Source: a virus (Duplodnaviria; Caudoviricetes). Taken from it: 64,000 nt of DNA. Of the stretch, positions 1 through 64,000 are shown piece by piece. The DNA lies in IMG/VR virus record IMGVR_UViG_3300033062_001341, positions 16,898 to 80,897 of that record. One strand, 5' to 3'. How positions within the stretch are numbered: position 1 is the first letter of the stretch; every line of letters starts with the position of its first letter. Both the position numbers and the translations under genes were made by a program. Below the pieces are notes generated by a model, which saw only the letters and a list, made by a program, of their open reading frames with translations, made no database searches and was not told the origin of the DNA.

Positions 1-2
1 TC

Positions 3-911
3 AGAATCTTGTTGAATGGTTTGTCTTATTGCCAAAATTTGTCCGGGTCCCGCAACCAAAGAACACAGATTACCCATATTATCTCTCGGTTTACAATTTC
101 TTCTGACTCTAAAGGAATCCGCTGTTGAATATATTGAACCCATAAATGTGGACGTAGGCTGAATATCGATATTAGCATCGTTTCTTAAATCAAAATCAAT
201 TCTATTAATTGCAATTTGACATATATCAGGGTCACCCCACAAAGGAGATATCTCAGCATTTGTTGTTAAATTAACAATCTGTGGTAATGAATTAAGGTCT
301 GTGGATGTTCTAAATTGATTTCCAGCAACTTGTGCTTCAGTTGCTCTACCCATTCTAATTAAGTCCTGAGGTGTTAATGAAAACTCACCGATATCAGACA
401 AGTCAACATCCATTACGATAGTTTGACTACCTAATGGAACACCCATAATCATGTAATCACCACTTTCATTTGTTCTAGCAGTAAGTCTATAGTATTTGTC
501 GTAGATTTCAACTGCAGTTCCCCCTGTTAATGCATCTGTTCTTGATGGTAAAGTACCTGTGGCAGCGTGTTTTGAGTATGATTTTTCGTATGGTAATAAA
601 TTATATCTATATCCATCACTATTTATATCCGTAATCGATTTATACGGGTAGATACTTTGGATAATTGGGTTTGATTCGTCAATACTTTCGATTGGAATGA
701 AAATAGAAACTCTTGCATTTGGAAGACCAAAACCATTGTTAGCACTAACCCTTCCCACTATAACACCATAATCAGCACAGCTTCTTGTATAGATATCAGA
801 CTGTTGTATCTTTATCGAAAGTATTTCAAGAAATTCAAATTCTTGGTCTAACTGAAGATTGATTGTTTTATTGACCCCGACCTCTGTTGGTATTCTATAT
901 GATTGACCCAT
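3..911 (-). CDS. Probable baseplate/tail structural protein with carboxypeptidase-regulatory-like beta-sandwich (partial, runs off left edge)
   Basis: Not in ORF track. ATG at 911 gives MGQSYRIPTEVG..., open to the window edge; segments YGVIVGRVSANNGFGLPNARVSIF and TARTNESGDYMIMGVPLG resemble CarboxypepD_reg-type folds; lies downstream of wedge genes. Confidence 0.55.
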   Translation of the reverse strand, partial: MGQSYRIPTEVGVNKTINLQLDQEFEFLEILSIKIQQSDIYTRSCADYGVIVGRVSANNGFGLPNARVSIFIPIESIDESNPIIQSIYPYKSITDINSDGYRYNLLPYEKSYSKHAATGTLPSRTDALTGGTAVEIYDKYYRLTARTNESGDYMIMGVPLGSQTIVMDVDLSDIGEFSLTPQDLIRMGRATEAQVAGNQFRTSTDLNSLPQIVNLTTNAEISPLWGDPDICQIAINRIDFDLRNDANIDIQPTSTFMGSIYSTADSFRVRRNCKPRDNMGNLCSLVAGPGQILAIRQTIQQDS

Positions 912-1000
912 TAAATGGTTTTAACTATAAATAGTTTATGCGGTATTTTATCAAGAAAATACACCACATTAATTATAGTTCAAAGAAGGTAAAAATAAAC

Positions 1001-2839
1001 TTATGAGAACGTAACGGATTGGAAGTTCTTAACAGATACTCTAATATCCTTATTAGGATATCTAATTTGATAAACCTGTGAAGGTTGTGCAAAGATTGTA
1101 TCGTCAACTGGTCTGATTAATTTTGTTTCAGGGTCAGCATAAACCATCGAGGTTTCTGCGGATGAATATTGTCCCCCAACTTCATTATAAATATCAAGAC
1201 CTGCAACTGTTAACACTCCATTTAGATTTTGAATAATGCTTCTGATTTCGGATAGATAGATATTCTGACCAAGTTGTCTTGTTTGAGGATTGAAGTATGT
1301 TGATACTGCATCGATAACAGACGAAATAATTTGACCTGAGTTTTGAGCCGCGTCTAAAACAATTGAAACATCAACACTTACATCAATTACTTCAGCGGTA
1401 AATATTGAAATGTAATCGTTCATCATTCTATAGTTAGATAGATAATTTGCAATATTTTGTTTCAAGGTATTAGATACAATATTCGTTAATTTTCCCGAAG
1501 TATCGTATGATAATATTTGAATCATTATTTTATTATCGTTTTCAGTAATAGATACTTTTGCAGGTGCTCCGAACTGAGCTGGCATGTTTCTAATAATCGA
1601 TTCGTAATCTTGGACTGTCACAGCTCTCTTTTGTGCTGAGAAGTTGAATGATACGTAGTTTCTAATTTCTTCAATTGTTGGTACACCTGCTCCACCAATA
1701 GCTGCCGTTACGTTATTACATCTCAAAGAATTAATCACCGATGAGTTAGTTGCCTCTGAAGGTCCGTTAACAAAGAATGATACAGTACCAATTTGATTGA
1801 TTACGTTCGTACCTAAGTTGGTTTGTAATCCACCTCCAACTCTATACTGAATAAACAGTGTTGAGTTTGGTGATAACGCAGCCCCTAATGAAACGTTATT
1901 AGAATATCTCTGAAGTTCTAATGTTGTTCCTAAAGTAGTGAATTGGTCTAAAGCATCTTGAGCGGTATTTGTTCCACCACCAAATGTCATTTTCTTAAAT
2001 CCTTCTGCGGTAAATTCACTGATAAATCTATCTTGTGTTTGGATATATCTACCAACTTTAATACCAGGCTGGTCTGAAACTTTTGTTGGGTCTTCAATAA
2101 AAACTCTATCTTCCGCTAAAGCATCTACCTCGTACCATCTGTTAGTCACCCCCAAAAATTCAGCTGATGTCGGTACGTTCGTGTATTCGGTTCCGTCTTT
2201 TAATAGAACACTCGTGATACCTAAAACATTCTTTTCAGGTAAAAATAATTCAAAGAATGGTTTTACGTCATTTGGTGTGATAACTCTTTTGAACACTTTG
2301 GTAATACCATTAACAACAACCTCTCTTTTTGTGATTGTGTAATTTACTAATATACCATTGGCGTTGAAGTTGGGAATCTTTAATCTGTTAGGGAAACCTT
2401 GAGCGTTATATGGTGATGTAAAATCAATATCATATTGGTTTTCGAAAACCAATCCAGCACCAATAACTTGAGACCCTCTCAACAAAGTACCAAGATATCT
2501 CTCATCCTCTTTATCACCAAATGCGGGTACTGTAATTGAGAAATCAACCAAAGAAACTGAAGGTCTTTGACCCGGTAACTTTAGACCGTATGTTCTGGCA
2601 ATGTTATAAATTGACGACTTTTGTTGAGCATACTGAAGAACTGTCTCTTGTATACTTCTATCAATGTGATAGTGTAAATTATCTGCAACAGCGGCATTCA
2701 AATCTAAGAACACTGAGAAAACTGAAGCGTCATTAAAATCCTGAATTAAGTCAGGATAGTAAGTTCTAACATAGTTTAACAGTTCGGTTCTTATTCCTTC
2801 GAAGTCTCGGGTTGTGTATGATATCTTACGATTAGCCAT
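1001..2839 (-). CDS. Baseplate wedge protein (T4 gp6 / P2 gpJ-like)
   Basis: N-terminal YTTRDFEGIRTEL, YRVGGG, AAIGGAG, RAVTVQDYE motifs typical of gp6/baseplate J; adjacent to gp25-like gene. Confidence 0.85.
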   Translation of the reverse strand: MANRKISYTTRDFEGIRTELLNYVRTYYPDLIQDFNDASVFSVFLDLNAAVADNLHYHIDRSIQETVLQYAQQKSSIYNIARTYGLKLPGQRPSVSLVDFSITVPAFGDKEDERYLGTLLRGSQVIGAGLVFENQYDIDFTSPYNAQGFPNRLKIPNFNANGILVNYTITKREVVVNGITKVFKRVITPNDVKPFFELFLPEKNVLGITSVLLKDGTEYTNVPTSAEFLGVTNRWYEVDALAEDRVFIEDPTKVSDQPGIKVGRYIQTQDRFISEFTAEGFKKMTFGGGTNTAQDALDQFTTLGTTLELQRYSNNVSLGAALSPNSTLFIQYRVGGGLQTNLGTNVINQIGTVSFFVNGPSEATNSSVINSLRCNNVTAAIGGAGVPTIEEIRNYVSFNFSAQKRAVTVQDYESIIRNMPAQFGAPAKVSITENDNKIMIQILSYDTSGKLTNIVSNTLKQNIANYLSNYRMMNDYISIFTAEVIDVSVDVSIVLDAAQNSGQIISSVIDAVSTYFNPQTRQLGQNIYLSEIRSIIQNLNGVLTVAGLDIYNEVGGQYSSAETSMVYADPETKLIRPVDDTIFAQPSQVYQIRYPNKDIRVSVKNFQSVTFS

Positions 2840-2844
2840 CTATC

Positions 2845-3315
2845 TTAAATATTGATAATTAGAAAATCACTCTGAGAAAACGTTTGGGCATTAACTGAGT
2901 AATCTATTTTTATTTTTGCAGTATATTCTGATGTTCCTTTACCGGGGAATCTGTATATTGAAGATTCACTAGTCCCAACAAAATTTTGACCCGTCGCAAT
3001 ATCAACTTCTTCTTGTGGGTCAGCCGGTGTAATTGTTATATTATTGAGTAATAGATTCGGCATAAAATTTTCAACTGCATCTCTAATATCTGATTCAATA
3101 GCATTAAAAGTAAGTCCATCAAATGGTTCAAAAAGAAATTCATACAATCTTGTACCAAATGTTGGTAAATAATATCTTGAACCCTTTCTAGTTAAAAGAA
3201 GATGTAATAGACTTGACTTAATTGCATCCCTTTGAAATTCGGTTAATCTTAAGTAATCTCCTCTTAGTGAATCCGCGAATGGAAATTCAAGACCATATGT
3301 TATACCATTTGCCAT
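2845..3315 (-). CDS. Baseplate wedge subunit / sheath initiator (T4 gp25 / GPW-like)
   Basis: IKSSLLHLLLTRKGSRYYLPTFGTRLYEFLFEP matches the gp25 family; start trimmed to MANGITYG (ATG 3315), just after a TATTTAT motif. Confidence 0.85.
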   Translation of the reverse strand: MANGITYGLEFPFADSLRGDYLRLTEFQRDAIKSSLLHLLLTRKGSRYYLPTFGTRLYEFLFEPFDGLTFNAIESDIRDAVENFMPNLLLNNITITPADPQEEVDIATGQNFVGTSESSIYRFPGKGTSEYTAKIKIDYSVNAQTFSQSDFLIINI

Positions 3316-3335
3316 ATCACATAAATATACATGGA

Positions 3336-3548
3336 TTAATTTTTTCTTAAAGAGATACTTCCTCTTGTGTGTTTGGGGTCGTAAGGACAATGTCTACAAT
3401 AATTACCACAACATGAACCTCTTCTTATGTGAAATTGTGCAGTAAATATAAGTCTGTCACCTTCCATGTAATAATCAGAAGGGAGGAGTTTTTTTGACTC
3501 CTCCCTCTTATTATTATCTATTTCCGTGGATTGAACTATAGATTCCAT
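3336..3548 (-). CDS. Small Cys-rich protein, DUF5522-like
   Basis: DYYMEGDRLIFTAQFHIRRGSCCGNYCRHCPY resembles the DUF5522 signature. Confidence 0.65.
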   Translation of the reverse strand: MESIVQSTEIDNNKREESKKLLPSDYYMEGDRLIFTAQFHIRRGSCCGNYCRHCPYDPKHTRGSISLRKN

Positions 3549-3582
3549 TAATAATATTTTGAACTAAATTATCGTGTACCAT

Positions 3583-5439
3583 TTATTTAATTTCGCAAGC
3601 ACCCCCCGCACATGCTAGTTCACCACTTAAATCTGTATCATCGTGCATTTCAACGATTTGAGATAAATCAACATCGTGAAGAGACTTCATCAAATCATCA
3701 TATTTTTCTTTGGTACAATCTTCAAACGGTGCTTGAATATAACTACCTCCGTCATATGGTAAACAAGATAAACCATTATAGTATTCTTTGTTATCCCACA
3801 TCCACTCACCAACTGCTGGCCACTCATGTTCTCTAATTGAGATAGTTGCCGATACGTTATGTGCATTGTTTCCATTTCTATGTCCTGGTTTAATCCACTC
3901 TTGTTGAACTTTTTTCACCCTCTCCAACAATTGGATTGGTGATTCGTTTCTTAAGATTGACCCCTCAGGTGCTTTTTGTGGAATTCCAATAACCGCTGTG
4001 TCGTGTGGTCTGAAGTATTCATCTTCAACTAATTCAGGATGATTAATCTTCAAGTGTGAATAAATTGCTTCGTTCTTTCCAACTCTAACTCTTCTAATAT
4101 AATAATCATTGTGCCAAGCGTGAATACCTGAAGATGTTCCTAATGTTAAGGATGTTGTTCCCGCAGGTTTAACAGTTGTTGTTCTTGCAGAAGGATTAAT
4201 TTTTATTAACTCAGCAACTATTTTGTTTTCTTCTTTTACAACTTTAGCCGCCGCTTTCATATTCAAACCTAAAACCGCCCCTGAACCGATACCTGTCATT
4301 GAAATTCCAATTAACGCATCTTTTTCAGTTGTTCTTTGCCAAATTGGTCTTAAGTAGTGGAAGTTAGTATATCCCGCTTGTAATGTACCAATGAATGATG
4401 CCGCTCTAACTCTAGTCTCATAATCTTCTTGTGAAGCAACGTTAGATACGTTAACCTCCGTAAGATTACAGAATTGAAATGGTCTTAATGCGATTTCACA
4501 ACAAGGGTTAGTTCCCCAATCTTTATCATTACTTAAGTAGATACCAGGTTCACCAGCTCCACTCGCTTCGATTCTCTTCCATAAATCCATGAAATAATCT
4601 TTGGTGATTTTGTGTCTCATCAAAACTGCAGAGTTATTAGCTCTACCTCTTTGTGGATTTTTTTCCCACCACGCTCCACTTTTACAACCAATCATTTCTT
4701 CATCAGTCGCTGAAAATAATGAGATAAGAGCCGCTCTTCTGATACCACCAGCTAACACCGCATCTGCAATATGACAAACGATATCATGAACTTCAATTGG
4801 TTTTAATTTTTCACCATTGTGTTTTGAATCTAAGATTCCTTCAACTTTAATTAAACATTCTTTTAGTGGTTGAGGACCAGGGGCTTTACCACCTGAAGTG
4901 ATAAGTCTTGCACCTTTTGGTCTGATGTCACTAAAATCAAATTCAATTTTAGAACCACCGAAGAAGTATGATTTAACCAACACTTTTACTGCGTCAGCCC
5001 ATCCTTCGATTGAATCAGCAACTAACCATCTTCTACCTCTTTCTTTATTCGGTTTTCTAATTTCAGGTAAAACATCAACGTGATGTTTTTGTACTGAATA
5101 ACCAACTCCTGTTCCACCTAATAATAAGAACATAATTTCTGAAAATACTCTCCAATCATCAATCGGGGCAAATGCACAGTTATAAATTCTGTTTGGTGAA
5201 ATCTCGATAGGTTTTCCTGCAAATTGCATTGACCTCATTGATGGAAGAACCTCTTTGTTATAAACAAACTTGTAGTTCTCTCTGATTTCATTCTCTAATT
5301 GTGGATACTGCTTAATATGCATCTCCATGTTTCTTGTCACCAACTCGTGCCAAGTTTCTCTTCTTTTTAACTCAGGGATATACTTCGCGTATTTCATATA
5401 CACTGTAATATCCGATAAAATCCTGTTTGAAATGTCCAT
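3583..5439 (-). CDS. nrdJ: Class II (adenosylcobalamin-dependent) ribonucleotide reductase, monomeric RTPR-like
   Basis: PSMRSMQFAG, NCAF, GGIRRAALI, GTNPCCEI (NxCxE), TTVKPAGT, C-terminal CAGGAC; start trimmed to MDISNRILS (ATG 5439). Confidence 0.92.
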   Translation of the reverse strand: MDISNRILSDITVYMKYAKYIPELKRRETWHELVTRNMEMHIKQYPQLENEIRENYKFVYNKEVLPSMRSMQFAGKPIEISPNRIYNCAFAPIDDWRVFSEIMFLLLGGTGVGYSVQKHHVDVLPEIRKPNKERGRRWLVADSIEGWADAVKVLVKSYFFGGSKIEFDFSDIRPKGARLITSGGKAPGPQPLKECLIKVEGILDSKHNGEKLKPIEVHDIVCHIADAVLAGGIRRAALISLFSATDEEMIGCKSGAWWEKNPQRGRANNSAVLMRHKITKDYFMDLWKRIEASGAGEPGIYLSNDKDWGTNPCCEIALRPFQFCNLTEVNVSNVASQEDYETRVRAASFIGTLQAGYTNFHYLRPIWQRTTEKDALIGISMTGIGSGAVLGLNMKAAAKVVKEENKIVAELIKINPSARTTTVKPAGTTSLTLGTSSGIHAWHNDYYIRRVRVGKNEAIYSHLKINHPELVEDEYFRPHDTAVIGIPQKAPEGSILRNESPIQLLERVKKVQQEWIKPGHRNGNNAHNVSATISIREHEWPAVGEWMWDNKEYYNGLSCLPYDGGSYIQAPFEDCTKEKYDDLMKSLHDVDLSQIVEMHDDTDLSGELACAGGACEIK

Positions 5440-5572
5440 TTTGTAAATTTTAAGGTGTAGATATTTTATTAAAAAATCAACGATTTTTATGATAAATATG
5501 TGTTCGAATACCAATCGACCAGCAAATTTAATAAAAAAAAATAAGTTTTTTGTGAAAAAAGTGTATATTTAA

Positions 5573-6955
5573 TTAAATGGATTTTTGCTGAGCTTCTCTT
5601 TCTTTTCTTTTCTCGAGAAGTTCTTTGACTCTGTCCCTTTTTCTTTCCTCTTGTTGTCCCTCAAAACCTAAGAATGTAACTGAGGATTCTGTATCTATTT
5701 CAAGAAGTTCATTGTTAAACTTGCAATTTTCGAAGACAACTCCATCTTTACCAAGACGTGATTTTGTGATGGCTATCGTTGCTAAATTCATTTCTTTTTG
5801 TTGTAATGACTTAGCCACAGTAATGATTACGTGTCCTACTTGAGCCTTTTTGATTGAACCACCCATTTGGTCTGTAGTAACAACCTCAGATGAGATTGAG
5901 CTTCTATTACCTTGAGTTGCTGTCCATCCAGCAAGATTCAACTCGTGACACATACCTTCAAAGCCTCTCATTACAGAACCTTCAGCTTTCCACTCATCCT
6001 TAGCACTTGATTCAGGGAGAACACAATCAATATAATCCAATAGAATCATATCAATCTTTGTACCATCAGCAATAATTTTTCTAACTTGATTCTTGATTTG
6101 ATTCATAGTCATACTGTCAGAAGCCAACTTCTTCAAGATTAACTCATTCTTCATCGTCTCTTTAATCTCAGTTATCTTACTCATTACAACGTCTTTATGA
6201 AGAACCAAATTATCTGGTTCAATCCCTGTCCACATTGTAAAATGTTTTCTTTGAATAATCTTTGGGTTGTCCTCAAAAAATATTTGAAGAACGTTATAAC
6301 CCATATTAAATGCTGTGTTAGCAATCTTACATAAAACTGTGGTTTTACCAACCCCCGTAGGAGCCAATATAACCCCAATCTCACCCTTTGCAAGTCCACC
6401 CTTAAGTAGTTTGTCAATTCCACTGATACCCATTGGAATAGGGTGTCTGTAGTCTTCGTCGAGAACTGTGTCCAAGTTATCGAAAACATCTGTCTGACCT
6501 TTCTCAACTTCACCTACTTGTAGTGCCTCTCTGATAAGACCTTCCACCTTGTCGTAAGATTCAAAGTCACCTTCAGTAATAATCTTTTGTGATTTGTCCA
6601 TCGCCTTCTGTAACTCTTGTTGTTTACAGAATTTTAATGCCTTCTCTTGAACAAAAGATGTTCCCTCAAACGGAGCATCTTTTACTTGTTTAAGTGTATC
6701 CAAAACAATCTTGGCAACAAGTTCTTGGGGTATTTCGGATTTCACAATCTGCTCTAGGGTATCAAAAGTAGGTGTCGACTCATACTTTATATGATACTCT
6801 TTAATCATCTGTATAATGATTTTAAAATACTTGTTGTCGAAGTATGAACTCTCGATAACATCCATAATTGAATGTGAAAAATCCTTATCGACAACTATTT
6901 GGTTGAGTAATTGTATCTGAAATGTATTCCCTAAATAATCAAAATTCTTGTTCAT
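5573..6955 (-). CDS. Replicative DnaB-like helicase (T4 gp41-like)
   Basis: Walker A APTGVGKT, Walker B ILLDYID, TATQGNR, ITKSRLG. Confidence 0.9.
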   Translation of the reverse strand: MNKNFDYLGNTFQIQLLNQIVVDKDFSHSIMDVIESSYFDNKYFKIIIQMIKEYHIKYESTPTFDTLEQIVKSEIPQELVAKIVLDTLKQVKDAPFEGTSFVQEKALKFCKQQELQKAMDKSQKIITEGDFESYDKVEGLIREALQVGEVEKGQTDVFDNLDTVLDEDYRHPIPMGISGIDKLLKGGLAKGEIGVILAPTGVGKTTVLCKIANTAFNMGYNVLQIFFEDNPKIIQRKHFTMWTGIEPDNLVLHKDVVMSKITEIKETMKNELILKKLASDSMTMNQIKNQVRKIIADGTKIDMILLDYIDCVLPESSAKDEWKAEGSVMRGFEGMCHELNLAGWTATQGNRSSISSEVVTTDQMGGSIKKAQVGHVIITVAKSLQQKEMNLATIAITKSRLGKDGVVFENCKFNNELLEIDTESSVTFLGFEGQQEERKRDRVKELLEKRKEREAQQKSI

Positions 6956-6992
6956 AATTGTTTTAAAATGTCCCCCCTCTATTATTAAATAC

Positions 6993-7445
6993 TTACTTAC
7001 TCAAGTCGAAATCCAAATATTGGTAAGATAATTTGTTGTTTGAAAAAATGTCAGTTAATTCTCTTAACACATCTTTCAAAAATGGTCGTACGTCTACCGT
7101 ATAACGAACTTTCGGCGGAAATAATTTTCCATCAAATTGTCTATGACAAATTGTCTGTTCTCCAACTTTCACAAAAAGGTTAAATACTTCAGGACCATCT
7201 GTGAATGATGTATCCATAACTTTAGGGTCATGACTGATTGCATCTCTGTTGTCCATCATGTAAACAACTGTTTTCATCTTAAGATAATACTGTAACTCTT
7301 CTTTCAGAGCTTTGATGTACTCATACAAGTCCACCGAGTTCTTCGCCTTAGGGTTAAAACCTCTAACGTTGAAGAATCTTTGTACAACAATGTTGTCATT
7401 CAAAGTCAAAAGGAATTCCATTTTGGTGCTGTCCATTTCTTTCAT
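6993..7445 (-). CDS. Hypothetical protein in replication block
   Basis: 150 aa ORF tightly packed between exonuclease and helicase. Confidence 0.6.
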   Translation of the reverse strand: MKEMDSTKMEFLLTLNDNIVVQRFFNVRGFNPKAKNSVDLYEYIKALKEELQYYLKMKTVVYMMDNRDAISHDPKVMDTSFTDGPEVFNLFVKVGEQTICHRQFDGKLFPPKVRYTVDVRPFLKDVLRELTDIFSNNKLSYQYLDFDLSK

Positions 7446-7450
7446 TGCGT

Positions 7451-8446
7451 TTAATTTTTGTTTGTGTTCCGTTTTTCTTTTCTTATTAATTTTGTAAATG
7501 GTGTGAGAAAGTTAACCCAAGCCTCATCATCTTTTGGGAGGTACTTGAATAACCCATCTTCCATCATCATTCTCATTAGATTTTTATATCCCCTGTCAGT
7601 GGGGTCAATTGTATCAGTATAAATTTGTTCTACTAAGGTCTTCCCATCATCCGTGATTAGTGGGTTTGAAAGGTCTACAATTTGTTTGTTTGTGTTATAA
7701 AACTCTTCTCCAAGAATAGTTGATTTTGTCTTGCCTGTCAAAATATTTGATAAAGTTTTAATAGGTTTTTTTTGCGGGATATTTCGTGCAATATCGAGTA
7801 ATTCTTCGATAGTGCATGGTTTTTCCTGCACTTGTGGGAAGTATTTTATTAAAGTTTTTTCACCAAGACCTTCAATTCCATCTATGTTATCTGATTTGTC
7901 ACCTGTAAAGATTTTACATAACAATACGTTATAATGAGGTATCTCTACTTTATTTATGATAATGTTATCTCCGTTCTTGAAGTATTGTTTAGATACGGGT
8001 GAATAGATACTAATATTCTCGTTAATTAACTGAGTTAAGTCCTTATCAGCAGAAAAAACAATAATCTGTTCTTCAACAGCAACTTTACAATAATAAGCAA
8101 TAAGGTCATCTGCCTCATTATTTATCATTTCAACTTGTCTTATGAAAATCTCTTCAAGGTATTCTTTAATTCTTGATTGTTGATTAAGATATGATTGGTA
8201 CTTGTCCTCGTTCATATCTTGGCGTCTGTTAGCCTTATATTGTGGGTAGATTGATTTACGGATAGAAGAATTGGAATCCCAAAATACAACCACTTTATCG
8301 TGGTCATGTTCTTCTAAGAATCTTCTAAGAATGTTTATAAAGTGATAGATTCCACCTAAATGGTCCCCATCACTGTATAAATCTCTGACTCCGTGAAATC
8401 CTATTTTAAATAAATTGTTTCCGTCTACTAAAAGTGTTTTAATCAC
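7451..8446 (-). CDS. 5'-3' exonuclease / flap endonuclease (T4 RNase H / PolI N-domain-like)
   Basis: LLVDGNN, YKANR, EADDLIA, SADKDLTQL, GDKSDNIDGIEGLGEKT; GTG start. Confidence 0.92.
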   Translation of the reverse strand: MIKTLLVDGNNLFKIGFHGVRDLYSDGDHLGGIYHFINILRRFLEEHDHDKVVVFWDSNSSIRKSIYPQYKANRRQDMNEDKYQSYLNQQSRIKEYLEEIFIRQVEMINNEADDLIAYYCKVAVEEQIIVFSADKDLTQLINENISIYSPVSKQYFKNGDNIIINKVEIPHYNVLLCKIFTGDKSDNIDGIEGLGEKTLIKYFPQVQEKPCTIEELLDIARNIPQKKPIKTLSNILTGKTKSTILGEEFYNTNKQIVDLSNPLITDDGKTLVEQIYTDTIDPTDRGYKNLMRMMMEDGLFKYLPKDDEAWVNFLTPFTKLIRKEKRNTNKN

Positions 8447-8476
8447 TTTGTTAAATTAGAGGTGATAAAAATTGTT

Positions 8477-9463
8477 TTACTCGCTGATATCATCAGTTGT
8501 TTCTTCTAAAGTTAACTCACCTGTTCCTGACAAGATACCGTTCCAATACTGTGAGTATTCTTTTTTGTATGCCTCCAAAGCCTCTTTGGTATCTTCGATA
8601 TAACCTTGTGGTACTGCAATCAACTTACCGTCATTGTAACCCAAACCATTAACGTGGTTCTTCAAGATTGAAATCTTAGTTCTGATAGCGTATCTTACAG
8701 TTCTTCCACCTTTGGTTGCAGTGATGTGGTTAATACCAGCACTTGCTTGGTTACCAAAAAGGAATACCAATGATGACGCTAACCATAGAGCCTCTCCACC
8801 TTTTGCCTTAATTGTTGGTTGACCAAACGGATTGTCAGGAAGAGCAACCCAAGGTTGATTTACAACCACTAAAGTATTGTAGTAAGCATAGTCTTCTTTC
8901 TTTGATTTAGAAATTCTTGAGTGAACTCCCATACCAATCTTGTCAGCAAGTGTTGCCGCATTATGTTGTTTACCACCCTTACCATCGAAAGTCATCTTAC
9001 AAGGAATTGAACCTACTGAATCCCAAAGGAATAAAATAGATTGTTGTATTTCACCTTTCTCTTGAGCATCTAACACTTCATTAATAAACTCAGTTACTTG
9101 TTCAATATAATCAAAACTATCATTAAAGATAAAGTCACCATCCCACTCACCTTCAGAGTTCTTCTTGGCATCCAAACCTAATTCAACAGCATGTTCCCAA
9201 CTCCATTTCTTTTCAGTAATGATAAAGACAGGTAAGTGTCCTTTCTTTTGAGCATCAGCCGCAGCTAATATCATAGCAGTTGTCTTAGAACTATTACTAT
9301 GTCCTAAGAACATATTAATACCTCCCATAACAGGGCCTGGTAGTCCACTAGCATTTAGGAAAGCTTCTCCACAAAAGTAGTAAGCTGTTTCTTTATACTT
9401 TGTTTTGGTTGAGAACTTATCTTTAAATCCTCCACCACCTTCTTTTTTCTTAATTGCCGCCAT
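8477..9463 (-). CDS. uvsX: RecA/UvsX-like recombinase
   Basis: P-loop GHSNSSKT, Walker B LWDSVG, VVVNQ, KGGEALWLASS resemble RecA motifs. Confidence 0.8.
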   Translation of the reverse strand: MAAIKKKEGGGGFKDKFSTKTKYKETAYYFCGEAFLNASGLPGPVMGGINMFLGHSNSSKTTAMILAAADAQKKGHLPVFIITEKKWSWEHAVELGLDAKKNSEGEWDGDFIFNDSFDYIEQVTEFINEVLDAQEKGEIQQSILFLWDSVGSIPCKMTFDGKGGKQHNAATLADKIGMGVHSRISKSKKEDYAYYNTLVVVNQPWVALPDNPFGQPTIKAKGGEALWLASSLVFLFGNQASAGINHITATKGGRTVRYAIRTKISILKNHVNGLGYNDGKLIAVPQGYIEDTKEALEAYKKEYSQYWNGILSGTGELTLEETTDDISE

Positions 9464-9746
9464 TTTTTTTTCTTTTAATGTTTGGTAATTTACTTTCTTT
9501 TAGTGTAATATAGAATGAATCATCTTCTTCATATAGTACACCAATCTCTTCTTTGTGGAATGTTACTAAAGTAAAATATGATTCCCCTTCCTCATTTTCA
9601 CGTTTCAACATACCGAATAAAATTGTATCACCAATTTGTTTACCTCTACCTGAAAAGTAATTCTTGTGTTCTAACTCACTTAATAACTCATAAGACAATA
9701 CTCTATTGTCTCTTAGTTGTAAATCGATTTCTTCTTTAAATGTCAT
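9450..9746 (-). CDS. Hypothetical protein
   Basis: Start trimmed to MTFKEEIDLQ; overlaps the uvsX start. Confidence 0.5.
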   Translation of the reverse strand: MTFKEEIDLQLRDNRVLSYELLSELEHKNYFSGRGKQIGDTILFGMLKRENEEGESYFTLVTFHKEEIGVLYEEDDSFYITLKESKLPNIKRKKNGGN

Positions 9747-9756
9747 ATAATAAATT

Positions 9757-9784
9757 AAAAAAGGGTGGAGTATTACCTCCACCC
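9757..9784 (-). terminator. Intrinsic terminator after SSB gene
   Basis: 8-bp stem GGGTGGAG/CTCCACCC (9763-9770, 9777-9784) followed on the - strand by a T6 tract. Confidence 0.75.
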
Positions 9785-9791
9785 GTATAAA

Positions 9792-10652
9792 TTAGAATGG
9801 TAAATCTGAATCAGCCTCATCTTCAGCTTGAGGGTCAACTGCCTTTGCAGGTGCTGCCTTTTTGCTACCACCGAAAGTTTCTTCAGCAACCGTTGCATCA
9901 CCGTAAACGTATCCACCTTTTTCAGTGTCCCATTTTGGTGTCTCACCTCTTGCAATCGCCTCAAGGTATTCAACAGGTTTTTTAGAATATACATCCAACC
10001 AAGTTAACTCGTCATTAATCCAAGCATTAGCTTGCTCTTTTTCTGCGTGAACAGGAGCTTGGTCTTCGTACATAATTGTAGATACACTTGTGTACTCTTT
10101 ACCTGCCGGTGTTTTAGATTTTGTTAACTCGATGATTAAATCACGTCCTGTTGTAGGGTCAGTGATATCACCTTTGTTTCTCCAAATTGGAATGATTTTG
10201 TCCAAGATACCATCGTTCTTGTAATTGTGTTTGAATCTCCAAAACTTTGGACCGTCTTCTTCGTGGTCTCTGTCGATTACTTTAACGATATAGAACTTAC
10301 GAGACTTATATTGTTTCGCCAATTCTTTATCCGATTCTTTGCCCGTAGACATCAATTCTTCATAAACCTCATTCAAAGGTGAACGCTCGTTGTCATTCTT
10401 TCCTGGGTCGTAGAACTTCTGCCATTGACCACCAACTTGAATTTCGTGGTACCAAGCTTCTTTAAACGGTGATGAACCGTCTTGAGTAGGAAGGATTCTT
10501 ACTCTTCTCTGTCCTGATTTCTCTTTATCACCAAGGATTAAAGCGAAATACTTTTTCATTCTTTCGTCTTGCGACATTTTACTTTGGGCCCCGCCCGATG
10601 AATTCTGTGATTTCTCATACTGTGCCAATACGGCGTCTAATACGTTACTCAT
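9792..10652 (-). CDS. Single-stranded DNA-binding protein (T4 gp32-like)
   Basis: RVRILP, PF...WYH, KFYIVKVIDR, GPKFWRF, GRDLII; acidic tail EDEADSDLPF. Confidence 0.85.
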   Translation of the reverse strand: MSNVLDAVLAQYEKSQNSSGGAQSKMSQDERMKKYFALILGDKEKSGQRRVRILPTQDGSSPFKEAWYHEIQVGGQWQKFYDPGKNDNERSPLNEVYEELMSTGKESDKELAKQYKSRKFYIVKVIDRDHEEDGPKFWRFKHNYKNDGILDKIIPIWRNKGDITDPTTGRDLIIELTKSKTPAGKEYTSVSTIMYEDQAPVHAEKEQANAWINDELTWLDVYSKKPVEYLEAIARGETPKWDTEKGGYVYGDATVAEETFGGSKKAAPAKAVDPQAEDEADSDLPF

Positions 10653-10684
10653 GTTTTTTTGATTAAAATTATTAAATTGTTTAT

Positions 10685-10716
10685 TAAATATAAGTATAAA
10701 TTGGTTCTATGTCAAA
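10685..10716 (-). promoter_or_regulatory. Early/middle-type promoter of SSB operon
   Basis: Reads as TTGACA-N17-TATATT (10715..10687) and equally as Bacteroidota-like TTTG-N20-TATATTTA. Confidence 0.65.
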
Positions 10717-10744
10717 TAAAAAAAGGTCATCTTTCGATGACCTT
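10716..10744 (-). terminator. Intrinsic terminator
   Basis: 9-bp stem AAGGTCATC/GATGACCTT with GAAA loop (- strand) followed by a T-run. Confidence 0.8.
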
Positions 10745-10765
10745 CTTATTAATTATTTTATTCAA

Positions 10766-11443
10766 TTACATTAAATCGTTTTCTGTTGGTTGGAATGATT
10801 TTTTGACATCATTCGCATTAATATCAGTAACGTCATCTGATGTTAACACATAATCTTTCTTACCTGTTAATTCCATTTCTTCTTTCTTATCTTCAAAAAA
10901 ATCAGATAATTTTTGGTTGAAAGGATAAGAATCATAAGACCTTAACTCCAATTTCTCTTGAGGAGTTTTTTCTCTGTATTTCTCAATCTTAGCTTCAAGA
11001 GTATTTAATTTGGACATGATTTGGTCCATCTCTCCTAACCTTGATTCTAATTTAGTTAATTGACCAAATAGATTTTCAAAATAATCTTCTTGCTTTTGTT
11101 CAATACTTTTTTGAGAATCAACGAGTTCAGTGATATCTAATTCTTCACTACCACTTTCTTCATCATCTTTCTTTTCTTCAGATTCACCTTCATCATCAAT
11201 CTTTTCAACATCAGGGTCATTTGCAACATCAATTGGTTGAGGTGTTGCGTCTGCCGCTGGTGCTGCTGGTGGGGGTGCCGCTGCTGCAGGGTCTGCAGGT
11301 GGTGGTGGTGCTACCGCTCCTAAGTCAGCCGCTGGGTCAGCAGGTGGTGGAGGAACTGCAGCATCTAAAGCTTGCTCAGTTATGTATTTGTTGATATTTC
11401 TATATCTTTCAATTTCGCTGATAATTTTTCTATCTAAGCTCAT
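10766..11443 (-). CDS. Hypothetical protein, Pro/Ala-rich and acidic, with coiled coil
   Basis: PPPPADP repeats, acidic run, heptad segment LTKLESRLGEMDQIMSKL. Confidence 0.6.
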   Translation of the reverse strand: MSLDRKIISEIERYRNINKYITEQALDAAVPPPPADPAADLGAVAPPPPADPAAAAPPPAAPAADATPQPIDVANDPDVEKIDDEGESEEKKDDEESGSEELDITELVDSQKSIEQKQEDYFENLFGQLTKLESRLGEMDQIMSKLNTLEAKIEKYREKTPQEKLELRSYDSYPFNQKLSDFFEDKKEEMELTGKKDYVLTSDDVTDINANDVKKSFQPTENDLM

Positions 11444-11447
11444 GTTG

Positions 11448-11672
11448 TTATCCGTTTAAAAGTTGTTTTATTCCTTTGGCAGTTTCTACTCTAACTCTTC
11501 TGTTAGCTGTTGTTTGATGGCCTGCTCTTTCAATTAGTCCATCTCTTTCTCTTACTGTATAACAGTCGCCAGTATCCAAATCACAAACTTGTTTACTTCC
11601 GTCTCCGTTATCTTCCTCAGAATATCTCACTGATTTTCCAAGGTAATTGTTCAATGCTGATTTTAAGTCCAT
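11448..11672 (-). CDS. Hypothetical protein
   Basis: 74 aa, preceded by TATTTATA motif; CxxxxxxC. Confidence 0.55.
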   Translation of the reverse strand: MDLKSALNNYLGKSVRYSEEDNGDGSKQVCDLDTGDCYTVRERDGLIERAGHQTTANRRVRVETAKGIKQLLNG

Positions 11673-11711
11673 AAAAATCTTTTATTATAAATATACTAAT
11701 TCACCGTTAAA

Positions 11712-14700
11712 TTAAGTTTTTAAGATTTTGAACTTGTACGATGTGTTTATTTGTTTTTTATTTTTGTCTGTTGGTATTGTTGTTAAGAACACTCCTCCAA
11801 GTATTTCCTTTGTTTTTTGGATTTCTTCTTTTGTAAATTCTCCGCTGTTTTCTATTATATCATCAATATCAAGTGAGCTAATAGAAAATAATTGTCCTCT
11901 ATTTAAAACATATCCAGTCTTTGTGAATCCAGCTTCTCCAATTAACACCTTTTTTATTGAATTGTTTGCACCTATCTCATAACCAAATAATTGTAATTGT
12001 ATATTCACGCTCTCGTTTATAGTCCATGTACCAACTTGATTGTCTGTATTCACATTAGCCTTTATGTTTACCATAGTTCCTGTTGGAAGTGTTGTAATTG
12101 TTTCAAGTAAAACTTTAGGTCCTGTTTGTCCGTCGTTGAATGTAGAGCTCTCATCATTAGCAATTTTTGTTTGGTCTTGTTGACTCACATTAGTTGTATT
12201 TTTTGGTATCGCGGAGCCGAGAGTATTTGTAGTCGCAGGGTCATAAGTAAACTTACCACTACTTGTCGCATTACCAAACTGACCTTTAACGGAAACCTCA
12301 ATACCTTGTGTTGTATTTATCGTTACTTTAGGTACTGTAACAATAATCTGAGTTCCGTCTTTAGATTTTATAAGTCCTTTAATAACCTTGACATTACCAT
12401 TGAATGTAACCTCTGTTACTGAATCAAGTTGTTTTCCTTTAATAGTTAAAATGGTATTCTCACCACCTAAGGTAGGAGTAAACGATGTTATAGAAGGTGG
12501 TAAACATGCACTAGTTCCTGAAGTACCACTAGTACCAGAAGTTCCAGCAGTACTACTTGTACCAGACGTTCCTGATGTACCACTAGTACCAGAGGTTCCA
12601 GCAGTGCCACTTGTACCAGACGTTCCTGATGTACCACTAGTACCAGAACTTCCATTAGCACCATCCAAGTCAGGCAATCCTAAACTATTTGCCGATTTAA
12701 TCGCCTTCTCAAAAGTTTCTTGTACTGTTTTAAATTCTTTATCTTTGTTTGTATCGTAATACTGCTCAGTTAAATTAGAAATTGGCCAATAACAAACATA
12801 ATACTTTATTAATCCCAATTGTGTTATTCTTTTAATGTTAGGTTGTAATTTCGAAATCATGAAATCAATGAATCTACCTACATTTTCAAAGTTTGCAATT
12901 GGTAAAATATTAGTACTTGTTTTTGTTGTTGAATTAGTCTTAGCAACATCTAAACAAACATATTTCTTTTGGGCTTGAGTAAAATATACATTGTTATTAC
13001 CGTAATCTAAATCTAATGTTACAGACGCAAAGTTATTATTTACACCCACAAATGTTGATGTTTTAGGTCCAGGTTGATTAGTTCTAACATAACAAATACA
13101 GTAAATAATTGTCTGAAGTATTCCATTAGTTGTTTTAGAAACAATTGCATCTTTGAATGCTTTTGCATCCAATGATGTTGTTTGAGCAACATCCGTAACC
13201 CATCCCTGCTCACTGTATATCGGATTTAACTTTGCAGTACAAGAATTTTGTTCCGCAGTTTTTGCCGCTGCCTCTTGAACTACTTTAGCAGCCTTATTAA
13301 TATCAGTCGATGCAATTGCAGGATTAGGCGGTTCGTCTTTTTTGTTCAATACTGCTTGTTCAATTTTAGTTAAAAGATTTTGATTTATACTTTGTAAGAA
13401 GGTATCAATTGCCGGTAAATCAAACATACCTTGTCTAACACCTGTAAGTGTTGTTTCAAAACCACCAGGACTAATAGCATGAGAAACATCCGTAATCATA
13501 TATGGTCCATTAAACATCGGTACGTGTTGTAAATTAAAATACATTGTAGGTTGCAATAACGCATTTCCTAAACATTGTACCGTACACTTATAACTTCTTT
13601 GTTTATACAAATTATACAAACTAACGTTTTGAGTTGCAACATTTCTACCATTCGCTTGGTTAATCATATTCAACTCGGTATTAATTGATTCGGATGTTGC
13701 TTTACCAGCTTCTTGAGAAACTTGAAACGAATAGAAAACATTTTGATTTCTTATTCCTATCTCAACATTAAAACCAACACACCTATTTGACAAACCATAA
13801 TCCTTCTTATTTTGCATATTCTCAATTAAAGGATTTTCAGACGCTCTTCTCATCTCGAAACTATCATCTCTAAATCTAAAATTACCTTTTGGTAAGTTCA
13901 AATACTCTGAAGGTTTACCAACATAAAAACAAATCATTTTTGGACCTGAGTCTCTGTAATCAACATTTAAAAATGTTCCCCACATATTGTTAGCAAACTG
14001 TAATGAACCTTCACTTTTCGTGAAATTAACACCTGTAACGTCTTGTACGTTGTAGAAGTTAACATATGCTGGTAATGGCATAACATTAAAGTTATTCTTA
14101 ATTAAAATTCCACTAATCAATGTGAATACGCTCATTGATTCGGTATAGGCGTTTTGGTTTAAAACATTTTGTAAATCAAATATATCTATGATAACTGTGT
14201 CACCGATGTTTCTTGAAGCTCTGTCTAAGAACAACATATCTTCAAATAACGTTTTTGTTTTGTAGTCTCCACCAGCAATCCATTTGTCATTAAGAGCTTT
14301 AAACATTTCATAGTTTTCAACTTTGGATTGTTGTCCGTCTATAACTGATTGAATTACTTTTTCAGGTAGTTGTGATTGTTCAGGTAGTTTCGCTCTGACT
14401 GAAGACATTGTATCATTTATTATAAGACTTTGTAAATTACTACCATTTGAAATAAACTCTGTGATTTGATTTTTAAATGATGTACTTGTTATCGATGGGT
14501 CTAATAACTTTCTTGTCGCATATATCTTAATTAATTGTGATAACAACGTGATGTTTTGAACCGTGAACGCAACGTTGTTATCAACAAAGAAGTCTGTAAT
14601 ATATGAACCTCTATCGGTGTATATCAAGTTTTCTATTGTTGAAAATCCTACCTCAGTTTTCAATGCCGCCCATTGTGTCGAATAACTCGCCTGACTTTGA

Positions 14701-17700
14701 GCAAGACTAATATTACCCCCCAATGTTGGTAACGTTCCTTTTTGATAAACCCCGAAGTTAATTGGGTCTATAACGTCATTAATGAATGAGTTGAAAACTC
14801 TTCTATTATAATTTCCAGGATTACCGTATCTCAAAAGGACATCATACTCCATAAAACTTTTTATGTTAGATGCAAACACTTGTGCTTGAGTCGCCGCTGT
14901 GTCTTTAAAATATTGTTCTTCTGTTCCCCCGTTTTGAGCTGGTACTGTCATCAAAGTTCTCATCAACGCTTGGAAATTCTTAAAGTTGGCATTGGTATCT
15001 ATTGGTGATTGTCCAAGACCTACAATACTTAAAGCTCCGTTTAAAGTGTTGTTCGGTTTACAGAAACTTAAAAACTCTTGTTCAAACTGATTTAAAATTG
15101 ACTTATCGAACACAGAAAAAATTTCTTCTATCTTAGTGTAAGTATCACCTGAAAGAAGCGTCATTGGTGATTGATTCGAAGATAATGTTTCATTTAAAGA
15201 TAGTGGATTAATATAATTCATATAAGAATCCGGCTTTGGTTTAACGATTGTTGTCGAATCGAAATACCCATAGTTAGGTGCTGCCCATAGTGTTCTGACA
15301 CTTCCGTTATACATTGATTGGTTACTACTTAAATTAACAACAGTCTTATTGTTACTAATACATTGTGCCGCTGTCTGATTGAGTACGGTACCAAAAGAAG
15401 GTACAACATAATATTCCAATCCAACTGTATTATTAGCGGGAACACAAACATCCGCCGTTTTCGTTGAGTTATCTATTAAGTCAGGTATCATAACACTAAA
15501 AGGCTTAACATCAACGTATCTATCTCCTTGAAGAACCGAGTTTATGTTCGATTCTTTAATTGAGAATAACTTCATCCCTCTATTTAAACTTCTTTGAATT
15601 TCTTCGTTTGTATAGTTTTGATATAAATCATATCCATTGTAGAAGTAGTTGAAATCATTAACAACTTTAGGATAGAATCCATTTTGTATTGTAATTCGGG
15701 TTGTTGTTTCGCTTTGAAGAACAATTTTTTCTGTTCTAATTTGTCCATCAACACCTTTCACTTGATAACTATATTCATGAGCGACTGAACCTCCTATTGG
15801 GTCGTAGTTGGTAATATAATTAAAGTTTGTCCACGCGGTATCTAATATATCAACACCTGTTTCTGTATATCTTTTATATCTATGCCAAATAGAACCCATC
15901 TTCAATATCCAAGCGTAGGGCACCTTATGCAGTGCTCCAAATTTTTTGAATACCGACGCCATATAGTCCAAGTCAGTAGTCTTACCATTCTCATATGTCT
16001 TATATCTTTCTCTTAATGAAATTAGTGGTAAAGAATTAATAAACAGATAAGCTCCTTGAACATACGGATATAGGTCACTTCTTCTTTGATTATAAACACC
16101 ATTTTGAATTGCATTTACAAAAAATGGTGTATTAATAATTGATGTTGTTGTTTGGGCTGTAAAAGTCGATACTGGTGATGGAAAATAACAATATCCCTCA
16201 GTTGGGTAAAATTCGTCTTGTCCTCTAAAACTATAAAAGAAACTTAACGTATTATTTGATAATCCATCTGAAGGGTTAGAAACTTTCAAATATGAAAAGT
16301 TTGTTACTGGTCTGTTAACACTATAATTTGTTATATCATTGAAATTAGCAATAACATTATTATCCGAAAAAACTTTATATGTTTTATTTGTATTATAAAC
16401 TAAATCATTAGTATTTTTAGGTGAAGTATCCATATTACGTAAACACCATGTAGGGTCAGTAAATGGATACGTATCTAATAACATTGGAGTGTTATACGCC
16501 CCCTTAACAATCTCAGTTAAAGCCTTTGGGTCTGGTGCGGCTACTGGTATTTTTCCTGTATTATTTACATCCAAAATAGAGAATGAAGTTTCAGTAATCG
16601 CCTTAAGATATGGTGTGATGTAGAAATCTCTTATGAAGTCTTGATATGCTCTACCAGTTCCTTGGTTGGAAATTGTTTGTAATGTGGTTTGGAAATTTGA
16701 GGCATTAATATCTAAGTTCTTTAACTTTACAGTCAAATACGGAGAACTTCCTCCTAAACTTTTAACAATATTTGATGACTCACAAAGTGTGTTATATTTT
16801 TGAAACACGTCCGTACCGTTGTTATTCCCTAATAGTCTTACATAATTTGAATAAAACGCCGTAATATATTGTCTCTCCCAAATTTCATAGAAGAATTTAA
16901 TCTCTTCCTTATTAAGATATGCTATACCCTCATTTGGAAATTCAATCGCATTAACGTTAGTTATTATTGTTTTGTTTTCCGCACCTATTGACGGTTGGCT
17001 AAGAGGATTTTGAAATTTTTGAGTTAGTCCTCTCATATATTCTTCAACGAACTCAACCTCAGGCCATTTATCATACAGATAACCTTTAGTCAGATTAACC
17101 ACAGAAGGGTCTGCAAGATACTTCAATTGGAATCTACCCTTTTTATCTTCAGGGGTTTCCACAAAAAATTGAGGCCAAGGATAAACGGGAATTTGAGAGG
17201 TAGATAAACCTTGATTTGATTGCTGTGCAGACGTTGATATCTTAACAACCTGTACAGTATCTGAGCCAGGTGCAGATGATGGATTGTCTAATATCGCTGC
17301 CTTTCTAATTGGGTCGTATTTTACATTCCATGCATTAGTATGAACATCATCCATCAATCTAATAAACGCCTCAGCAGATGCCATAAGTACAGCAATAACA
17401 TTTCTCACTGTAGGTTTAAAACCTAATCCTGTTGCCTTATCTTCGATTTTTCTTGCTAAGTCAGCAGACAATAGTGTTTCCGCCTCCGATAATTTAGCAT
17501 TAGCTTGTGTCTCCATGTTGGCAATATTCTTGTCAAACTTTTTGTCACCTTCAAATATAATAAATTGTGGGAAAACAATATTTGTGAACGAAGTAAGAGT
17601 TGCATTTTTTTCGACCTCGAATGCCGGTTTTAACTGCTTAAGTAGTTTTGTTACAACGTTCAACTTATCCTGTTCTGTTGGCAAAACAATACCTGTTTGA

Positions 17701-19100
17701 CTTCTTACTGTGTCAGTTAATTCAATATCGGCATAATTTACATCTTTAAAAAAATCATCATATTTTATTGGGTTTGTTATTGGTGATGAGCCGGTTTTAC
17801 CTAATGTTGGATTTTCCGCTAATGCAATATTATATCTTGCAACTAAATCAGAAAGTTTTGATTTTGCCTCTGCCTTTCCAGCCTCATCTATGTTTGCTTT
17901 GAACGCATAAACATTTTGTCCACCCCTCAAAACTATTGGTCTTATTTCACAATATGTGTTAAACCACGATGTTTCAGAACCCCTCACATTTGCAAAATAA
18001 TCAGTAAGTTTTTGTTTATACGTTCTAATATTAGTCAAAGGCTCAACATTTGATTTCTTATACGAGTTAACAATCGCTTGTTCAAAGTTCGCAAGTTTGT
18101 TCATTAATTGTTGAACCGTCAATTCAGGAAAATCAGGAGCAACTAATCCTTTGGCTTTGTACTCGCTATAAATCTCAACAACTTTTTGATATCCTCTTTC
18201 CGCAACTATTTCTGTTGTCACGTTGTTTGTGCTTGTCGTTCCAATACCAGTTCTTCCTGCCTCTGTAGCCGAAGCTTTTATATCATTTGAGTTTTGGGAT
18301 TGTGTCGGAGATTGTGTTATTTGAAATCTTTGAGAGTACATGTGAGGTGCAGCCAATAAATGACCGAATGCAATCTCATTCAATATATTAAATTTGTATC
18401 CCTTGAAGTTCAACGTTACTTGATAGTTTCCACTAAACGAGTTGAATCTAGCATTGAATGTGTAAAGATTTAATTGATATCTTATTGCCTGACCATAATA
18501 CCCTTTCAAGGTTAAATAGAATGGACAATATGGTAAGTTAAAAAACGCAGCGTAAGGTGAATTATTACCAAGTTCAAATAACGCCTTTCCTTGAATGTCC
18601 TCAAGCTCGATGTCAACACTTGGGATAAATGATGTACCTGTTCTAATGTTAATACTTGTAATACCCAATAAACCTGTATCAATAACATTGGTTTCGTCCG
18701 CAACACTATTTCTTATGTATGGTTTTTCACCATTTCCAAAATTAATAACACTTTCTTTAGGTTGATTTACAGCTTGAAATTTTGTAGAATTTTCTCCCGT
18801 TAACTCATCATAATAACCTGTACCTAAAGAATTATTTTTAGTCGGTTTAAGAAAATTAATTTTTGCAACAGATATTGTTCTGATTCTATCTTCAGGACTT
18901 CCTCCCACTGATAATTTTGTTCTTGGAATAATCTCGGCTTCAAGATTTGCATACATAACCAAATTCTCGTGGTCTACAAGTCTTTCTCGGATTTTACCCA
19001 TATTATCAATAGTCTTATTTGGGTCAACCACAATAAGATTATTATAATCGAAATCCACTAATATATTCCCGCTGTTATCAGCTTGTAGGTTACCTGCCAT
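11712..19100 (-). CDS. Giant baseplate hub protein (gp27/GpD/VgrG-like) with GTS repeats and IPT/TIG domain
   Basis: YKCTVQCLGNALLQPTMYFNL...NGPYMITDVSHAISPGGFETTL is a hub-type signature; IPT-like PPSITSFTP...TIKGKQL...FTY near the C-terminus. Confidence 0.65.
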   Translation of the reverse strand: MAGNLQADNSGNILVDFDYNNLIVVDPNKTIDNMGKIRERLVDHENLVMYANLEAEIIPRTKLSVGGSPEDRIRTISVAKINFLKPTKNNSLGTGYYDELTGENSTKFQAVNQPKESVINFGNGEKPYIRNSVADETNVIDTGLLGITSINIRTGTSFIPSVDIELEDIQGKALFELGNNSPYAAFFNLPYCPFYLTLKGYYGQAIRYQLNLYTFNARFNSFSGNYQVTLNFKGYKFNILNEIAFGHLLAAPHMYSQRFQITQSPTQSQNSNDIKASATEAGRTGIGTTSTNNVTTEIVAERGYQKVVEIYSEYKAKGLVAPDFPELTVQQLMNKLANFEQAIVNSYKKSNVEPLTNIRTYKQKLTDYFANVRGSETSWFNTYCEIRPIVLRGGQNVYAFKANIDEAGKAEAKSKLSDLVARYNIALAENPTLGKTGSSPITNPIKYDDFFKDVNYADIELTDTVRSQTGIVLPTEQDKLNVVTKLLKQLKPAFEVEKNATLTSFTNIVFPQFIIFEGDKKFDKNIANMETQANAKLSEAETLLSADLARKIEDKATGLGFKPTVRNVIAVLMASAEAFIRLMDDVHTNAWNVKYDPIRKAAILDNPSSAPGSDTVQVVKISTSAQQSNQGLSTSQIPVYPWPQFFVETPEDKKGRFQLKYLADPSVVNLTKGYLYDKWPEVEFVEEYMRGLTQKFQNPLSQPSIGAENKTIITNVNAIEFPNEGIAYLNKEEIKFFYEIWERQYITAFYSNYVRLLGNNNGTDVFQKYNTLCESSNIVKSLGGSSPYLTVKLKNLDINASNFQTTLQTISNQGTGRAYQDFIRDFYITPYLKAITETSFSILDVNNTGKIPVAAPDPKALTEIVKGAYNTPMLLDTYPFTDPTWCLRNMDTSPKNTNDLVYNTNKTYKVFSDNNVIANFNDITNYSVNRPVTNFSYLKVSNPSDGLSNNTLSFFYSFRGQDEFYPTEGYCYFPSPVSTFTAQTTTSIINTPFFVNAIQNGVYNQRRSDLYPYVQGAYLFINSLPLISLRERYKTYENGKTTDLDYMASVFKKFGALHKVPYAWILKMGSIWHRYKRYTETGVDILDTAWTNFNYITNYDPIGGSVAHEYSYQVKGVDGQIRTEKIVLQSETTTRITIQNGFYPKVVNDFNYFYNGYDLYQNYTNEEIQRSLNRGMKLFSIKESNINSVLQGDRYVDVKPFSVMIPDLIDNSTKTADVCVPANNTVGLEYYVVPSFGTVLNQTAAQCISNNKTVVNLSSNQSMYNGSVRTLWAAPNYGYFDSTTIVKPKPDSYMNYINPLSLNETLSSNQSPMTLLSGDTYTKIEEIFSVFDKSILNQFEQEFLSFCKPNNTLNGALSIVGLGQSPIDTNANFKNFQALMRTLMTVPAQNGGTEEQYFKDTAATQAQVFASNIKSFMEYDVLLRYGNPGNYNRRVFNSFINDVIDPINFGVYQKGTLPTLGGNISLAQSQASYSTQWAALKTEVGFSTIENLIYTDRGSYITDFFVDNNVAFTVQNITLLSQLIKIYATRKLLDPSITSTSFKNQITEFISNGSNLQSLIINDTMSSVRAKLPEQSQLPEKVIQSVIDGQQSKVENYEMFKALNDKWIAGGDYKTKTLFEDMLFLDRASRNIGDTVIIDIFDLQNVLNQNAYTESMSVFTLISGILIKNNFNVMPLPAYVNFYNVQDVTGVNFTKSEGSLQFANNMWGTFLNVDYRDSGPKMICFYVGKPSEYLNLPKGNFRFRDDSFEMRRASENPLIENMQNKKDYGLSNRCVGFNVEIGIRNQNVFYSFQVSQEAGKATSESINTELNMINQANGRNVATQNVSLYNLYKQRSYKCTVQCLGNALLQPTMYFNLQHVPMFNGPYMITDVSHAISPGGFETTLTGVRQGMFDLPAIDTFLQSINQNLLTKIEQAVLNKKDEPPNPAIASTDINKAAKVVQEAAAKTAEQNSCTAKLNPIYSEQGWVTDVAQTTSLDAKAFKDAIVSKTTNGILQTIIYCICYVRTNQPGPKTSTFVGVNNNFASVTLDLDYGNNNVYFTQAQKKYVCLDVAKTNSTTKTSTNILPIANFENVGRFIDFMISKLQPNIKRITQLGLIKYYVCYWPISNLTEQYYDTNKDKEFKTVQETFEKAIKSANSLGLPDLDGANGSSGTSGTSGTSGTSGTAGTSGTSGTSGTSGTSSTAGTSGTSGTSGTSACLPPSITSFTPTLGGENTILTIKGKQLDSVTEVTFNGNVKVIKGLIKSKDGTQIIVTVPKVTINTTQGIEVSVKGQFGNATSSGKFTYDPATTNTLGSAIPKNTTNVSQQDQTKIANDESSTFNDGQTGPKVLLETITTLPTGTMVNIKANVNTDNQVGTWTINESVNIQLQLFGYEIGANNSIKKVLIGEAGFTKTGYVLNRGQLFSISSLDIDDIIENSGEFTKEEIQKTKEILGGVFLTTIPTDKNKKQINTSYKFKILKT
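12510..12660 (-). repeat. (GTS)n low-complexity repeat within hub protein
   Basis: SGTSGTSGTSGTAGTS...; a ~37-nt unit recurs with 54-nt period. Confidence 0.85.
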
Positions 19101-19413
19101 AATAATAAAAATAATTTTCTAACGCACCTTTATAGTCCTGTAATGAAGCTATAAGCGGAAATGGAATAATCAATACTGCACCGTCATAAATATTATTTTC
19201 TAATCCACCAAATTCAGGATTTGCTTGTAATATTAACCAACTAAAGTATGGAGCATTATAAAATTCTTGAGAAACTTTATCCAACCTACTTCTACCTACT
19301 TTATAAATAAAAGTTTGGTCTGTTGGTTTTGATGGTATATTAACAAAAGGCACAACAGTTTGTTCACCATTGATGATGAATTCACTGTATCGATTATAAT
19401 ATGAATATGCCAT
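19090..19413 (-). CDS. LysM-like baseplate protein (T4 gp53 / P2 gpX-like)
   Basis: RLDKVSQEFYNAPYFSWLILQANP...LIIP. Confidence 0.75.
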   Translation of the reverse strand: MAYSYYNRYSEFIINGEQTVVPFVNIPSKPTDQTFIYKVGRSRLDKVSQEFYNAPYFSWLILQANPEFGGLENNIYDGAVLIIPFPLIASLQDYKGALENYFYYYGR

Positions 19414-22400
19414 TAGTTAAGTTTTAATTTTGCTACGTATACTTGGGCTTCTTTATCTTGATTATTCCAACTTATTTTGTTTGTGTTTGCTAAAACTCTA
19501 CCCAAACCATTAATCAAATCTTTCTGACCAGCAATTGGAGATATTGATTTCTCGTAAGTAAACTCTCTTGTTTTTGATGGGAATGGAGTGTACTTAATAA
19601 AATCTTTTAATATACCTTTTTCCATATTATCAATAAACGCATTAGTTATTGCATTTTCTTCAGTGAACTTAGGTTTTGCAATTTGTAACCAATAACCATC
19701 AAACTGTGCTTCAACATCCATACTTCCACTACCAATTATATCTGTGTTCTTAATTATATTACCAATTATCGCATTCTTAAAGGTTTGATATCTTTTATCA
19801 TCAGTTATTTCAGGTGATAAAATCATATACATTCTTTTAAATGATTTGAATCTAAAATCTTCATCCAAACTAAATGGTATGAATACATTTGGTTTCAAGT
19901 ACTTATCATAAGTTGTTTGTTCTCCATCATCACCATATAATAGTTTTCCTTTATATGTTTTAGGTCCATAAGTGACACTATTTTCTTTAATCACCGCAAT
20001 ATAATACGCTGTGATTCCTTCACCAATTTTTTTTATGTCTTTTTCTAATTCTATAAACGTATTGGCAGCCTCTTCGGTTTTATAAACTTTTGTGGTTCCT
20101 TGAATATCGTAAATTTTAATATTACCATTCTTTTCTTGTAATCCGTCAGTTCCTTTATCTGTTGAAATTCCAAAAGGTAAAACATTAGCCCTTGTTAAAT
20201 ATTGAATATATGTCTGTTGTTGATTAGTAATATCTTGAGTTAGTGTTGACACCGCATTTTGATAACTACCTTTTTTACCTACAACAAAATTTTTCATGTT
20301 CATTTTTAGTTGTCTAATAACTTTTGGACTGAATCCTTTACTAGTTGATGACATAAAATTGATGAATCTGTCTTGGGTTGTTTTATCGTCACTCTCGATA
20401 TCCGCAACATAATCTTTGAACACGTTATCAATTCTTGTTTGAATGTTCGCTGGTTTGCCAATAATCAAAACATCTTTAGCTGTATCTGCCAACAATTTTC
20501 CATTAACATAATTTCTCTCACAAGTCCAGTTTTGTAACATAGCATTATTATATTGCCTTACACATTCTTTACTCTTATTTACAAATGTTTGGAAATAAGT
20601 TTGTGTTTGTGCAACAAAACCATCCATATATTTTTTGTAGTTAATAGTACCAGTTTCTGCTTGGTCAGTAATTGAATTTGATGTTACTTCTCCAATCGTG
20701 CTTTCGTTTGTTTGTGGGTTGTTGTCTTGTGTTTGATTGACTGTTGGTGCTGGTGGTTGTGCCCCAATAGATTTTAAGAAATCTTTATCAATTACTTTGT
20801 AACTGTCATCGGTAACATCCGCTCTTTCATCATACATTTCTGTATTAGCATAATAATTGAATGTCAATGCGTTTTGTAATTTATCAACAGATTCTTTTAA
20901 CCCGCTACCTCCCACAAAATTAAAACCCATAGTTACATTGGCAATCATTGGTTGAATACCTATACCTTCTGGATTAATATCTAACTCCTCATAAGTGAGC
21001 GCCAATGATGTTGGAATAATTTTAGTGTTATAAAAATCACCAACTCTTAACACTAAAACAGGCGGTGCACCAAAGGCTGTATTGACTGCGTTATTATATT
21101 GAAGTTCGTTCGTTTGACCAACTGTTTTGATTGTAGGAATTGTATCGCCAGGTCTCATACATTGTTGAAGAAATGTTAATCTTGTGTTTAATCCTTCAGG
21201 TGTCATCGAATGAAACGCTGGTTGGAAAAACTTTAATTTCTCTTTTAGATTATCATAAACCATCGGGGTTTCTTCTTTGATAGTCTCGAAGTAATTACAT
21301 TCCGATAATAAAGACCTTAACACTCTTTTGGTAATATTATCTCTTTCAACCCATGATTCTTCAACTGTTTGAACTGTTGTTGTTACGGGTGTTACTGTAC
21401 CTACAAGAACATCTTGTGTAGTACCAGCTTGTGTTTGTTGTGTGAATGCTACTGGTTGTTGTGCCGATGTTTGTGTTAAAGTTGATTTAATACTCGAAAT
21501 AAAGGCTCTTCTACACGCCATAGCGTTTGTTGTGTATATCTCACGTGACGCCTTAGTGTCACCACCTTTAGCTTGTGGGTCGTTATCAGTACAACTCACA
21601 GGGGGAAGACTAGTGAAATTTTTTGACTGTGCATCGTATTGTAAAACACTCGATTCTTCACCTAAATTTTTACCAGCTAGAACCAACAATTTTTTGTTAA
21701 AATAATATTGTGCAGTATTGAAGTCGGTTGCAAAAAATTGTATCGCAGCATTAATTCTTCTTGTTGCTAATTGTTTATTATACGCACTTGTTGCTGGTGC
21801 AGAACAACTAGCATCAATAACAATTGTAATAGTTCCATCACTATCTTTATTATTTTCAATTTCTTTTTTTATTAATACACAAAGTTTTTTAATTTCATCG
21901 TAGTTAGGTGTAACCACCGAGTCAAAAAATGATTTGGTAACACCAGCAGTACTTTGTTTTGTATAATTACCACTCAATACGTTTGTACTATACGCAGCGT
22001 ATTCTGAAACATAGTTGGCGACATTTTCTTTTTCTTTAGGTATATCGTTATCAAAATAAAAAGCTTTATTAGTAAATCCTTCGAAAGGGTTTGTTGGATT
22101 ACTTGGTGCAACAGGTTGTGTGCCAGGTGTTGAATCGTTTCCTGTTTGAACTGTTTTTATTGCATACGTCAATTGTTCCTTTGTCAACTCTTTCGAAGAA
22201 ATTGCCTGTTGTAATTGATATAAATCATTCGGATTGATTGTATAATACTTCTTAGCTAATTCATATAAGTCATAAGTTCTACATCCCGCAAAGAATGAAT
22301 CAATGATACTGTCAATTCTTGTCTTATTTGATTCGTTCTTTAATACTTTATCAACGATAACATTTAATACAGATGGATGGTCAACAACTATTTTCCAAGT

Positions 22401-24443
22401 AAGACTACCAGTTCGATTTGTATTAGTGTATGTGTATATTGGTTCAGGTCTTCCAAGGAAATCATTACCTTTCCAGTTAGCGGACACGTTTTCACTAAAG
22501 GTTAAACCATAAGGTGGGAACCACATTACTCTACCTCCATTTGGACCTCTCTCACAAACCGCTAAGTCTGCGACAGAGAAACCTGGTGTATTCGAAGTTC
22601 TCCAAGCCAAATTCTCAATTGAGAACATATATTTCTTAGCATAGGCATCGTTAACAGTACCAATCAAGTTGGTCGAATCTTGGCCACCTTCTTGTTTGTT
22701 AGGATAGATATTTAAATTCCAAGTCTTATCCATAACCGAATAAGCAAATCTCCTACCATTCGTTGTCATACCATTTCTTTTCTGCAAATCATTATATTGC
22801 AAATAAGGAACATCCTTAGCAAAAATACGACAATATTCGGTTCCTACTTCCTGTCCAATCGCACCAACATAGGTTAACACTTTAGAACCCTTTGTAATCT
22901 CTTTGTAACCGTCATGGAAGACCTTACTCACTTGGTCGATGGCATTACCCACGTGTTGTAGTCTCCTTCCACCTTGAGGTTGGCTGTCAATAATTCTTTG
23001 GGTGTCATCAAGTATTGAACCTTCTCTATATGTTCTATTTGTTGATTCAGTACTGTTATACGATGATGGTTTAAAGTCTTGGTCTTGTGAAGTAATCTCC
23101 CCACCAATGCCAACTTTAAATCCAGCGTTTCCTTTATACTTCGGAGACACCCAAGTAAATCCTCCTTCGATGCCACCACCGTTACTGTATATTGGTCCGT
23201 TAGCACCAAGTCTTACATCTCTACTTGGTCCTTCATATAACTGAGCCAACTCTTGTGGACCATATACCGGTGACTGTTGTTCTTGACCAAACTGATTAAC
23301 AGGAATATCACCACCTGGTGAAAATACCCTTGATGGGTCAGATGTTATGGAACCTACGTAGAAGTTACTATTGTTTGTTGTAGAACCAACAAGAGCACCG
23401 GCAGCTCTATCAAATAGGGTTCTATCATAACTTGGCTTATATTTGTTGAAGTCAATGTTACCAAATAATCTCGACTTTTGACCTCCTCCTGTGTTGTTCA
23501 GGAATAACTGTGAACCTGAATTGCCACCCAACAATCTACTGAATGACCTACCCACAGATGTTCTACGGAATGCATTACTTAATTGTTGTATTGTTGTCGG
23601 TTGACCTGAATTAATACTAGCATCAAAGTATGAACCTGGAATTGTAGATGTTGGGATAGTGCTACCCGCAAGTCTTAAAGCAAAGTCTGTTGCGGCAATT
23701 AGTGGATTTGATGGTGCTGTAATGGTATAGTTAGGCTCAATCAAAGGAACTCTACCTGTAACTAAATTCAATACATCAGTACCACTTCTTACATTGAATG
23801 CATTGGCTCTTCCAACTGTTTGTTGAATAATTCCTGTTGCTATCCTTTCTTGGAAACCCTTTCTTAAGGTGAAAGCTCCCAAACGGGCAAGATAAGAATC
23901 TGCACTCAATAAACCATTACTACCTTGAGGGTCTGGTGATAATAATATCCCCACAGGTCCATAAGATGATGGGTTGAAGTTTGGGTATGGTTGGTTGTTA
24001 TAATATCTTAAACTGCCGTTGGGGTCAATTGTTTCGAAAGTTTGTATAAAATCACCACTATCATATAGTTGTTCGGCACCACTACCGAAGGCATTAACCT
24101 TTCTCCAATTCTTTGACTCGGGTTCCGCCTCATCAATAATTCTAGCGTCTGCAAAACCATATTCACCTTCGTTTGATTTGGTGTTTAAGTTTGCGTTGGG
24201 GTCTGGTACTTGTTGATATCCACCCTCATTACCATATCTGTTTAATGGGTATAACCTGTTTGCAAACGATGGTTCGTCAATAAGTTGGTCAGGACTGTTT
24301 AGTACTGATGTATCAGATTGTATGTATTCATAGTTAGTCTCAACCGTAGGTCTATTTGGCGCCTTAGCATAAGGAGTCAAATTTCTCGTGATGAGTTTCT
24401 TTCTAAACGTTTCCGAACTGACTAAATCTAAGGGACTACCCAT
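19413..24443 (-). CDS. Giant tail-tube-initiator-like baseplate protein with inserted OmpA-like domain
   Basis: TFSENVSANW...FLGRPEPIYTY and FGAPPVLVLRVGD...ANVTMGF resemble gp48/gp54/CIS tube folds; lies between tape measure and LysM genes. Confidence 0.55.
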   Translation of the reverse strand: MGSPLDLVSSETFRKKLITRNLTPYAKAPNRPTVETNYEYIQSDTSVLNSPDQLIDEPSFANRLYPLNRYGNEGGYQQVPDPNANLNTKSNEGEYGFADARIIDEAEPESKNWRKVNAFGSGAEQLYDSGDFIQTFETIDPNGSLRYYNNQPYPNFNPSSYGPVGILLSPDPQGSNGLLSADSYLARLGAFTLRKGFQERIATGIIQQTVGRANAFNVRSGTDVLNLVTGRVPLIEPNYTITAPSNPLIAATDFALRLAGSTIPTSTIPGSYFDASINSGQPTTIQQLSNAFRRTSVGRSFSRLLGGNSGSQLFLNNTGGGQKSRLFGNIDFNKYKPSYDRTLFDRAAGALVGSTTNNSNFYVGSITSDPSRVFSPGGDIPVNQFGQEQQSPVYGPQELAQLYEGPSRDVRLGANGPIYSNGGGIEGGFTWVSPKYKGNAGFKVGIGGEITSQDQDFKPSSYNSTESTNRTYREGSILDDTQRIIDSQPQGGRRLQHVGNAIDQVSKVFHDGYKEITKGSKVLTYVGAIGQEVGTEYCRIFAKDVPYLQYNDLQKRNGMTTNGRRFAYSVMDKTWNLNIYPNKQEGGQDSTNLIGTVNDAYAKKYMFSIENLAWRTSNTPGFSVADLAVCERGPNGGRVMWFPPYGLTFSENVSANWKGNDFLGRPEPIYTYTNTNRTGSLTWKIVVDHPSVLNVIVDKVLKNESNKTRIDSIIDSFFAGCRTYDLYELAKKYYTINPNDLYQLQQAISSKELTKEQLTYAIKTVQTGNDSTPGTQPVAPSNPTNPFEGFTNKAFYFDNDIPKEKENVANYVSEYAAYSTNVLSGNYTKQSTAGVTKSFFDSVVTPNYDEIKKLCVLIKKEIENNKDSDGTITIVIDASCSAPATSAYNKQLATRRINAAIQFFATDFNTAQYYFNKKLLVLAGKNLGEESSVLQYDAQSKNFTSLPPVSCTDNDPQAKGGDTKASREIYTTNAMACRRAFISSIKSTLTQTSAQQPVAFTQQTQAGTTQDVLVGTVTPVTTTVQTVEESWVERDNITKRVLRSLLSECNYFETIKEETPMVYDNLKEKLKFFQPAFHSMTPEGLNTRLTFLQQCMRPGDTIPTIKTVGQTNELQYNNAVNTAFGAPPVLVLRVGDFYNTKIIPTSLALTYEELDINPEGIGIQPMIANVTMGFNFVGGSGLKESVDKLQNALTFNYYANTEMYDERADVTDDSYKVIDKDFLKSIGAQPPAPTVNQTQDNNPQTNESTIGEVTSNSITDQAETGTINYKKYMDGFVAQTQTYFQTFVNKSKECVRQYNNAMLQNWTCERNYVNGKLLADTAKDVLIIGKPANIQTRIDNVFKDYVADIESDDKTTQDRFINFMSSTSKGFSPKVIRQLKMNMKNFVVGKKGSYQNAVSTLTQDITNQQQTYIQYLTRANVLPFGISTDKGTDGLQEKNGNIKIYDIQGTTKVYKTEEAANTFIELEKDIKKIGEGITAYYIAVIKENSVTYGPKTYKGKLLYGDDGEQTTYDKYLKPNVFIPFSLDEDFRFKSFKRMYMILSPEITDDKRYQTFKNAIIGNIIKNTDIIGSGSMDVEAQFDGYWLQIAKPKFTEENAITNAFIDNMEKGILKDFIKYTPFPSKTREFTYEKSISPIAGQKDLINGLGRVLANTNKISWNNQDKEAQVYVAKLKLN

Positions 24444-24492
24444 TCAATACTTTTATTATAAATAGGTTAATTGATAATTTTCTGAAGTTGTA

Positions 24493-26328
24493 TTACTTCG
24501 TCTTTTCTTTTTGTTTGTTTTTTTCCTGAACATACATGTATATCTGCTCTTTGAATTTTTCACTATTCAAAAAGTCTGTAAGGTATTGAGTACTAACACC
24601 AGCTGGTGCGTCAACTTTGAATACGATTGTTCCACTATAATCAACGGTCTGATTTACCGTTGATGTTAATGTTTTGTCTTTGCTTGTACTACTTGTGAAG
24701 GCGTCTGTTCCCTCTAACAATGAAGATTTTCCGCTTGTTGGTTTTACTTTTGTACCGCTTTTAGTACCTGTAGCCGCAGCGTTTTTACCGAAATCTGTTT
24801 TATCAACATAGTCTTGTAATGCATTTTTTGCACTTTGTGCCAAATCACCAACTTCTGAAGACCTAAATCTTAAATCAGACTTTTTTAAATCATTATAGAT
24901 TGATGTACCAAGTTTTTCAACAACCTTTTTTACATCTTCACTTTGTTTTCCAAATTTACTACCAAAGTCTTTCATTACATCACCCATGGATTTTCCATCA
25001 CTCTTTGCCAATTCTTTAGCAACATCCCTAATTGAGTTACTTAGTGTTTCAAATTCTTTATTATAAATTTCTGTTCTTCCTGCTTTGTCTGATAAAATCC
25101 CTGATGGAATTGTTGCTGCCTTTCTAACTCCCTCAAGATTATCTTTAACCACTGTTGTCCCTACCGCACCTCTAACAACCGCCTCTTTAATTGCTGTAAC
25201 ATCATTTCTTATAATATCACTTGTTTTCATACCAGCTCTGGCAATCTCTTCCATAGACTTTGGCTGATTCTTTTGTTCAGTAATTAACTTATCGAATTCT
25301 TGTTGGGTTACATCACTAAGTTTTTTAGTTTCTTGGTCACTAATTTTAACAACATAGTTACCAGACGCGTCCATTTCAGATAAATTACTTAAGAATTGTT
25401 TGTCTGATTCATCTTTGAAAGTAATACTAGGGTTGATATTTGAAAGTCTCTTATCTAACTCCGCAGAGGCTAAAGCAGCTTTAGATAGTGTACCACCAGC
25501 CAAACCAGCCTCTTTCTCCATTTGTTTTAACGTCAATATACCTTGAGGATTAATTCTAAAGGATTTTGTTTTCTCGTCAAAATATGTGAATTGTTTACCA
25601 ACTTTTGCTAAACTTTCTTGTAACGCTCCTGGGTCATTAATAGATTGATTCATTAATGCAAATGGGTCAGAAAGATTTCCTGCAGTAACACCAAGTCTTT
25701 GAAATGCGGATGCCATTTCTATAGCATTTTCAGGGTCCATCATCCTGTCAGCAAAATCAAGAGCGGTATTCATGTCAATTTTTAATTGAGCAGCTCTTGC
25801 GGCCATTTTTGTTAATCCTTGAACCCCTCCGTCAAAATTAAATTTATTGAGTGCTGAAGCGTTTGAAACAACATCTTGCATTACCTCTTTAGCATTTAAC
25901 CCCAAATCTCTAACACTGTTTGTTGCTTCTTCTAATTGACCACCAACAACACCAAACTGAATTCCTGCACCTTCAAAGTTTTTAACAATTGTTCCTGTAC
26001 TTTGTTCTAAAACTTGGGATGTAGCATATAATTTAGCAACACTATCTGCCGAAGCTAAGGTATTTTTACCTGTAGCCACAGCAATTTCTTTCATTGTAGA
26101 CATTGTCTGTTCAAAGCTAGCACCAAGTCTTCTCATTCTCGGAGCAGCCTCATTAACAGCCGTCATCATCTCACTTACTCTGGCACGAGATTGTGTGAAG
26201 GCTTTGGTAAGTTCGTTACCCGCCTGAATCATTTGTCCAGTAGCTCCTATAAATTGGTCTGCGCCAAAGGATATGGCATCCGACATTGATTTACCGTACT
26301 CTTCTGCAGATTCTTTTTTCTCAGCCAT
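24493..26328 (-). CDS. Tape measure protein
   Basis: Ala/Gly/Lys-rich helical 611 aa, downstream of tube and chaperone genes. Confidence 0.7.
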   Translation of the reverse strand: MAEKKESAEEYGKSMSDAISFGADQFIGATGQMIQAGNELTKAFTQSRARVSEMMTAVNEAAPRMRRLGASFEQTMSTMKEIAVATGKNTLASADSVAKLYATSQVLEQSTGTIVKNFEGAGIQFGVVGGQLEEATNSVRDLGLNAKEVMQDVVSNASALNKFNFDGGVQGLTKMAARAAQLKIDMNTALDFADRMMDPENAIEMASAFQRLGVTAGNLSDPFALMNQSINDPGALQESLAKVGKQFTYFDEKTKSFRINPQGILTLKQMEKEAGLAGGTLSKAALASAELDKRLSNINPSITFKDESDKQFLSNLSEMDASGNYVVKISDQETKKLSDVTQQEFDKLITEQKNQPKSMEEIARAGMKTSDIIRNDVTAIKEAVVRGAVGTTVVKDNLEGVRKAATIPSGILSDKAGRTEIYNKEFETLSNSIRDVAKELAKSDGKSMGDVMKDFGSKFGKQSEDVKKVVEKLGTSIYNDLKKSDLRFRSSEVGDLAQSAKNALQDYVDKTDFGKNAAATGTKSGTKVKPTSGKSSLLEGTDAFTSSTSKDKTLTSTVNQTVDYSGTIVFKVDAPAGVSTQYLTDFLNSEKFKEQIYMYVQEKNKQKEKTK

Positions 26329-26367
26329 TCAAGTGTTTTTCTTATAAATAGAAGAAGGACTATTTTT

Positions 26368-26523
26368 TTAGTCCCCCTTGTGTTCTTCAATCCATTTATC
26401 CAACAAATATTTTCTTACAAAAATTGGCATTTTTTCAAAATCTTGCCATGCAATATTCATTAATGTACTCAAATAATAAAATTCATCCAATTGACCTTTT
26501 CTATAATCAGAAGAAAGGACGAA
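26368..26523 (-). CDS. gp51-like ORF; probable frameshift extension of the upstream chaperone
   Basis: Not in ORF track. Frame encodes FVLSSDYRKGQLDEFYYLSTLMNIAWQDFEKMPIFVRKYLLDKWIEEHKGD*; the first ATG is internal. Confidence 0.6.
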   Translation of the reverse strand, partial: FVLSSDYRKGQLDEFYYLSTLMNIAWQDFEKMPIFVRKYLLDKWIEEHKGD

Positions 26524-27250
26524 AAAATTCCACCCCAAAACCGACGTTGACTGTCAGTCTATCTCCTGATGGGGTTGTTACTACTCTATTCATGTTTAAT
26601 CTTGGTTCGTTGTCATCCATAAATTTTCTTATGAATTTGGAATCCATGATTGGCATTTGTTCAATAAACTTGGCAATCTCTCCTTTGTCTTGACTTCCAT
26701 TTATTTCGACAATTTGTTTATTTAATCTCCAAGTAACTCTTGGTACTGTTCTTCCTTGTGGATATGACTCAGCCATTTTGTTAATTTCCATTATTTCACC
26801 ATATGTCATTGGTCTTATTTTGATAGTCGCCTCTGATTTTGGTAATGTGAGGATGAATGTTCCATCTTCTAATGGTTCTTGACCATTAACAATTGTTAAC
26901 TCATCTAAAACAACAGTTGTTTCAAACATCTTTTTCGTGTTGGGGTCTGTCACATTTAATGTGACTTCAGGTCCAAATGAAGTGTTTCTCAAGAAAACAA
27001 GAATAGCCTCAACGTCACCTTCTAATAAATCCTCAACTCTAATGTCTGGTTCGTATAGTTTAGTTCTGATTAAATTAGTGGTAATGTCCTCACCACCTGA
27101 TAGAAGAATGTTTTCATCTGCAGCGGTAAGATAACCGACCTTAACAGATTTCTTCTTGTTTTTATAAAATACTCCTTGGGATGGTAAAGGTACCACGTCA
27201 TGAGGGAGTGTGAAATTAGATTGTGCGTAATTTGATGTTTGATTGTCCAT
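26507..27250 (-). CDS. Tail/baseplate assembly chaperone (T4 gp26-like)
   Basis: LPHDVVPLPSQGVFY, LTAADENIL, GDVEAILVFLRNTSFG, ends VEFFRPFF; between tube and tape measure. Confidence 0.75.
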   Translation of the reverse strand: MDNQTSNYAQSNFTLPHDVVPLPSQGVFYKNKKKSVKVGYLTAADENILLSGGEDITTNLIRTKLYEPDIRVEDLLEGDVEAILVFLRNTSFGPEVTLNVTDPNTKKMFETTVVLDELTIVNGQEPLEDGTFILTLPKSEATIKIRPMTYGEIMEINKMAESYPQGRTVPRVTWRLNKQIVEINGSQDKGEIAKFIEQMPIMDSKFIRKFMDDNEPRLNMNRVVTTPSGDRLTVNVGFGVEFFRPFF

Positions 27251-27251
27251 A

Positions 27252-27287
27252 TAAAAAAATAACCGTAAAGTTTATGTCTTTACGGTT
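27252..27287 (-). terminator. Hairpin/terminator between tube and chaperone genes
   Basis: 10-bp stem AACCGTAAAG/CTTTACGGTT (27261-27287) followed by ATTTTTTT on the - strand. Confidence 0.65.
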
Positions 27288-27321
27288 AAATATAGTTTCT
27301 ATTGATTTTTTATAAATAGTA

Positions 27322-27810
27322 TTAGTAAACCAACACGCAACGGTCAGGACGAAGACTTGCTGTGATGTCTGCCAAAGCGTCTGTTGAATACCCTAAAGAA
27401 CCAAAGTCTACACTTGTTAAGAAGGTTCCATAAAGAATCCATTTTTCGACAACAACTCCTGTTGGGTCTAACATCTCCAAGTCAATGTCTTTCTTATAAC
27501 CCGCTGCGTATCCCATACGACCTGTTACAGACTCCGCGTGTAAACGAACCCATTCCATAAGAGCTTGAGCTGCTGACGGTCCAATTGGGTCTCTAAACTT
27601 GACTGTTATTTCGTCCCAATTAAATCTACCTGCAACGTATGTTGATGTATTTAAAAATTGTATTTCTGTTGAAGCAATTTTGATAGATGGTCTTTTCGTA
27701 CTTTCTACGAACCACTCATTAATTCCTAAGCTTGAAGGAAACCTCAAGATGAATCGGTTCTGACGTTTCGGTTCGTAAGGAATCGGCATTTTCATTAGTA
27801 AATCAGCCAT
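27322..27810 (-). CDS. Tail tube protein (T4 gp19-like)
   Basis: EPKRQNRF, GRFNWDEITVKFRD, AQALMEW, GYKKDI, VVEKWILYGTF. Confidence 0.88.
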   Translation of the reverse strand: MADLLMKMPIPYEPKRQNRFILRFPSSLGINEWFVESTKRPSIKIASTEIQFLNTSTYVAGRFNWDEITVKFRDPIGPSAAQALMEWVRLHAESVTGRMGYAAGYKKDIDLEMLDPTGVVVEKWILYGTFLTSVDFGSLGYSTDALADITASLRPDRCVLVY

Positions 27811-27901
27811 GTTATTATAATTTTTTTTTTATTTTATATCTTATAAATATAGTCTTATCAAAAATATTTCTATTTACTTTGTAGTTGGAAATTAATATTC
27901 A

Positions 27902-28729
27902 TTATTTATATTCCTTCTTAATTCCTCCAGCAGTAGAATAAGTTTTTACTATATTATCTGGTTTATCTTTAAAATGCTTACTTATCTTTTCTACATTCTT
28001 TAAATCATCATCTGAAAAACCTATTTTAGGTTGCTCTGGTATAAATCTATTACCTATATCTTTTTTAAGGAATGCTTTTTTATTAAGTAAAGCCGCTAAT
28101 CCTTTCACATAGTCTACAAACTCATCCATCGCCATAACTTTTAATTCTTCAGGACTTGCAGCACTTCCATCATTACCAAACGATACGGGATGATATCTAT
28201 TAAGTTCTAAATAAGACCTAATCAAATCATCATCAGACATATCTTCGTCATCTGAGAAGGTTCTATATTTTTTAAGGTTCTTAACTAATTGGTCTTTATC
28301 GATACCACCAAATCCATTGATGATATAATTGTAAACCGCTTCTTTTAATGTGTTGGGGTTGTGACCTCTCGCTGTGATTATTGAAAACACCGAACCATTA
28401 TTAATGGCTTCTCTAAAGTCATCAAACGCGGGACCTTTCTTAGCTGTCATTGCATCAATTAGAAAGTCTTTATCACCATCTGTTCTAAAATTTCTGAAAG
28501 CATCATTAGCAAAACCAACAACCATCTCACCCTTATAATCAAATGGTTTTTTTCCAATATCCTGTCTATACTCTGCAAAGTCATCAGTACTCATACCTAC
28601 CTCATCACCGTCTTCAGTCTTCAAAATTATTTTAGTCGGCATATGAACAATATTATCATCCCAATCGAATGCATAATATTTCATATCTGGTGTATGCTCT
28701 GATTTAAATCCTTCTACTATTCTTCTCAT
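27902..28729 (-). CDS. HAD-superfamily hydrolase/phosphatase-like protein
   Basis: Motif I FDWDDN, motif II IITARGH, motif IV GFSDDD. Confidence 0.7.
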   Translation of the reverse strand: MRRIVEGFKSEHTPDMKYYAFDWDDNIVHMPTKIILKTEDGDEVGMSTDDFAEYRQDIGKKPFDYKGEMVVGFANDAFRNFRTDGDKDFLIDAMTAKKGPAFDDFREAINNGSVFSIITARGHNPNTLKEAVYNYIINGFGGIDKDQLVKNLKKYRTFSDDEDMSDDDLIRSYLELNRYHPVSFGNDGSAASPEELKVMAMDEFVDYVKGLAALLNKKAFLKKDIGNRFIPEQPKIGFSDDDLKNVEKISKHFKDKPDNIVKTYSTAGGIKKEYK

Positions 28730-28736
28730 ATTGGCT

Positions 28737-28760
28737 AAAAGGGGGAGATTAACTCCCCCC
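28737..28760 (-). terminator. Intrinsic terminator after sheath gene
   Basis: GGGGGAG/CTCCCCC stem followed by TTTT on the - strand. Confidence 0.7.
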
Positions 28761-28770
28761 TATATTTTTA

Positions 28771-31700
28771 TTAGATATTTTCAAACGAAGCTCCTGTTGG
28801 AGTGATGAAGAATTCTATGTCGATGAATTCTAAAGCCTTCGTAGGTTTTAAGTAAATCTTACCTGTAAGTGTGTTTCTGTCTAAGTCTTCAGGAGAAGAT
28901 GAAACTGTTACACGGAAATCGTATAAACCTCTGTCTCTTCTGATAGAGTCTAAGATTGGGTTAACACTGTCTAAGAATTGTTGTCTAACGATTTGGTCGT
29001 TTTGTTCGAACAATAATCTTACAGCCACCGCTGAAATTAACTTACGAGCTTGTAACAATAATCTTCTAACATTCAATCTGTTAAGAGCTGTGTCAGCAAC
29101 TTGTAAAGTTTTGTTACCAAAGATTACTGTTCCAACATCAGAGAAAGTTGCGATAGGGTTGATTCTACCTTGATATAATGTATCTCTATCTTCTTGAGTT
29201 AGTTTTTGTCTAGCTTTGATTGAGTTTACAAGACCTCTTGTGTAACCCGCTGATGCGAACCAAGGAAATGAAATATTATCTGTTAGAGCTAAGTTTCTAC
29301 AAACTTCACCTGTTGGTGGTAAGTAGATTTGTGTATTGTTAACCGTATCTCTTGTTAAAATCCAAGGATAGTAAGTTGCTGTGTAGTTAGAATCAATTCC
29401 TGTGTTATCTAAGTTATCAACCGCTTCTTGAGAATAAATTACTAACTCTGGATTATTAGCATCCGGTAAGTTCAAACGATAGTCAGGAGTTGTTACGATA
29501 TAAACCGAATCAGCTCTTGAGTATTGAATCATATCAATAGCTTCTTCACATAAGTTAGAGTTATTAATATAGTCGATACTTGCAGTTGCAAATACGTTAA
29601 TATTTGTAGATTCAGGGTTTGCGTAAGTAAGAATACCAAGTAAGTAAGCGTAGTAGTCCGTGTTTGCAAAATCTTGTGTGTTATTTTGAACAACAATTCT
29701 TTTGAATAAACCTTCTCCTGTTGCGTTTGGATATCTTGATGAAGGAGATGAACCTGCTAAGTAACCGTTAGCACCTAGTTGGAATCTATCTTCATTTGTT
29801 CTACGTTCGTTATAGATATCCCAACCATCAAATCCACCCGCAAAACATACTGTGTATTTTCTTGCATAAATGAAGTAATAAGGATTTTCTTGAAATTCTG
29901 GGTCCGTTCTGAAATCAGCATCTCCACATTCAAACGCTGTTTGACCACTTGTTTGGAAAGAGGTAGCGATTGTTACAACTGTAGCACCTGAGTCCATATG
30001 GAAACCTTTACTTACAACGTTCCAAGGAGCCCCTTCTTGAAGTGGGTCATTAATCCAATTCGGTGGGTTTTGTTTTCCTTTGTATTGTAAGAAAGCCTCA
30101 TCAACACCATATTGTGTTGAGAAACCTAAATAACTTCTTCTTACAATATCTCCAGCAGATTCTGTATTAGTTAAATTACCAAAAAACGGAGGATTTGCAA
30201 TTGTTTCGCCAGGGAAGAAATACTTTGTTTTATATTGTATGTAAGGTGATGGATACTCAGAAACATTAAAATACTCTCTTTGAGTATATCCACGGAACCC
30301 ACAAGGTATTGCATCTATTGGAGCTGTTGGTGACATTTCAACCATTACGTATTTTGAAAGTAACGCATATTCACCGTTTGATGTACCAATCTTAACACCA
30401 ATAAAGTTGTTAGATAATGGGTCCAAATTACAATTAGTGAATTTTTCAATCACAACAGGACTAGCATCTGTATCGAAGAAATTTCTAACTAATACATCGA
30501 AAGACATATTGTTGAAAGAAAGATTTGCAATAGAAACTTTAACTTCGGTGTTTGCTGCATTTCCATCAGATATTGAAATGAATTTAAATAAATCATAAAC
30601 CTTATTACCTCTTAACTCAGATACTAAGAACGGAGTTTCAGGTGATTGATATCTCTCTAAGTTATACGCAATCGACGTACCACTTTGACTTCTAGCATCA
30701 GGTAAATCAATTAGATTACAATTGATTCCTTTGATATACCCCTGAGAATAAGCAATATTTAAAGACGATTGATAAGACTCTTCCACAAACACAGGAACCG
30801 TAAATCTTGATTTACCAAAATTATCAACACCAAATACTTTTGTAAGATATTTTGAAGAAGAAGCCAATAATGATGTTTCAAATTGGAATGTGTTGTTATC
30901 GTCAGTAACACCTGAGATTAAGAATGTACCGTAAGGGTCTTTACTTACACCAGAATAAGCTCCATCGCAAACCATGGTTAAACCTGTAGTTTGATAGATA
31001 GGTCCGTGATTTTCAGAAGCCGAACTATTAGTAAATAAAGCAATACCTCTTGAACGTAAAGTTGCAACAACCATGTTGTTATATTCACTGTACGCAGTTC
31101 CTGAGAATGAATATGTATTACCAGATATTGTACCTGTAACCACATCACCGTTAATCGATAAAGTATTAACAATATAATCAAAAGAATAACCCGAATAGTT
31201 ATCACCTGTATAATTTTCGAAGTTAGCATAATACCAAGCATCATTAGAACCTGAACTTAAATCGTTGTACTCAATCTCTCCATCTCCCGGAACATCATAA
31301 ACGTTTTTCAGATTACTATATTGATTAACCAACGAATACCAATCTTCAGAAGGTATTGAACCGTATATTACTGAAGTATTAGCAGACAATGTTGTTGAAT
31401 CAGCTATTTGACTAATGTAAGTGTTGAAATCATCTTGTAATGTTGAAGTACTCCCATCACTTAATCTGTATTGAACATTTAAGTTAGTTTCAACTTGTGA
31501 AGGTAATTCTGTTGTGTCTAAGAAAACAATTGTATTTCCAGACGCAGTACCTGTAAATGTTGCAGTGAATGGTGTTGCTGCTGAAGACGATGTAAACCCA
31601 ATTGTTAAAGGGTCAACATTCGCGGTTACAGATATACTCCAAGATGGACCCGCATCATATCCTGATAAACCTAATACTCTTGTAACGAATAATTGGTTCG

Positions 31701-31971
31701 ATTGTTGTAAATAAGATTTTGCAATATATGCCGCCTCATACTTAGGGATTTGTGTGTTCACGAATTTCACAGGTTCTGTACCACCGAAATAGGCTTGGAA
31801 CTCATCATAGTTAGTTATAAAAATTGGTTCGAAAGCGGGGCCTTTTATAGTTTCCCCAACCACACCTAAAGTTGTTACACCCACGCTTTGGGCTACGAAC
31901 GATAAGTCCGTTTCAGAAGTGTATACACCAGGTGAAACGTACACCTTTTTGTTTGCTTGTGCTGTTGCCAT
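28771..31971 (-). CDS. Contractile tail sheath protein (gp18-like)
   Basis: VSPGVYTSETDLS N-terminus; WFASAGYTRG, LYQGRINPI, GNKTLQ, LNVRRLL, KPTKALEFIDIEF C-terminus. Confidence 0.95.
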   Translation of the reverse strand: MATAQANKKVYVSPGVYTSETDLSFVAQSVGVTTLGVVGETIKGPAFEPIFITNYDEFQAYFGGTEPVKFVNTQIPKYEAAYIAKSYLQQSNQLFVTRVLGLSGYDAGPSWSISVTANVDPLTIGFTSSSAATPFTATFTGTASGNTIVFLDTTELPSQVETNLNVQYRLSDGSTSTLQDDFNTYISQIADSTTLSANTSVIYGSIPSEDWYSLVNQYSNLKNVYDVPGDGEIEYNDLSSGSNDAWYYANFENYTGDNYSGYSFDYIVNTLSINGDVVTGTISGNTYSFSGTAYSEYNNMVVATLRSRGIALFTNSSASENHGPIYQTTGLTMVCDGAYSGVSKDPYGTFLISGVTDDNNTFQFETSLLASSSKYLTKVFGVDNFGKSRFTVPVFVEESYQSSLNIAYSQGYIKGINCNLIDLPDARSQSGTSIAYNLERYQSPETPFLVSELRGNKVYDLFKFISISDGNAANTEVKVSIANLSFNNMSFDVLVRNFFDTDASPVVIEKFTNCNLDPLSNNFIGVKIGTSNGEYALLSKYVMVEMSPTAPIDAIPCGFRGYTQREYFNVSEYPSPYIQYKTKYFFPGETIANPPFFGNLTNTESAGDIVRRSYLGFSTQYGVDEAFLQYKGKQNPPNWINDPLQEGAPWNVVSKGFHMDSGATVVTIATSFQTSGQTAFECGDADFRTDPEFQENPYYFIYARKYTVCFAGGFDGWDIYNERRTNEDRFQLGANGYLAGSSPSSRYPNATGEGLFKRIVVQNNTQDFANTDYYAYLLGILTYANPESTNINVFATASIDYINNSNLCEEAIDMIQYSRADSVYIVTTPDYRLNLPDANNPELVIYSQEAVDNLDNTGIDSNYTATYYPWILTRDTVNNTQIYLPPTGEVCRNLALTDNISFPWFASAGYTRGLVNSIKARQKLTQEDRDTLYQGRINPIATFSDVGTVIFGNKTLQVADTALNRLNVRRLLLQARKLISAVAVRLLFEQNDQIVRQQFLDSVNPILDSIRRDRGLYDFRVTVSSSPEDLDRNTLTGKIYLKPTKALEFIDIEFFITPTGASFENI

Positions 31972-32091
31972 TATTAATTAATTCTGTTGCAGATTTATTT
32001 TAATGATAAATATTCATTACTAACACAAAAAACTTGACTTTTGGATATGTATTTGTAAACGGTATGATTTAATTCTGCCTTTTTTCTACCT

Positions 32092-32253
32092 ATGAAAATA
32101 AAGAAAGAAATAAAGAACTTGAAGATATCACCCGAATCTCACGAGGTATTAAAAAAATACTGTGATAAAAGGGGAATCAAGATTTATAAGTTTATTGAGA
32201 ATTTGATTATGGAAAAGTGTAAGGAGAATAGAGATATCTATGGTGAGGGTTAG
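32092..32253 (+). CDS. Small ribbon-helix-helix-like DNA-binding protein
   Basis: Not in ORF track. MKIKKEIKNLKISPESHEVLKKYCDKRGIKIYKFIENLIMEKCKENRDIYGEG, 53 aa, strand-helix-helix pattern. Confidence 0.6.
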   Translation: MKIKKEIKNLKISPESHEVLKKYCDKRGIKIYKFIENLIMEKCKENRDIYGEG

Positions 32254-33290
32254 ACTAACTTGTTTTCAAAAACAATTTTACCCTCTAAAGTATTATCTTC
32301 TTTCACCACTTGTATTCTTAAAGTGTCGTTGGTTGTGATTTGAATTAAATTAACATTACCACCATAATAATCATTATTGATATAAACATCATAACTCGAA
32401 ATATTTTCAGTTCCAACTAATTCCATGTTTGCAGTAAAATCAATTACATCAACCAATGTTGTGTTTCCAACAACAAATAAAAAATTGTTTTCAAAATTAT
32501 CAGGATTTTCAGGGAATTGTTGTCTTCTCTTGTTTAATCTGTTGTTATCAATTTCAAACAATTGAGTAACTCTTTGAATTGCTGGTTTAACCTGAAACTC
32601 TTCTTCATCAATAAGATATCCTAACATTGTGAAATCATAACTTTGAACGTAATACTTTCTTGATTCCAAACTCATTTGAGATTCGTCTGAAACATTATTC
32701 ATAATGATTGGAACATATTGACCCTTAATAAAAGTGTATGCCTGTCTTGATGAGAACTTCTGCATTACAATCTTGTTAAGTTGGTTCAACTCTCTCATTC
32801 TATTACAAATAATTTTAACACTGTAGTTGATATCGACAGGAACTGGTTGTGGTATTGTATAGATATCCATACCCTGTTCATTACCATTCCATGTTGGGAC
32901 CGAAGCATAATAGAATTGTTTTCTGTTTGGTATTGTATATTGAAGTGATGGGTTTGTCCCGTACTTTACTTCAGGACTTCTAACGACTGTGATAAAAGGT
33001 GGTGATGGGTTATAATCTAAATCAACAAACAAAGCAGTCTCAACATATTGTGTCCAGTTTTGTGTTGTTATTATAATATCAACCATTGGCACAATCTTTC
33101 CCGCAGTAACAACCTTTAAATCTTCTTTAACAAAATCCAGCATCCCTCTGTCCAAGTCAGCATGTAAAACTGATTTAGGTAAATAAGTTCCATCTTCATT
33201 AATATATTCCAACAACTGTTCTCTACGAGCAGATAAAGTCTTCTTAGGTACTAACGGTAGTGTTGGTTTAACTTGTTTTGGAAATGCCAT
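32250..33290 (-). CDS. Tail terminator / completion protein (T4 gp15-like)
   Basis: QPVPVDINYSVKIIC...LNKIVMQKF; directly upstream of sheath. Confidence 0.65.
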   Translation of the reverse strand: MAFPKQVKPTLPLVPKKTLSARREQLLEYINEDGTYLPKSVLHADLDRGMLDFVKEDLKVVTAGKIVPMVDIIITTQNWTQYVETALFVDLDYNPSPPFITVVRSPEVKYGTNPSLQYTIPNRKQFYYASVPTWNGNEQGMDIYTIPQPVPVDINYSVKIICNRMRELNQLNKIVMQKFSSRQAYTFIKGQYVPIIMNNVSDESQMSLESRKYYVQSYDFTMLGYLIDEEEFQVKPAIQRVTQLFEIDNNRLNKRRQQFPENPDNFENNFLFVVGNTTLVDVIDFTANMELVGTENISSYDVYINNDYYGGNVNLIQITTNDTLRIQVVKEDNTLEGKIVFENKLV

Positions 33291-33802
33291 TATATTCCTC
33301 TAAATTCATTTTCACTTACGAAAGTAGCCATAATTGTTCTATAGAACGGTTTATATCCACCATAAGTATGTTTATTGTCTGACCTGACATATCCGTCATC
33401 AGCCACAACATAATATCTAACCCTGTCTTCTGTCTCATAATATCCGATATAATCCCCTTGGAATATTTCAATCCCTAAATCCTCAAGAGTTTTTTGATAT
33501 ATTGAAAACTTCATATTACCAGGCTCTTGTAACTCGACTTTTGAGTTACCAATAAGTTTGTGTTGTGGTGCCATGATTTGAACTAACCCTTTCAACTCAA
33601 CAGGAGCTAAGAATTGTATACCGTCTTCCAACACCTCACCATAAACATCATCCGTTTTGGTTTTGTATCTATCAACTCTATAAAGAATAATTGTAAAGTT
33701 CATATCACCTAACAACCACTCCTCACCCATACCAATATCCAACGTATAATCCTCTCCACCGAAGAACTTACCTAAACGAGTAATAGGGACTAATTTTTCC
33801 AT
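33290..33802 (-). CDS. Neck / head-closure protein (T4 gp14-like)
   Basis: DDVYGE, GDYIGY; start trimmed to MEKLVP (ATG 33802). Confidence 0.6.
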   Translation of the reverse strand: MEKLVPITRLGKFFGGEDYTLDIGMGEEWLLGDMNFTIILYRVDRYKTKTDDVYGEVLEDGIQFLAPVELKGLVQIMAPQHKLIGNSKVELQEPGNMKFSIYQKTLEDLGIEIFQGDYIGYYETEDRVRYYVVADDGYVRSDNKHTYGGYKPFYRTIMATFVSENEFRGI

Positions 33803-33848
33803 ATTGATAAATACTTTAATTATAATTATATTTAAAGTAAAATTTTTT

Positions 33849-34247
33849 ATGAGGATAAATCCACCAACCAAAATCTATGTTGAAAGTAGTCCAATTCACG
33901 GACTTGGCGTTTTTGCGTCTGAAGATATTAACGAAGGAGAAATCTTGGAAGTCTGCCCCGTTATTGATATGGGTATGAGATTTGGTGACAATAGTCACAT
34001 ATTAATTGATTATAGGTTTAATTGGCCTCAAGGGGGAAATCCTTGGGAAAAACAAGTGGTGTCAACAGGATTTGCATTACTTTATAACCACAGTAGTACC
34101 CCAAACGCTGCGTGGAGGTCTAATCTTGAAAACAACACATTTGAATTTTATTCTATAAAAAATATAAAAGCGGGAGAAGAAGTCTTCGTATGGTATGGTG
34201 ATATCAACTATTGGAATGACGGAAGAACTCACACAAACGTTGTATAA
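33849..34247 (+). CDS. SET-domain protein-lysine methyltransferase 1 (vSET-like)
   Basis: SPIHGLGVFA, YNHSSTPN, IKAGEEVFVWYG; start trimmed to MRINPP. Confidence 0.88.
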   Translation: MRINPPTKIYVESSPIHGLGVFASEDINEGEILEVCPVIDMGMRFGDNSHILIDYRFNWPQGGNPWEKQVVSTGFALLYNHSSTPNAAWRSNLENNTFEFYSIKNIKAGEEVFVWYGDINYWNDGRTHTNVV

Positions 34248-34618
34248 TGAATATGAAAATTACCCCTCCATTAAAAATATATCTCAAGGATAGTCCTTTA
34301 CATAACTTAGGTGTTTTTTCTTCACAAAAAATTGAAAAGGGTGAAGTTATAGACATATGTCCTTTCATATCTTTTCCGCAAAGTTCTAAAGAAAAAATAC
34401 CCGTTTTTTCAAACTATGCATTTTGTTATCCTCGTTCTGAGAATTGGACAACACATGCATTAGTTTTGGGATATGGTTCATACTATAACCATTCTGAGAC
34501 ACCGAGTGTTGATTGGAATACCAACGAAAATGACCGAACGTTCATCTTCTTTGCAATAAGAGATATTGATGAAGGTGAAGAATTATTCATAAACTATGGT
34601 AACGGAAGTAATTTTTAA
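34247..34618 (+). CDS. SET-domain protein-lysine methyltransferase 2
   Basis: SPLHNLGVFS, YNHSETPS, IDEGEELFINYG; TAATG stop/start overlap with SET1. Confidence 0.85.
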   Translation: MNMKITPPLKIYLKDSPLHNLGVFSSQKIEKGEVIDICPFISFPQSSKEKIPVFSNYAFCYPRSENWTTHALVLGYGSYYNHSETPSVDWNTNENDRTFIFFAIRDIDEGEELFINYGNGSNF

Positions 34619-34619
34619 G

Positions 34620-36371
34620 ATGGAAGCGAGTTTAGAATCAAAAGCAATGTCTTTATTGGAATCTTATGAAGGTGCTAATAACTACCTCATTGAGCTTAAG
34701 AGGAAATCTCAACTAAATAAAAAGTTTTATCCAACAAGAAGTCAGTCCGAATATATTATAAACAATCACGACAAAACACCTAAGGTTGCTAAGAAGTGGG
34801 TGATACTCGATGCTTATTTTGCACAAAGATTGGCTGACGATAAATTATACACCACAATACCTGAAAAAGTTTGGGTAGAGAAATTACTTGCGGACAAAGA
34901 AAAAGCGTTTCATATTTGGGGGAAAGTTTTTGAGAACGAGGAACTACATGACTTTTGGTTACCTAAAGCCGCTGTGATTAAAGATAACACAGTAAAAGAT
35001 GTTCTTATCAACTATGAAAAATATTCTAAACGACCTCCACTATCTCATCAAAAAGAGGCAATCCAAAAGCTCGTTGAGAACAAGAAATATATTTTGGCTG
35101 ATGATATGGGTCTTGGTAAGACAACCTCAACTATCATAGCCGCTCTCGAAAGCGGTGCCAAAAAGATATTAATTATATGTCCTGCGAGTTTGAAGATAAA
35201 CTGGCAAAGGGAGATTGAAAACTACACAGACAGAATCGTTTATATTTCTGAAGGAAAGAACTTCAGTAAAGAACACGACTTCGTTATTATTAATTACGAT
35301 ATTATAAAAAATTTTCACAGTGTTAAAAAGAAATCTGAATCGCAAATTCTTGACTCCAATTTTGATTTGGTGGTTGTTGACGAAGCACACTATATTAAGA
35401 ACGGTCAAGCACAAAGAACAAAACTAATTAACGACCTTGTGAAGAAAGTTGATAGACTTTGGTTGTTGACAGGTACACCAATGACCTCCAGACCAATGGA
35501 CTATTTCAATCTTTTAAGTTTGGTTGACTCACCTGTTGCGAAAAACTGGATGGCATACGCAATCAGATATTGTAGTGGATATCAATTCAATGCTGGTGGT
35601 AGAAAGATATGGAATGTTACGGGTGCCAGTAATCTTGAAGAACTAAGAGACAGAACCGCGGGTCTTACTTTAAGACGATTAAAAGAAGACGTTTTAGATT
35701 TACCTGATAAGATTATCACACCAGTATATCTTAGACTGAAATCCAAAGCATACGAGGAGATTATGGGTGAATACTATGATTGGTACGACAAGAATCCCGA
35801 CGAATCCAAATCACTCACAGTTCAGTTTACAAAGTTAACTAAGATACGACAAGTAATTGCCGATGAGAAAATTACCCAAACAATTGAACTTGCCGAGAAT
35901 ATTATCGAACAAGGAAAAAAGGTTATCATATTCTGTAACTTCACTGACTCACTATCTAAGATATGTGAACACTTCGGAAAGACGGCCGTTAGAGTCGACG
36001 GTTCAACGCCAAAACACGAAAGACAAAACGCTGTTGACCAATTTCAAGACAGTGAAAAAATTAAAGTGTTTGTTGGTAACATTAAAGCGGCAGGTGTTGG
36101 TCTAACATTAACCGCTGCTGAAGTAGTAATCTTTAATGACTTATCTTTTTTACCTTCAGATATGGCTCAGGCGGAAGATAGGGCATATCGATACGGTCAA
36201 AAAAATAATGTGTTAGTTTATTATCCAATATTCGATAACACTATTGAAGGTATAATCTATGATATTGTCAACGCTAAGAAAAAAGTCATAGCAACAGTAA
36301 TGGGTGATAATCAAAACCCGTCAGATACCGCTGAAGAAATTTTAAATAAGATTAACAAACTAAGAAAATAA
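34620..36371 (+). CDS. SNF2-family helicase (SMARCAL1/HARP-like)
   Basis: LADDMGLGKT, VVVDEAH, LTGTP, LRRLKEDV, QAEDRAYRYGQ; start trimmed to MEASLE. Confidence 0.9.
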   Translation: MEASLESKAMSLLESYEGANNYLIELKRKSQLNKKFYPTRSQSEYIINNHDKTPKVAKKWVILDAYFAQRLADDKLYTTIPEKVWVEKLLADKEKAFHIWGKVFENEELHDFWLPKAAVIKDNTVKDVLINYEKYSKRPPLSHQKEAIQKLVENKKYILADDMGLGKTTSTIIAALESGAKKILIICPASLKINWQREIENYTDRIVYISEGKNFSKEHDFVIINYDIIKNFHSVKKKSESQILDSNFDLVVVDEAHYIKNGQAQRTKLINDLVKKVDRLWLLTGTPMTSRPMDYFNLLSLVDSPVAKNWMAYAIRYCSGYQFNAGGRKIWNVTGASNLEELRDRTAGLTLRRLKEDVLDLPDKIITPVYLRLKSKAYEEIMGEYYDWYDKNPDESKSLTVQFTKLTKIRQVIADEKITQTIELAENIIEQGKKVIIFCNFTDSLSKICEHFGKTAVRVDGSTPKHERQNAVDQFQDSEKIKVFVGNIKAAGVGLTLTAAEVVIFNDLSFLPSDMAQAEDRAYRYGQKNNVLVYYPIFDNTIEGIIYDIVNAKKKVIATVMGDNQNPSDTAEEILNKINKLRK

Positions 36372-36395
36372 ATTTTTTTGTGGTATTTATAATAG

Positions 36396-37070
36396 ATGAC
36401 AGAGCACAAAATATGTAGTAAATGTTCAATTCTTAAATCGTCTGATGATTTTTATAAAAATAAAAATTCAAAAGATGGGTTAAGGTCAAGTTGTATTAAA
36501 TGTGGTAATGATTATAAGTCATCTAATGAAAGTAAAATTAAAGAACAGATTAAAGAATATAATAAAAAAAGAAAAGAACAAAAAAAGGAATGGGCTAACA
36601 AAAATAAAACTAAAGTTAATGAAAGTCGAAAAAAGTGGTTATTAGATAATAAAGAACAAAGGTCTGATTATTTAAAAATATACAATAAAAAATATTACGA
36701 TGAAAATAAAATAATTCGTTTAGAATATTCCAAACAAAAACAAAAAGAGTATCGTAAAATAAATCCACTATACAGAATAAAATCAAACTTAAGAAGAAGA
36801 ATAAATAGATACTTAAAATCTAAATCAAAATCAACTGAGGATATATTGGGGATAACTTATTTAAATTTTATATTATATCTCGAAAATAAATTCACAGAAG
36901 GAATGACTTTAGATAAATTAGGAAAAGATATCCATATAGACCACATAACCCCATTATCGTCCGCAAAAACAGAAGAAGAAATTTATAAATTATGCCATTA
37001 TACAAATCTACAACCACTATGGGCGAAAGATAATTTGGTAAAATCAAACAAACCGGATTATTTATTATAA
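36396..37070 (+). CDS. Free-standing HNH endonuclease with N-terminal CxxC...CxxC
   Basis: CSKC/CIKC; HIDHITPL...LCHYTNLQPLWAKDNLVKSN. Confidence 0.75.
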   Translation: MTEHKICSKCSILKSSDDFYKNKNSKDGLRSSCIKCGNDYKSSNESKIKEQIKEYNKKRKEQKKEWANKNKTKVNESRKKWLLDNKEQRSDYLKIYNKKYYDENKIIRLEYSKQKQKEYRKINPLYRIKSNLRRRINRYLKSKSKSTEDILGITYLNFILYLENKFTEGMTLDKLGKDIHIDHITPLSSAKTEEEIYKLCHYTNLQPLWAKDNLVKSNKPDYLL

Positions 37071-37084
37071 GATAGTCCAATAAT

Positions 37085-38623
37085 ATGAACAAAATAGAAA
37101 AGAAGATTCAACTTACGGAAAACAAGATACTCGAATCAAAAGTTGAAGAACAAGCCAATCAGTTAATTACTGAAATGAAAAAAATTGGAATAGAAAAATT
37201 ACCCTATTCCTACTCAGCCCTCAAACAATTCATTGATGCAGAAACAATGAACTTTCACTACAACAAACACTATAAAGGTTATGTAGACAAGTTAAACAGT
37301 GCATTATCAAAGAAAGAATACGGGGATGTAGAGCTAGAACAAATTATCAAAACGATAAGTAGGTTCGATAAGTCAATAAGAAACAACGCAGGTGGGGCAT
37401 TTAACCACGCTTTGTTTTGGAATATGTTGACCCCAACTCCAAAGAAATTAGAAGGCGACCTTTACAAGAAAATCATAAAAGACTTTGGTAGTTTTCCCGC
37501 ATTTAAGAAAAAGTTCGAAGCTGTTGCCAAAGATAGATTTGGTTCGGGTTGGGTATGGTTGGTGTTAACAACAAGAAATACTTTGAAAATAATGTCGACA
37601 CCTAATCAAGACAATCCATTGATGAATGTTATTGAAGGGGGTGGGTTTCCTCTTTTAGGTTTGGACTTATGGGAACACGCATATTATCTAAAGTATAGAA
37701 ATAAAAGAGACGAATATATTGCAAACTTTTGGAAAGTTGTGAATTGGGATTTTGTGACTAAGATGTACGAAATGAAGACTAAGACAAAATTGGCCGAGTC
37801 TGCACAATTAAAACAACTTATGTCTGAAGCAAAATCTGAAGCATGCTCACCTGAAGAAACCGATTTTTATAGAAAAATATTCAATACTCATAAGGAAATT
37901 GAAACAAAATATAGAGCAGGTATTGAAAGAATATTAATTGAAGTGTTCAGTGACTTGTATGTTGATAATCCACCAGAAGGTGAATTACCGGGAATATTCA
38001 ATTTAGAAAGTGAAGGAAGGTCCGTTATTAACAAATTGAACACAAACTATACAACATTCTGTATCTTACTTAACGACATCAATCAAGTAATAAAAACAAT
38101 TGATGGTAAAAAACCAATTGTGTTTAAAGGTAAAACACCTAAAGAACAAGTTAAAGAAGTTGAAAGATTTGTTAATGCGTTAGACTATTTCAAATATAGA
38201 ATTTTTGACACCAAGAGTTCGACCTTTGTAAACATAATGAAGACTCTCGAAGATAAAAATGCAATGGGTGATAAAAGAGAAGAAGTCACGGCAGCAATAT
38301 TGAGAAGATTTTTTGGTAAAGATGTCAAAATAGAACAAGTTGGTAAGTTAGGTAGTAAAGAAGATGCGTTATCAGGAATAGATTTGAAGTTAACAAGTGG
38401 AGGTAAAACAGAAACGGCACAAGTCAAACCATTCAAAGTTAAAATTGTTGATGAAAAAAAAGGAACTATTATCCTTCTTGGTACAGGTAAAGTTAAACCA
38501 TACTATACCGATTTATTGATTTTCCAAAAAGGAAAAAACGTTTTGGTGTTTAATCAAAAACCTAAAATTATTGGGGGTAACTATGTATTTACAATTGATG
38601 CCTTGAAGCTAAATATAGAATAA
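37085..38623 (+). CDS. sodA: Mn/Fe superoxide dismutase fused to a ~270 aa C-terminal nuclease-like domain
   Basis: HYNKH, NNAGGAFNHALFW, FGSGW, NQDNP, DLWEHAYYL; C-terminal GID...QVK. Confidence 0.88.
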   Translation: MNKIEKKIQLTENKILESKVEEQANQLITEMKKIGIEKLPYSYSALKQFIDAETMNFHYNKHYKGYVDKLNSALSKKEYGDVELEQIIKTISRFDKSIRNNAGGAFNHALFWNMLTPTPKKLEGDLYKKIIKDFGSFPAFKKKFEAVAKDRFGSGWVWLVLTTRNTLKIMSTPNQDNPLMNVIEGGGFPLLGLDLWEHAYYLKYRNKRDEYIANFWKVVNWDFVTKMYEMKTKTKLAESAQLKQLMSEAKSEACSPEETDFYRKIFNTHKEIETKYRAGIERILIEVFSDLYVDNPPEGELPGIFNLESEGRSVINKLNTNYTTFCILLNDINQVIKTIDGKKPIVFKGKTPKEQVKEVERFVNALDYFKYRIFDTKSSTFVNIMKTLEDKNAMGDKREEVTAAILRRFFGKDVKIEQVGKLGSKEDALSGIDLKLTSGGKTETAQVKPFKVKIVDEKKGTIILLGTGKVKPYYTDLLIFQKGKNVLVFNQKPKIIGGNYVFTIDALKLNIE

Positions 38624-38647
38624 ACCTTTTCAATATATTTATTAGAT

Positions 38648-39775
38648 ATGTCAGTAATTCCAGAACCAGAAAGGTCGAAAATATACACTAGAGTCAAACA
38701 CTTATTAGGTGCTCCTTTAAGAAGTGTTGAGGTAGAAGATGAAATGATGGATTCACTTATGGAACTATCTATTCAAGATTATGAAGAATACATTCTTCAG
38801 TGGTTAATTGATAGTCAATGGGTTAACTTAGTTAATCTTAACATGAGTGAAAAATCTGTTGCTAAAGCTCTTGTTACTAGAACAATGGATTTTGAACAAC
38901 AATTCGCATATTCATATTCTAAAATCGTAGGACTTCAAACAATGGGTCCTTGGGTTTTAAAGAAAGATTATTTCATACTTGAAAAAAATAGACAAAACTA
39001 CGAAATTCCTGCGGGTCGTGAGGTTAATGAACTTTTATGGTTTAGTAATCAACCATGGAACGCATTTGGATTAGGTGGTGTTGGTGGATTTGGTATGGGT
39101 GGTATTGGATTAGGTGCCAGTGAAGCAGGTTATGCTCAAATGGGATACCAAGGTTCTTATTTTATGATGTCAGGTTTTGATTATCTAATAAGAATGCAAG
39201 AGGCGAATATCCTTAATAGAATTTTGGGTGGTTCATTAACTTATAGAATAACAGGATTACCTGATGGTAAAAAGAATGTTTTCTTATACAATACACCAGG
39301 AGGAAGATTCAACTGGAATCAATATAGTGATTACGAAGGAAAAGCTGTTTGGTATTGGTATTATGACGTAGGTCCTGATGATAGAGCCGCTTGTTTAAAG
39401 GCAAATAAAGACATTATCAAACTACCAACAGACGTACCATTAGAAGAGCTCACTTGGGAAGAATTAAACGTTCCTGGTAAACAATGGGTTAGAAGATGGT
39501 TCACCGCATATGTTAAAGAAACATTAGCAAGAGTAAGAGGAAAGTATAGTGGAAATTTAAAAACACCAGACTCTGAAATTACTATGGATTATACAAGTTT
39601 ATTAACCGAAGCGAAAGATGAAAAATCTAAATTGTTAGAAGAACTAATAGGAGCTGAAGGTTGGTTAACAAGATTGAGACCTGAAAAAGTAATGGAAAGA
39701 GAAGCATCAATTGCTGAAAACTTAAACAAACAAATGAAATTTAGAGCAATGCCTCGTCAAATTTACGTAATCTAA
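38648..39775 (+). CDS. Neck / head-tail adaptor (T4 gp13-like)
   Basis: RVKHLLGAPLRSVEVEDEMMDSLMELSIQDY; KETLARVRGKY. Confidence 0.75.
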   Translation: MSVIPEPERSKIYTRVKHLLGAPLRSVEVEDEMMDSLMELSIQDYEEYILQWLIDSQWVNLVNLNMSEKSVAKALVTRTMDFEQQFAYSYSKIVGLQTMGPWVLKKDYFILEKNRQNYEIPAGREVNELLWFSNQPWNAFGLGGVGGFGMGGIGLGASEAGYAQMGYQGSYFMMSGFDYLIRMQEANILNRILGGSLTYRITGLPDGKKNVFLYNTPGGRFNWNQYSDYEGKAVWYWYYDVGPDDRAACLKANKDIIKLPTDVPLEELTWEELNVPGKQWVRRWFTAYVKETLARVRGKYSGNLKTPDSEITMDYTSLLTEAKDEKSKLLEELIGAEGWLTRLRPEKVMEREASIAENLNKQMKFRAMPRQIYVI

Positions 39776-39779
39776 TTTT

Positions 39780-40115
39780 ATGGCAATAGTAAAAACAATA
39801 CCTTCGAGAAGAATTATAAACGGGATGCAAATCACAACATCCGAAATCTCAGTGGTTTCCGAATTAGATTATCGTACAAACGGTGAATCGTGTGTTATTG
39901 TAACTGGTATACCTTTTTCAGTTGTTATACTTGATTCACGAACAACTGACCATGTCGTAGTCAAGTCTATGACACAACTCACAATCAGACCCGACACGGG
40001 TAAGATTGATGAGGATTACGATGAAATAGTAATGGACAGATATGCCTGTGTTGAATTTAGATTTGTCGGTGGTACTTGGTATATCTTATCAAGCGATGGT
40101 TTGAAAAACTCCTAA
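39780..40115 (+). CDS. Hypothetical beta-rich protein, possibly virion
   Basis: 111 aa, follows gp13-like gene. Confidence 0.5.
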   Translation: MAIVKTIPSRRIINGMQITTSEISVVSELDYRTNGESCVIVTGIPFSVVILDSRTTDHVVVKSMTQLTIRPDTGKIDEDYDEIVMDRYACVEFRFVGGTWYILSSDGLKNS

Positions 40116-42890
40116 TTTCTCTTCCCACCCTTCTTCAGCTAAGTCGTACATGTAATCAGGTTTCAGACCTCTTTTTTCCCAATAACGTAATTCGGCCTCA
40201 GTGATATCCATAACGTCTTTTTGTAAGTCGTCTTGGTCACCCTCACCTAATGGATGTCCATTTATTAATTCACATTGTGATGTTGTAAAAATTCCTCTAT
40301 CTAAAGGATTATCAACAATTAAATTATTTCTAACCTCATCTTGAAACACTACCATTAACGGCTCGATTCTTTTATTGAATGTTGTTATTGCTCTTGGAAC
40401 ATTATAATCACCTGTTAAGTCGGGGTCTTTATCCAAAATATCTTTATCTAACATATAACAATTAATCATAACACCGTCGGTGATTGGTTTCGCTTTAGGG
40501 TCATTAAATTGATTAACTAAGTTGGTGTCTTTAATTTGTTTCGCTGTCATCTTCTGAACGTCTCCCTGAGACGCTTTGGTCCCGTTATTAACATACAGAA
40601 TAACATCTCCCAAATTCACATTTAATTTTTCTCTGATGGCCAATTCCATATGAGCCATTCTACTCATACTATTACCTGCCTTGGTTTTAGTATTTAATCT
40701 TTTCTCATAATCCTCAAGGGTTAGCTTAACCTTCGCTCTTTGAGCAATCTTACTCAACGGAATTTTCTTATCATAAATCATTTGGAGATACTCATAATAA
40801 TATTCTACGAATGCCTTACCATTACCTTCTAATAACATCTTAACACCTTTATCCAAAAACGTCTCGATATACAACGGAAGTTTTTTAGACTTAATACTAT
40901 TACCTGTTAGTTTAATTTTACCCTTGGCATCCATAACCGCATAGTTCTTACGAGCCAAGTTAATACAAGACGGCCACACCCCATCGGTATCGAGAGCCAT
41001 CTCACCTCTCATAAAGATATCATTATACTCCGCAACATCTGCCTCAGGACCATAATACTCCTTACCCAACTCAACCTTCCAATTCAATCCACGACCAACG
41101 TAAACTCTGTCTTTGGCGTCATCAGGAGTGGAGAAGTTCACACCATCCGTATCCATTACCAAAGGGACATAACCTTTGGTCATAAAAAACTTAATCATCT
41201 GACGAAGGTATTGTCTACCTGTACAAGTGATTTGTTCTCCCATATACATATCACCCCACGCATACACCTGAGGCGCAGACAAAGCTCCGAACATCGAGTT
41301 AATAAAAATCTTAATCGGTAATTGTTTATTACCATATGATTCGGACTTCTTACGGTCGATGTTATAAAACTCTTCAGCAAGTTGTTTGTATTTGATACGG
41401 GTGTTACGGAAATAACTTAACATACCTTTCATCGCACCTGTTACATCACAGTCGGGGAATACATCGTGTACGAGCTGAATAGAGGGGTATAGAGACGAGA
41501 AGTCAAGTTTAAGTACGTTCTTACTATAACCAACCTTAAGTAGTCGAGAAAGACCTCCTACGAAGTCTGTCTTGGATTCCTTGGCTGGTATTGCAAGTCC
41601 GTGTTTATGGGACCACGCCAACATCAACATCTTCCATAGTGTTGCGGTACCCATTGTGGATACTCTCTCATAAGTTGTTGGAATCATTGCAGCAAGTAAA
41701 AATGAACCCTGATTAAATTCTTGGTCAACCTTTAAAGTTTCATCTAAGTCATCATCAAGATATCTCTCAACAATATTATCTCCTGTTGTTTTAATATAAA
41801 CGTCAGTTCTCTTTTCACAAATCTCATCAATCTTTGGGTCAAACTTTGCTTTTCTGTAATTACCATTTTGTATATTCAACCAATAATCCTCTTTATTTGT
41901 ATACATTTTTCCAATGTTCTCGTGGTCGATATAAACACGGTCAGGAGCCTCAGCATTAATAAACTTTGTAATATACTTCAAACCCGCAGCTTTGATACTT
42001 GAGTTAATTGCTTGAGCTCTACGAACTGCGTGAATAATATCAATTACGTTATAACCCCAAATGGATGTCTGAACATATTCTTCTACCTCATTTGCAAGTT
42101 TCAACATACTATCTTTTCTTGTGAATGAATGTTCGGGATGTAATGACTTACATATCTTCTTCGGGTCAATACCTAAGATTCTACATCTTTCAAATATCCA
42201 ATGCCAGTCGAAGTTCGCTGAGTTATACCCACCAATAATACTTGGTTTTATTTCATTAATAATATTAAAGAATTCTATGATGGCACCCATCTCTTGGGAC
42301 TCATCCATACATTCGATAACCTTGTGGTAACCCTTATTTGTTTTAATTCCAATCATGAAGATACGACCGTCCTTTGGTTCAAGAGCAGTCGTTTCCAAGT
42401 CATACACAAGTCGAGTCACTTCTTCATAGTTTTCAAAACCTTTGAATAGTCTTTTTTCTTTGGAAATCAAATATTGTTCTACAGGAGGTAGAATCATAAC
42501 TTTATCCTTTGTCCTATCACCCCACGGGTCACAACCACCGTCTCTGAAGAACTGAATAAGTTCTCTATAACCTTTAAGAGATTTAACCATATAGGTCATA
42601 CCTTTCTCTAATCTCTCGTTACCGTGTGTTTCTAATTTGTCTATGACGATACCGTGTTTGGTCATCGCCTCTTTTTGTAATGCTTTAGAATCATTATAGA
42701 ACTTAATACCACGTAAATCACCTACCCACGCAAATGGTGTGAACGTATCTTTACGTATTTCTTTTCCTTTACCAGGGATTTCTTTGATTTTGTAAATGCA
42801 GTTTTCGCGATAGTCGTACTCGATGGCGACAATAAACTCTTCGGGGTCGTTTCCGTGTAAAAACGATTCAATCTCTTCGTCAGATATCAT
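40089..42890 (-). CDS. Family B DNA polymerase with 3'-5' exonuclease
   Basis: YDLETT, YNSANFD, DFSSLYPS, KIFINSMFG, MDTDG. Confidence 0.95.
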   Translation of the reverse strand: MISDEEIESFLHGNDPEEFIVAIEYDYRENCIYKIKEIPGKGKEIRKDTFTPFAWVGDLRGIKFYNDSKALQKEAMTKHGIVIDKLETHGNERLEKGMTYMVKSLKGYRELIQFFRDGGCDPWGDRTKDKVMILPPVEQYLISKEKRLFKGFENYEEVTRLVYDLETTALEPKDGRIFMIGIKTNKGYHKVIECMDESQEMGAIIEFFNIINEIKPSIIGGYNSANFDWHWIFERCRILGIDPKKICKSLHPEHSFTRKDSMLKLANEVEEYVQTSIWGYNVIDIIHAVRRAQAINSSIKAAGLKYITKFINAEAPDRVYIDHENIGKMYTNKEDYWLNIQNGNYRKAKFDPKIDEICEKRTDVYIKTTGDNIVERYLDDDLDETLKVDQEFNQGSFLLAAMIPTTYERVSTMGTATLWKMLMLAWSHKHGLAIPAKESKTDFVGGLSRLLKVGYSKNVLKLDFSSLYPSIQLVHDVFPDCDVTGAMKGMLSYFRNTRIKYKQLAEEFYNIDRKKSESYGNKQLPIKIFINSMFGALSAPQVYAWGDMYMGEQITCTGRQYLRQMIKFFMTKGYVPLVMDTDGVNFSTPDDAKDRVYVGRGLNWKVELGKEYYGPEADVAEYNDIFMRGEMALDTDGVWPSCINLARKNYAVMDAKGKIKLTGNSIKSKKLPLYIETFLDKGVKMLLEGNGKAFVEYYYEYLQMIYDKKIPLSKIAQRAKVKLTLEDYEKRLNTKTKAGNSMSRMAHMELAIREKLNVNLGDVILYVNNGTKASQGDVQKMTAKQIKDTNLVNQFNDPKAKPITDGVMINCYMLDKDILDKDPDLTGDYNVPRAITTFNKRIEPLMVVFQDEVRNNLIVDNPLDRGIFTTSQCELINGHPLGEGDQDDLQKDVMDITEAELRYWEKRGLKPDYMYDLAEEGWEEKLGVFQTIA

Positions 42891-42900
42891 AATATATTTT

Positions 42901-42949
42901 TTAAAGTGGTCTATTAGCTTTCACGATATGTGAAATTTACCTTCTTTAA
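42901..42949 (-). promoter_or_regulatory. Structured 5' leader of the DNA polymerase gene
   Basis: Nested pairings TTAAAG/CTTTAA, GGT/ACC, TTTCAC/GTGAAA ending 10 nt before the ATG. Confidence 0.5.
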
Positions 42950-42980
42950 TAAATATAAAAATTAGATTCGATTAATCAAA

Positions 42981-43361
42981 TTAACAACACGCAGTTTCAG
43001 AAATAAAACTATCTTGGATATTAATATACAACTCTTCTCTGATAGGCAAAATTAAACTACCCTCATCGTTTTTAATTAAGAATTGACCCTGATATCTGCC
43101 AGGAGTATTGGTATCCATAGAAGTAAATTGGTAATAAATGTAATACTCAGTTGGAGCACCATCTTCCGCAAATATAAGCGGAACAATATAACAAGGTGCC
43201 GAAACAATCTTGGGTATACCATTGTATACATCAACCATTGAGAAAAAAATAGTTGAAACTTCTAAGTCTTGCATTAACTGAATGTATCCAGCTCTTCCGT
43301 CTTTTACAACCTGCATTTTTAAAACAGGTAGGGTTGCATTTTTCTTAATATAAAATTCCAT
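42981..43361 (-). CDS. Small Ig-like/BppU-like structural protein
   Basis: MEFYIKKNATLP...DTNTPGRYQGQF...LILP; start trimmed to ATG 43361. Confidence 0.5.
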   Translation of the reverse strand: MEFYIKKNATLPVLKMQVVKDGRAGYIQLMQDLEVSTIFFSMVDVYNGIPKIVSAPCYIVPLIFAEDGAPTEYYIYYQFTSMDTNTPGRYQGQFLIKNDEGSLILPIREELYINIQDSFISETACC

Positions 43362-43377
43362 AACAATAAATATATTG

Positions 43378-45048
43378 TTATGACTCTTTACGTAAACCCC
43401 CGTCATAATGTTCGAATCTATTATGTTCAGTTGGGGTTAAAAGTAATAAACCAGGATATAATTCATCTTTTTTAACTAACTGATACATATGACTCATCCA
43501 TGTTTGTTCGAATGGGTGTGCCCATGTTGTGTCTAAGAACATCTTCCGATTTCCGGTTCTACTAACTATCTGAGGCCAATTACAATAATAAACTTCACCC
43601 ACAGCATAGGGCATACCTTTATGTGATAAGACAGCATCAAATTTAGTTTTTGGTGCATTTGGGTCTAAACCTTGAACAGGTAATCTGTTTTTACCTGGCC
43701 AAAATTCTTCTCTTATATGTTGAGGTACGTTATACCAAGACCATTGAGTTCCATTGTCTCCGTAAAATTCTGAGTAATTGAGTTTTAAGAAATCAAAATT
43801 TTCTTTTTTCATAACCTCTAATGACTTAGTGTATAGGTTTGGAACAAATCTATTGAAACCGTTTCTACAAACTCCTTCATTGGGATAAAAGAACATATCA
43901 TCTTCAAAGAATAAATAATAATCTAAATCTGTCGTTTCAAAATGTTCTGCTATAAATTGTCTTCCACCACATATTCCCAAATTATCTTTTTTGATATGTG
44001 TAAAATTATGCTGTTCACAAAGTTTAGCATATTCTTCAAATGTAGATTCGTCAGAAGAGTTGTCTAATAAAAACTTTTCAGTTTTGAGTAAGTAATCTTT
44101 ATCATACTCAGTCATTGATTTAATTAAAGTTCTTAATTGATTTGGGCTGTTAAATGTTATAACATATAGTCCGACTTTATTCGTATCTAAATTATTTGTA
44201 ACAACAACCTTACTTTCGTTTTTAGTTTTAAGAGTATCATTTTTTAAATCTTCAAAAAACTTACCAATTAAACCGTTTGATTCAATATCAAAATAATTTA
44301 TAATATCAGAATGTTTATAACACATGATACTGAAAATAGATTCTTCGGTACCCATATATCCTTCATCTAAGGTTGTCTTTAATAATGAATAGTAAATTCC
44401 ATTAATATCACTAATAGAATCTTTAGGTCCTCCAAAGAATCCACCTCTAGCAACTTTTGTTACTTTATCACCAGCAATTGAATTTAATTTGTTGTATTCA
44501 AATCCATGAATTTCGGTCTCAGCATCGTAAGGGAAACAAACAAACGAAAACTTAGAAATATGTTTAGATAATTTATCTAAAACTTTATCGTGAGTAAAAT
44601 AACCAGGGTGAACAGTATTTGTTAAACCACCATCAATCCAAAACAAATATTCTGAATTGAATTGGTCCATGATTTTAGCATCATTAAGTAAGAATACTTT
44701 GGACATTACAAGAGGATTATAATTTTCTAATCTTGCTTGAGTAGATTCCTTTAACCAACCAACTTGGTTTGACCAAGATTCGTTAGTTCTAATCTTTTGA
44801 ATCATATCAAAAAACTCATTGTTTCTAAACCAATCTAATGGTCTTGTGATAAATTGAGTGTTTTCTCTACTTCTTTTACTAAAGACAAAATCTTTTAATT
44901 CTTCTTCACCAAAAATTATCATATTAGCATCAACCTCTAACAATTGTGAAAATTTATCCAAATAGTGTTGGAATGGTCTTGACCATCCTTCTTGTAATCC
45001 ATCTCTACCGATATTCCATATACCGGTTACTAAAGTTATTTTACTCAT
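43378..45048 (-). CDS. Two-domain glycosyltransferase (HtrL/WlaTC-like + GT-A)
   Basis: YLFWIDGG, RGGFFGG, GTEESIF; second domain LYVITFN...FFEDD. Confidence 0.7.
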   Translation of the reverse strand: MSKITLVTGIWNIGRDGLQEGWSRPFQHYLDKFSQLLEVDANMIIFGEEELKDFVFSKRSRENTQFITRPLDWFRNNEFFDMIQKIRTNESWSNQVGWLKESTQARLENYNPLVMSKVFLLNDAKIMDQFNSEYLFWIDGGLTNTVHPGYFTHDKVLDKLSKHISKFSFVCFPYDAETEIHGFEYNKLNSIAGDKVTKVARGGFFGGPKDSISDINGIYYSLLKTTLDEGYMGTEESIFSIMCYKHSDIINYFDIESNGLIGKFFEDLKNDTLKTKNESKVVVTNNLDTNKVGLYVITFNSPNQLRTLIKSMTEYDKDYLLKTEKFLLDNSSDESTFEEYAKLCEQHNFTHIKKDNLGICGGRQFIAEHFETTDLDYYLFFEDDMFFYPNEGVCRNGFNRFVPNLYTKSLEVMKKENFDFLKLNYSEFYGDNGTQWSWYNVPQHIREEFWPGKNRLPVQGLDPNAPKTKFDAVLSHKGMPYAVGEVYYCNWPQIVSRTGNRKMFLDTTWAHPFEQTWMSHMYQLVKKDELYPGLLLLTPTEHNRFEHYDGGLRKES

Positions 45049-45922
45049 AAATTCTATTAAATTCTTCTAATATTTTATAAAAACTTTTATTTTGTTCGAA
45101 CATCTCATCAGATACTCCTGAAGGAGAATTACCCTTATACCACCATATATCAAAATGTTTTCTTATAAATAAATCTCTATGATTCACGTACATCAAACTC
45201 ATTATCTGTTCTTCATGAGGTAATCCCTCATCTTCAGTTAATACGTTCTCAATATAATTTTCAAACATATTAACTATAGTATCCCATTTGTCTCTGTGAC
45301 CTCCAAACATACCACCGATGATATGAATACTTCTATCATACTCAGTATACCATTTAGAATTCACTGTTCCCGACCAATAGTTCCTATCATTCTCTTTACC
45401 TAAGATTAAAAATTTATCACCAGTATCCTCAATCACATTTTTTAAAAAATCATTACTGAACATATTACTTTCATAATATCTTGCTTGAGGATGTTCTCCA
45501 AGCAAATATTTTGGTGGAATTAACCCACAATGAGAGAATCCAGCATCAATCCAATAATAATAATCATAAGATTTATCCTCATTCCACCACCAATGAAACT
45601 TAGAATATTGAATTTCCACACATCTGTCCCCTTGTTTTATTTGGTCTACATTTTTTCTTTTACTAATTAAATCTTTAAATTTAGTATCACGAATATTAAA
45701 AACTTGAAACTTTAATTTTTCTTCTGAAATTTTATTATCTGTATAAAAAAATTCTTTTAATGATTCTATTTCTCTATCCGATGTATAACATAAAAAATCA
45801 GCGTCCGTCATTTTTAATAATGACAATAAACTATACCTATAATGACCATTTCTACCTGTTCTACCACCTAATTCTGTTCCGTGTAAATCACTATAAATCG
45901 AAGTTATAAATTTAACTGACAT
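45041..45922 (-). CDS. HtrL/WlaTC-like glycosyltransferase
   Basis: YYWIDAG, IIGGMFGG, EEQIMS; paralogous to the N-domain of the downstream gene. Confidence 0.7.
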   Translation of the reverse strand: MSVKFITSIYSDLHGTELGGRTGRNGHYRYSLLSLLKMTDADFLCYTSDREIESLKEFFYTDNKISEEKLKFQVFNIRDTKFKDLISKRKNVDQIKQGDRCVEIQYSKFHWWWNEDKSYDYYYWIDAGFSHCGLIPPKYLLGEHPQARYYESNMFSNDFLKNVIEDTGDKFLILGKENDRNYWSGTVNSKWYTEYDRSIHIIGGMFGGHRDKWDTIVNMFENYIENVLTEDEGLPHEEQIMSLMYVNHRDLFIRKHFDIWWYKGNSPSGVSDEMFEQNKSFYKILEEFNRIYE

Positions 45923-46658
45923 AATATTGAACGTGTTTTTTTTCTTGTTTTATTTTTTCATTTCCCTCTTCACTCTTAAATTCATTTGGAAGTTTCTTAG
46001 GAGAATATAAATTCCAATTGTATATTTGAGTGTAGAAGTTATTATACATACCATGAGAAACATCAGAATACGAATTTCTTTGCGGTGCAATTGGTAATGC
46101 GGCACAATAACTTTGAAACTTTGGATAAATAAAATTAACAAGATACCCATCTATTGGAAAATAATAATCACCTGATTCAGTAAATGCGGTTGAAGCAATA
46201 TTAAACATTTCATCATATACTGACTTGTCATAGATTAAAATATTTGTTGCAAATGTTTCAGTATGAACTACATTTTCCTTAGGAGGAAGGTTTGTGATAT
46301 CCAACAATAAATCATATTTATCACTCGAATTAAGTTTCCTATTTAAAGTTGGGGTTATATTAAACACACCAAATTCAATACCCTCAATTTGTTTTTCAAT
46401 ATCATCCAAAAGGGATTTAGCGTAGGGCATGAAGACGCAATCGTCTTCAATAACCATAACTCTATCGTACCCTCTTTCTTTGGCAATTTTAATAATTTCC
46501 AAATGAGATAAGGTACAACCCATATAACTGTTTCTATTTATCGCGTTGAACTTGTCAAACTCCCAACCAATATAATCCATCTCTTTTTTTATAAGCTCAA
46601 GATTATCAGGTCTTGTTTCTAAGTTAACAACAAACTTTGGTATTTCATTAAATTTCAT
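45912..46658 (-). CDS. GT25-family glycosyltransferase
   Basis: FVVNLETRPD, GCTLSH, VMVIEDD. Confidence 0.8.
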   Translation of the reverse strand: MKFNEIPKFVVNLETRPDNLELIKKEMDYIGWEFDKFNAINRNSYMGCTLSHLEIIKIAKERGYDRVMVIEDDCVFMPYAKSLLDDIEKQIEGIEFGVFNITPTLNRKLNSSDKYDLLLDITNLPPKENVVHTETFATNILIYDKSVYDEMFNIASTAFTESGDYYFPIDGYLVNFIYPKFQSYCAALPIAPQRNSYSDVSHGMYNNFYTQIYNWNLYSPKKLPNEFKSEEGNEKIKQEKKHVQYYVS

Positions 46659-47923
46659 TAACTAACGTTGTTGTGGTTTAATTGACCCGTTAACCTATCA
46701 CACCAACCTTTTGATTCTGAGTGAGGCCAAACAACCCAATAAGTAGGTAATTCTGTGGTTTGGAATTCTCTCCAAACCTTACAATATCCGTCAGGGTCTC
46801 TCATGAAACCAGCAATTTCATTCTTATCCGCATCTCTTCTATGTAAAGTCTCGTCTTTTGCGTTATGGAATGCAACCACCCAAAAATCATAATCTTTTTC
46901 AGGAACACTTGAATAACCAACGTCAATACAATGTTTGTATATTGTTGCAAAACTATCTTTCCATTCTTCCTCTGTTTCAAAATTATAAGGACTTGGTGGA
47001 TATTGTTTATCTAAACAATGTTTGTCGATTGCTCTTCTTTCGAATAACAAACCAGAATATTTTTCGTAGTCCCTTAGTGTTCTAACAGTACCAAAACCAT
47101 AAGGACCATCATGACCTTCTTGAATTTCTCCATCCATACCAAATAATTTTCTATTTGTTAAGTGTGATATTCTATTTTTTTCACCCCAAGTCTTATCATC
47201 ATCCCATTGTTTAGTTCTACCTTTACGAGTGTACTCGTGGTAAACAACAGGAATATGTGGGTGGAATAAATCGTAACCCCATGTGTAAGCTCTTGCTGCG
47301 ATTGAAATCTCTTCTCCGTGGAAATAATACTCAGGATTGTGTTGAACTTCTTTTGAAAATTCTCCTAACGTAAAACAGAAGTGAGCAGAATAGAACCTTG
47401 CTGTAACGGGTTTTGTCATTTCTCTCCAACCTGGAATTGTTTCAGGTAAGAAGAACACCGCACCTTCAGGAATAAATCTATCAAACGCCATTCTCCAAGC
47501 ATCAGTTGCTCTTCCTTGTGGGTCATTTTCAGGGTCAAAGGAAGGTACATAACCCGTAAGTAGAGGTTTCTTATACCCATCCTTTTGTAACCCTTTTATC
47601 ATTTTAATTAGGATATCATCCCAATCTTTAACAAATCTCATGTGAGAATCAATTTGCATTGTATAAGTCTCACCATCATACAATTGTTGAGTTAAATTTC
47701 TTGCCCAACAAACCCCTCTTGCATCTTGATATGGAATATCTAGAATTTTAAATCTTTTATCTTTTCTAAATTCATCAAGGTTATCGAAACCATCGGTTTC
47801 ACTGAATTGTCTTGCGATTGAAAAAACCAAATTTTTTGGTTTCTTGGCATTTGCAATCATATCTTTTAAAGTTGGGATTAATTGTGGGTCCCTGTATGAT
47901 GCGATTTGAATAAAAATTTTCAT
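46658..47923 (-). CDS. GT60-like polypeptide/hydroxyproline alpha-GlcNAc transferase (Gnt1/OGNT-like)
   Basis: IFIQIASYRDP, RGVCWAR, QIDSHMRF...WD, FYSAHF, YFHGEEI...RAYTWGYDLFHP. Confidence 0.8.
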   Translation of the reverse strand: MKIFIQIASYRDPQLIPTLKDMIANAKKPKNLVFSIARQFSETDGFDNLDEFRKDKRFKILDIPYQDARGVCWARNLTQQLYDGETYTMQIDSHMRFVKDWDDILIKMIKGLQKDGYKKPLLTGYVPSFDPENDPQGRATDAWRMAFDRFIPEGAVFFLPETIPGWREMTKPVTARFYSAHFCFTLGEFSKEVQHNPEYYFHGEEISIAARAYTWGYDLFHPHIPVVYHEYTRKGRTKQWDDDKTWGEKNRISHLTNRKLFGMDGEIQEGHDGPYGFGTVRTLRDYEKYSGLLFERRAIDKHCLDKQYPPSPYNFETEEEWKDSFATIYKHCIDVGYSSVPEKDYDFWVVAFHNAKDETLHRRDADKNEIAGFMRDPDGYCKVWREFQTTELPTYWVVWPHSESKGWCDRLTGQLNHNNVS

Positions 47924-47979
47924 CTATAATATATTTTATCATAAAAATAAAAAACTTAATCTAATAATACATATTTTTA

Positions 47980-48534
47980 TCAAATCTTATTCCCTTTTTT
48001 TAAGTTTTCTGTTTTCCATAAAGGTTGTAGATTAGTAAAATGACATAACTTTAAAATTTCTACTTCGTCCGATGATGATGAAAGGGGAATAATATGGTCA
48101 ATATGCCATTCGCCATAATTATCCCAACTCATTTTAGGTTCAAATTTGTTTTCCAAAAATAATTTTAATTCCGTCTGATTACATCCAACAATTTCACTTG
48201 TTTTATTTTTTTTGTTAAATTTTTTTTGATTTAAAAATTCTCTTATTCTGCATCTTATATTATGGTTCATTTTGAAGATTGGGTCGGAGTTATATTTTTT
48301 CATCCAAGTATTATTATTTTTTTGGTAATTAATTATTTTTAAAATAATTTTTTCCTTGTTCTGTTGGTAATAGTTTTTACGATATTTTTTGTTTTCCTCA
48401 ATTTTTTCCAAATAATTCATTTGTTTATATTTTTTTTCACATTCTTTACACTGACTGTAATAAATTCCTCGGTCTTTTCTAAATCTGAAATTACATAGTT
48501 CTTTTTCTATATTACATTTTTTACATATCTTCAT
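47980..48534 (-). CDS. Free-standing HNH endonuclease
   Basis: CKKC/CKEC; WHIDHIIPLSS...LCHFTNLQPLWKTENLKKGN; start trimmed to MKICKKC. Confidence 0.75.
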   Translation of the reverse strand: MKICKKCNIEKELCNFRFRKDRGIYYSQCKECEKKYKQMNYLEKIEENKKYRKNYYQQNKEKIILKIINYQKNNNTWMKKYNSDPIFKMNHNIRCRIREFLNQKKFNKKNKTSEIVGCNQTELKLFLENKFEPKMSWDNYGEWHIDHIIPLSSSSDEVEILKLCHFTNLQPLWKTENLKKGNKI

Positions 48535-48610
48535 ACAATATAAATATACCATAAACAAAAAACCCTCCACAAAAAGATGAAGGGTTTTTAGTTATATTAT
48601 TTTTTTAATT

Positions 48611-49708
48611 TTAAATACATCCATTAGGGTCTGATGAAGTAATCTGTCCTAATCCACCTGTTACTTGGTACCAAGCGGTTCCATTAGAATAGAATCCATT
48701 AGGTACTACATCTGTAAGAGGTCTTCCTGTAGTTTCGTATAAGTATTCACCTACATTAGGCCCTACACCACCTGCGATAGACCCATAAATTGTTTGAGGG
48801 GAAGCACTAAACGCTAAACAAGCGTCGTTAGCCGTTGCTCCTGTACCTAAACTATATGTGTACCATGCAAATGTTTGAGTTGGAGTTTGAGTTACCGTTG
48901 GTGTCGGTGTTGGAGTACTTGTTGATGTTGGAGTTTGAGTTGGGGTTGGCAATGAACTACATAAATTGAATGAACCAATTACCGCGCCAGTACTATTCAA
49001 TTCAATTACTGACAATTGGTTACTATAAAAACCTGACATATCACTTACAACAACACCTGAAGGGTCATTGTAGAATTGTGTATTGTTATCAAATATAGGA
49101 AACAAACCATATAATTCTGTTTGTACTTGACTGGTTTCACATGCCTCATTCGAAGTTGCTCCCGATGTCACATTGTAGAAAACTTGTAAAGGTGATGTTG
49201 GAGTTTGTGTTGGTGTTACTGATGGTGTATCTGTTGGTGTTTGACTTGGTGTAGACGTATTCGTTGGAGTTGGTGTTGGTGTTTCTGTGTTAGTTGGTGT
49301 TCCTGTTGGAGTTGACGTTACATTAGGTGTTCCTGATTGAGTAACTGTTGGTGTATTTGTTGCAGTTGGAGTTGGAGTTGAAGTTGATGATGGTGTATCT
49401 GTTGGAGTTGGCGTTACCGTTCCTGTATTAGATGGAGTTACACTTGGTGTTGGAGAATTACTTGGTGTAATACTCACTGTTGGTGTCGGTGTTGGAGTAA
49501 TACTTAAAGGTGGAAATACACCCAAATCAATTTCAACAATACTTGTTGGAAATGCAGTTGAGTAAGTATCGTTTAATAACCAAATGTTTTTTGTTTGGTT
49601 CGGAGTCAACTCAACTTGGTATTCCCACATTGCGTCGTCGCATCTTTGATAATTAAAGTTCACAATTGTTGAACCCGTATTCGTTAGTGTATATTTGCTA
49701 CATGCCAT
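48611..49708 (-). CDS. Thr/Pro-rich mucin-like surface protein with two Cys-bounded modules
   Basis: Long (TP/SP)n tracts, Cys-containing N-domain, repeated E/DAC...GFYSN...C modules. Confidence 0.7.
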   Translation of the reverse strand: MACSKYTLTNTGSTIVNFNYQRCDDAMWEYQVELTPNQTKNIWLLNDTYSTAFPTSIVEIDLGVFPPLSITPTPTPTVSITPSNSPTPSVTPSNTGTVTPTPTDTPSSTSTPTPTATNTPTVTQSGTPNVTSTPTGTPTNTETPTPTPTNTSTPSQTPTDTPSVTPTQTPTSPLQVFYNVTSGATSNEACETSQVQTELYGLFPIFDNNTQFYNDPSGVVVSDMSGFYSNQLSVIELNSTGAVIGSFNLCSSLPTPTQTPTSTSTPTPTPTVTQTPTQTFAWYTYSLGTGATANDACLAFSASPQTIYGSIAGGVGPNVGEYLYETTGRPLTDVVPNGFYSNGTAWYQVTGGLGQITSSDPNGCI

Positions 49709-49776
49709 CTTAAATGTTATTTACTAAATAAATACTACGAATTATTCTAATTTTTTGTAGAATTGGAAAAATGTTT

Positions 49777-50172
49777 TTACGAACCTGATGTCGTTGAAGT
49801 ATTAGTTGGAGTTGGTGTCGGACTTTTAGTTGATGTTGGAGTTAATCCGATTGTTACTGTTTGAGTTGGAGTAACTGTTGGAGTTTCCGTCATTGTTGGT
49901 GTTAAACCAATTGTAACTGACGGTGTTGGTGTAGATGTTGGTGTGGATGTTTGAGTTTGAGTAGGTGTTGGACAAGGTACGTCTAACACGTAGTTAAATG
50001 CATAAGTTGGAACATAACAATCGTAAGTTCCATACCAATAATCAGTCTCATAAGAAAATGGAAAAGTTTGTTGACCCAAATCAATTGTTCCACCGGAACA
50101 AGGATAAAAGGTAACATTGGTAGTTAAACCATTTAAATTATTACTAAAAATTGATATACCACAGTCAGACAT
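49777..50172 (-). CDS. Thr/Pro-rich mucin-like protein
   Basis: Start trimmed to MSDCG; C-terminal half is TP repeats. Confidence 0.65.
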   Translation of the reverse strand: MSDCGISIFSNNLNGLTTNVTFYPCSGGTIDLGQQTFPFSYETDYWYGTYDCYVPTYAFNYVLDVPCPTPTQTQTSTPTSTPTPSVTIGLTPTMTETPTVTPTQTVTIGLTPTSTKSPTPTPTNTSTTSGS

Positions 50173-50200
50173 GATTATAAATACTTTATAAAATTGTTTT

Positions 50201-50761
50201 CTAAAAACAAATACCTGTGTCAATCACAAGGCCATTATTGACATCAAATTGTACCCATATAGCACCATCTGAAACTATATTACCATCAAAAACAGGTGGA
50301 ATTGTTAATGCAGCATTTCCATAAACATAATCACCAGGCTGTAACGCTCCAAAAGAAACTACACTATAAAAACTAATATTAGATGGACCATATCCCGCCT
50401 CTGAACAAGCATCTTCAAAATATCCCGAACTCCACAAATTATACACAGGAATGAGTGTTTGAGTCAAACTTGGAGTTAATGTTGGTGTAGGTGTTGGCGT
50501 TTGAGTTATATTTGTTGGAGTTGGAGTTGGTGTGAAAGATGGTGTTGGAGTAACCGAAGGACACAATCCAACAAATGCAATTGTAAGAGGAGCACCATAT
50601 TCTTCAACTATCGGTTCTGTTAAAGAACAAACAAATACCGATTGAAGAGGGTCAATAGGGGTAACACTAACAATGCCAGTACAACCAGTCCAAGCATAAT
50701 ACCCTTGTTGAACGGTGTTATAGTTTGTTATCTTAAAGTAGTTACAGTCTGTTGTATACAT
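50201..50761 (-). CDS. Thr/Pro-rich protein with Cys-bounded module
   Basis: Cys-rich N-domain, TPTP linker, EDAC...GDYVY...W...C module. Confidence 0.65.
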   Translation of the reverse strand: MYTTDCNYFKITNYNTVQQGYYAWTGCTGIVSVTPIDPLQSVFVCSLTEPIVEEYGAPLTIAFVGLCPSVTPTPSFTPTPTPTNITQTPTPTPTLTPSLTQTLIPVYNLWSSGYFEDACSEAGYGPSNISFYSVVSFGALQPGDYVYGNAALTIPPVFDGNIVSDGAIWVQFDVNNGLVIDTGICF

Positions 50762-50763
50762 TT

Positions 50764-53700
50764 TTATAGTCCGTATTTGGCTTTATTGGCGTTATAATTT
50801 TGTAGAATTTGTGATGCGGTCAATGCTGAACTATAGATTCTCACAATACCCATTCTACCGTGTAACCATTGAGGGGATTGACCTCCATTGAATGTCCCTA
50901 AATATAAAGGGTTTATTGTGTTTCTTATACTTCCAAATACATGAGAGTTGCTTCCAACTAAACTACCATTTCTGTAAATGGCTATTGAATTACTTGCAAC
51001 GTTTGTCCATACACCCACAAATTGATACCATGTATTAATACTTAAACTTGCTGTTGGAGACGCAACTGATGTTCCTCCGTTACCCACTTCCATGAAAACA
51101 TTACCAATAGCCTGTGTTCTTAAACCATATCCCCAATCAGCAGCATTAATACCATCAGTTTTTCCAATGAGAACATCATTACCTAAAACTGATTGATTAA
51201 CCCAAAACTCAATAGTCCAATCCCCACTACCTGGCTCCAATAAAGCGTTGTCCGCAACACTAATTTGGGATGATGTACCATTATATGTAAAGTAAGGTGA
51301 TGTGAATGTAATGTTAGACATTGTTCCACTCAATCCATTACCCGATAAATCGTTGATGGTTGTACCAGTACCTGGATAACTTGAAGAATTACTTGGGTCA
51401 TAATACAATACGATATTACTTGTTACTGGCACCGCAGGTGTTGAAGTTGGACTTGGCGTATTAGTATTGGTTGGTGTACTAGTTTGAGTTGATGTAACAG
51501 TTGGTGTTGCAGTTCTAGTTGGTGTGACCGTTGGAGTACTTGTTGATGTAGGTGTAGGTGTTGGTTCCACATATCTCGGAGCTAAAAAATTATAGTTTTG
51601 TAAAACTTGAGATTCGGTCAAAGCAACCGTATATGCTTGACACACCCCAAGACCTCCGTTGAGGAATAGTCCTGATGTAGGACCTCTTCCAATAAACATT
51701 GTTGTTGCGGAATTTAATGTATTTGTATTAGTAGTTCCTGAAGCTACTTGAACCCCATTTACATAAAGAACCACAGTACCAGTTGATTTCACTCTTGTTG
51801 CCGTGACATTATACCATAAACCATTATTGTACGTTAAAGGGGATATAATCGTTGTATCAGGATTTCCGACACCAAACATTAATCTTCCCGCTCCGATTGT
51901 TAAACCAAAATCATTTGCAAGTGTTCCAATCTCACAATCCATTAAACCAATTCCATTATGCCATTGAACTGCAGTTCCTGCGTTTGACGTTGTTCTGAAC
52001 CAAACATTTAATGTAAAGTCATCTTGAACTGGTCTTGTAATTGATGTAGATTGATTGGTACCATTGAAAGTCAAAATACCTCCGTAGTTTGAACTATATG
52101 TTGGTGAGTTTAATAATGTTGCATTATATGTTGCACCCCCACTACCAATGTTAGTCCAAGTACTTCCTGAACCAGGGTAACTACTTGATTGTCCCGCATC
52201 TAAATTAACAATTAATCCTGTTTGTATAATATTTGGTGATGGAGTTGGTGTTACTGTTCTTGTGTTTGTTGGAGTTTGTGTTACAGTATTAGTTGGAGTC
52301 TGGGTAATCGTTGGTGTAGCAGTTTGACTTTCTGTAATACTTGGTGTAGGAGTTTGTGTTACAGTTGCAGTAAGAGTAGTTGTTGTGGTAGGTGTCTGAG
52401 TTTGTGATGGAGTTTGAGTGTTTGTTGGTGTTTCAGTATTAGTTGGTGTATTAGTTGGAGTCTCGCTCGGAGTGTTTGTTGGTGTTTCAGTATTAGTTGG
52501 TGTATTAGTAGGAGTTTCCATTGGAGTGTTAGTCGGAGTTTCGGTATTAGTAGGAGTGTTAGTTGGTGTCTCTGTCGCAGTTTCGCTTGGAGTATTTGTA
52601 GGTGTTTCTGTTTGTGTTACAGTATTAGTTGGTGTATTGGTAGGAGTTTCGGTTAGAGTGTTAGTAGGTGTTTCCGTTGGTGTTTCTGTTTGTGTTACAG
52701 TATTAGTTGGTGTATTGGTAGGAGTTTCGGTTGGAGTGTTAGTAGGTGTTTCCGTTGGTGTTTCTGTTTGTGTTACAGTATTAGTTGGTGTATTGGTAGG
52801 AGTCTCTGATGGCGTTTCACTTGGAGTATTAGTCGGCGTTTCTGTATTAGTTGGAGTGTTAGTCGGGGTTTCACTTGGAGTTGGTGTTTGAGTTTCTGTT
52901 GCAGTAGGTGTTAATCCAATAGTAGCGCTTGGAGTCGGTGTCTGAGTTTCTGTTGGAGTATTAGTAGGTGTTTCTGTGTTGGTAGGGGTTTGAGTTATCG
53001 TTTCAGTTGGGGTATTAGTTGGCGTCTCTGTGCAGGTTGGTGTTGATGTTTGAGTAATACTTGGAGTTGGCGTTAATGTTTGAGTGACACTTGGAGTTGG
53101 TGTTTGAGTTTCTGTTGCGGTTGGTGTTAATCCGACAGTTGCCGTAGGACTTGGAGTCAATGTTGAAGTTGGAGTATTGGTTGGTGTTTCGGTATTTGTT
53201 GGAGTGTTGGTTGGAGTCTCGGTATTGGTCGGAGTATTTGTCGGTGTTGGTGTCGGACATGCATATAATTCATAACCTAAATCATTACAAGGTAATGATA
53301 AATAAATTAAGTCATTATTAGGAATTATTATTCTACAGTTAGGACAATTGGGGTCTAGTAAATTATATCTGTTTTTTAATATTCTAAAGTTGTGCGCAAT
53401 TTGACCAGCATCTAAAGGCTCAGTATACATTCTAAATGCACTAACATCACCAATCATACTACCACCAAAAATTTCTTCTAAACGTATTTGAGTTGTTAAA
53501 CCTGAGTAGGTTGTGTTGTCTAAATCATTTGTAGTCAAACATTCAGGGTCTTGTTGATAAACTATCTCATCAACCGTATCAGGACATCCCCCTGAGAAAG
53601 TTAAGTTATCATGCAGTCCTTGAGTTCCACCACCTAAAGAGATATTATATGCAACTCCAATTTGTTTTTCCTTTTGAACATTTAAAAGTCTTGGAATAAT

Positions 53701-55188
53701 TTCTTCAAAGTTTTCAATAACCATAAATAATTTTCCATTAACGAAAAGTTTTAATGTACCGACTCTAAAAATTTCTTCAGCGAACCAATCATTATTAAAA
53801 CTTACAACCTCAGTTGTTGCTGGTTCGTAATCTTTTTCGTGTGTTAGTGGAGGAGTGACTAAACTTAAACTATTGTTGGCAGTTGTTGCGGTATATTGGT
53901 CAGAAACTATTAAACCTAAACCACCCAAGTTCCATAAGTCACATTCATCAAAATATTCCCTTCTTCTAAAGACTGCGTCAATTTGAACCCAATGTTCGAC
54001 ATTAGGGTATGTTGTATGAACACAGTCATCAAAGATTCCTCTTGTTGAACACCACTCGTTCACTGAAGTACCTGTAACAAATGTTTGTCCTGTAAGACAA
54101 GTTCCTGTAGACTCACAATGTCCTGTTAAAGTATATGTCTTAACACACAATCTTGGATTACCGGTATCACCACTAAGTCTAATCGACATTGCATTTGATA
54201 CACCATCATATAATGGGTCTTTTTCAGGGTATTCGGCCTTTGTTGTACAATTACAAGGACAACCGCATGAACAATTTGTTGAAGTAGTCCCTGATGGTTG
54301 ATATACTTGTAAACAACTATTGGAAGCCGTAATACCTGTTTGCTCGCACTCACAAGTGTGCATACAAGTCAAACCCGAGGTTACTCTTGTATAACCAGTA
54401 TCTTGTTTTGGATGACCATCAGCATAGTGATAGAATTTATTCTCAGCTCTAGCACCCATATAAAAGAACGTACCCTTATTTTTAGGGTAACGACTATTCA
54501 ATCCAACTGAAGTATCTCCTGTCCATCTATATTTTAACATAACCTCAGCAGTCCAACCTAAATTAGGTCTTTCAGGGAAAATTTCATAATTATAACCCGG
54601 CATTTTGTAAAACCCTTGAAAGAATCCTCCATTCAATCTTGCAAAATAACCAACAGAGTCTCCATTGGTTGCATAAGATAAATCGTATGAGTATGAGTTA
54701 TCATTCCACAATCTATTTTCAGTTGTGGTGAAACCAGTGATAGGGTGCATTTTCATTCTCCTATCGTATTTGTATCTACTATAAGTGTCTGCTGACGTTG
54801 TGTATAAACCTGTAGTCAACTCAATTGTTTCACCTGACATTTTTTTAACAAGTCCGTTATCGATACCGGTTAATCCAACGTCACACAATTCAGTTACTTG
54901 AGGACAAAAGTTGGGGTCAACATCTAATGGATTCCAATAGTTTTGAGAAACAATTGTTTGATAATCAAAAGAACAAGAACCCGATTGACATAACGTCGTT
55001 GCGGTATTGTTAATATCAAACTTAAACGGCATTCTATTTCCATCATTCTCACCAATTAATAAAGGTGAAAAAATCACTTCTTGGTCATAACTTTTTTCAT
55101 CTGATGCTAAACAAATGTCCGTGATTTCGTTCACGGGTAGTAGACCCCATCTCCTAAAATTATATTGATTAATATTTTGGTATGCCAT
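50764..55188 (-). CDS. Large fibre/adhesin-like protein: Cys-rich N-region, mucin-like stalk, two LamG/ConA-like domains
   Basis: [13 protein letters not shown]...FNG and [13 protein letters not shown]...YNG LamG-type repeats; ~340 aa TPTNTPT stalk. Confidence 0.75.
52240..53260 (-). repeat. Mucin-like (TPTN/ETP)n coding repeat including a 78-bp tandem unit
   Basis: GGTGTTTCTGTTTGTGTTACAGTATTAGTTGGTG... starts at 52601, 52679 and 52757. Confidence 0.9.
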
Positions 55189-55240
55189 AAACTATTGATA
55201 AATACCTTATCAGCTAGTATTTATAGATTAAAAAGAACAG

Positions 55241-56056
55241 ATGTTAACTGTAAACCAAGAATTTTATTCATCACCGTATTATTTTTTCCTCAAAGAAGGT
55301 AAAGATTTTTATTCTTTATACCTATCTGCAGAGGAAACTATAACTGAAGCCAGAGATAAAGATATTATTATTAAAGTACCAAAATCAAAACTTGAGGCTG
55401 TAAAAAAATATTTGGAAAAAGTTTTAAAAACTAAGAAGAAAAAATCTACAAAAGACCTTAAAGGGGAAATTGAAGAATTAGTTAATATGGATGGAGCCTT
55501 GTCAAACTCTTCAATTCCTATCTTAGACCCAAAACTTCACCCGAAGAAAACAATGGACCAAACGATTGCTGCCGCAAGAATTACTAATGACCCAATCTCT
55601 CGTGGATATAGAACATACTATGGTGAGTCTGTTGAAGAATTTACTGAAGAAGATATGTCAGGTGCCTTTGGATATGAAGAAACGAAGGATTTAGATGGTA
55701 AAGAAACTTTTGATTACTATGTTGACAAGTTAGATATGTCTCCTGAGGAGGCTGTTGATAGAACAAAACAACAAGGTAAAGACCCTTCAGGTAAAAAAGA
55801 CAAAAAATCAAAATATAAGAACGACAAAAATTTCATTGCAAAAATGACAATTTCTGAAATTCAAAAACAAAAAATGATTAAGGTGGTTGAAGAAATTTTA
55901 ATGGGTAAAAAAAGTTCTTCAGATAACGCCGATGTTACAAAAAAAGAAGTTGAGGTTTCTAAAATCCTAAAGAAAAATTTATCTTCTTTGAAGAAGCAAG
56001 CTGAAAAAGAAGGAATATCAATTACTGAGTTAATTAAATTAATGAAGAGTGAATAA
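55241..56056 (+). CDS. Hypothetical protein, charged
   Basis: 271 aa; TATTTATA upstream. Confidence 0.55.
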   Translation: MLTVNQEFYSSPYYFFLKEGKDFYSLYLSAEETITEARDKDIIIKVPKSKLEAVKKYLEKVLKTKKKKSTKDLKGEIEELVNMDGALSNSSIPILDPKLHPKKTMDQTIAAARITNDPISRGYRTYYGESVEEFTEEDMSGAFGYEETKDLDGKETFDYYVDKLDMSPEEAVDRTKQQGKDPSGKKDKKSKYKNDKNFIAKMTISEIQKQKMIKVVEEILMGKKSSSDNADVTKKEVEVSKILKKNLSSLKKQAEKEGISITELIKLMKSE

Positions 56057-56525
56057 AGATTTATACAATAATCCCAAAGGAGAAATCGAGTTTCCGAAAG
56101 ACAAACAAGACCATATGAAAAAATGTTTTCATATGGTTAAGGGTGCTAACGAAAATGTTGAGGGATTTAAACGAAATCAAGAACTTCAGAGTAAAAACTA
56201 TATTGACTACAAACAATTAAAAAGAATTAAAAACTTTTTTGATAACTTTAAAGGAAATCATAAAGACCCATCTTTTATATTAAATGGTGGTGTTGAAATG
56301 AAAAATTGGGTTAATGATGTTTTAAGAAAAATGAGACAAGGTTTAGATTTAACCAAAAGAAATAAAGCAGATACAGGTATGATGAATCAGTATATTAAGC
56401 CACATGAGAAAAAAGATTTCACAAATGTGAGAGCTTCTCAGAAACATGCATCTACATTACAAAAGTATGATAGTGCAGTAACTGAGTCATTAAAAAGAAT
56501 AAACGAACTAATTTCTAAATTATAA
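56049..56525 (+). CDS. Hypothetical protein
   Basis: 158 aa, overlaps the previous stop. Confidence 0.55.
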   Translation: MNKDLYNNPKGEIEFPKDKQDHMKKCFHMVKGANENVEGFKRNQELQSKNYIDYKQLKRIKNFFDNFKGNHKDPSFILNGGVEMKNWVNDVLRKMRQGLDLTKRNKADTGMMNQYIKPHEKKDFTNVRASQKHASTLQKYDSAVTESLKRINELISKL

Positions 56526-56529
56526 AAAC

Positions 56530-56823
56530 ATGGCACTAGAAATCGCAGTTGATTTAACACAAAACGAACCAAACGCATTGACAGCTATCGCTGACATAGA
56601 GAGAGCTAAACTTATCCCAAGAAATGATTACAACGAAGCCGGTAATCCTTATTCATCTGTAAACCGTGATGCACTTGCTGATGGTGATGCTAAGGGTAGA
56701 GGCACAGGTGTTTACTTGGATGTATACAATGTAAATGCAGGAACCGTTACTGATGTTGCTGAAAGAAAAAACGAGATTAAAATTAATAAATTTAATTCAT
56801 CAAAAACTTACCCTAACTTCTAA
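56530..56823 (+). CDS. Hypothetical protein
   Basis: 97 aa, tightly packed. Confidence 0.55.
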   Translation: MALEIAVDLTQNEPNALTAIADIERAKLIPRNDYNEAGNPYSSVNRDALADGDAKGRGTGVYLDVYNVNAGTVTDVAERKNEIKINKFNSSKTYPNF

Positions 56824-57272
56824 TGAAGCTACAAGAATCACTTAAAGGTTTAATTTGTGAGATTGCTTCTATCGATTCTGTTAGAAGGTCAATTGAATCA
56901 AGACAGGTGGTATCAATGTACTACGATGGTGATGAGCCAGGTGGTAGAGGTATCCGTGAAGTTGAGCCTGTAGCCTTAGGTAAGAGTAAAGCGGGAAACT
57001 ATGTAGTTAGAGGATGGGACAGAGAAGGTTCTTCTCATACCGCATATAAAGGTGAGCAACCTCTACCAAGTTGGAGATTATTTAGATTGGACAAAATCCT
57101 TTCTTTTAAACCAACTGGTGAGATTTACAATGAACCAAAACCGGGTTATAATTTTAATGGAGATAAAAGTATGGTAAGTGTTGACTTAGTTGCCAAGTTT
57201 GATAACCAACAACCTCAAGAAACACAACCAACACAAGAAACACCAACACCTACCCCAACTCCACAAACTTAA
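56823..57272 (+). CDS. Stand-alone WYL-domain protein
   Basis: SIESRQVVSMYY...REVEPVALG...VVRGW...WRLFRLDKI. Confidence 0.75.
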   Translation: MKLQESLKGLICEIASIDSVRRSIESRQVVSMYYDGDEPGGRGIREVEPVALGKSKAGNYVVRGWDREGSSHTAYKGEQPLPSWRLFRLDKILSFKPTGEIYNEPKPGYNFNGDKSMVSVDLVAKFDNQQPQETQPTQETPTPTPTPQT

Positions 57273-57278
57273 TATATT

Positions 57279-57911
57279 ATGAACGAAAATGATTTAATGA
57301 GCAGATTAGTGGCATCTAAAGCCATTATGGACAACCCAAAGTTTGCAAAAACAAGAAATAGTATGAATGATGGATTACCTCCAACATCGTTACAGGAATT
57401 TGATATGCCACAGGCAAAATATAATATCCCACAGGAATTTTTACAAGAATCACAACCTGTAAATCAACCATATCTTTCTTCATTACCAAAAGAAAATACA
57501 AAGCCAGTCGGAGTTCCTACGGTTGATGCAATCAAAAACTCAAAACTTCCTGATGAAATTAAGAAGTTGATGATGGAGCACCCAATTGCTCAAGCACAAC
57601 AACAACAAACCGCAACACTATCTAATGAATTAATTGAAAAAGCAACAAGACTAATGAAAGAAAATGGTTCGGGATATGTGCCAGAATCTGCAAAACCAAA
57701 ACAAGTACAACAACAATCTCAATCTAATAATACATCATCACAAATTGACTACAAATTAATTAAGAAGATGATAACTGAGGCAGTTAATGACGCTCTTGCA
57801 GAAAACGGATTGATGGTCGAAAGTACTGAAAGGTCTAATGAACAATTCACATTCAAAGTAGGTAAACACATTTTTGAAGGTAAGGTAAACAAAATCAAAA
57901 AAACTTCTTAA
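57279..57911 (+). CDS. Hypothetical protein, Pro/Gln-rich
   Basis: 210 aa. Confidence 0.55.
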   Translation: MNENDLMSRLVASKAIMDNPKFAKTRNSMNDGLPPTSLQEFDMPQAKYNIPQEFLQESQPVNQPYLSSLPKENTKPVGVPTVDAIKNSKLPDEIKKLMMEHPIAQAQQQQTATLSNELIEKATRLMKENGSGYVPESAKPKQVQQQSQSNNTSSQIDYKLIKKMITEAVNDALAENGLMVESTERSNEQFTFKVGKHIFEGKVNKIKKTS

Positions 57912-57966
57912 CTACTTTTCTTATTTGATATAAAGTATTATATTTTCTCAATATAATATAAAACTA

Positions 57967-59178
57967 ATGTCAAAAATTAAAGTACTAGTAATCCCATCCG
58001 ATAGAACAGGTGTGGGCAAATTTAGGTCTGTAGACCCCCACATCTTTTTACAAAATTTATACCCTGATGATTTCCATGTAGATATCGTTTATGATGTTCC
58101 TATGACGGATATGAATTTTTGGAAGGAATATCAAATTGTTGCCTTCCATAGAAGTCTTAATCCTGATTTTGAAGCATCTCACGCATTAATCCAAAAACTT
58201 AATGATATGGGTATTGTTACTATTGACGATATCGATGACTATTGGATGCCGACTAAAGAACATCCAATTCATGATGTTATTAGATTTAATAAGATTAATG
58301 ATAAAATTACTGCAAACCTTAAGGTTGCAAAATACGTAACAACGACTACGACAATATTTGCGGATGAAATTAAGAAGTTAAATAAGAACGTTATTATTTT
58401 TCCTAACGCAATTAATCCAAACGAACCTCAGTTTAAAGAACCAACACCAGAATCTGATAGATTAAGAATTGGTTGGTTAGGTGGTTCTTCTCACTTACAC
58501 GATTTACAACTATTAGACCAATCATTCAGTAAATTAACTCAATACAAAGATAAATTACAATTTGTTTTATGTGGTTTTGATACTAGAGGTTCTGTAACTG
58601 AAATCAATCAACAAACAGGAGAACATAAGAAAAGAGATATTCTTCCTCACGAAACTGTTTGGGCACAATACGAAAAAATATTTACACAAAACTACACAAC
58701 TGTATCTGAAGACTATAAAAAATATTTGAATACGTTCACACCTGAGGGATATCCAAATGAAATGAACGAACCATACTTAAGAGTATGGACAAAACCTGTT
58801 CAATCTTATGCGAAGAATTATTCAAAATTTGATGTATCTTTGGCACCAATTAAAAATCACATCTTTAATAGGATGAAATCTCAATTAAAAGTTATTGAGT
58901 CGGGATTCTATAAAAAAGCAATTATTGCTTCTAATTTAGGTCCTTACACAATTGATTTAAAACATTGTTTGGACAACGGTAATTTTGTTGATGGAAACGC
59001 ATTATTGGTTGATGAAAATAGAAATCATTCTGATTGGGCAAAATTCATTGAAAAATTAGTTAAGAATCCAAACATGGCAAAAGATATGGGTGAAAGATTA
59101 TATGAGACTGTTAAAGACACATATGATTTAAATGTAGTAACAAAAGCAAGAGCAGAATTTTATAAATCAATCGTATGA
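57967..59178 (+). CDS. GT-B (GT4-like) glycosyltransferase
   Basis: DIDDYW, PNAI, RIGWLGGSSHLHDL, FDVSLAP...KSQLKVIESG. Confidence 0.75.
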   Translation: MSKIKVLVIPSDRTGVGKFRSVDPHIFLQNLYPDDFHVDIVYDVPMTDMNFWKEYQIVAFHRSLNPDFEASHALIQKLNDMGIVTIDDIDDYWMPTKEHPIHDVIRFNKINDKITANLKVAKYVTTTTTIFADEIKKLNKNVIIFPNAINPNEPQFKEPTPESDRLRIGWLGGSSHLHDLQLLDQSFSKLTQYKDKLQFVLCGFDTRGSVTEINQQTGEHKKRDILPHETVWAQYEKIFTQNYTTVSEDYKKYLNTFTPEGYPNEMNEPYLRVWTKPVQSYAKNYSKFDVSLAPIKNHIFNRMKSQLKVIESGFYKKAIIASNLGPYTIDLKHCLDNGNFVDGNALLVDENRNHSDWAKFIEKLVKNPNMAKDMGERLYETVKDTYDLNVVTKARAEFYKSIV

Positions 59179-59876
59179 TAAATGTACCATTAACAAAGTT
59201 TTTATTCTTAGATATTGAAACAGTTGGATGTGAATCCAATTGGGAAAATTTTAAGAAAAACAAAAAAGAACTTTCATTTCAGTTTGAACATATTCAAGAC
59301 AATCTTCGAAAAAGATTTCCTGAGGAATCAGATACCCCAATTGAACAATTATTTGTTAATAGAGCGGCATTAGTCCCTGAATTCTTAAAGATAGTTTGTG
59401 TTAGTGTTGCGTTTGTTATGGATGACGGAACAGTTAAACTACAATCTTTCCATAGTGAAGATGAAGGTAAATTACTCCAAGACGTTCAAAAACTATTAAA
59501 CCGAACAGGTGATTTAGGATTTTTCTTATGTGGACATAATGTTAAAGGATTTGATATTCCAACATTAGCTAAACGTATGATGATGTACGGATTGGAACCA
59601 CCAAAGTTATTACCGAGTTACGACACCAAACCTTGGGAGATTAAAGCAATTGATACCAAAGACATATGGCAATATGGTGGTTATGGTCAATTTGCATCTC
59701 TTGAGTTAATGTGTGTTTGTATGGGTGTCGAATCATCTAAGAATACAGAAGTGACTGGTAACAGAGTTCACGAAGCGTATTGGATTGATAAAAATATTGA
59801 AGGTATTGTAAAATACTGTGAGAAAGATGTCATGGTTTTGATAGATATAATTAAAAAATTAAAACAATTAAAATAA
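59175..59876 (+). CDS. DEDD 3'-5' exonuclease (PolB-like exonuclease family)
   Basis: FLDIETV, HNVKGFDIP, YCEKDV. Confidence 0.85.
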   Translation: MINVPLTKFLFLDIETVGCESNWENFKKNKKELSFQFEHIQDNLRKRFPEESDTPIEQLFVNRAALVPEFLKIVCVSVAFVMDDGTVKLQSFHSEDEGKLLQDVQKLLNRTGDLGFFLCGHNVKGFDIPTLAKRMMMYGLEPPKLLPSYDTKPWEIKAIDTKDIWQYGGYGQFASLELMCVCMGVESSKNTEVTGNRVHEAYWIDKNIEGIVKYCEKDVMVLIDIIKKLKQLK

Positions 59877-60484
59877 TGGAAAACGTTTTTGATGCAAACG
59901 CAATGGAAGAAATTCTCAAGCAATTTGAACGAATAAAAAAAGATGCGGGAATTGAGCCTGATGAGGATTCAAAGAAAGAATTAGAAGACCTACTTGGATT
60001 CAGTATGGAAGAATTTGATGTAGACATCAATAGACAATTAAAAACTAGAACCCTTCAAGTAAAAAAACTTAGAGATGATGCTTACGAACCATCATATAAC
60101 TATGAATCAGACTCAGGTTTTGATTTACATTCTGTCGAGGAAGTAACGTTACCCCCTTTTGGTAGAGATTTAGTTCCAACAGGATTAGCATTTGGTATTC
60201 CTCCTGAATATGAAATTCAGGTAAGACCTAAGAGTGGGTTAGCCCTCAAACAAGGTTTGACTGTTTTAAACACACCAGGGACTGTTGATGCTGGTTATGA
60301 TGGAGAAGTTAAAGTGATTGTCTTCAATACAAACAACCACGAAGTAACCATAACTAAAGGTATGAAAATAGGACAAGCCGTTTTATCTCCTGTTGTTTGC
60401 GGATATTATGTCAACTTAGAGATGGTTGAACAAATAGAAAAGAAAGAACGAGGAGATAACGGATTTGGTAGCACGGGAATTTAA
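59876..60484 (+). CDS. dut: Trimeric dUTPase with acidic N-terminal extension
   Basis: SGFDL, RPKSGLA, PGTVDAGYDGE, IGQ, RGDNGFGSTG. Confidence 0.92.
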   Translation: MENVFDANAMEEILKQFERIKKDAGIEPDEDSKKELEDLLGFSMEEFDVDINRQLKTRTLQVKKLRDDAYEPSYNYESDSGFDLHSVEEVTLPPFGRDLVPTGLAFGIPPEYEIQVRPKSGLALKQGLTVLNTPGTVDAGYDGEVKVIVFNTNNHEVTITKGMKIGQAVLSPVVCGYYVNLEMVEQIEKKERGDNGFGSTGI

Positions 60485-60504
60485 TAAGAAAAATCTTTTT
60501 AATA

Positions 60505-62133
60505 ATGATTACAGTAGGATATTCAACAAGAACCCCAAACCCTGAATTTACAGAATACTTGAAGAAAAGTTCAGGATTTAAAAAAATTAATGTAATAGAA
60601 AAAGTTAATAACGGAGAAAAATCTTTATCTCAAGTTTATAACGAAATTCTATCTGAGTCAGAAACTGACATAGTTGTCTTTTGTCATGACGACATTTACT
60701 TTGATACAACAGGTTGGTACCATAAGTTAATGAAACACTTTGATAAAAGTGATTTTGGTATTATTGGTATGGCAGGTACAACAAACATGCCATCAAGTGG
60801 TCAATGGTGGGAGGATAGAAGAAAGATGGTTGGTATTGTAAACCACGAACACGAAGGTAAAAAATGGGTTTCAAAATATGCTGATGACTTAAATAATAAC
60901 ATTAAACAAACAATAATGGTTGATGGATTATTTTTTGCTGTCAGTAAAGAAAGATTAAAGTCAAACTTTGTTGAGGAGTTCCAAGGGTTTCACTTTTATG
61001 ACGTCGCGTTTTGTTTTGAGAATTTCCTCAAAGGTGTGAAAATTGGTGTTATCACTAATATTAGAATTACACACAAATCGATTGGTCAAACAAACCAACA
61101 ATGGGAAGACAACAAACAATTATTTGCCAGCAAATATTCTGAGTCTTTGCCAGCAAAAGTTCCTTTTGACACGAACAAAAAATTAAAAATATTAATATCT
61201 TGTCTATTCTTTAAAACCTTGACAGGTTCAGAATTATATGTTTATGAGTTAGCCAAAGGGTTAAAAGCTCTTGGTCATAGTGTAACTGTTCTATCACAAA
61301 TAGGTGGACCGTTGACAGACATGGCAAAGAAATTAGGTATTAAATGTGTTTCATTTGAAGAAGCACCAGGATTTAAACTTGGTGATGGTAAGTGGGGATT
61401 CAACACACCAGAAGGAGTTAAACCTTCAACTGAAAATGTTCTATACAGAGTATCCGAAGTTGATTTTGATATTATTCATATGCAACATAAACCTGTTGCC
61501 GAAAGAATGATTCAATTTTATCCTGAAATAGATAAAATCTATTCAATTCATTCTGAGGTTATTGAATTGGAAGACCCAATCAAACACGAATCAATAAAAA
61601 AATATATTGCAATTAGACCTGAGATTAAGAATCATATTGTAAATAAATTTGAAATACCTGAAGAAGAAATTGAAGTAATTTATAATCCTGTTGATAACGA
61701 AAAATTTAAACCAATTAAATCTGAAATTAAAGACGCTGTTTTATTTGTTGGTACCATAGATTACTTAAGAAGAGAAACCATAATGGATTTAATCGACTAC
61801 ACAAAAGATAACAACAAAGAATTATGGTTAATGGGTGAAGACAAACAAAATTATTTGCCAACAATTTTAACCCAAGAACATGTTAAACATTTTGAGGCTG
61901 GTTGGAATGTTGAAAAATTAATTAACCAATGTACAGAAACTGCAGGTATTCAATTAGGAAGAACTACAATTGAAAGTTGGTTATGTGGAAAACCAAGTTG
62001 GATTTATAAAGTTAATTCTTTGGGCAGTATTGAATCTAAAGAAAAAATTGAAGTTCCCTCAGATTTGGAAAAATACTACTCCAAAAATGTTATAGAAAAA
62101 ATAAAAGAAGAATACAATAAAGTTCTTTCGTGA
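60505..62133 (+). CDS. Bifunctional glycosyltransferase (GT2-like + GT-B)
   Basis: VVFCHDD, VDGLF, FHFYDV; second domain GSELYVYELA...YNPVD...GRTTIE. Confidence 0.75.
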   Translation: MITVGYSTRTPNPEFTEYLKKSSGFKKINVIEKVNNGEKSLSQVYNEILSESETDIVVFCHDDIYFDTTGWYHKLMKHFDKSDFGIIGMAGTTNMPSSGQWWEDRRKMVGIVNHEHEGKKWVSKYADDLNNNIKQTIMVDGLFFAVSKERLKSNFVEEFQGFHFYDVAFCFENFLKGVKIGVITNIRITHKSIGQTNQQWEDNKQLFASKYSESLPAKVPFDTNKKLKILISCLFFKTLTGSELYVYELAKGLKALGHSVTVLSQIGGPLTDMAKKLGIKCVSFEEAPGFKLGDGKWGFNTPEGVKPSTENVLYRVSEVDFDIIHMQHKPVAERMIQFYPEIDKIYSIHSEVIELEDPIKHESIKKYIAIRPEIKNHIVNKFEIPEEEIEVIYNPVDNEKFKPIKSEIKDAVLFVGTIDYLRRETIMDLIDYTKDNNKELWLMGEDKQNYLPTILTQEHVKHFEAGWNVEKLINQCTETAGIQLGRTTIESWLCGKPSWIYKVNSLGSIESKEKIEVPSDLEKYYSKNVIEKIKEEYNKVLS

Positions 62134-62840
62134 TAATATTAACCACAACATACAATTGTGCCACTTATGTGGAGAGGTCTTTATTAAGTATAATGTCACA
62201 AAGATTCAAAGACTTCACATGCTATATTACAGATGACCTATCAACCGATAACACAAGAGAAGTTATAAAAAAAACTATTGAGGGAGACTCAAGATTTATC
62301 CTAATTGAAAATCACATTAAACTATATCAGCCTGGAAACTATGAACAAATTATCAATTGGAGGGCAATTCCTGGTGAAGAAATATGTGTTGAGGTAGATG
62401 GTGACGATTGGTTACCTGATTCAAATGTCTTTACAAGAATTAATCAAGTTTATCAAGACCCAAATGTTTGGATGACAAGTGGTTCGTTTAAATATCACGA
62501 TGGTAGGCCAGGTTTTGCAAATCCCCCAACTCAGTTTACAAATATTAGAAAACAAACATTCACATTATCACATCTTAGGACTTGGAAATCTTGGTTATGG
62601 AAAAAGATTAAAGAGGAAGATTTAAAGGATGAGAGCGGTAATTATTGGAATGTTGCGGGTGATTTATCATTTATGTTCCCAATGGTTGAAATGTCAGGTG
62701 AGGAACATTATAGATTTTTGCCTGAGATAAATTACATTTATAACGAATCTAATCCTATTAATGACCATAAAGTTAATATGGGTAATGTGGTTAGCACTGT
62801 AAATAAAATTAGAAATAAACCCGAATACGGAAAATTATGA
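62130..62840 (+). CDS. GT2 glycosyltransferase
   Basis: TTYNC...SIMSQ...DDLSTD, EVDGDD. Confidence 0.8.
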   Translation: MIILTTTYNCATYVERSLLSIMSQRFKDFTCYITDDLSTDNTREVIKKTIEGDSRFILIENHIKLYQPGNYEQIINWRAIPGEEICVEVDGDDWLPDSNVFTRINQVYQDPNVWMTSGSFKYHDGRPGFANPPTQFTNIRKQTFTLSHLRTWKSWLWKKIKEEDLKDESGNYWNVAGDLSFMFPMVEMSGEEHYRFLPEINYIYNESNPINDHKVNMGNVVSTVNKIRNKPEYGKL

Positions 62841-63454
62841 CACCAAACGAAAAATGGAACGCAGCTAGGGGCGATGACACTTTAATCATTGACTACCCTT
62901 TAGATGAAAATTCACAAGTTATTGAACTAGGTGGATATCATGGATTATGGACAAAAAGAATATCACAAAAATTTAATTGTAATATTCTTACAATTGAGCC
63001 AATCCCAGAATTTTATAACAAAATGATAAACGAGTTTGATTACTATCTGAAAAATAACAGAGAAAAAATCAAAACAGAAAATTTTGGTATATCTACTGAA
63101 GAAAAAGAACTTACGTTCTCAGTTGATGGTGATGCAACCTCTGCGCACTTATCATCTTCGAACCAAATTACTATCACTTGTCACACCTTAGAACATTACC
63201 TACAAAAATATAACATTGAGAAAGTTGACCTTTTACAAGTTAATATTGAAGGTGAAGAATACCCTTTATTAGAAGAATGGACTAAATCAGGGATTATTAA
63301 TAAGGTAAAATACCTTCAAGTTCAATACCACAGATATGGTGAAAACTATGAAGTAAGACACAATAACATACAAGAGAATTTAAAAAACTTAGGATTCAAA
63401 TTAAGATATGAATTTGATTTTGTGTGGGAAGCATGGGAAAACACCAATTTGTAA
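62837..63454 (+). CDS. FkbM-family SAM-dependent methyltransferase
   Basis: VIELGGYHG, IEP, LLQVNIEGEEY. Confidence 0.75.
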   Translation: MTPNEKWNAARGDDTLIIDYPLDENSQVIELGGYHGLWTKRISQKFNCNILTIEPIPEFYNKMINEFDYYLKNNREKIKTENFGISTEEKELTFSVDGDATSAHLSSSNQITITCHTLEHYLQKYNIEKVDLLQVNIEGEEYPLLEEWTKSGIINKVKYLQVQYHRYGENYEVRHNNIQENLKNLGFKLRYEFDFVWEAWENTNL

Positions 63455-63457
63455 TTT

Positions 63458-64000
63458 ATGAGTAACTTGATATCATGTAATTTAATGGGTGGTTTAGGTA
63501 ATCAAATGTTTCAAGCAGGACATGCGTTGGCTCAAGGATGGAAACATAAAAGAGAAACTGTTTTTATTCCAAGGTCTTGGACTCCAATGCAAGGTAGAGA
63601 GACTTTTCATTACAGAGAAAATATTTTTAGGAATTTAAAATTTGTTGACAATATTGACGGATTCACAAAGGTCCATGAAGGACCTTGGGAATTCTCAGAA
63701 ATAAATCCTGTCGAAGATAATACCGTATTTGAAGGATACTTTCAAAGTGGTAAGAACTTATTAGGATTCAACGACAAGATTAGAGAAACCTTCGGCCCAA
63801 CAGAACAATTTATATCTGAAATTACTCAGAAATATCCACAACTTAATCAAGAGAATACCGTGTCAATTCACATTAGATTTGGTGATTACAAAGAAAACCC
63901 ACACATACATCCAAGTGTTTCAAAAGAATACTTAGACAAGGCATTAGAAATGATTGGTTCATATAGTCATTTGTTTTTGTTTGGTGACGACAAAGAATGG
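63458..64000 (+). CDS. GT11 alpha-1,2-fucosyltransferase-like (partial)
   Basis: Not in ORF track. MGGLGNQMFQ, EGYFQS, SIHIRFGDY; open to the right edge. Confidence 0.85.
   Translation, partial: MSNLISCNLMGGLGNQMFQAGHALAQGWKHKRETVFIPRSWTPMQGRETFHYRENIFRNLKFVDNIDGFTKVHEGPWEFSEINPVEDNTVFEGYFQSGKNLLGFNDKIRETFGPTEQFISEITQKYPQLNQENTVSIHIRFGDYKENPHIHPSVSKEYLDKALEMIGSYSHLFLFGDDKEW

Follow-up and report, generated by a model that had tools for sequence, protein, structure and literature searches.

Why should a tailed phage carry two genes for SET-domain proteins directly in front of a gene for an SNF2-family helicase? Both domains are associated with chromatin, and the initial annotation of this locus proposed a chromatin-like module in which tandem vSET-like lysine methyltransferases, possibly joined as a heterodimer, are coupled to the helicase. 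We followed up this proposal within a stretch of 64,000 nucleotides (hereafter the window), comparing the locus with related phage contigs and with known SET proteins. The features considered are collected in Table 1. The source is a large freshwater phage of the contractile-tailed type, with a tail sheath assigned to phrog_23.

Table 1. Features of the locus, with positions counted from the first nucleotide of the window
Feature	Position	Strand	Description
Promoter-like element	33804..33832	+	Host-type, TTGATA-17 nt-TATATT; 46-nt divergent intergenic region before the first + operon gene
SET1	33849..34247	+	132-aa minimal SET-domain protein, predicted SAM-dependent protein-lysine methyltransferase, C-terminal YWNDGRxH tail
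SET2	34247..34618	+	123-aa minimal SET-domain paralogue (121 aa if the start is 34253); ends ...NYGNGSNF
SNF2-family helicase	34620..36371	+	583 aa; N-terminal ~140 aa uncharacterised, then ATPase core

Identity of the two SET proteins

The open reading frames proved to be as first described, with two compact SET paralogues whose TAA stop and ATG start have one A in common in the overlap TAATG, and a single base between the SET2 stop and the SNF2 ATG. The SNF2 start given in Table 1 (MEASLE) matches orthologues better than the longer frame from 34596. Because standalone SET2 orthologues begin MKI..., the true start of SET2 may be the second ATG, at 34253, instead of the overlapping one. This start would leave a 5-nt spacer (TGAAT) between SET1 and SET2 without overlap, and the same 5-nt TGAAT spacer is found between SET1 and SNF2 in SET1-only relatives. 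The order SET1-SET2-SNF2-HNH-SOD recurs on contigs of three further assemblies (JGI 3300032328, Logan ERR2848559 and ENA ERZ21844512), and the locus is therefore not an assembly chimera.

Both proteins aligned full-length on the Pfam SET profile (PF00856), at 56.1 bits for SET1 (E = 5.6e-15) and 61.1 bits for SET2 (E = 1.5e-16), above the cut-off of 22.4 bits, and they are 39% identical to each other (BLASTP E = 3e-35). The translations bore out the motifs that had been noted, namely NHS (YNHSSTPN in SET1, YNHSETPS in SET2), GEE..xY (GEEVFVWY and GEELFINY, respectively) and HGLG in SET1 as against HNLG in SET2, which has lost the first Gly of the GxG feature that SET1 displays. A post-SET Cys cluster is absent, there being one Cys in SET1 and two in SET2. 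Residues G20, N80, H81, E111 and Y116 (SET1 numbering), among others, are invariant across both SET types, and neither the NH nor the Tyr residues vary in any of the alignments A1, A2 and A3. In the 17 SET2-type sequences N81, H82, E112 and Y117 of SET2 are likewise invariant, and HNLG is confined to a subclade at least 75% identical to SET2. Neither protein was matched in PADLOC and NCBIfam searches.

An AlphaFold2 model of SET1 (pLDDT 87, pTM 0.81) gave 372 Foldseek matches at E<=1e-3, all of those among the matches listed being SET or PR domains, and the best were 4rz0, 3kma and 5h6z (probability 1.00). The model of SET2 (pLDDT 65, with residues 42-74 below 50) was too uncertain to use in this way, and SET2 was therefore assigned from its sequence. 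With catalytic motifs intact and vSET, Set7 and PFL0690c as the nearest PDB entries, the description of the pair as vSET-like, compact SET domains stands.

The likeness to vSET (A612L of Paramecium bursaria chlorella virus 1; 1n3j/2g46/3kma) extends to several features. It too is virus-encoded, and its roughly 120 residues form just a SET core, with neither pre-SET nor post-SET zinc clusters. It shares the GxG, NHS and catalytic Tyr motifs, Y105 of vSET aligning with Y116 of SET1 and Y117 of SET2. SET1 matched the sequence of 1n3j with E = 1e-11, and the SET1 model matched vSET with a Foldseek probability of 1.00 and TM scores of 0.68 (model) and 0.85 (target) at 30% identity. However, identity to vSET is only about 30%, the YWNDGRxH tail is an addition of SET1, and the host of the chlorella virus is a eukaryotic alga with histone H3, whereas the phage host here would be without an H3K27 target. 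The best PDB matches, Schizosaccharomyces pombe Set7 (5h6z) and Plasmodium falciparum PFL0690c (4rz0), belong to the same minimal SET class (sequence E = 3e-12 and 5.5e-10, respectively; Foldseek E = 3e-9 to 5e-8). Both are described as histone methyltransferases, but they are eukaryotic nuclear proteins, 28-33% identical, and neither their genomic setting nor their biology resembles that of a phage accessory cassette. Among viral proteins the closest structural match was the SET protein A0A6J5L8Y2 of an uncultured member of Caudovirales (TM 0.82 and 0.84, 39% identity), likewise a phage-borne mini-SET. The SETs of this locus are two divergent stand-alone types in tandem, with no cupin domain, within a replication-gene operon and away from ejection-protein genes. 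A full-text literature search returned no paper on a characterised phage SET enzyme.

Median pairwise dN/dS was 0.21 among 56 SET1 sequences and 0.12 among 20 SET2 sequences, as compared with 0.05 in SNF2 and 0.09 in the genes on either side. Both SET genes are under purifying selection, which shows that the proteins are functional and says no more than that. In SET enzymes the SET-I segment and the C-terminal flank form the substrate groove. Here these regions are conserved inside each SET type and divergent between the types, and the two types therefore probably have different targets or different sites.

A variable site behind a conserved promoter-like element

The promoter-like element upstream of SET1 also fits a Bacteroidota-type reading, ATTG-N20-TAtaTTTa. 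Between 33500 and 40200 it has the highest consensus score (10/12 positions), in an AT-rich region where consensus matches in total are no more numerous than in shuffled sequence. All relatives inspected retain the block ATTGATAAATAC...TATATTT, irrespective of which gene (SET1, SET2 or SNF2) comes first. The consensus match and this conservation point to a putative promoter, and perhaps to early timing of the genes behind it. The motif TTGATAAATA was not over-represented in the window (26 matches versus 20.5 expected), and was ruled out on that count as a recurrent promoter class.

What lies between this element and SNF2 varies from phage to phage. Among the 80 nearest viral contigs found via the SNF2 gene (the SNF2-anchored sample), the site between the upstream tail-region gene and SNF2 was empty in 46, some of them with a 92% identical SNF2. 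It held the SET1 type only in 17, the SET2 type only in 10 and two SETs in 2, while in the remaining 5 a small, unrelated gene lay there in the reverse orientation. When loci were anchored on SET1, the arrangement of SET1, a 5-nt spacer and SNF2 was seen in every clade locus with enough downstream sequence (61/61), and 16 of the 80 SET1-anchored loci overall were without an adjoining SNF2. Anchoring on SET2 (n=17) gave SET2 alone before SNF2 in 14 loci and the order SET2-SET1 in 3. The site can thus be empty, hold one SET type or the two together in either order, or carry an unrelated gene, and from this polymorphism in presence and type it follows that the SETs occupy a hypervariable cassette site. 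As most close relatives have one SET or none, these are optional add-on genes. One empty-site relative (G003) carries a divergent SET-like gene elsewhere, so that SET function may be steadier across the clade than the cassette site indicates.

The SNF2 gene of the window is 89-99% identical in nucleotides to that of SET1-only relatives (over about 1400 nt) and 73-86% identical to that of SET2-only relatives; SET2 is here a clean cassette insertion between SET1 and SNF2 of a SET1-only lineage.

These comparisons bear directly on the proposed coupling of SET and SNF2. In a module of that kind the SETs and the SNF2 ATPase would work on a common substrate, either a nucleoid protein or SNF2 itself, which the SETs would methylate. 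In every SET-bearing member of the clade a SET gene does adjoin SNF2 with a spacer of 1-5 nt, which makes translational coupling possible, and the N-terminal 140 residues of SNF2, to which Pfam assigns no domain, leave room for such a role. We nevertheless consider a module of this kind very improbable. The empty sites in more than half of the SNF2-anchored relatives, and the unrelated frames in a few others, leave the coupling unsupported, and the synteny comparison proposed in the initial annotation found SET and SNF2 to be largely unlinked in related genomes. Consistent co-occurrence was seen neither across related nor across unrelated genomes. The SET1 homologues of other phages, including that of a 735-kb phage, have no adjoining SNF2, and none of 80 bacterial SET loci has an SNF2 gene within 5 kb. 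The adjacency goes back to a single inherited insertion site, confined to one phage clade, and therefore counts as one event. The analysis thus corrects an over-reading: that a SET gene stands next to an SNF2 gene, two domains associated with chromatin, does not turn this locus into a chromatin module.

The helicase itself is of a type common in phages. It matches SNF2-rel_dom (PF00176, E = 2e-30) and Helicase_C (PF00271, E = 8e-20), and its translation contains a Walker A motif (DDMGLGKT, with GLGKT) and a DEAH box (VVDEAH). It belongs to phrog_62 'DNA helicase' (E = 4e-120), a ubiquitous phage helicase family, tblastn finding matches in 2177 phage records, and is 83-97% identical among relatives with the SET gene present or absent. 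SNF2 is an ordinary phage helicase and a conserved neighbour, independent of the SETs. A reading of SNF2 as part of a defence system was also rejected, since every match to defence-system and NCBIfam equivalog models was far below the cut-off and those to ZorD, DpdE and DrmD spanned the generic core only.

The wider SET family and the decoration of phage products

The family to which these proteins belong is plentiful in uncultured freshwater phages and comprises 6576 representative clusters at E<=1e-3; the SET1 type by itself accounts for 475 clusters at 90% identity. In the ESM Atlas the nearest clusters are viral (Uroviricota) to about 90%. A low-resolution FastTree tree of phage, metagenomic and bacterial-genome sequences joined the phage SET1 and SET2 types to unnamed metagenomic sequences (support 92) and set them off from nearly all of the included sequences from bacterial genomes. 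Within this phage-borne, minimal vSET-like family, SET1 and SET2 represent two types that diverged anciently.

Cellular counterparts exist. Over residues 9-131, C-terminal tail included, SET1 shares 41-44% identity with chromosomal SETs of Saprospiraceae and Lewinellaceae, and these chromosomal proteins, together with SETs of Bacillaceae, Go1-SET of Methanosarcina mazei and chlamydial SETs, are likewise stand-alone and of about 125-165 residues. The bacterial genes differ from the phage genes in being chromosomal and single-copy, outside variable cassette sites and with no SNF2 neighbour. Minimal prokaryotic SETs that have been characterised methylate DNA-binding proteins of their own cell, as Go1-SET does MC1-alpha (PMC3980110).

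In other large phages SET1 homologues lie in replication or glycan-modification clusters, and the latter suggest that the SETs could belong to a toolkit for decorating proteins and glycans, in which they would methylate structural or other phage proteins beside glycosyltransferases and class I methyltransferases. Homologues 57-63% identical to SET1 stand inside modification clusters with a GlcNAc-transferase (PF11397), HtrL_YibB and Methyltransf_24 (locus L079), with a hexapeptide acyltransferase and FkbM (L082), with WavE (L062) or with Methyltransf_24 (L055), and SET domains are also found fused to GT9 and FkbM (P0172) or to Methyltransf_24 (P0185). We regard this explanation as unlikely for the present locus, where the SETs of the clade stand with a replication gene, and not with a virion operon, behind the putative host-type promoter; moreover, accessory gene islands can gather genes that are functionally unlinked. 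Lys makes up just 0.5-1.7% of the Thr/Pro-rich, mucin-like virion proteins of the window and is almost absent from their repeats, and these repeats were therefore rejected as methylation targets.

Predicted activity and targets

Our preferred reading, which we hold to be probable, is that the SETs are mini-SET lysine methyltransferases that do not need SNF2. Their cassette site lies right behind the conserved promoter-like element, and they head an operon that in most relatives starts with SNF2. Each SET may be an early product, encoded first on a transcript of the host RNA polymerase, and would act alone, probably as a homodimer like vSET, to which SET-SET fusions among related proteins lend indirect support, moving methyl groups from SAM onto lysines of a protein target; methylation would proceed without help from SNF2, and the SET1 and SET2 types would probably address different targets or sites. 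It is reasonable to read them as lysine methyltransferases that act on a non-histone target, and most likely they use SAM to methylate lysines of a host or phage protein at an early stage of infection.

The target that we favour is a nucleoid-associated, transcription or translation factor of the host, the SETs then being an optional accessory in host takeover or counter-defence. We hold this tentatively, at somewhat under an even chance, and phage proteins are the main alternative target class. Neither a phage-encoded HU (PF00216) nor a histone fold (PF00808) occurs in the 80.9-kb record, which is 26% complete, and HU was not found in five larger related records either. In the same 26% complete, 80.9-kb record the candidate demethylase profiles PhyH (PF05721) and Cupin_8 (PF13621) gave no match either, but the PhyH result carries no information, as that profile matched 0/14 control genomes. 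No tRNA genes are present from which a host might be guessed.

The relationship between SET1 and SET2 leaves room for other arrangements. SET2 lacks the YWNDGR tail of SET1, and its HNLG motif, shortened C-terminus and low-confidence model suggest that it may be a weak or non-catalytic partner. An extreme form of this idea makes SET2 a pseudo-enzyme that serves solely as heterodimer partner or regulator of SET1. Bacteria do have tandem SET-SET fusion proteins and adjoining SET-SET gene pairs, some with a degenerate copy (in the fusion P0168 the first half has NSS for NHS), and a passage of PMC3914023 that cites Wei and Zhou (2010) states that vSET functions as a homodimer. Such a role for SET2 is nonetheless quite improbable, given that the SET2 type stands alone before SNF2 in 14 SET2-anchored and 10 SNF2-anchored contigs and is under strong purifying selection, with NH, EE and catalytic Tyr invariant. 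More distant SET2-type proteins retain HGLG, and the C-terminal Phe, which does not vary within the SET2 type, falls opposite the Trp of the YW motif of SET1 in the alignment. The heterodimer suggested at the outset is unlikely as an obligate one, since each SET type occurs alone.

Going beyond the preferred reading of the SETs as cassette-site methyltransferases, the mini-SETs might be interchangeable effector cassettes that are expressed first, from an early promoter of the host type, the types methylating different host proteins (nucleoid, transcription, translation or defence factors) in aid of takeover and a double carrier either reaching two targets or forming a heterodimer of new specificity. 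We consider this extension possible but rather doubtful. If true, it would be the first protein-lysine methylation system shown in bacteriophage use against a host. The natural series of empty, SET1, SET2 and double sites, in surroundings 85-97% identical, provides a ready comparison for target finding by methyl-lysine proteomics.

Conservation and predicted activity of SET1 and SET2

The ORF coordinates, overlaps and motifs of SET1, SET2 and SNF2 agreed with the initial annotation, and Pfam assigns the product of the gene after SET2 to the SNF2-family helicases. Both SET proteins matched the Pfam SET domain over the full profile (E 5.6e-15 for SET1 and 1.5e-16 for SET2), and they share 39% identity. 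Their proposed likeness to vSET was upheld, since PBCV-1 vSET (1n3j) is among the nearest solved structures by sequence for both, together with S. pombe Set7 (5h6z) and P. falciparum PFL0690c (4rz0). The same three were the first PDB matches of an AlphaFold2 model of SET1 (pLDDT 87), which in a viral structure library first matched a SET protein of an uncultured Caudovirales phage (39% identity, TM 0.82). The catalytic tyrosine of vSET, Y105 (PMC3914023), aligned with Y116 of SET1 and Y117 of SET2. Residues invariant in 18 diverse members of the two diverged SET classes (SET1 and SET2 types) include G20, N80, H81, E111 and Y116 (SET1 numbering), and median pairwise dN/dS was 0.21 for SET1 and 0.12 for SET2, compared with 0.05 for SNF2 and about 0.09 for flanking genes. 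The low ratios indicate that both SETs are selected as proteins, SET1 being somewhat less constrained. The order SET1-SET2-SNF2-HNH-SOD was found again in three further assemblies. SET1 and SET2 are real genes, and the mini-SET lysine methyltransferases predicted from them are very likely active.

The substrate groove of SET enzymes is formed by the SET-I segment and the C-terminal flank. In alignments these regions are conserved inside each type and different between types, which suggests that specificity differs from one type to the other. SET2-type proteins have no counterpart of the SET1 tail YWNDGRxH, but their invariant terminal Phe aligns with the Trp of that tail. HNLG is a derived state: it is confined to a SET2 subclade sharing 75% identity or more with the copy in the window, and more distant SET2-type proteins keep HGLG.

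A profile of both types gathered 6576 representative clusters at E<=1e-3, and the nearest ESM Atlas clusters were about 90% viral. The closest chromosomal relatives came from Saprospiraceae, Lewinellaceae and Chitinophagales (41-44% identical), then Bacillaceae; no SNF2 was found near these homologues. A FastTree tree of low resolution recovered the SET2 type as a clade (support 99) and grouped both types with metagenomic sequences, apart from nearly all included bacterial genome sequences. SET proteins have already been annotated in uncultured phages, but full-text literature searches turned up no phage SET enzyme that had been characterised.

Coordinates of features in the window and in related loci
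Feature	Position	Strand	Remarks
Tail sheath	28771-31971		1066-aa ORF; phrog_23 match, E 8e-54
Promoter-like element	33804-33832		TTGATA-17 nt-TATATT; in 46-nt divergent intergenic region (33803-33848)
SET1	33849-34247	+	132 aa
SET2	34247-34618	+	123 aa
SNF2	34620-36371	+	583 aa
HNH/endonuclease VII-like gene	36396-37070	+	phrog_1035, E 3.5e-20; downstream of SNF2
Family-B DNA polymerase	40089-42890
ORF of about 107 aa in slot	L115, L123, L128, L130, L176: about 2610-3000 in each	-	relatives' loci
SET1 homologues in modification clusters	L079, L082, L062/L064, L055: SET at about 6001-6400 in each		loci in other phages

A variable slot ahead of SNF2

The initial annotation had coupled the SETs functionally to SNF2. 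Relatives were sampled with SET1, SET2 and SNF2 as queries, the last being the unbiased test. With SET1, the window's synteny (sheath, 346-aa and 170-aa genes on the minus strand, followed by plus-strand SET and SNF2) was found in 64 of 80 viral contigs, and SNF2 lay five nucleotides past the SET1 stop in all 61 syntenic loci with enough downstream sequence. SET2 was absent from the closest of these relatives (SET1 85-96% identical), and the remaining 16 of the 80 loci belong to different phages, without an adjacent SNF2. Among 17 clear relatives obtained with SET2, 14 have SET2 alone before SNF2, and in three the two SETs stand in the opposite order to the window (SET2-SET1-SNF2). The SNF2 sample consisted of the best 80 of at least 600 contigs (SNF2 83-97% identical). 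In 46 of them just 54-105 nt separate the 170-aa gene from SNF2. A SET1 type is present in 17, a SET2 type in 10 and two SETs in 2, while in 5 the place of a SET is taken by an unrelated ORF on the minus strand, about 107 aa long (MKMSQEQIERAINKMINVIK...).

The tie of the SETs to SNF2 is very likely positional, not functional. The empty, SET1, SET2, double and other-gene states show a polymorphic cassette slot, with SNF2 apparently functioning without a SET in most relatives, and the unrelated ORF marks the site as a hot spot where accessory genes in general can settle. The tandem pair is a rare case of two alternative cassettes combined. Over its first ~1400 nt, the window's SNF2 shows 89-99% nucleotide identity to SET1-only relatives and 73-86% to SET2-only ones, so SET2 came in as a clean cassette. 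Matches to the helicase, whose phage family phrog_62 is very common, occur in 2177 phage records; a defence-system assignment was rejected, as defence SNF2 models matched through the generic core only.

Tandem mini-SET pairs recur outside phages. Bacterial SET-SET fusions of 260-300 aa (P0168, P0176, P0179, P0188 and P0239) hold two minimal SETs in tandem, the first copy in P0168 having NSS where NHS is expected, and a Bacteroidetes MAG has two adjoining SET genes 3 nt apart (L240:4932-5783). These pairs are consistent with the dimeric working unit of vSET (PMC3914023), and with them a facultative SET1-SET2 heterodimer stays plausible. Further fusions combine GT9, FkbM and SET, Methyltransf_24 and SET, or PhyH and two SET domains.

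Possible signs of homing were also seen at SNF2. The HNH gene is sporadic, with a copy at the same place in only one relative (L026, 83% identical); Baltic Flavobacterium phages have HNH genes with 71.5% nucleotide identity to it. At its end (36045-36371, ~330 nt) the window's SNF2 is 71-81% identical to relatives that are 89-99% identical upstream, a pattern resembling a co-conversion tract left by homing. Another relative's SNF2 (L036:6405-9263) is interrupted within the Walker A motif by about 346 in-frame residues (DDMGLGK / ALES...VTHN / TTST). This insert contains the LAGLIDADG-like motifs LLGLLIGDGG and LQGLMDTDGF and most likely represents an intein that carries a homing endonuclease.

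Expression and candidate targets

The 64-kb window comes from an IMG/VR viral record of 80.9 kb that is 26% complete by CheckV, so the full genome is probably about 300 kb. The phage is contractile-tailed, the window has a GC content of about 34%, and no cultured phage is close to it, the best polymerase matches being only ~24% identical. The promoter-like element is the top consensus match in its region and is kept in all relatives inspected, ahead of whichever gene is first; an alternative reading of it is a promoter of Bacteroidota type, ATTG-N20-TAnnTTT(A/G). No Shine-Dalgarno sequence lies behind it, and the leader is very short. We infer that the putative promoter is transcribed by host RNA polymerase, and hence that expression would be early or middle. 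The ATAAATA of the block (reverse complement TATTTAT) lies 4 nt ahead of the ATG of the minus-strand 170-aa gene, and the 46-nt region may serve both strands.

As to the target, our tentative preference is for a host protein that would be methylated early in infection. Homologues of SET1 occur in two settings in other large phages. The first is a replication cluster, with a DnaB-like helicase, an SF2 helicase and a polymerase that was predicted by inspection and had no Pfam match; the second comprises glycan and methyltransferase clusters (GlcNAc-transferase PF11397, HtrL_YibB, FkbM, hexapeptide transferase, WavE and Methyltransf_24). The latter placement suggests the main alternative, that the SETs decorate phage proteins, but the mucin-like virion proteins of the window are nearly lysine-free, and we consider this less likely than a host target.

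At L055, one of these modification clusters, the product of the gene after SET is 1557 aa long and bears a CHU_C type IX secretion signal; this domain is typical of Bacteroidota and hints at that phylum as host. A 183-kb relative with an empty slot (L268, G003:C1:104349-107684) carries a divergent SET-like gene at another place; its product (145 aa, Pfam SET E 1.9e-6) has INSG where NHS is expected. This gene follows one for a protein with three Hint-like repeats and precedes two ORFs that by eye resemble 2OG-Fe(II) oxygenases; the region may be another protein-modification cluster.
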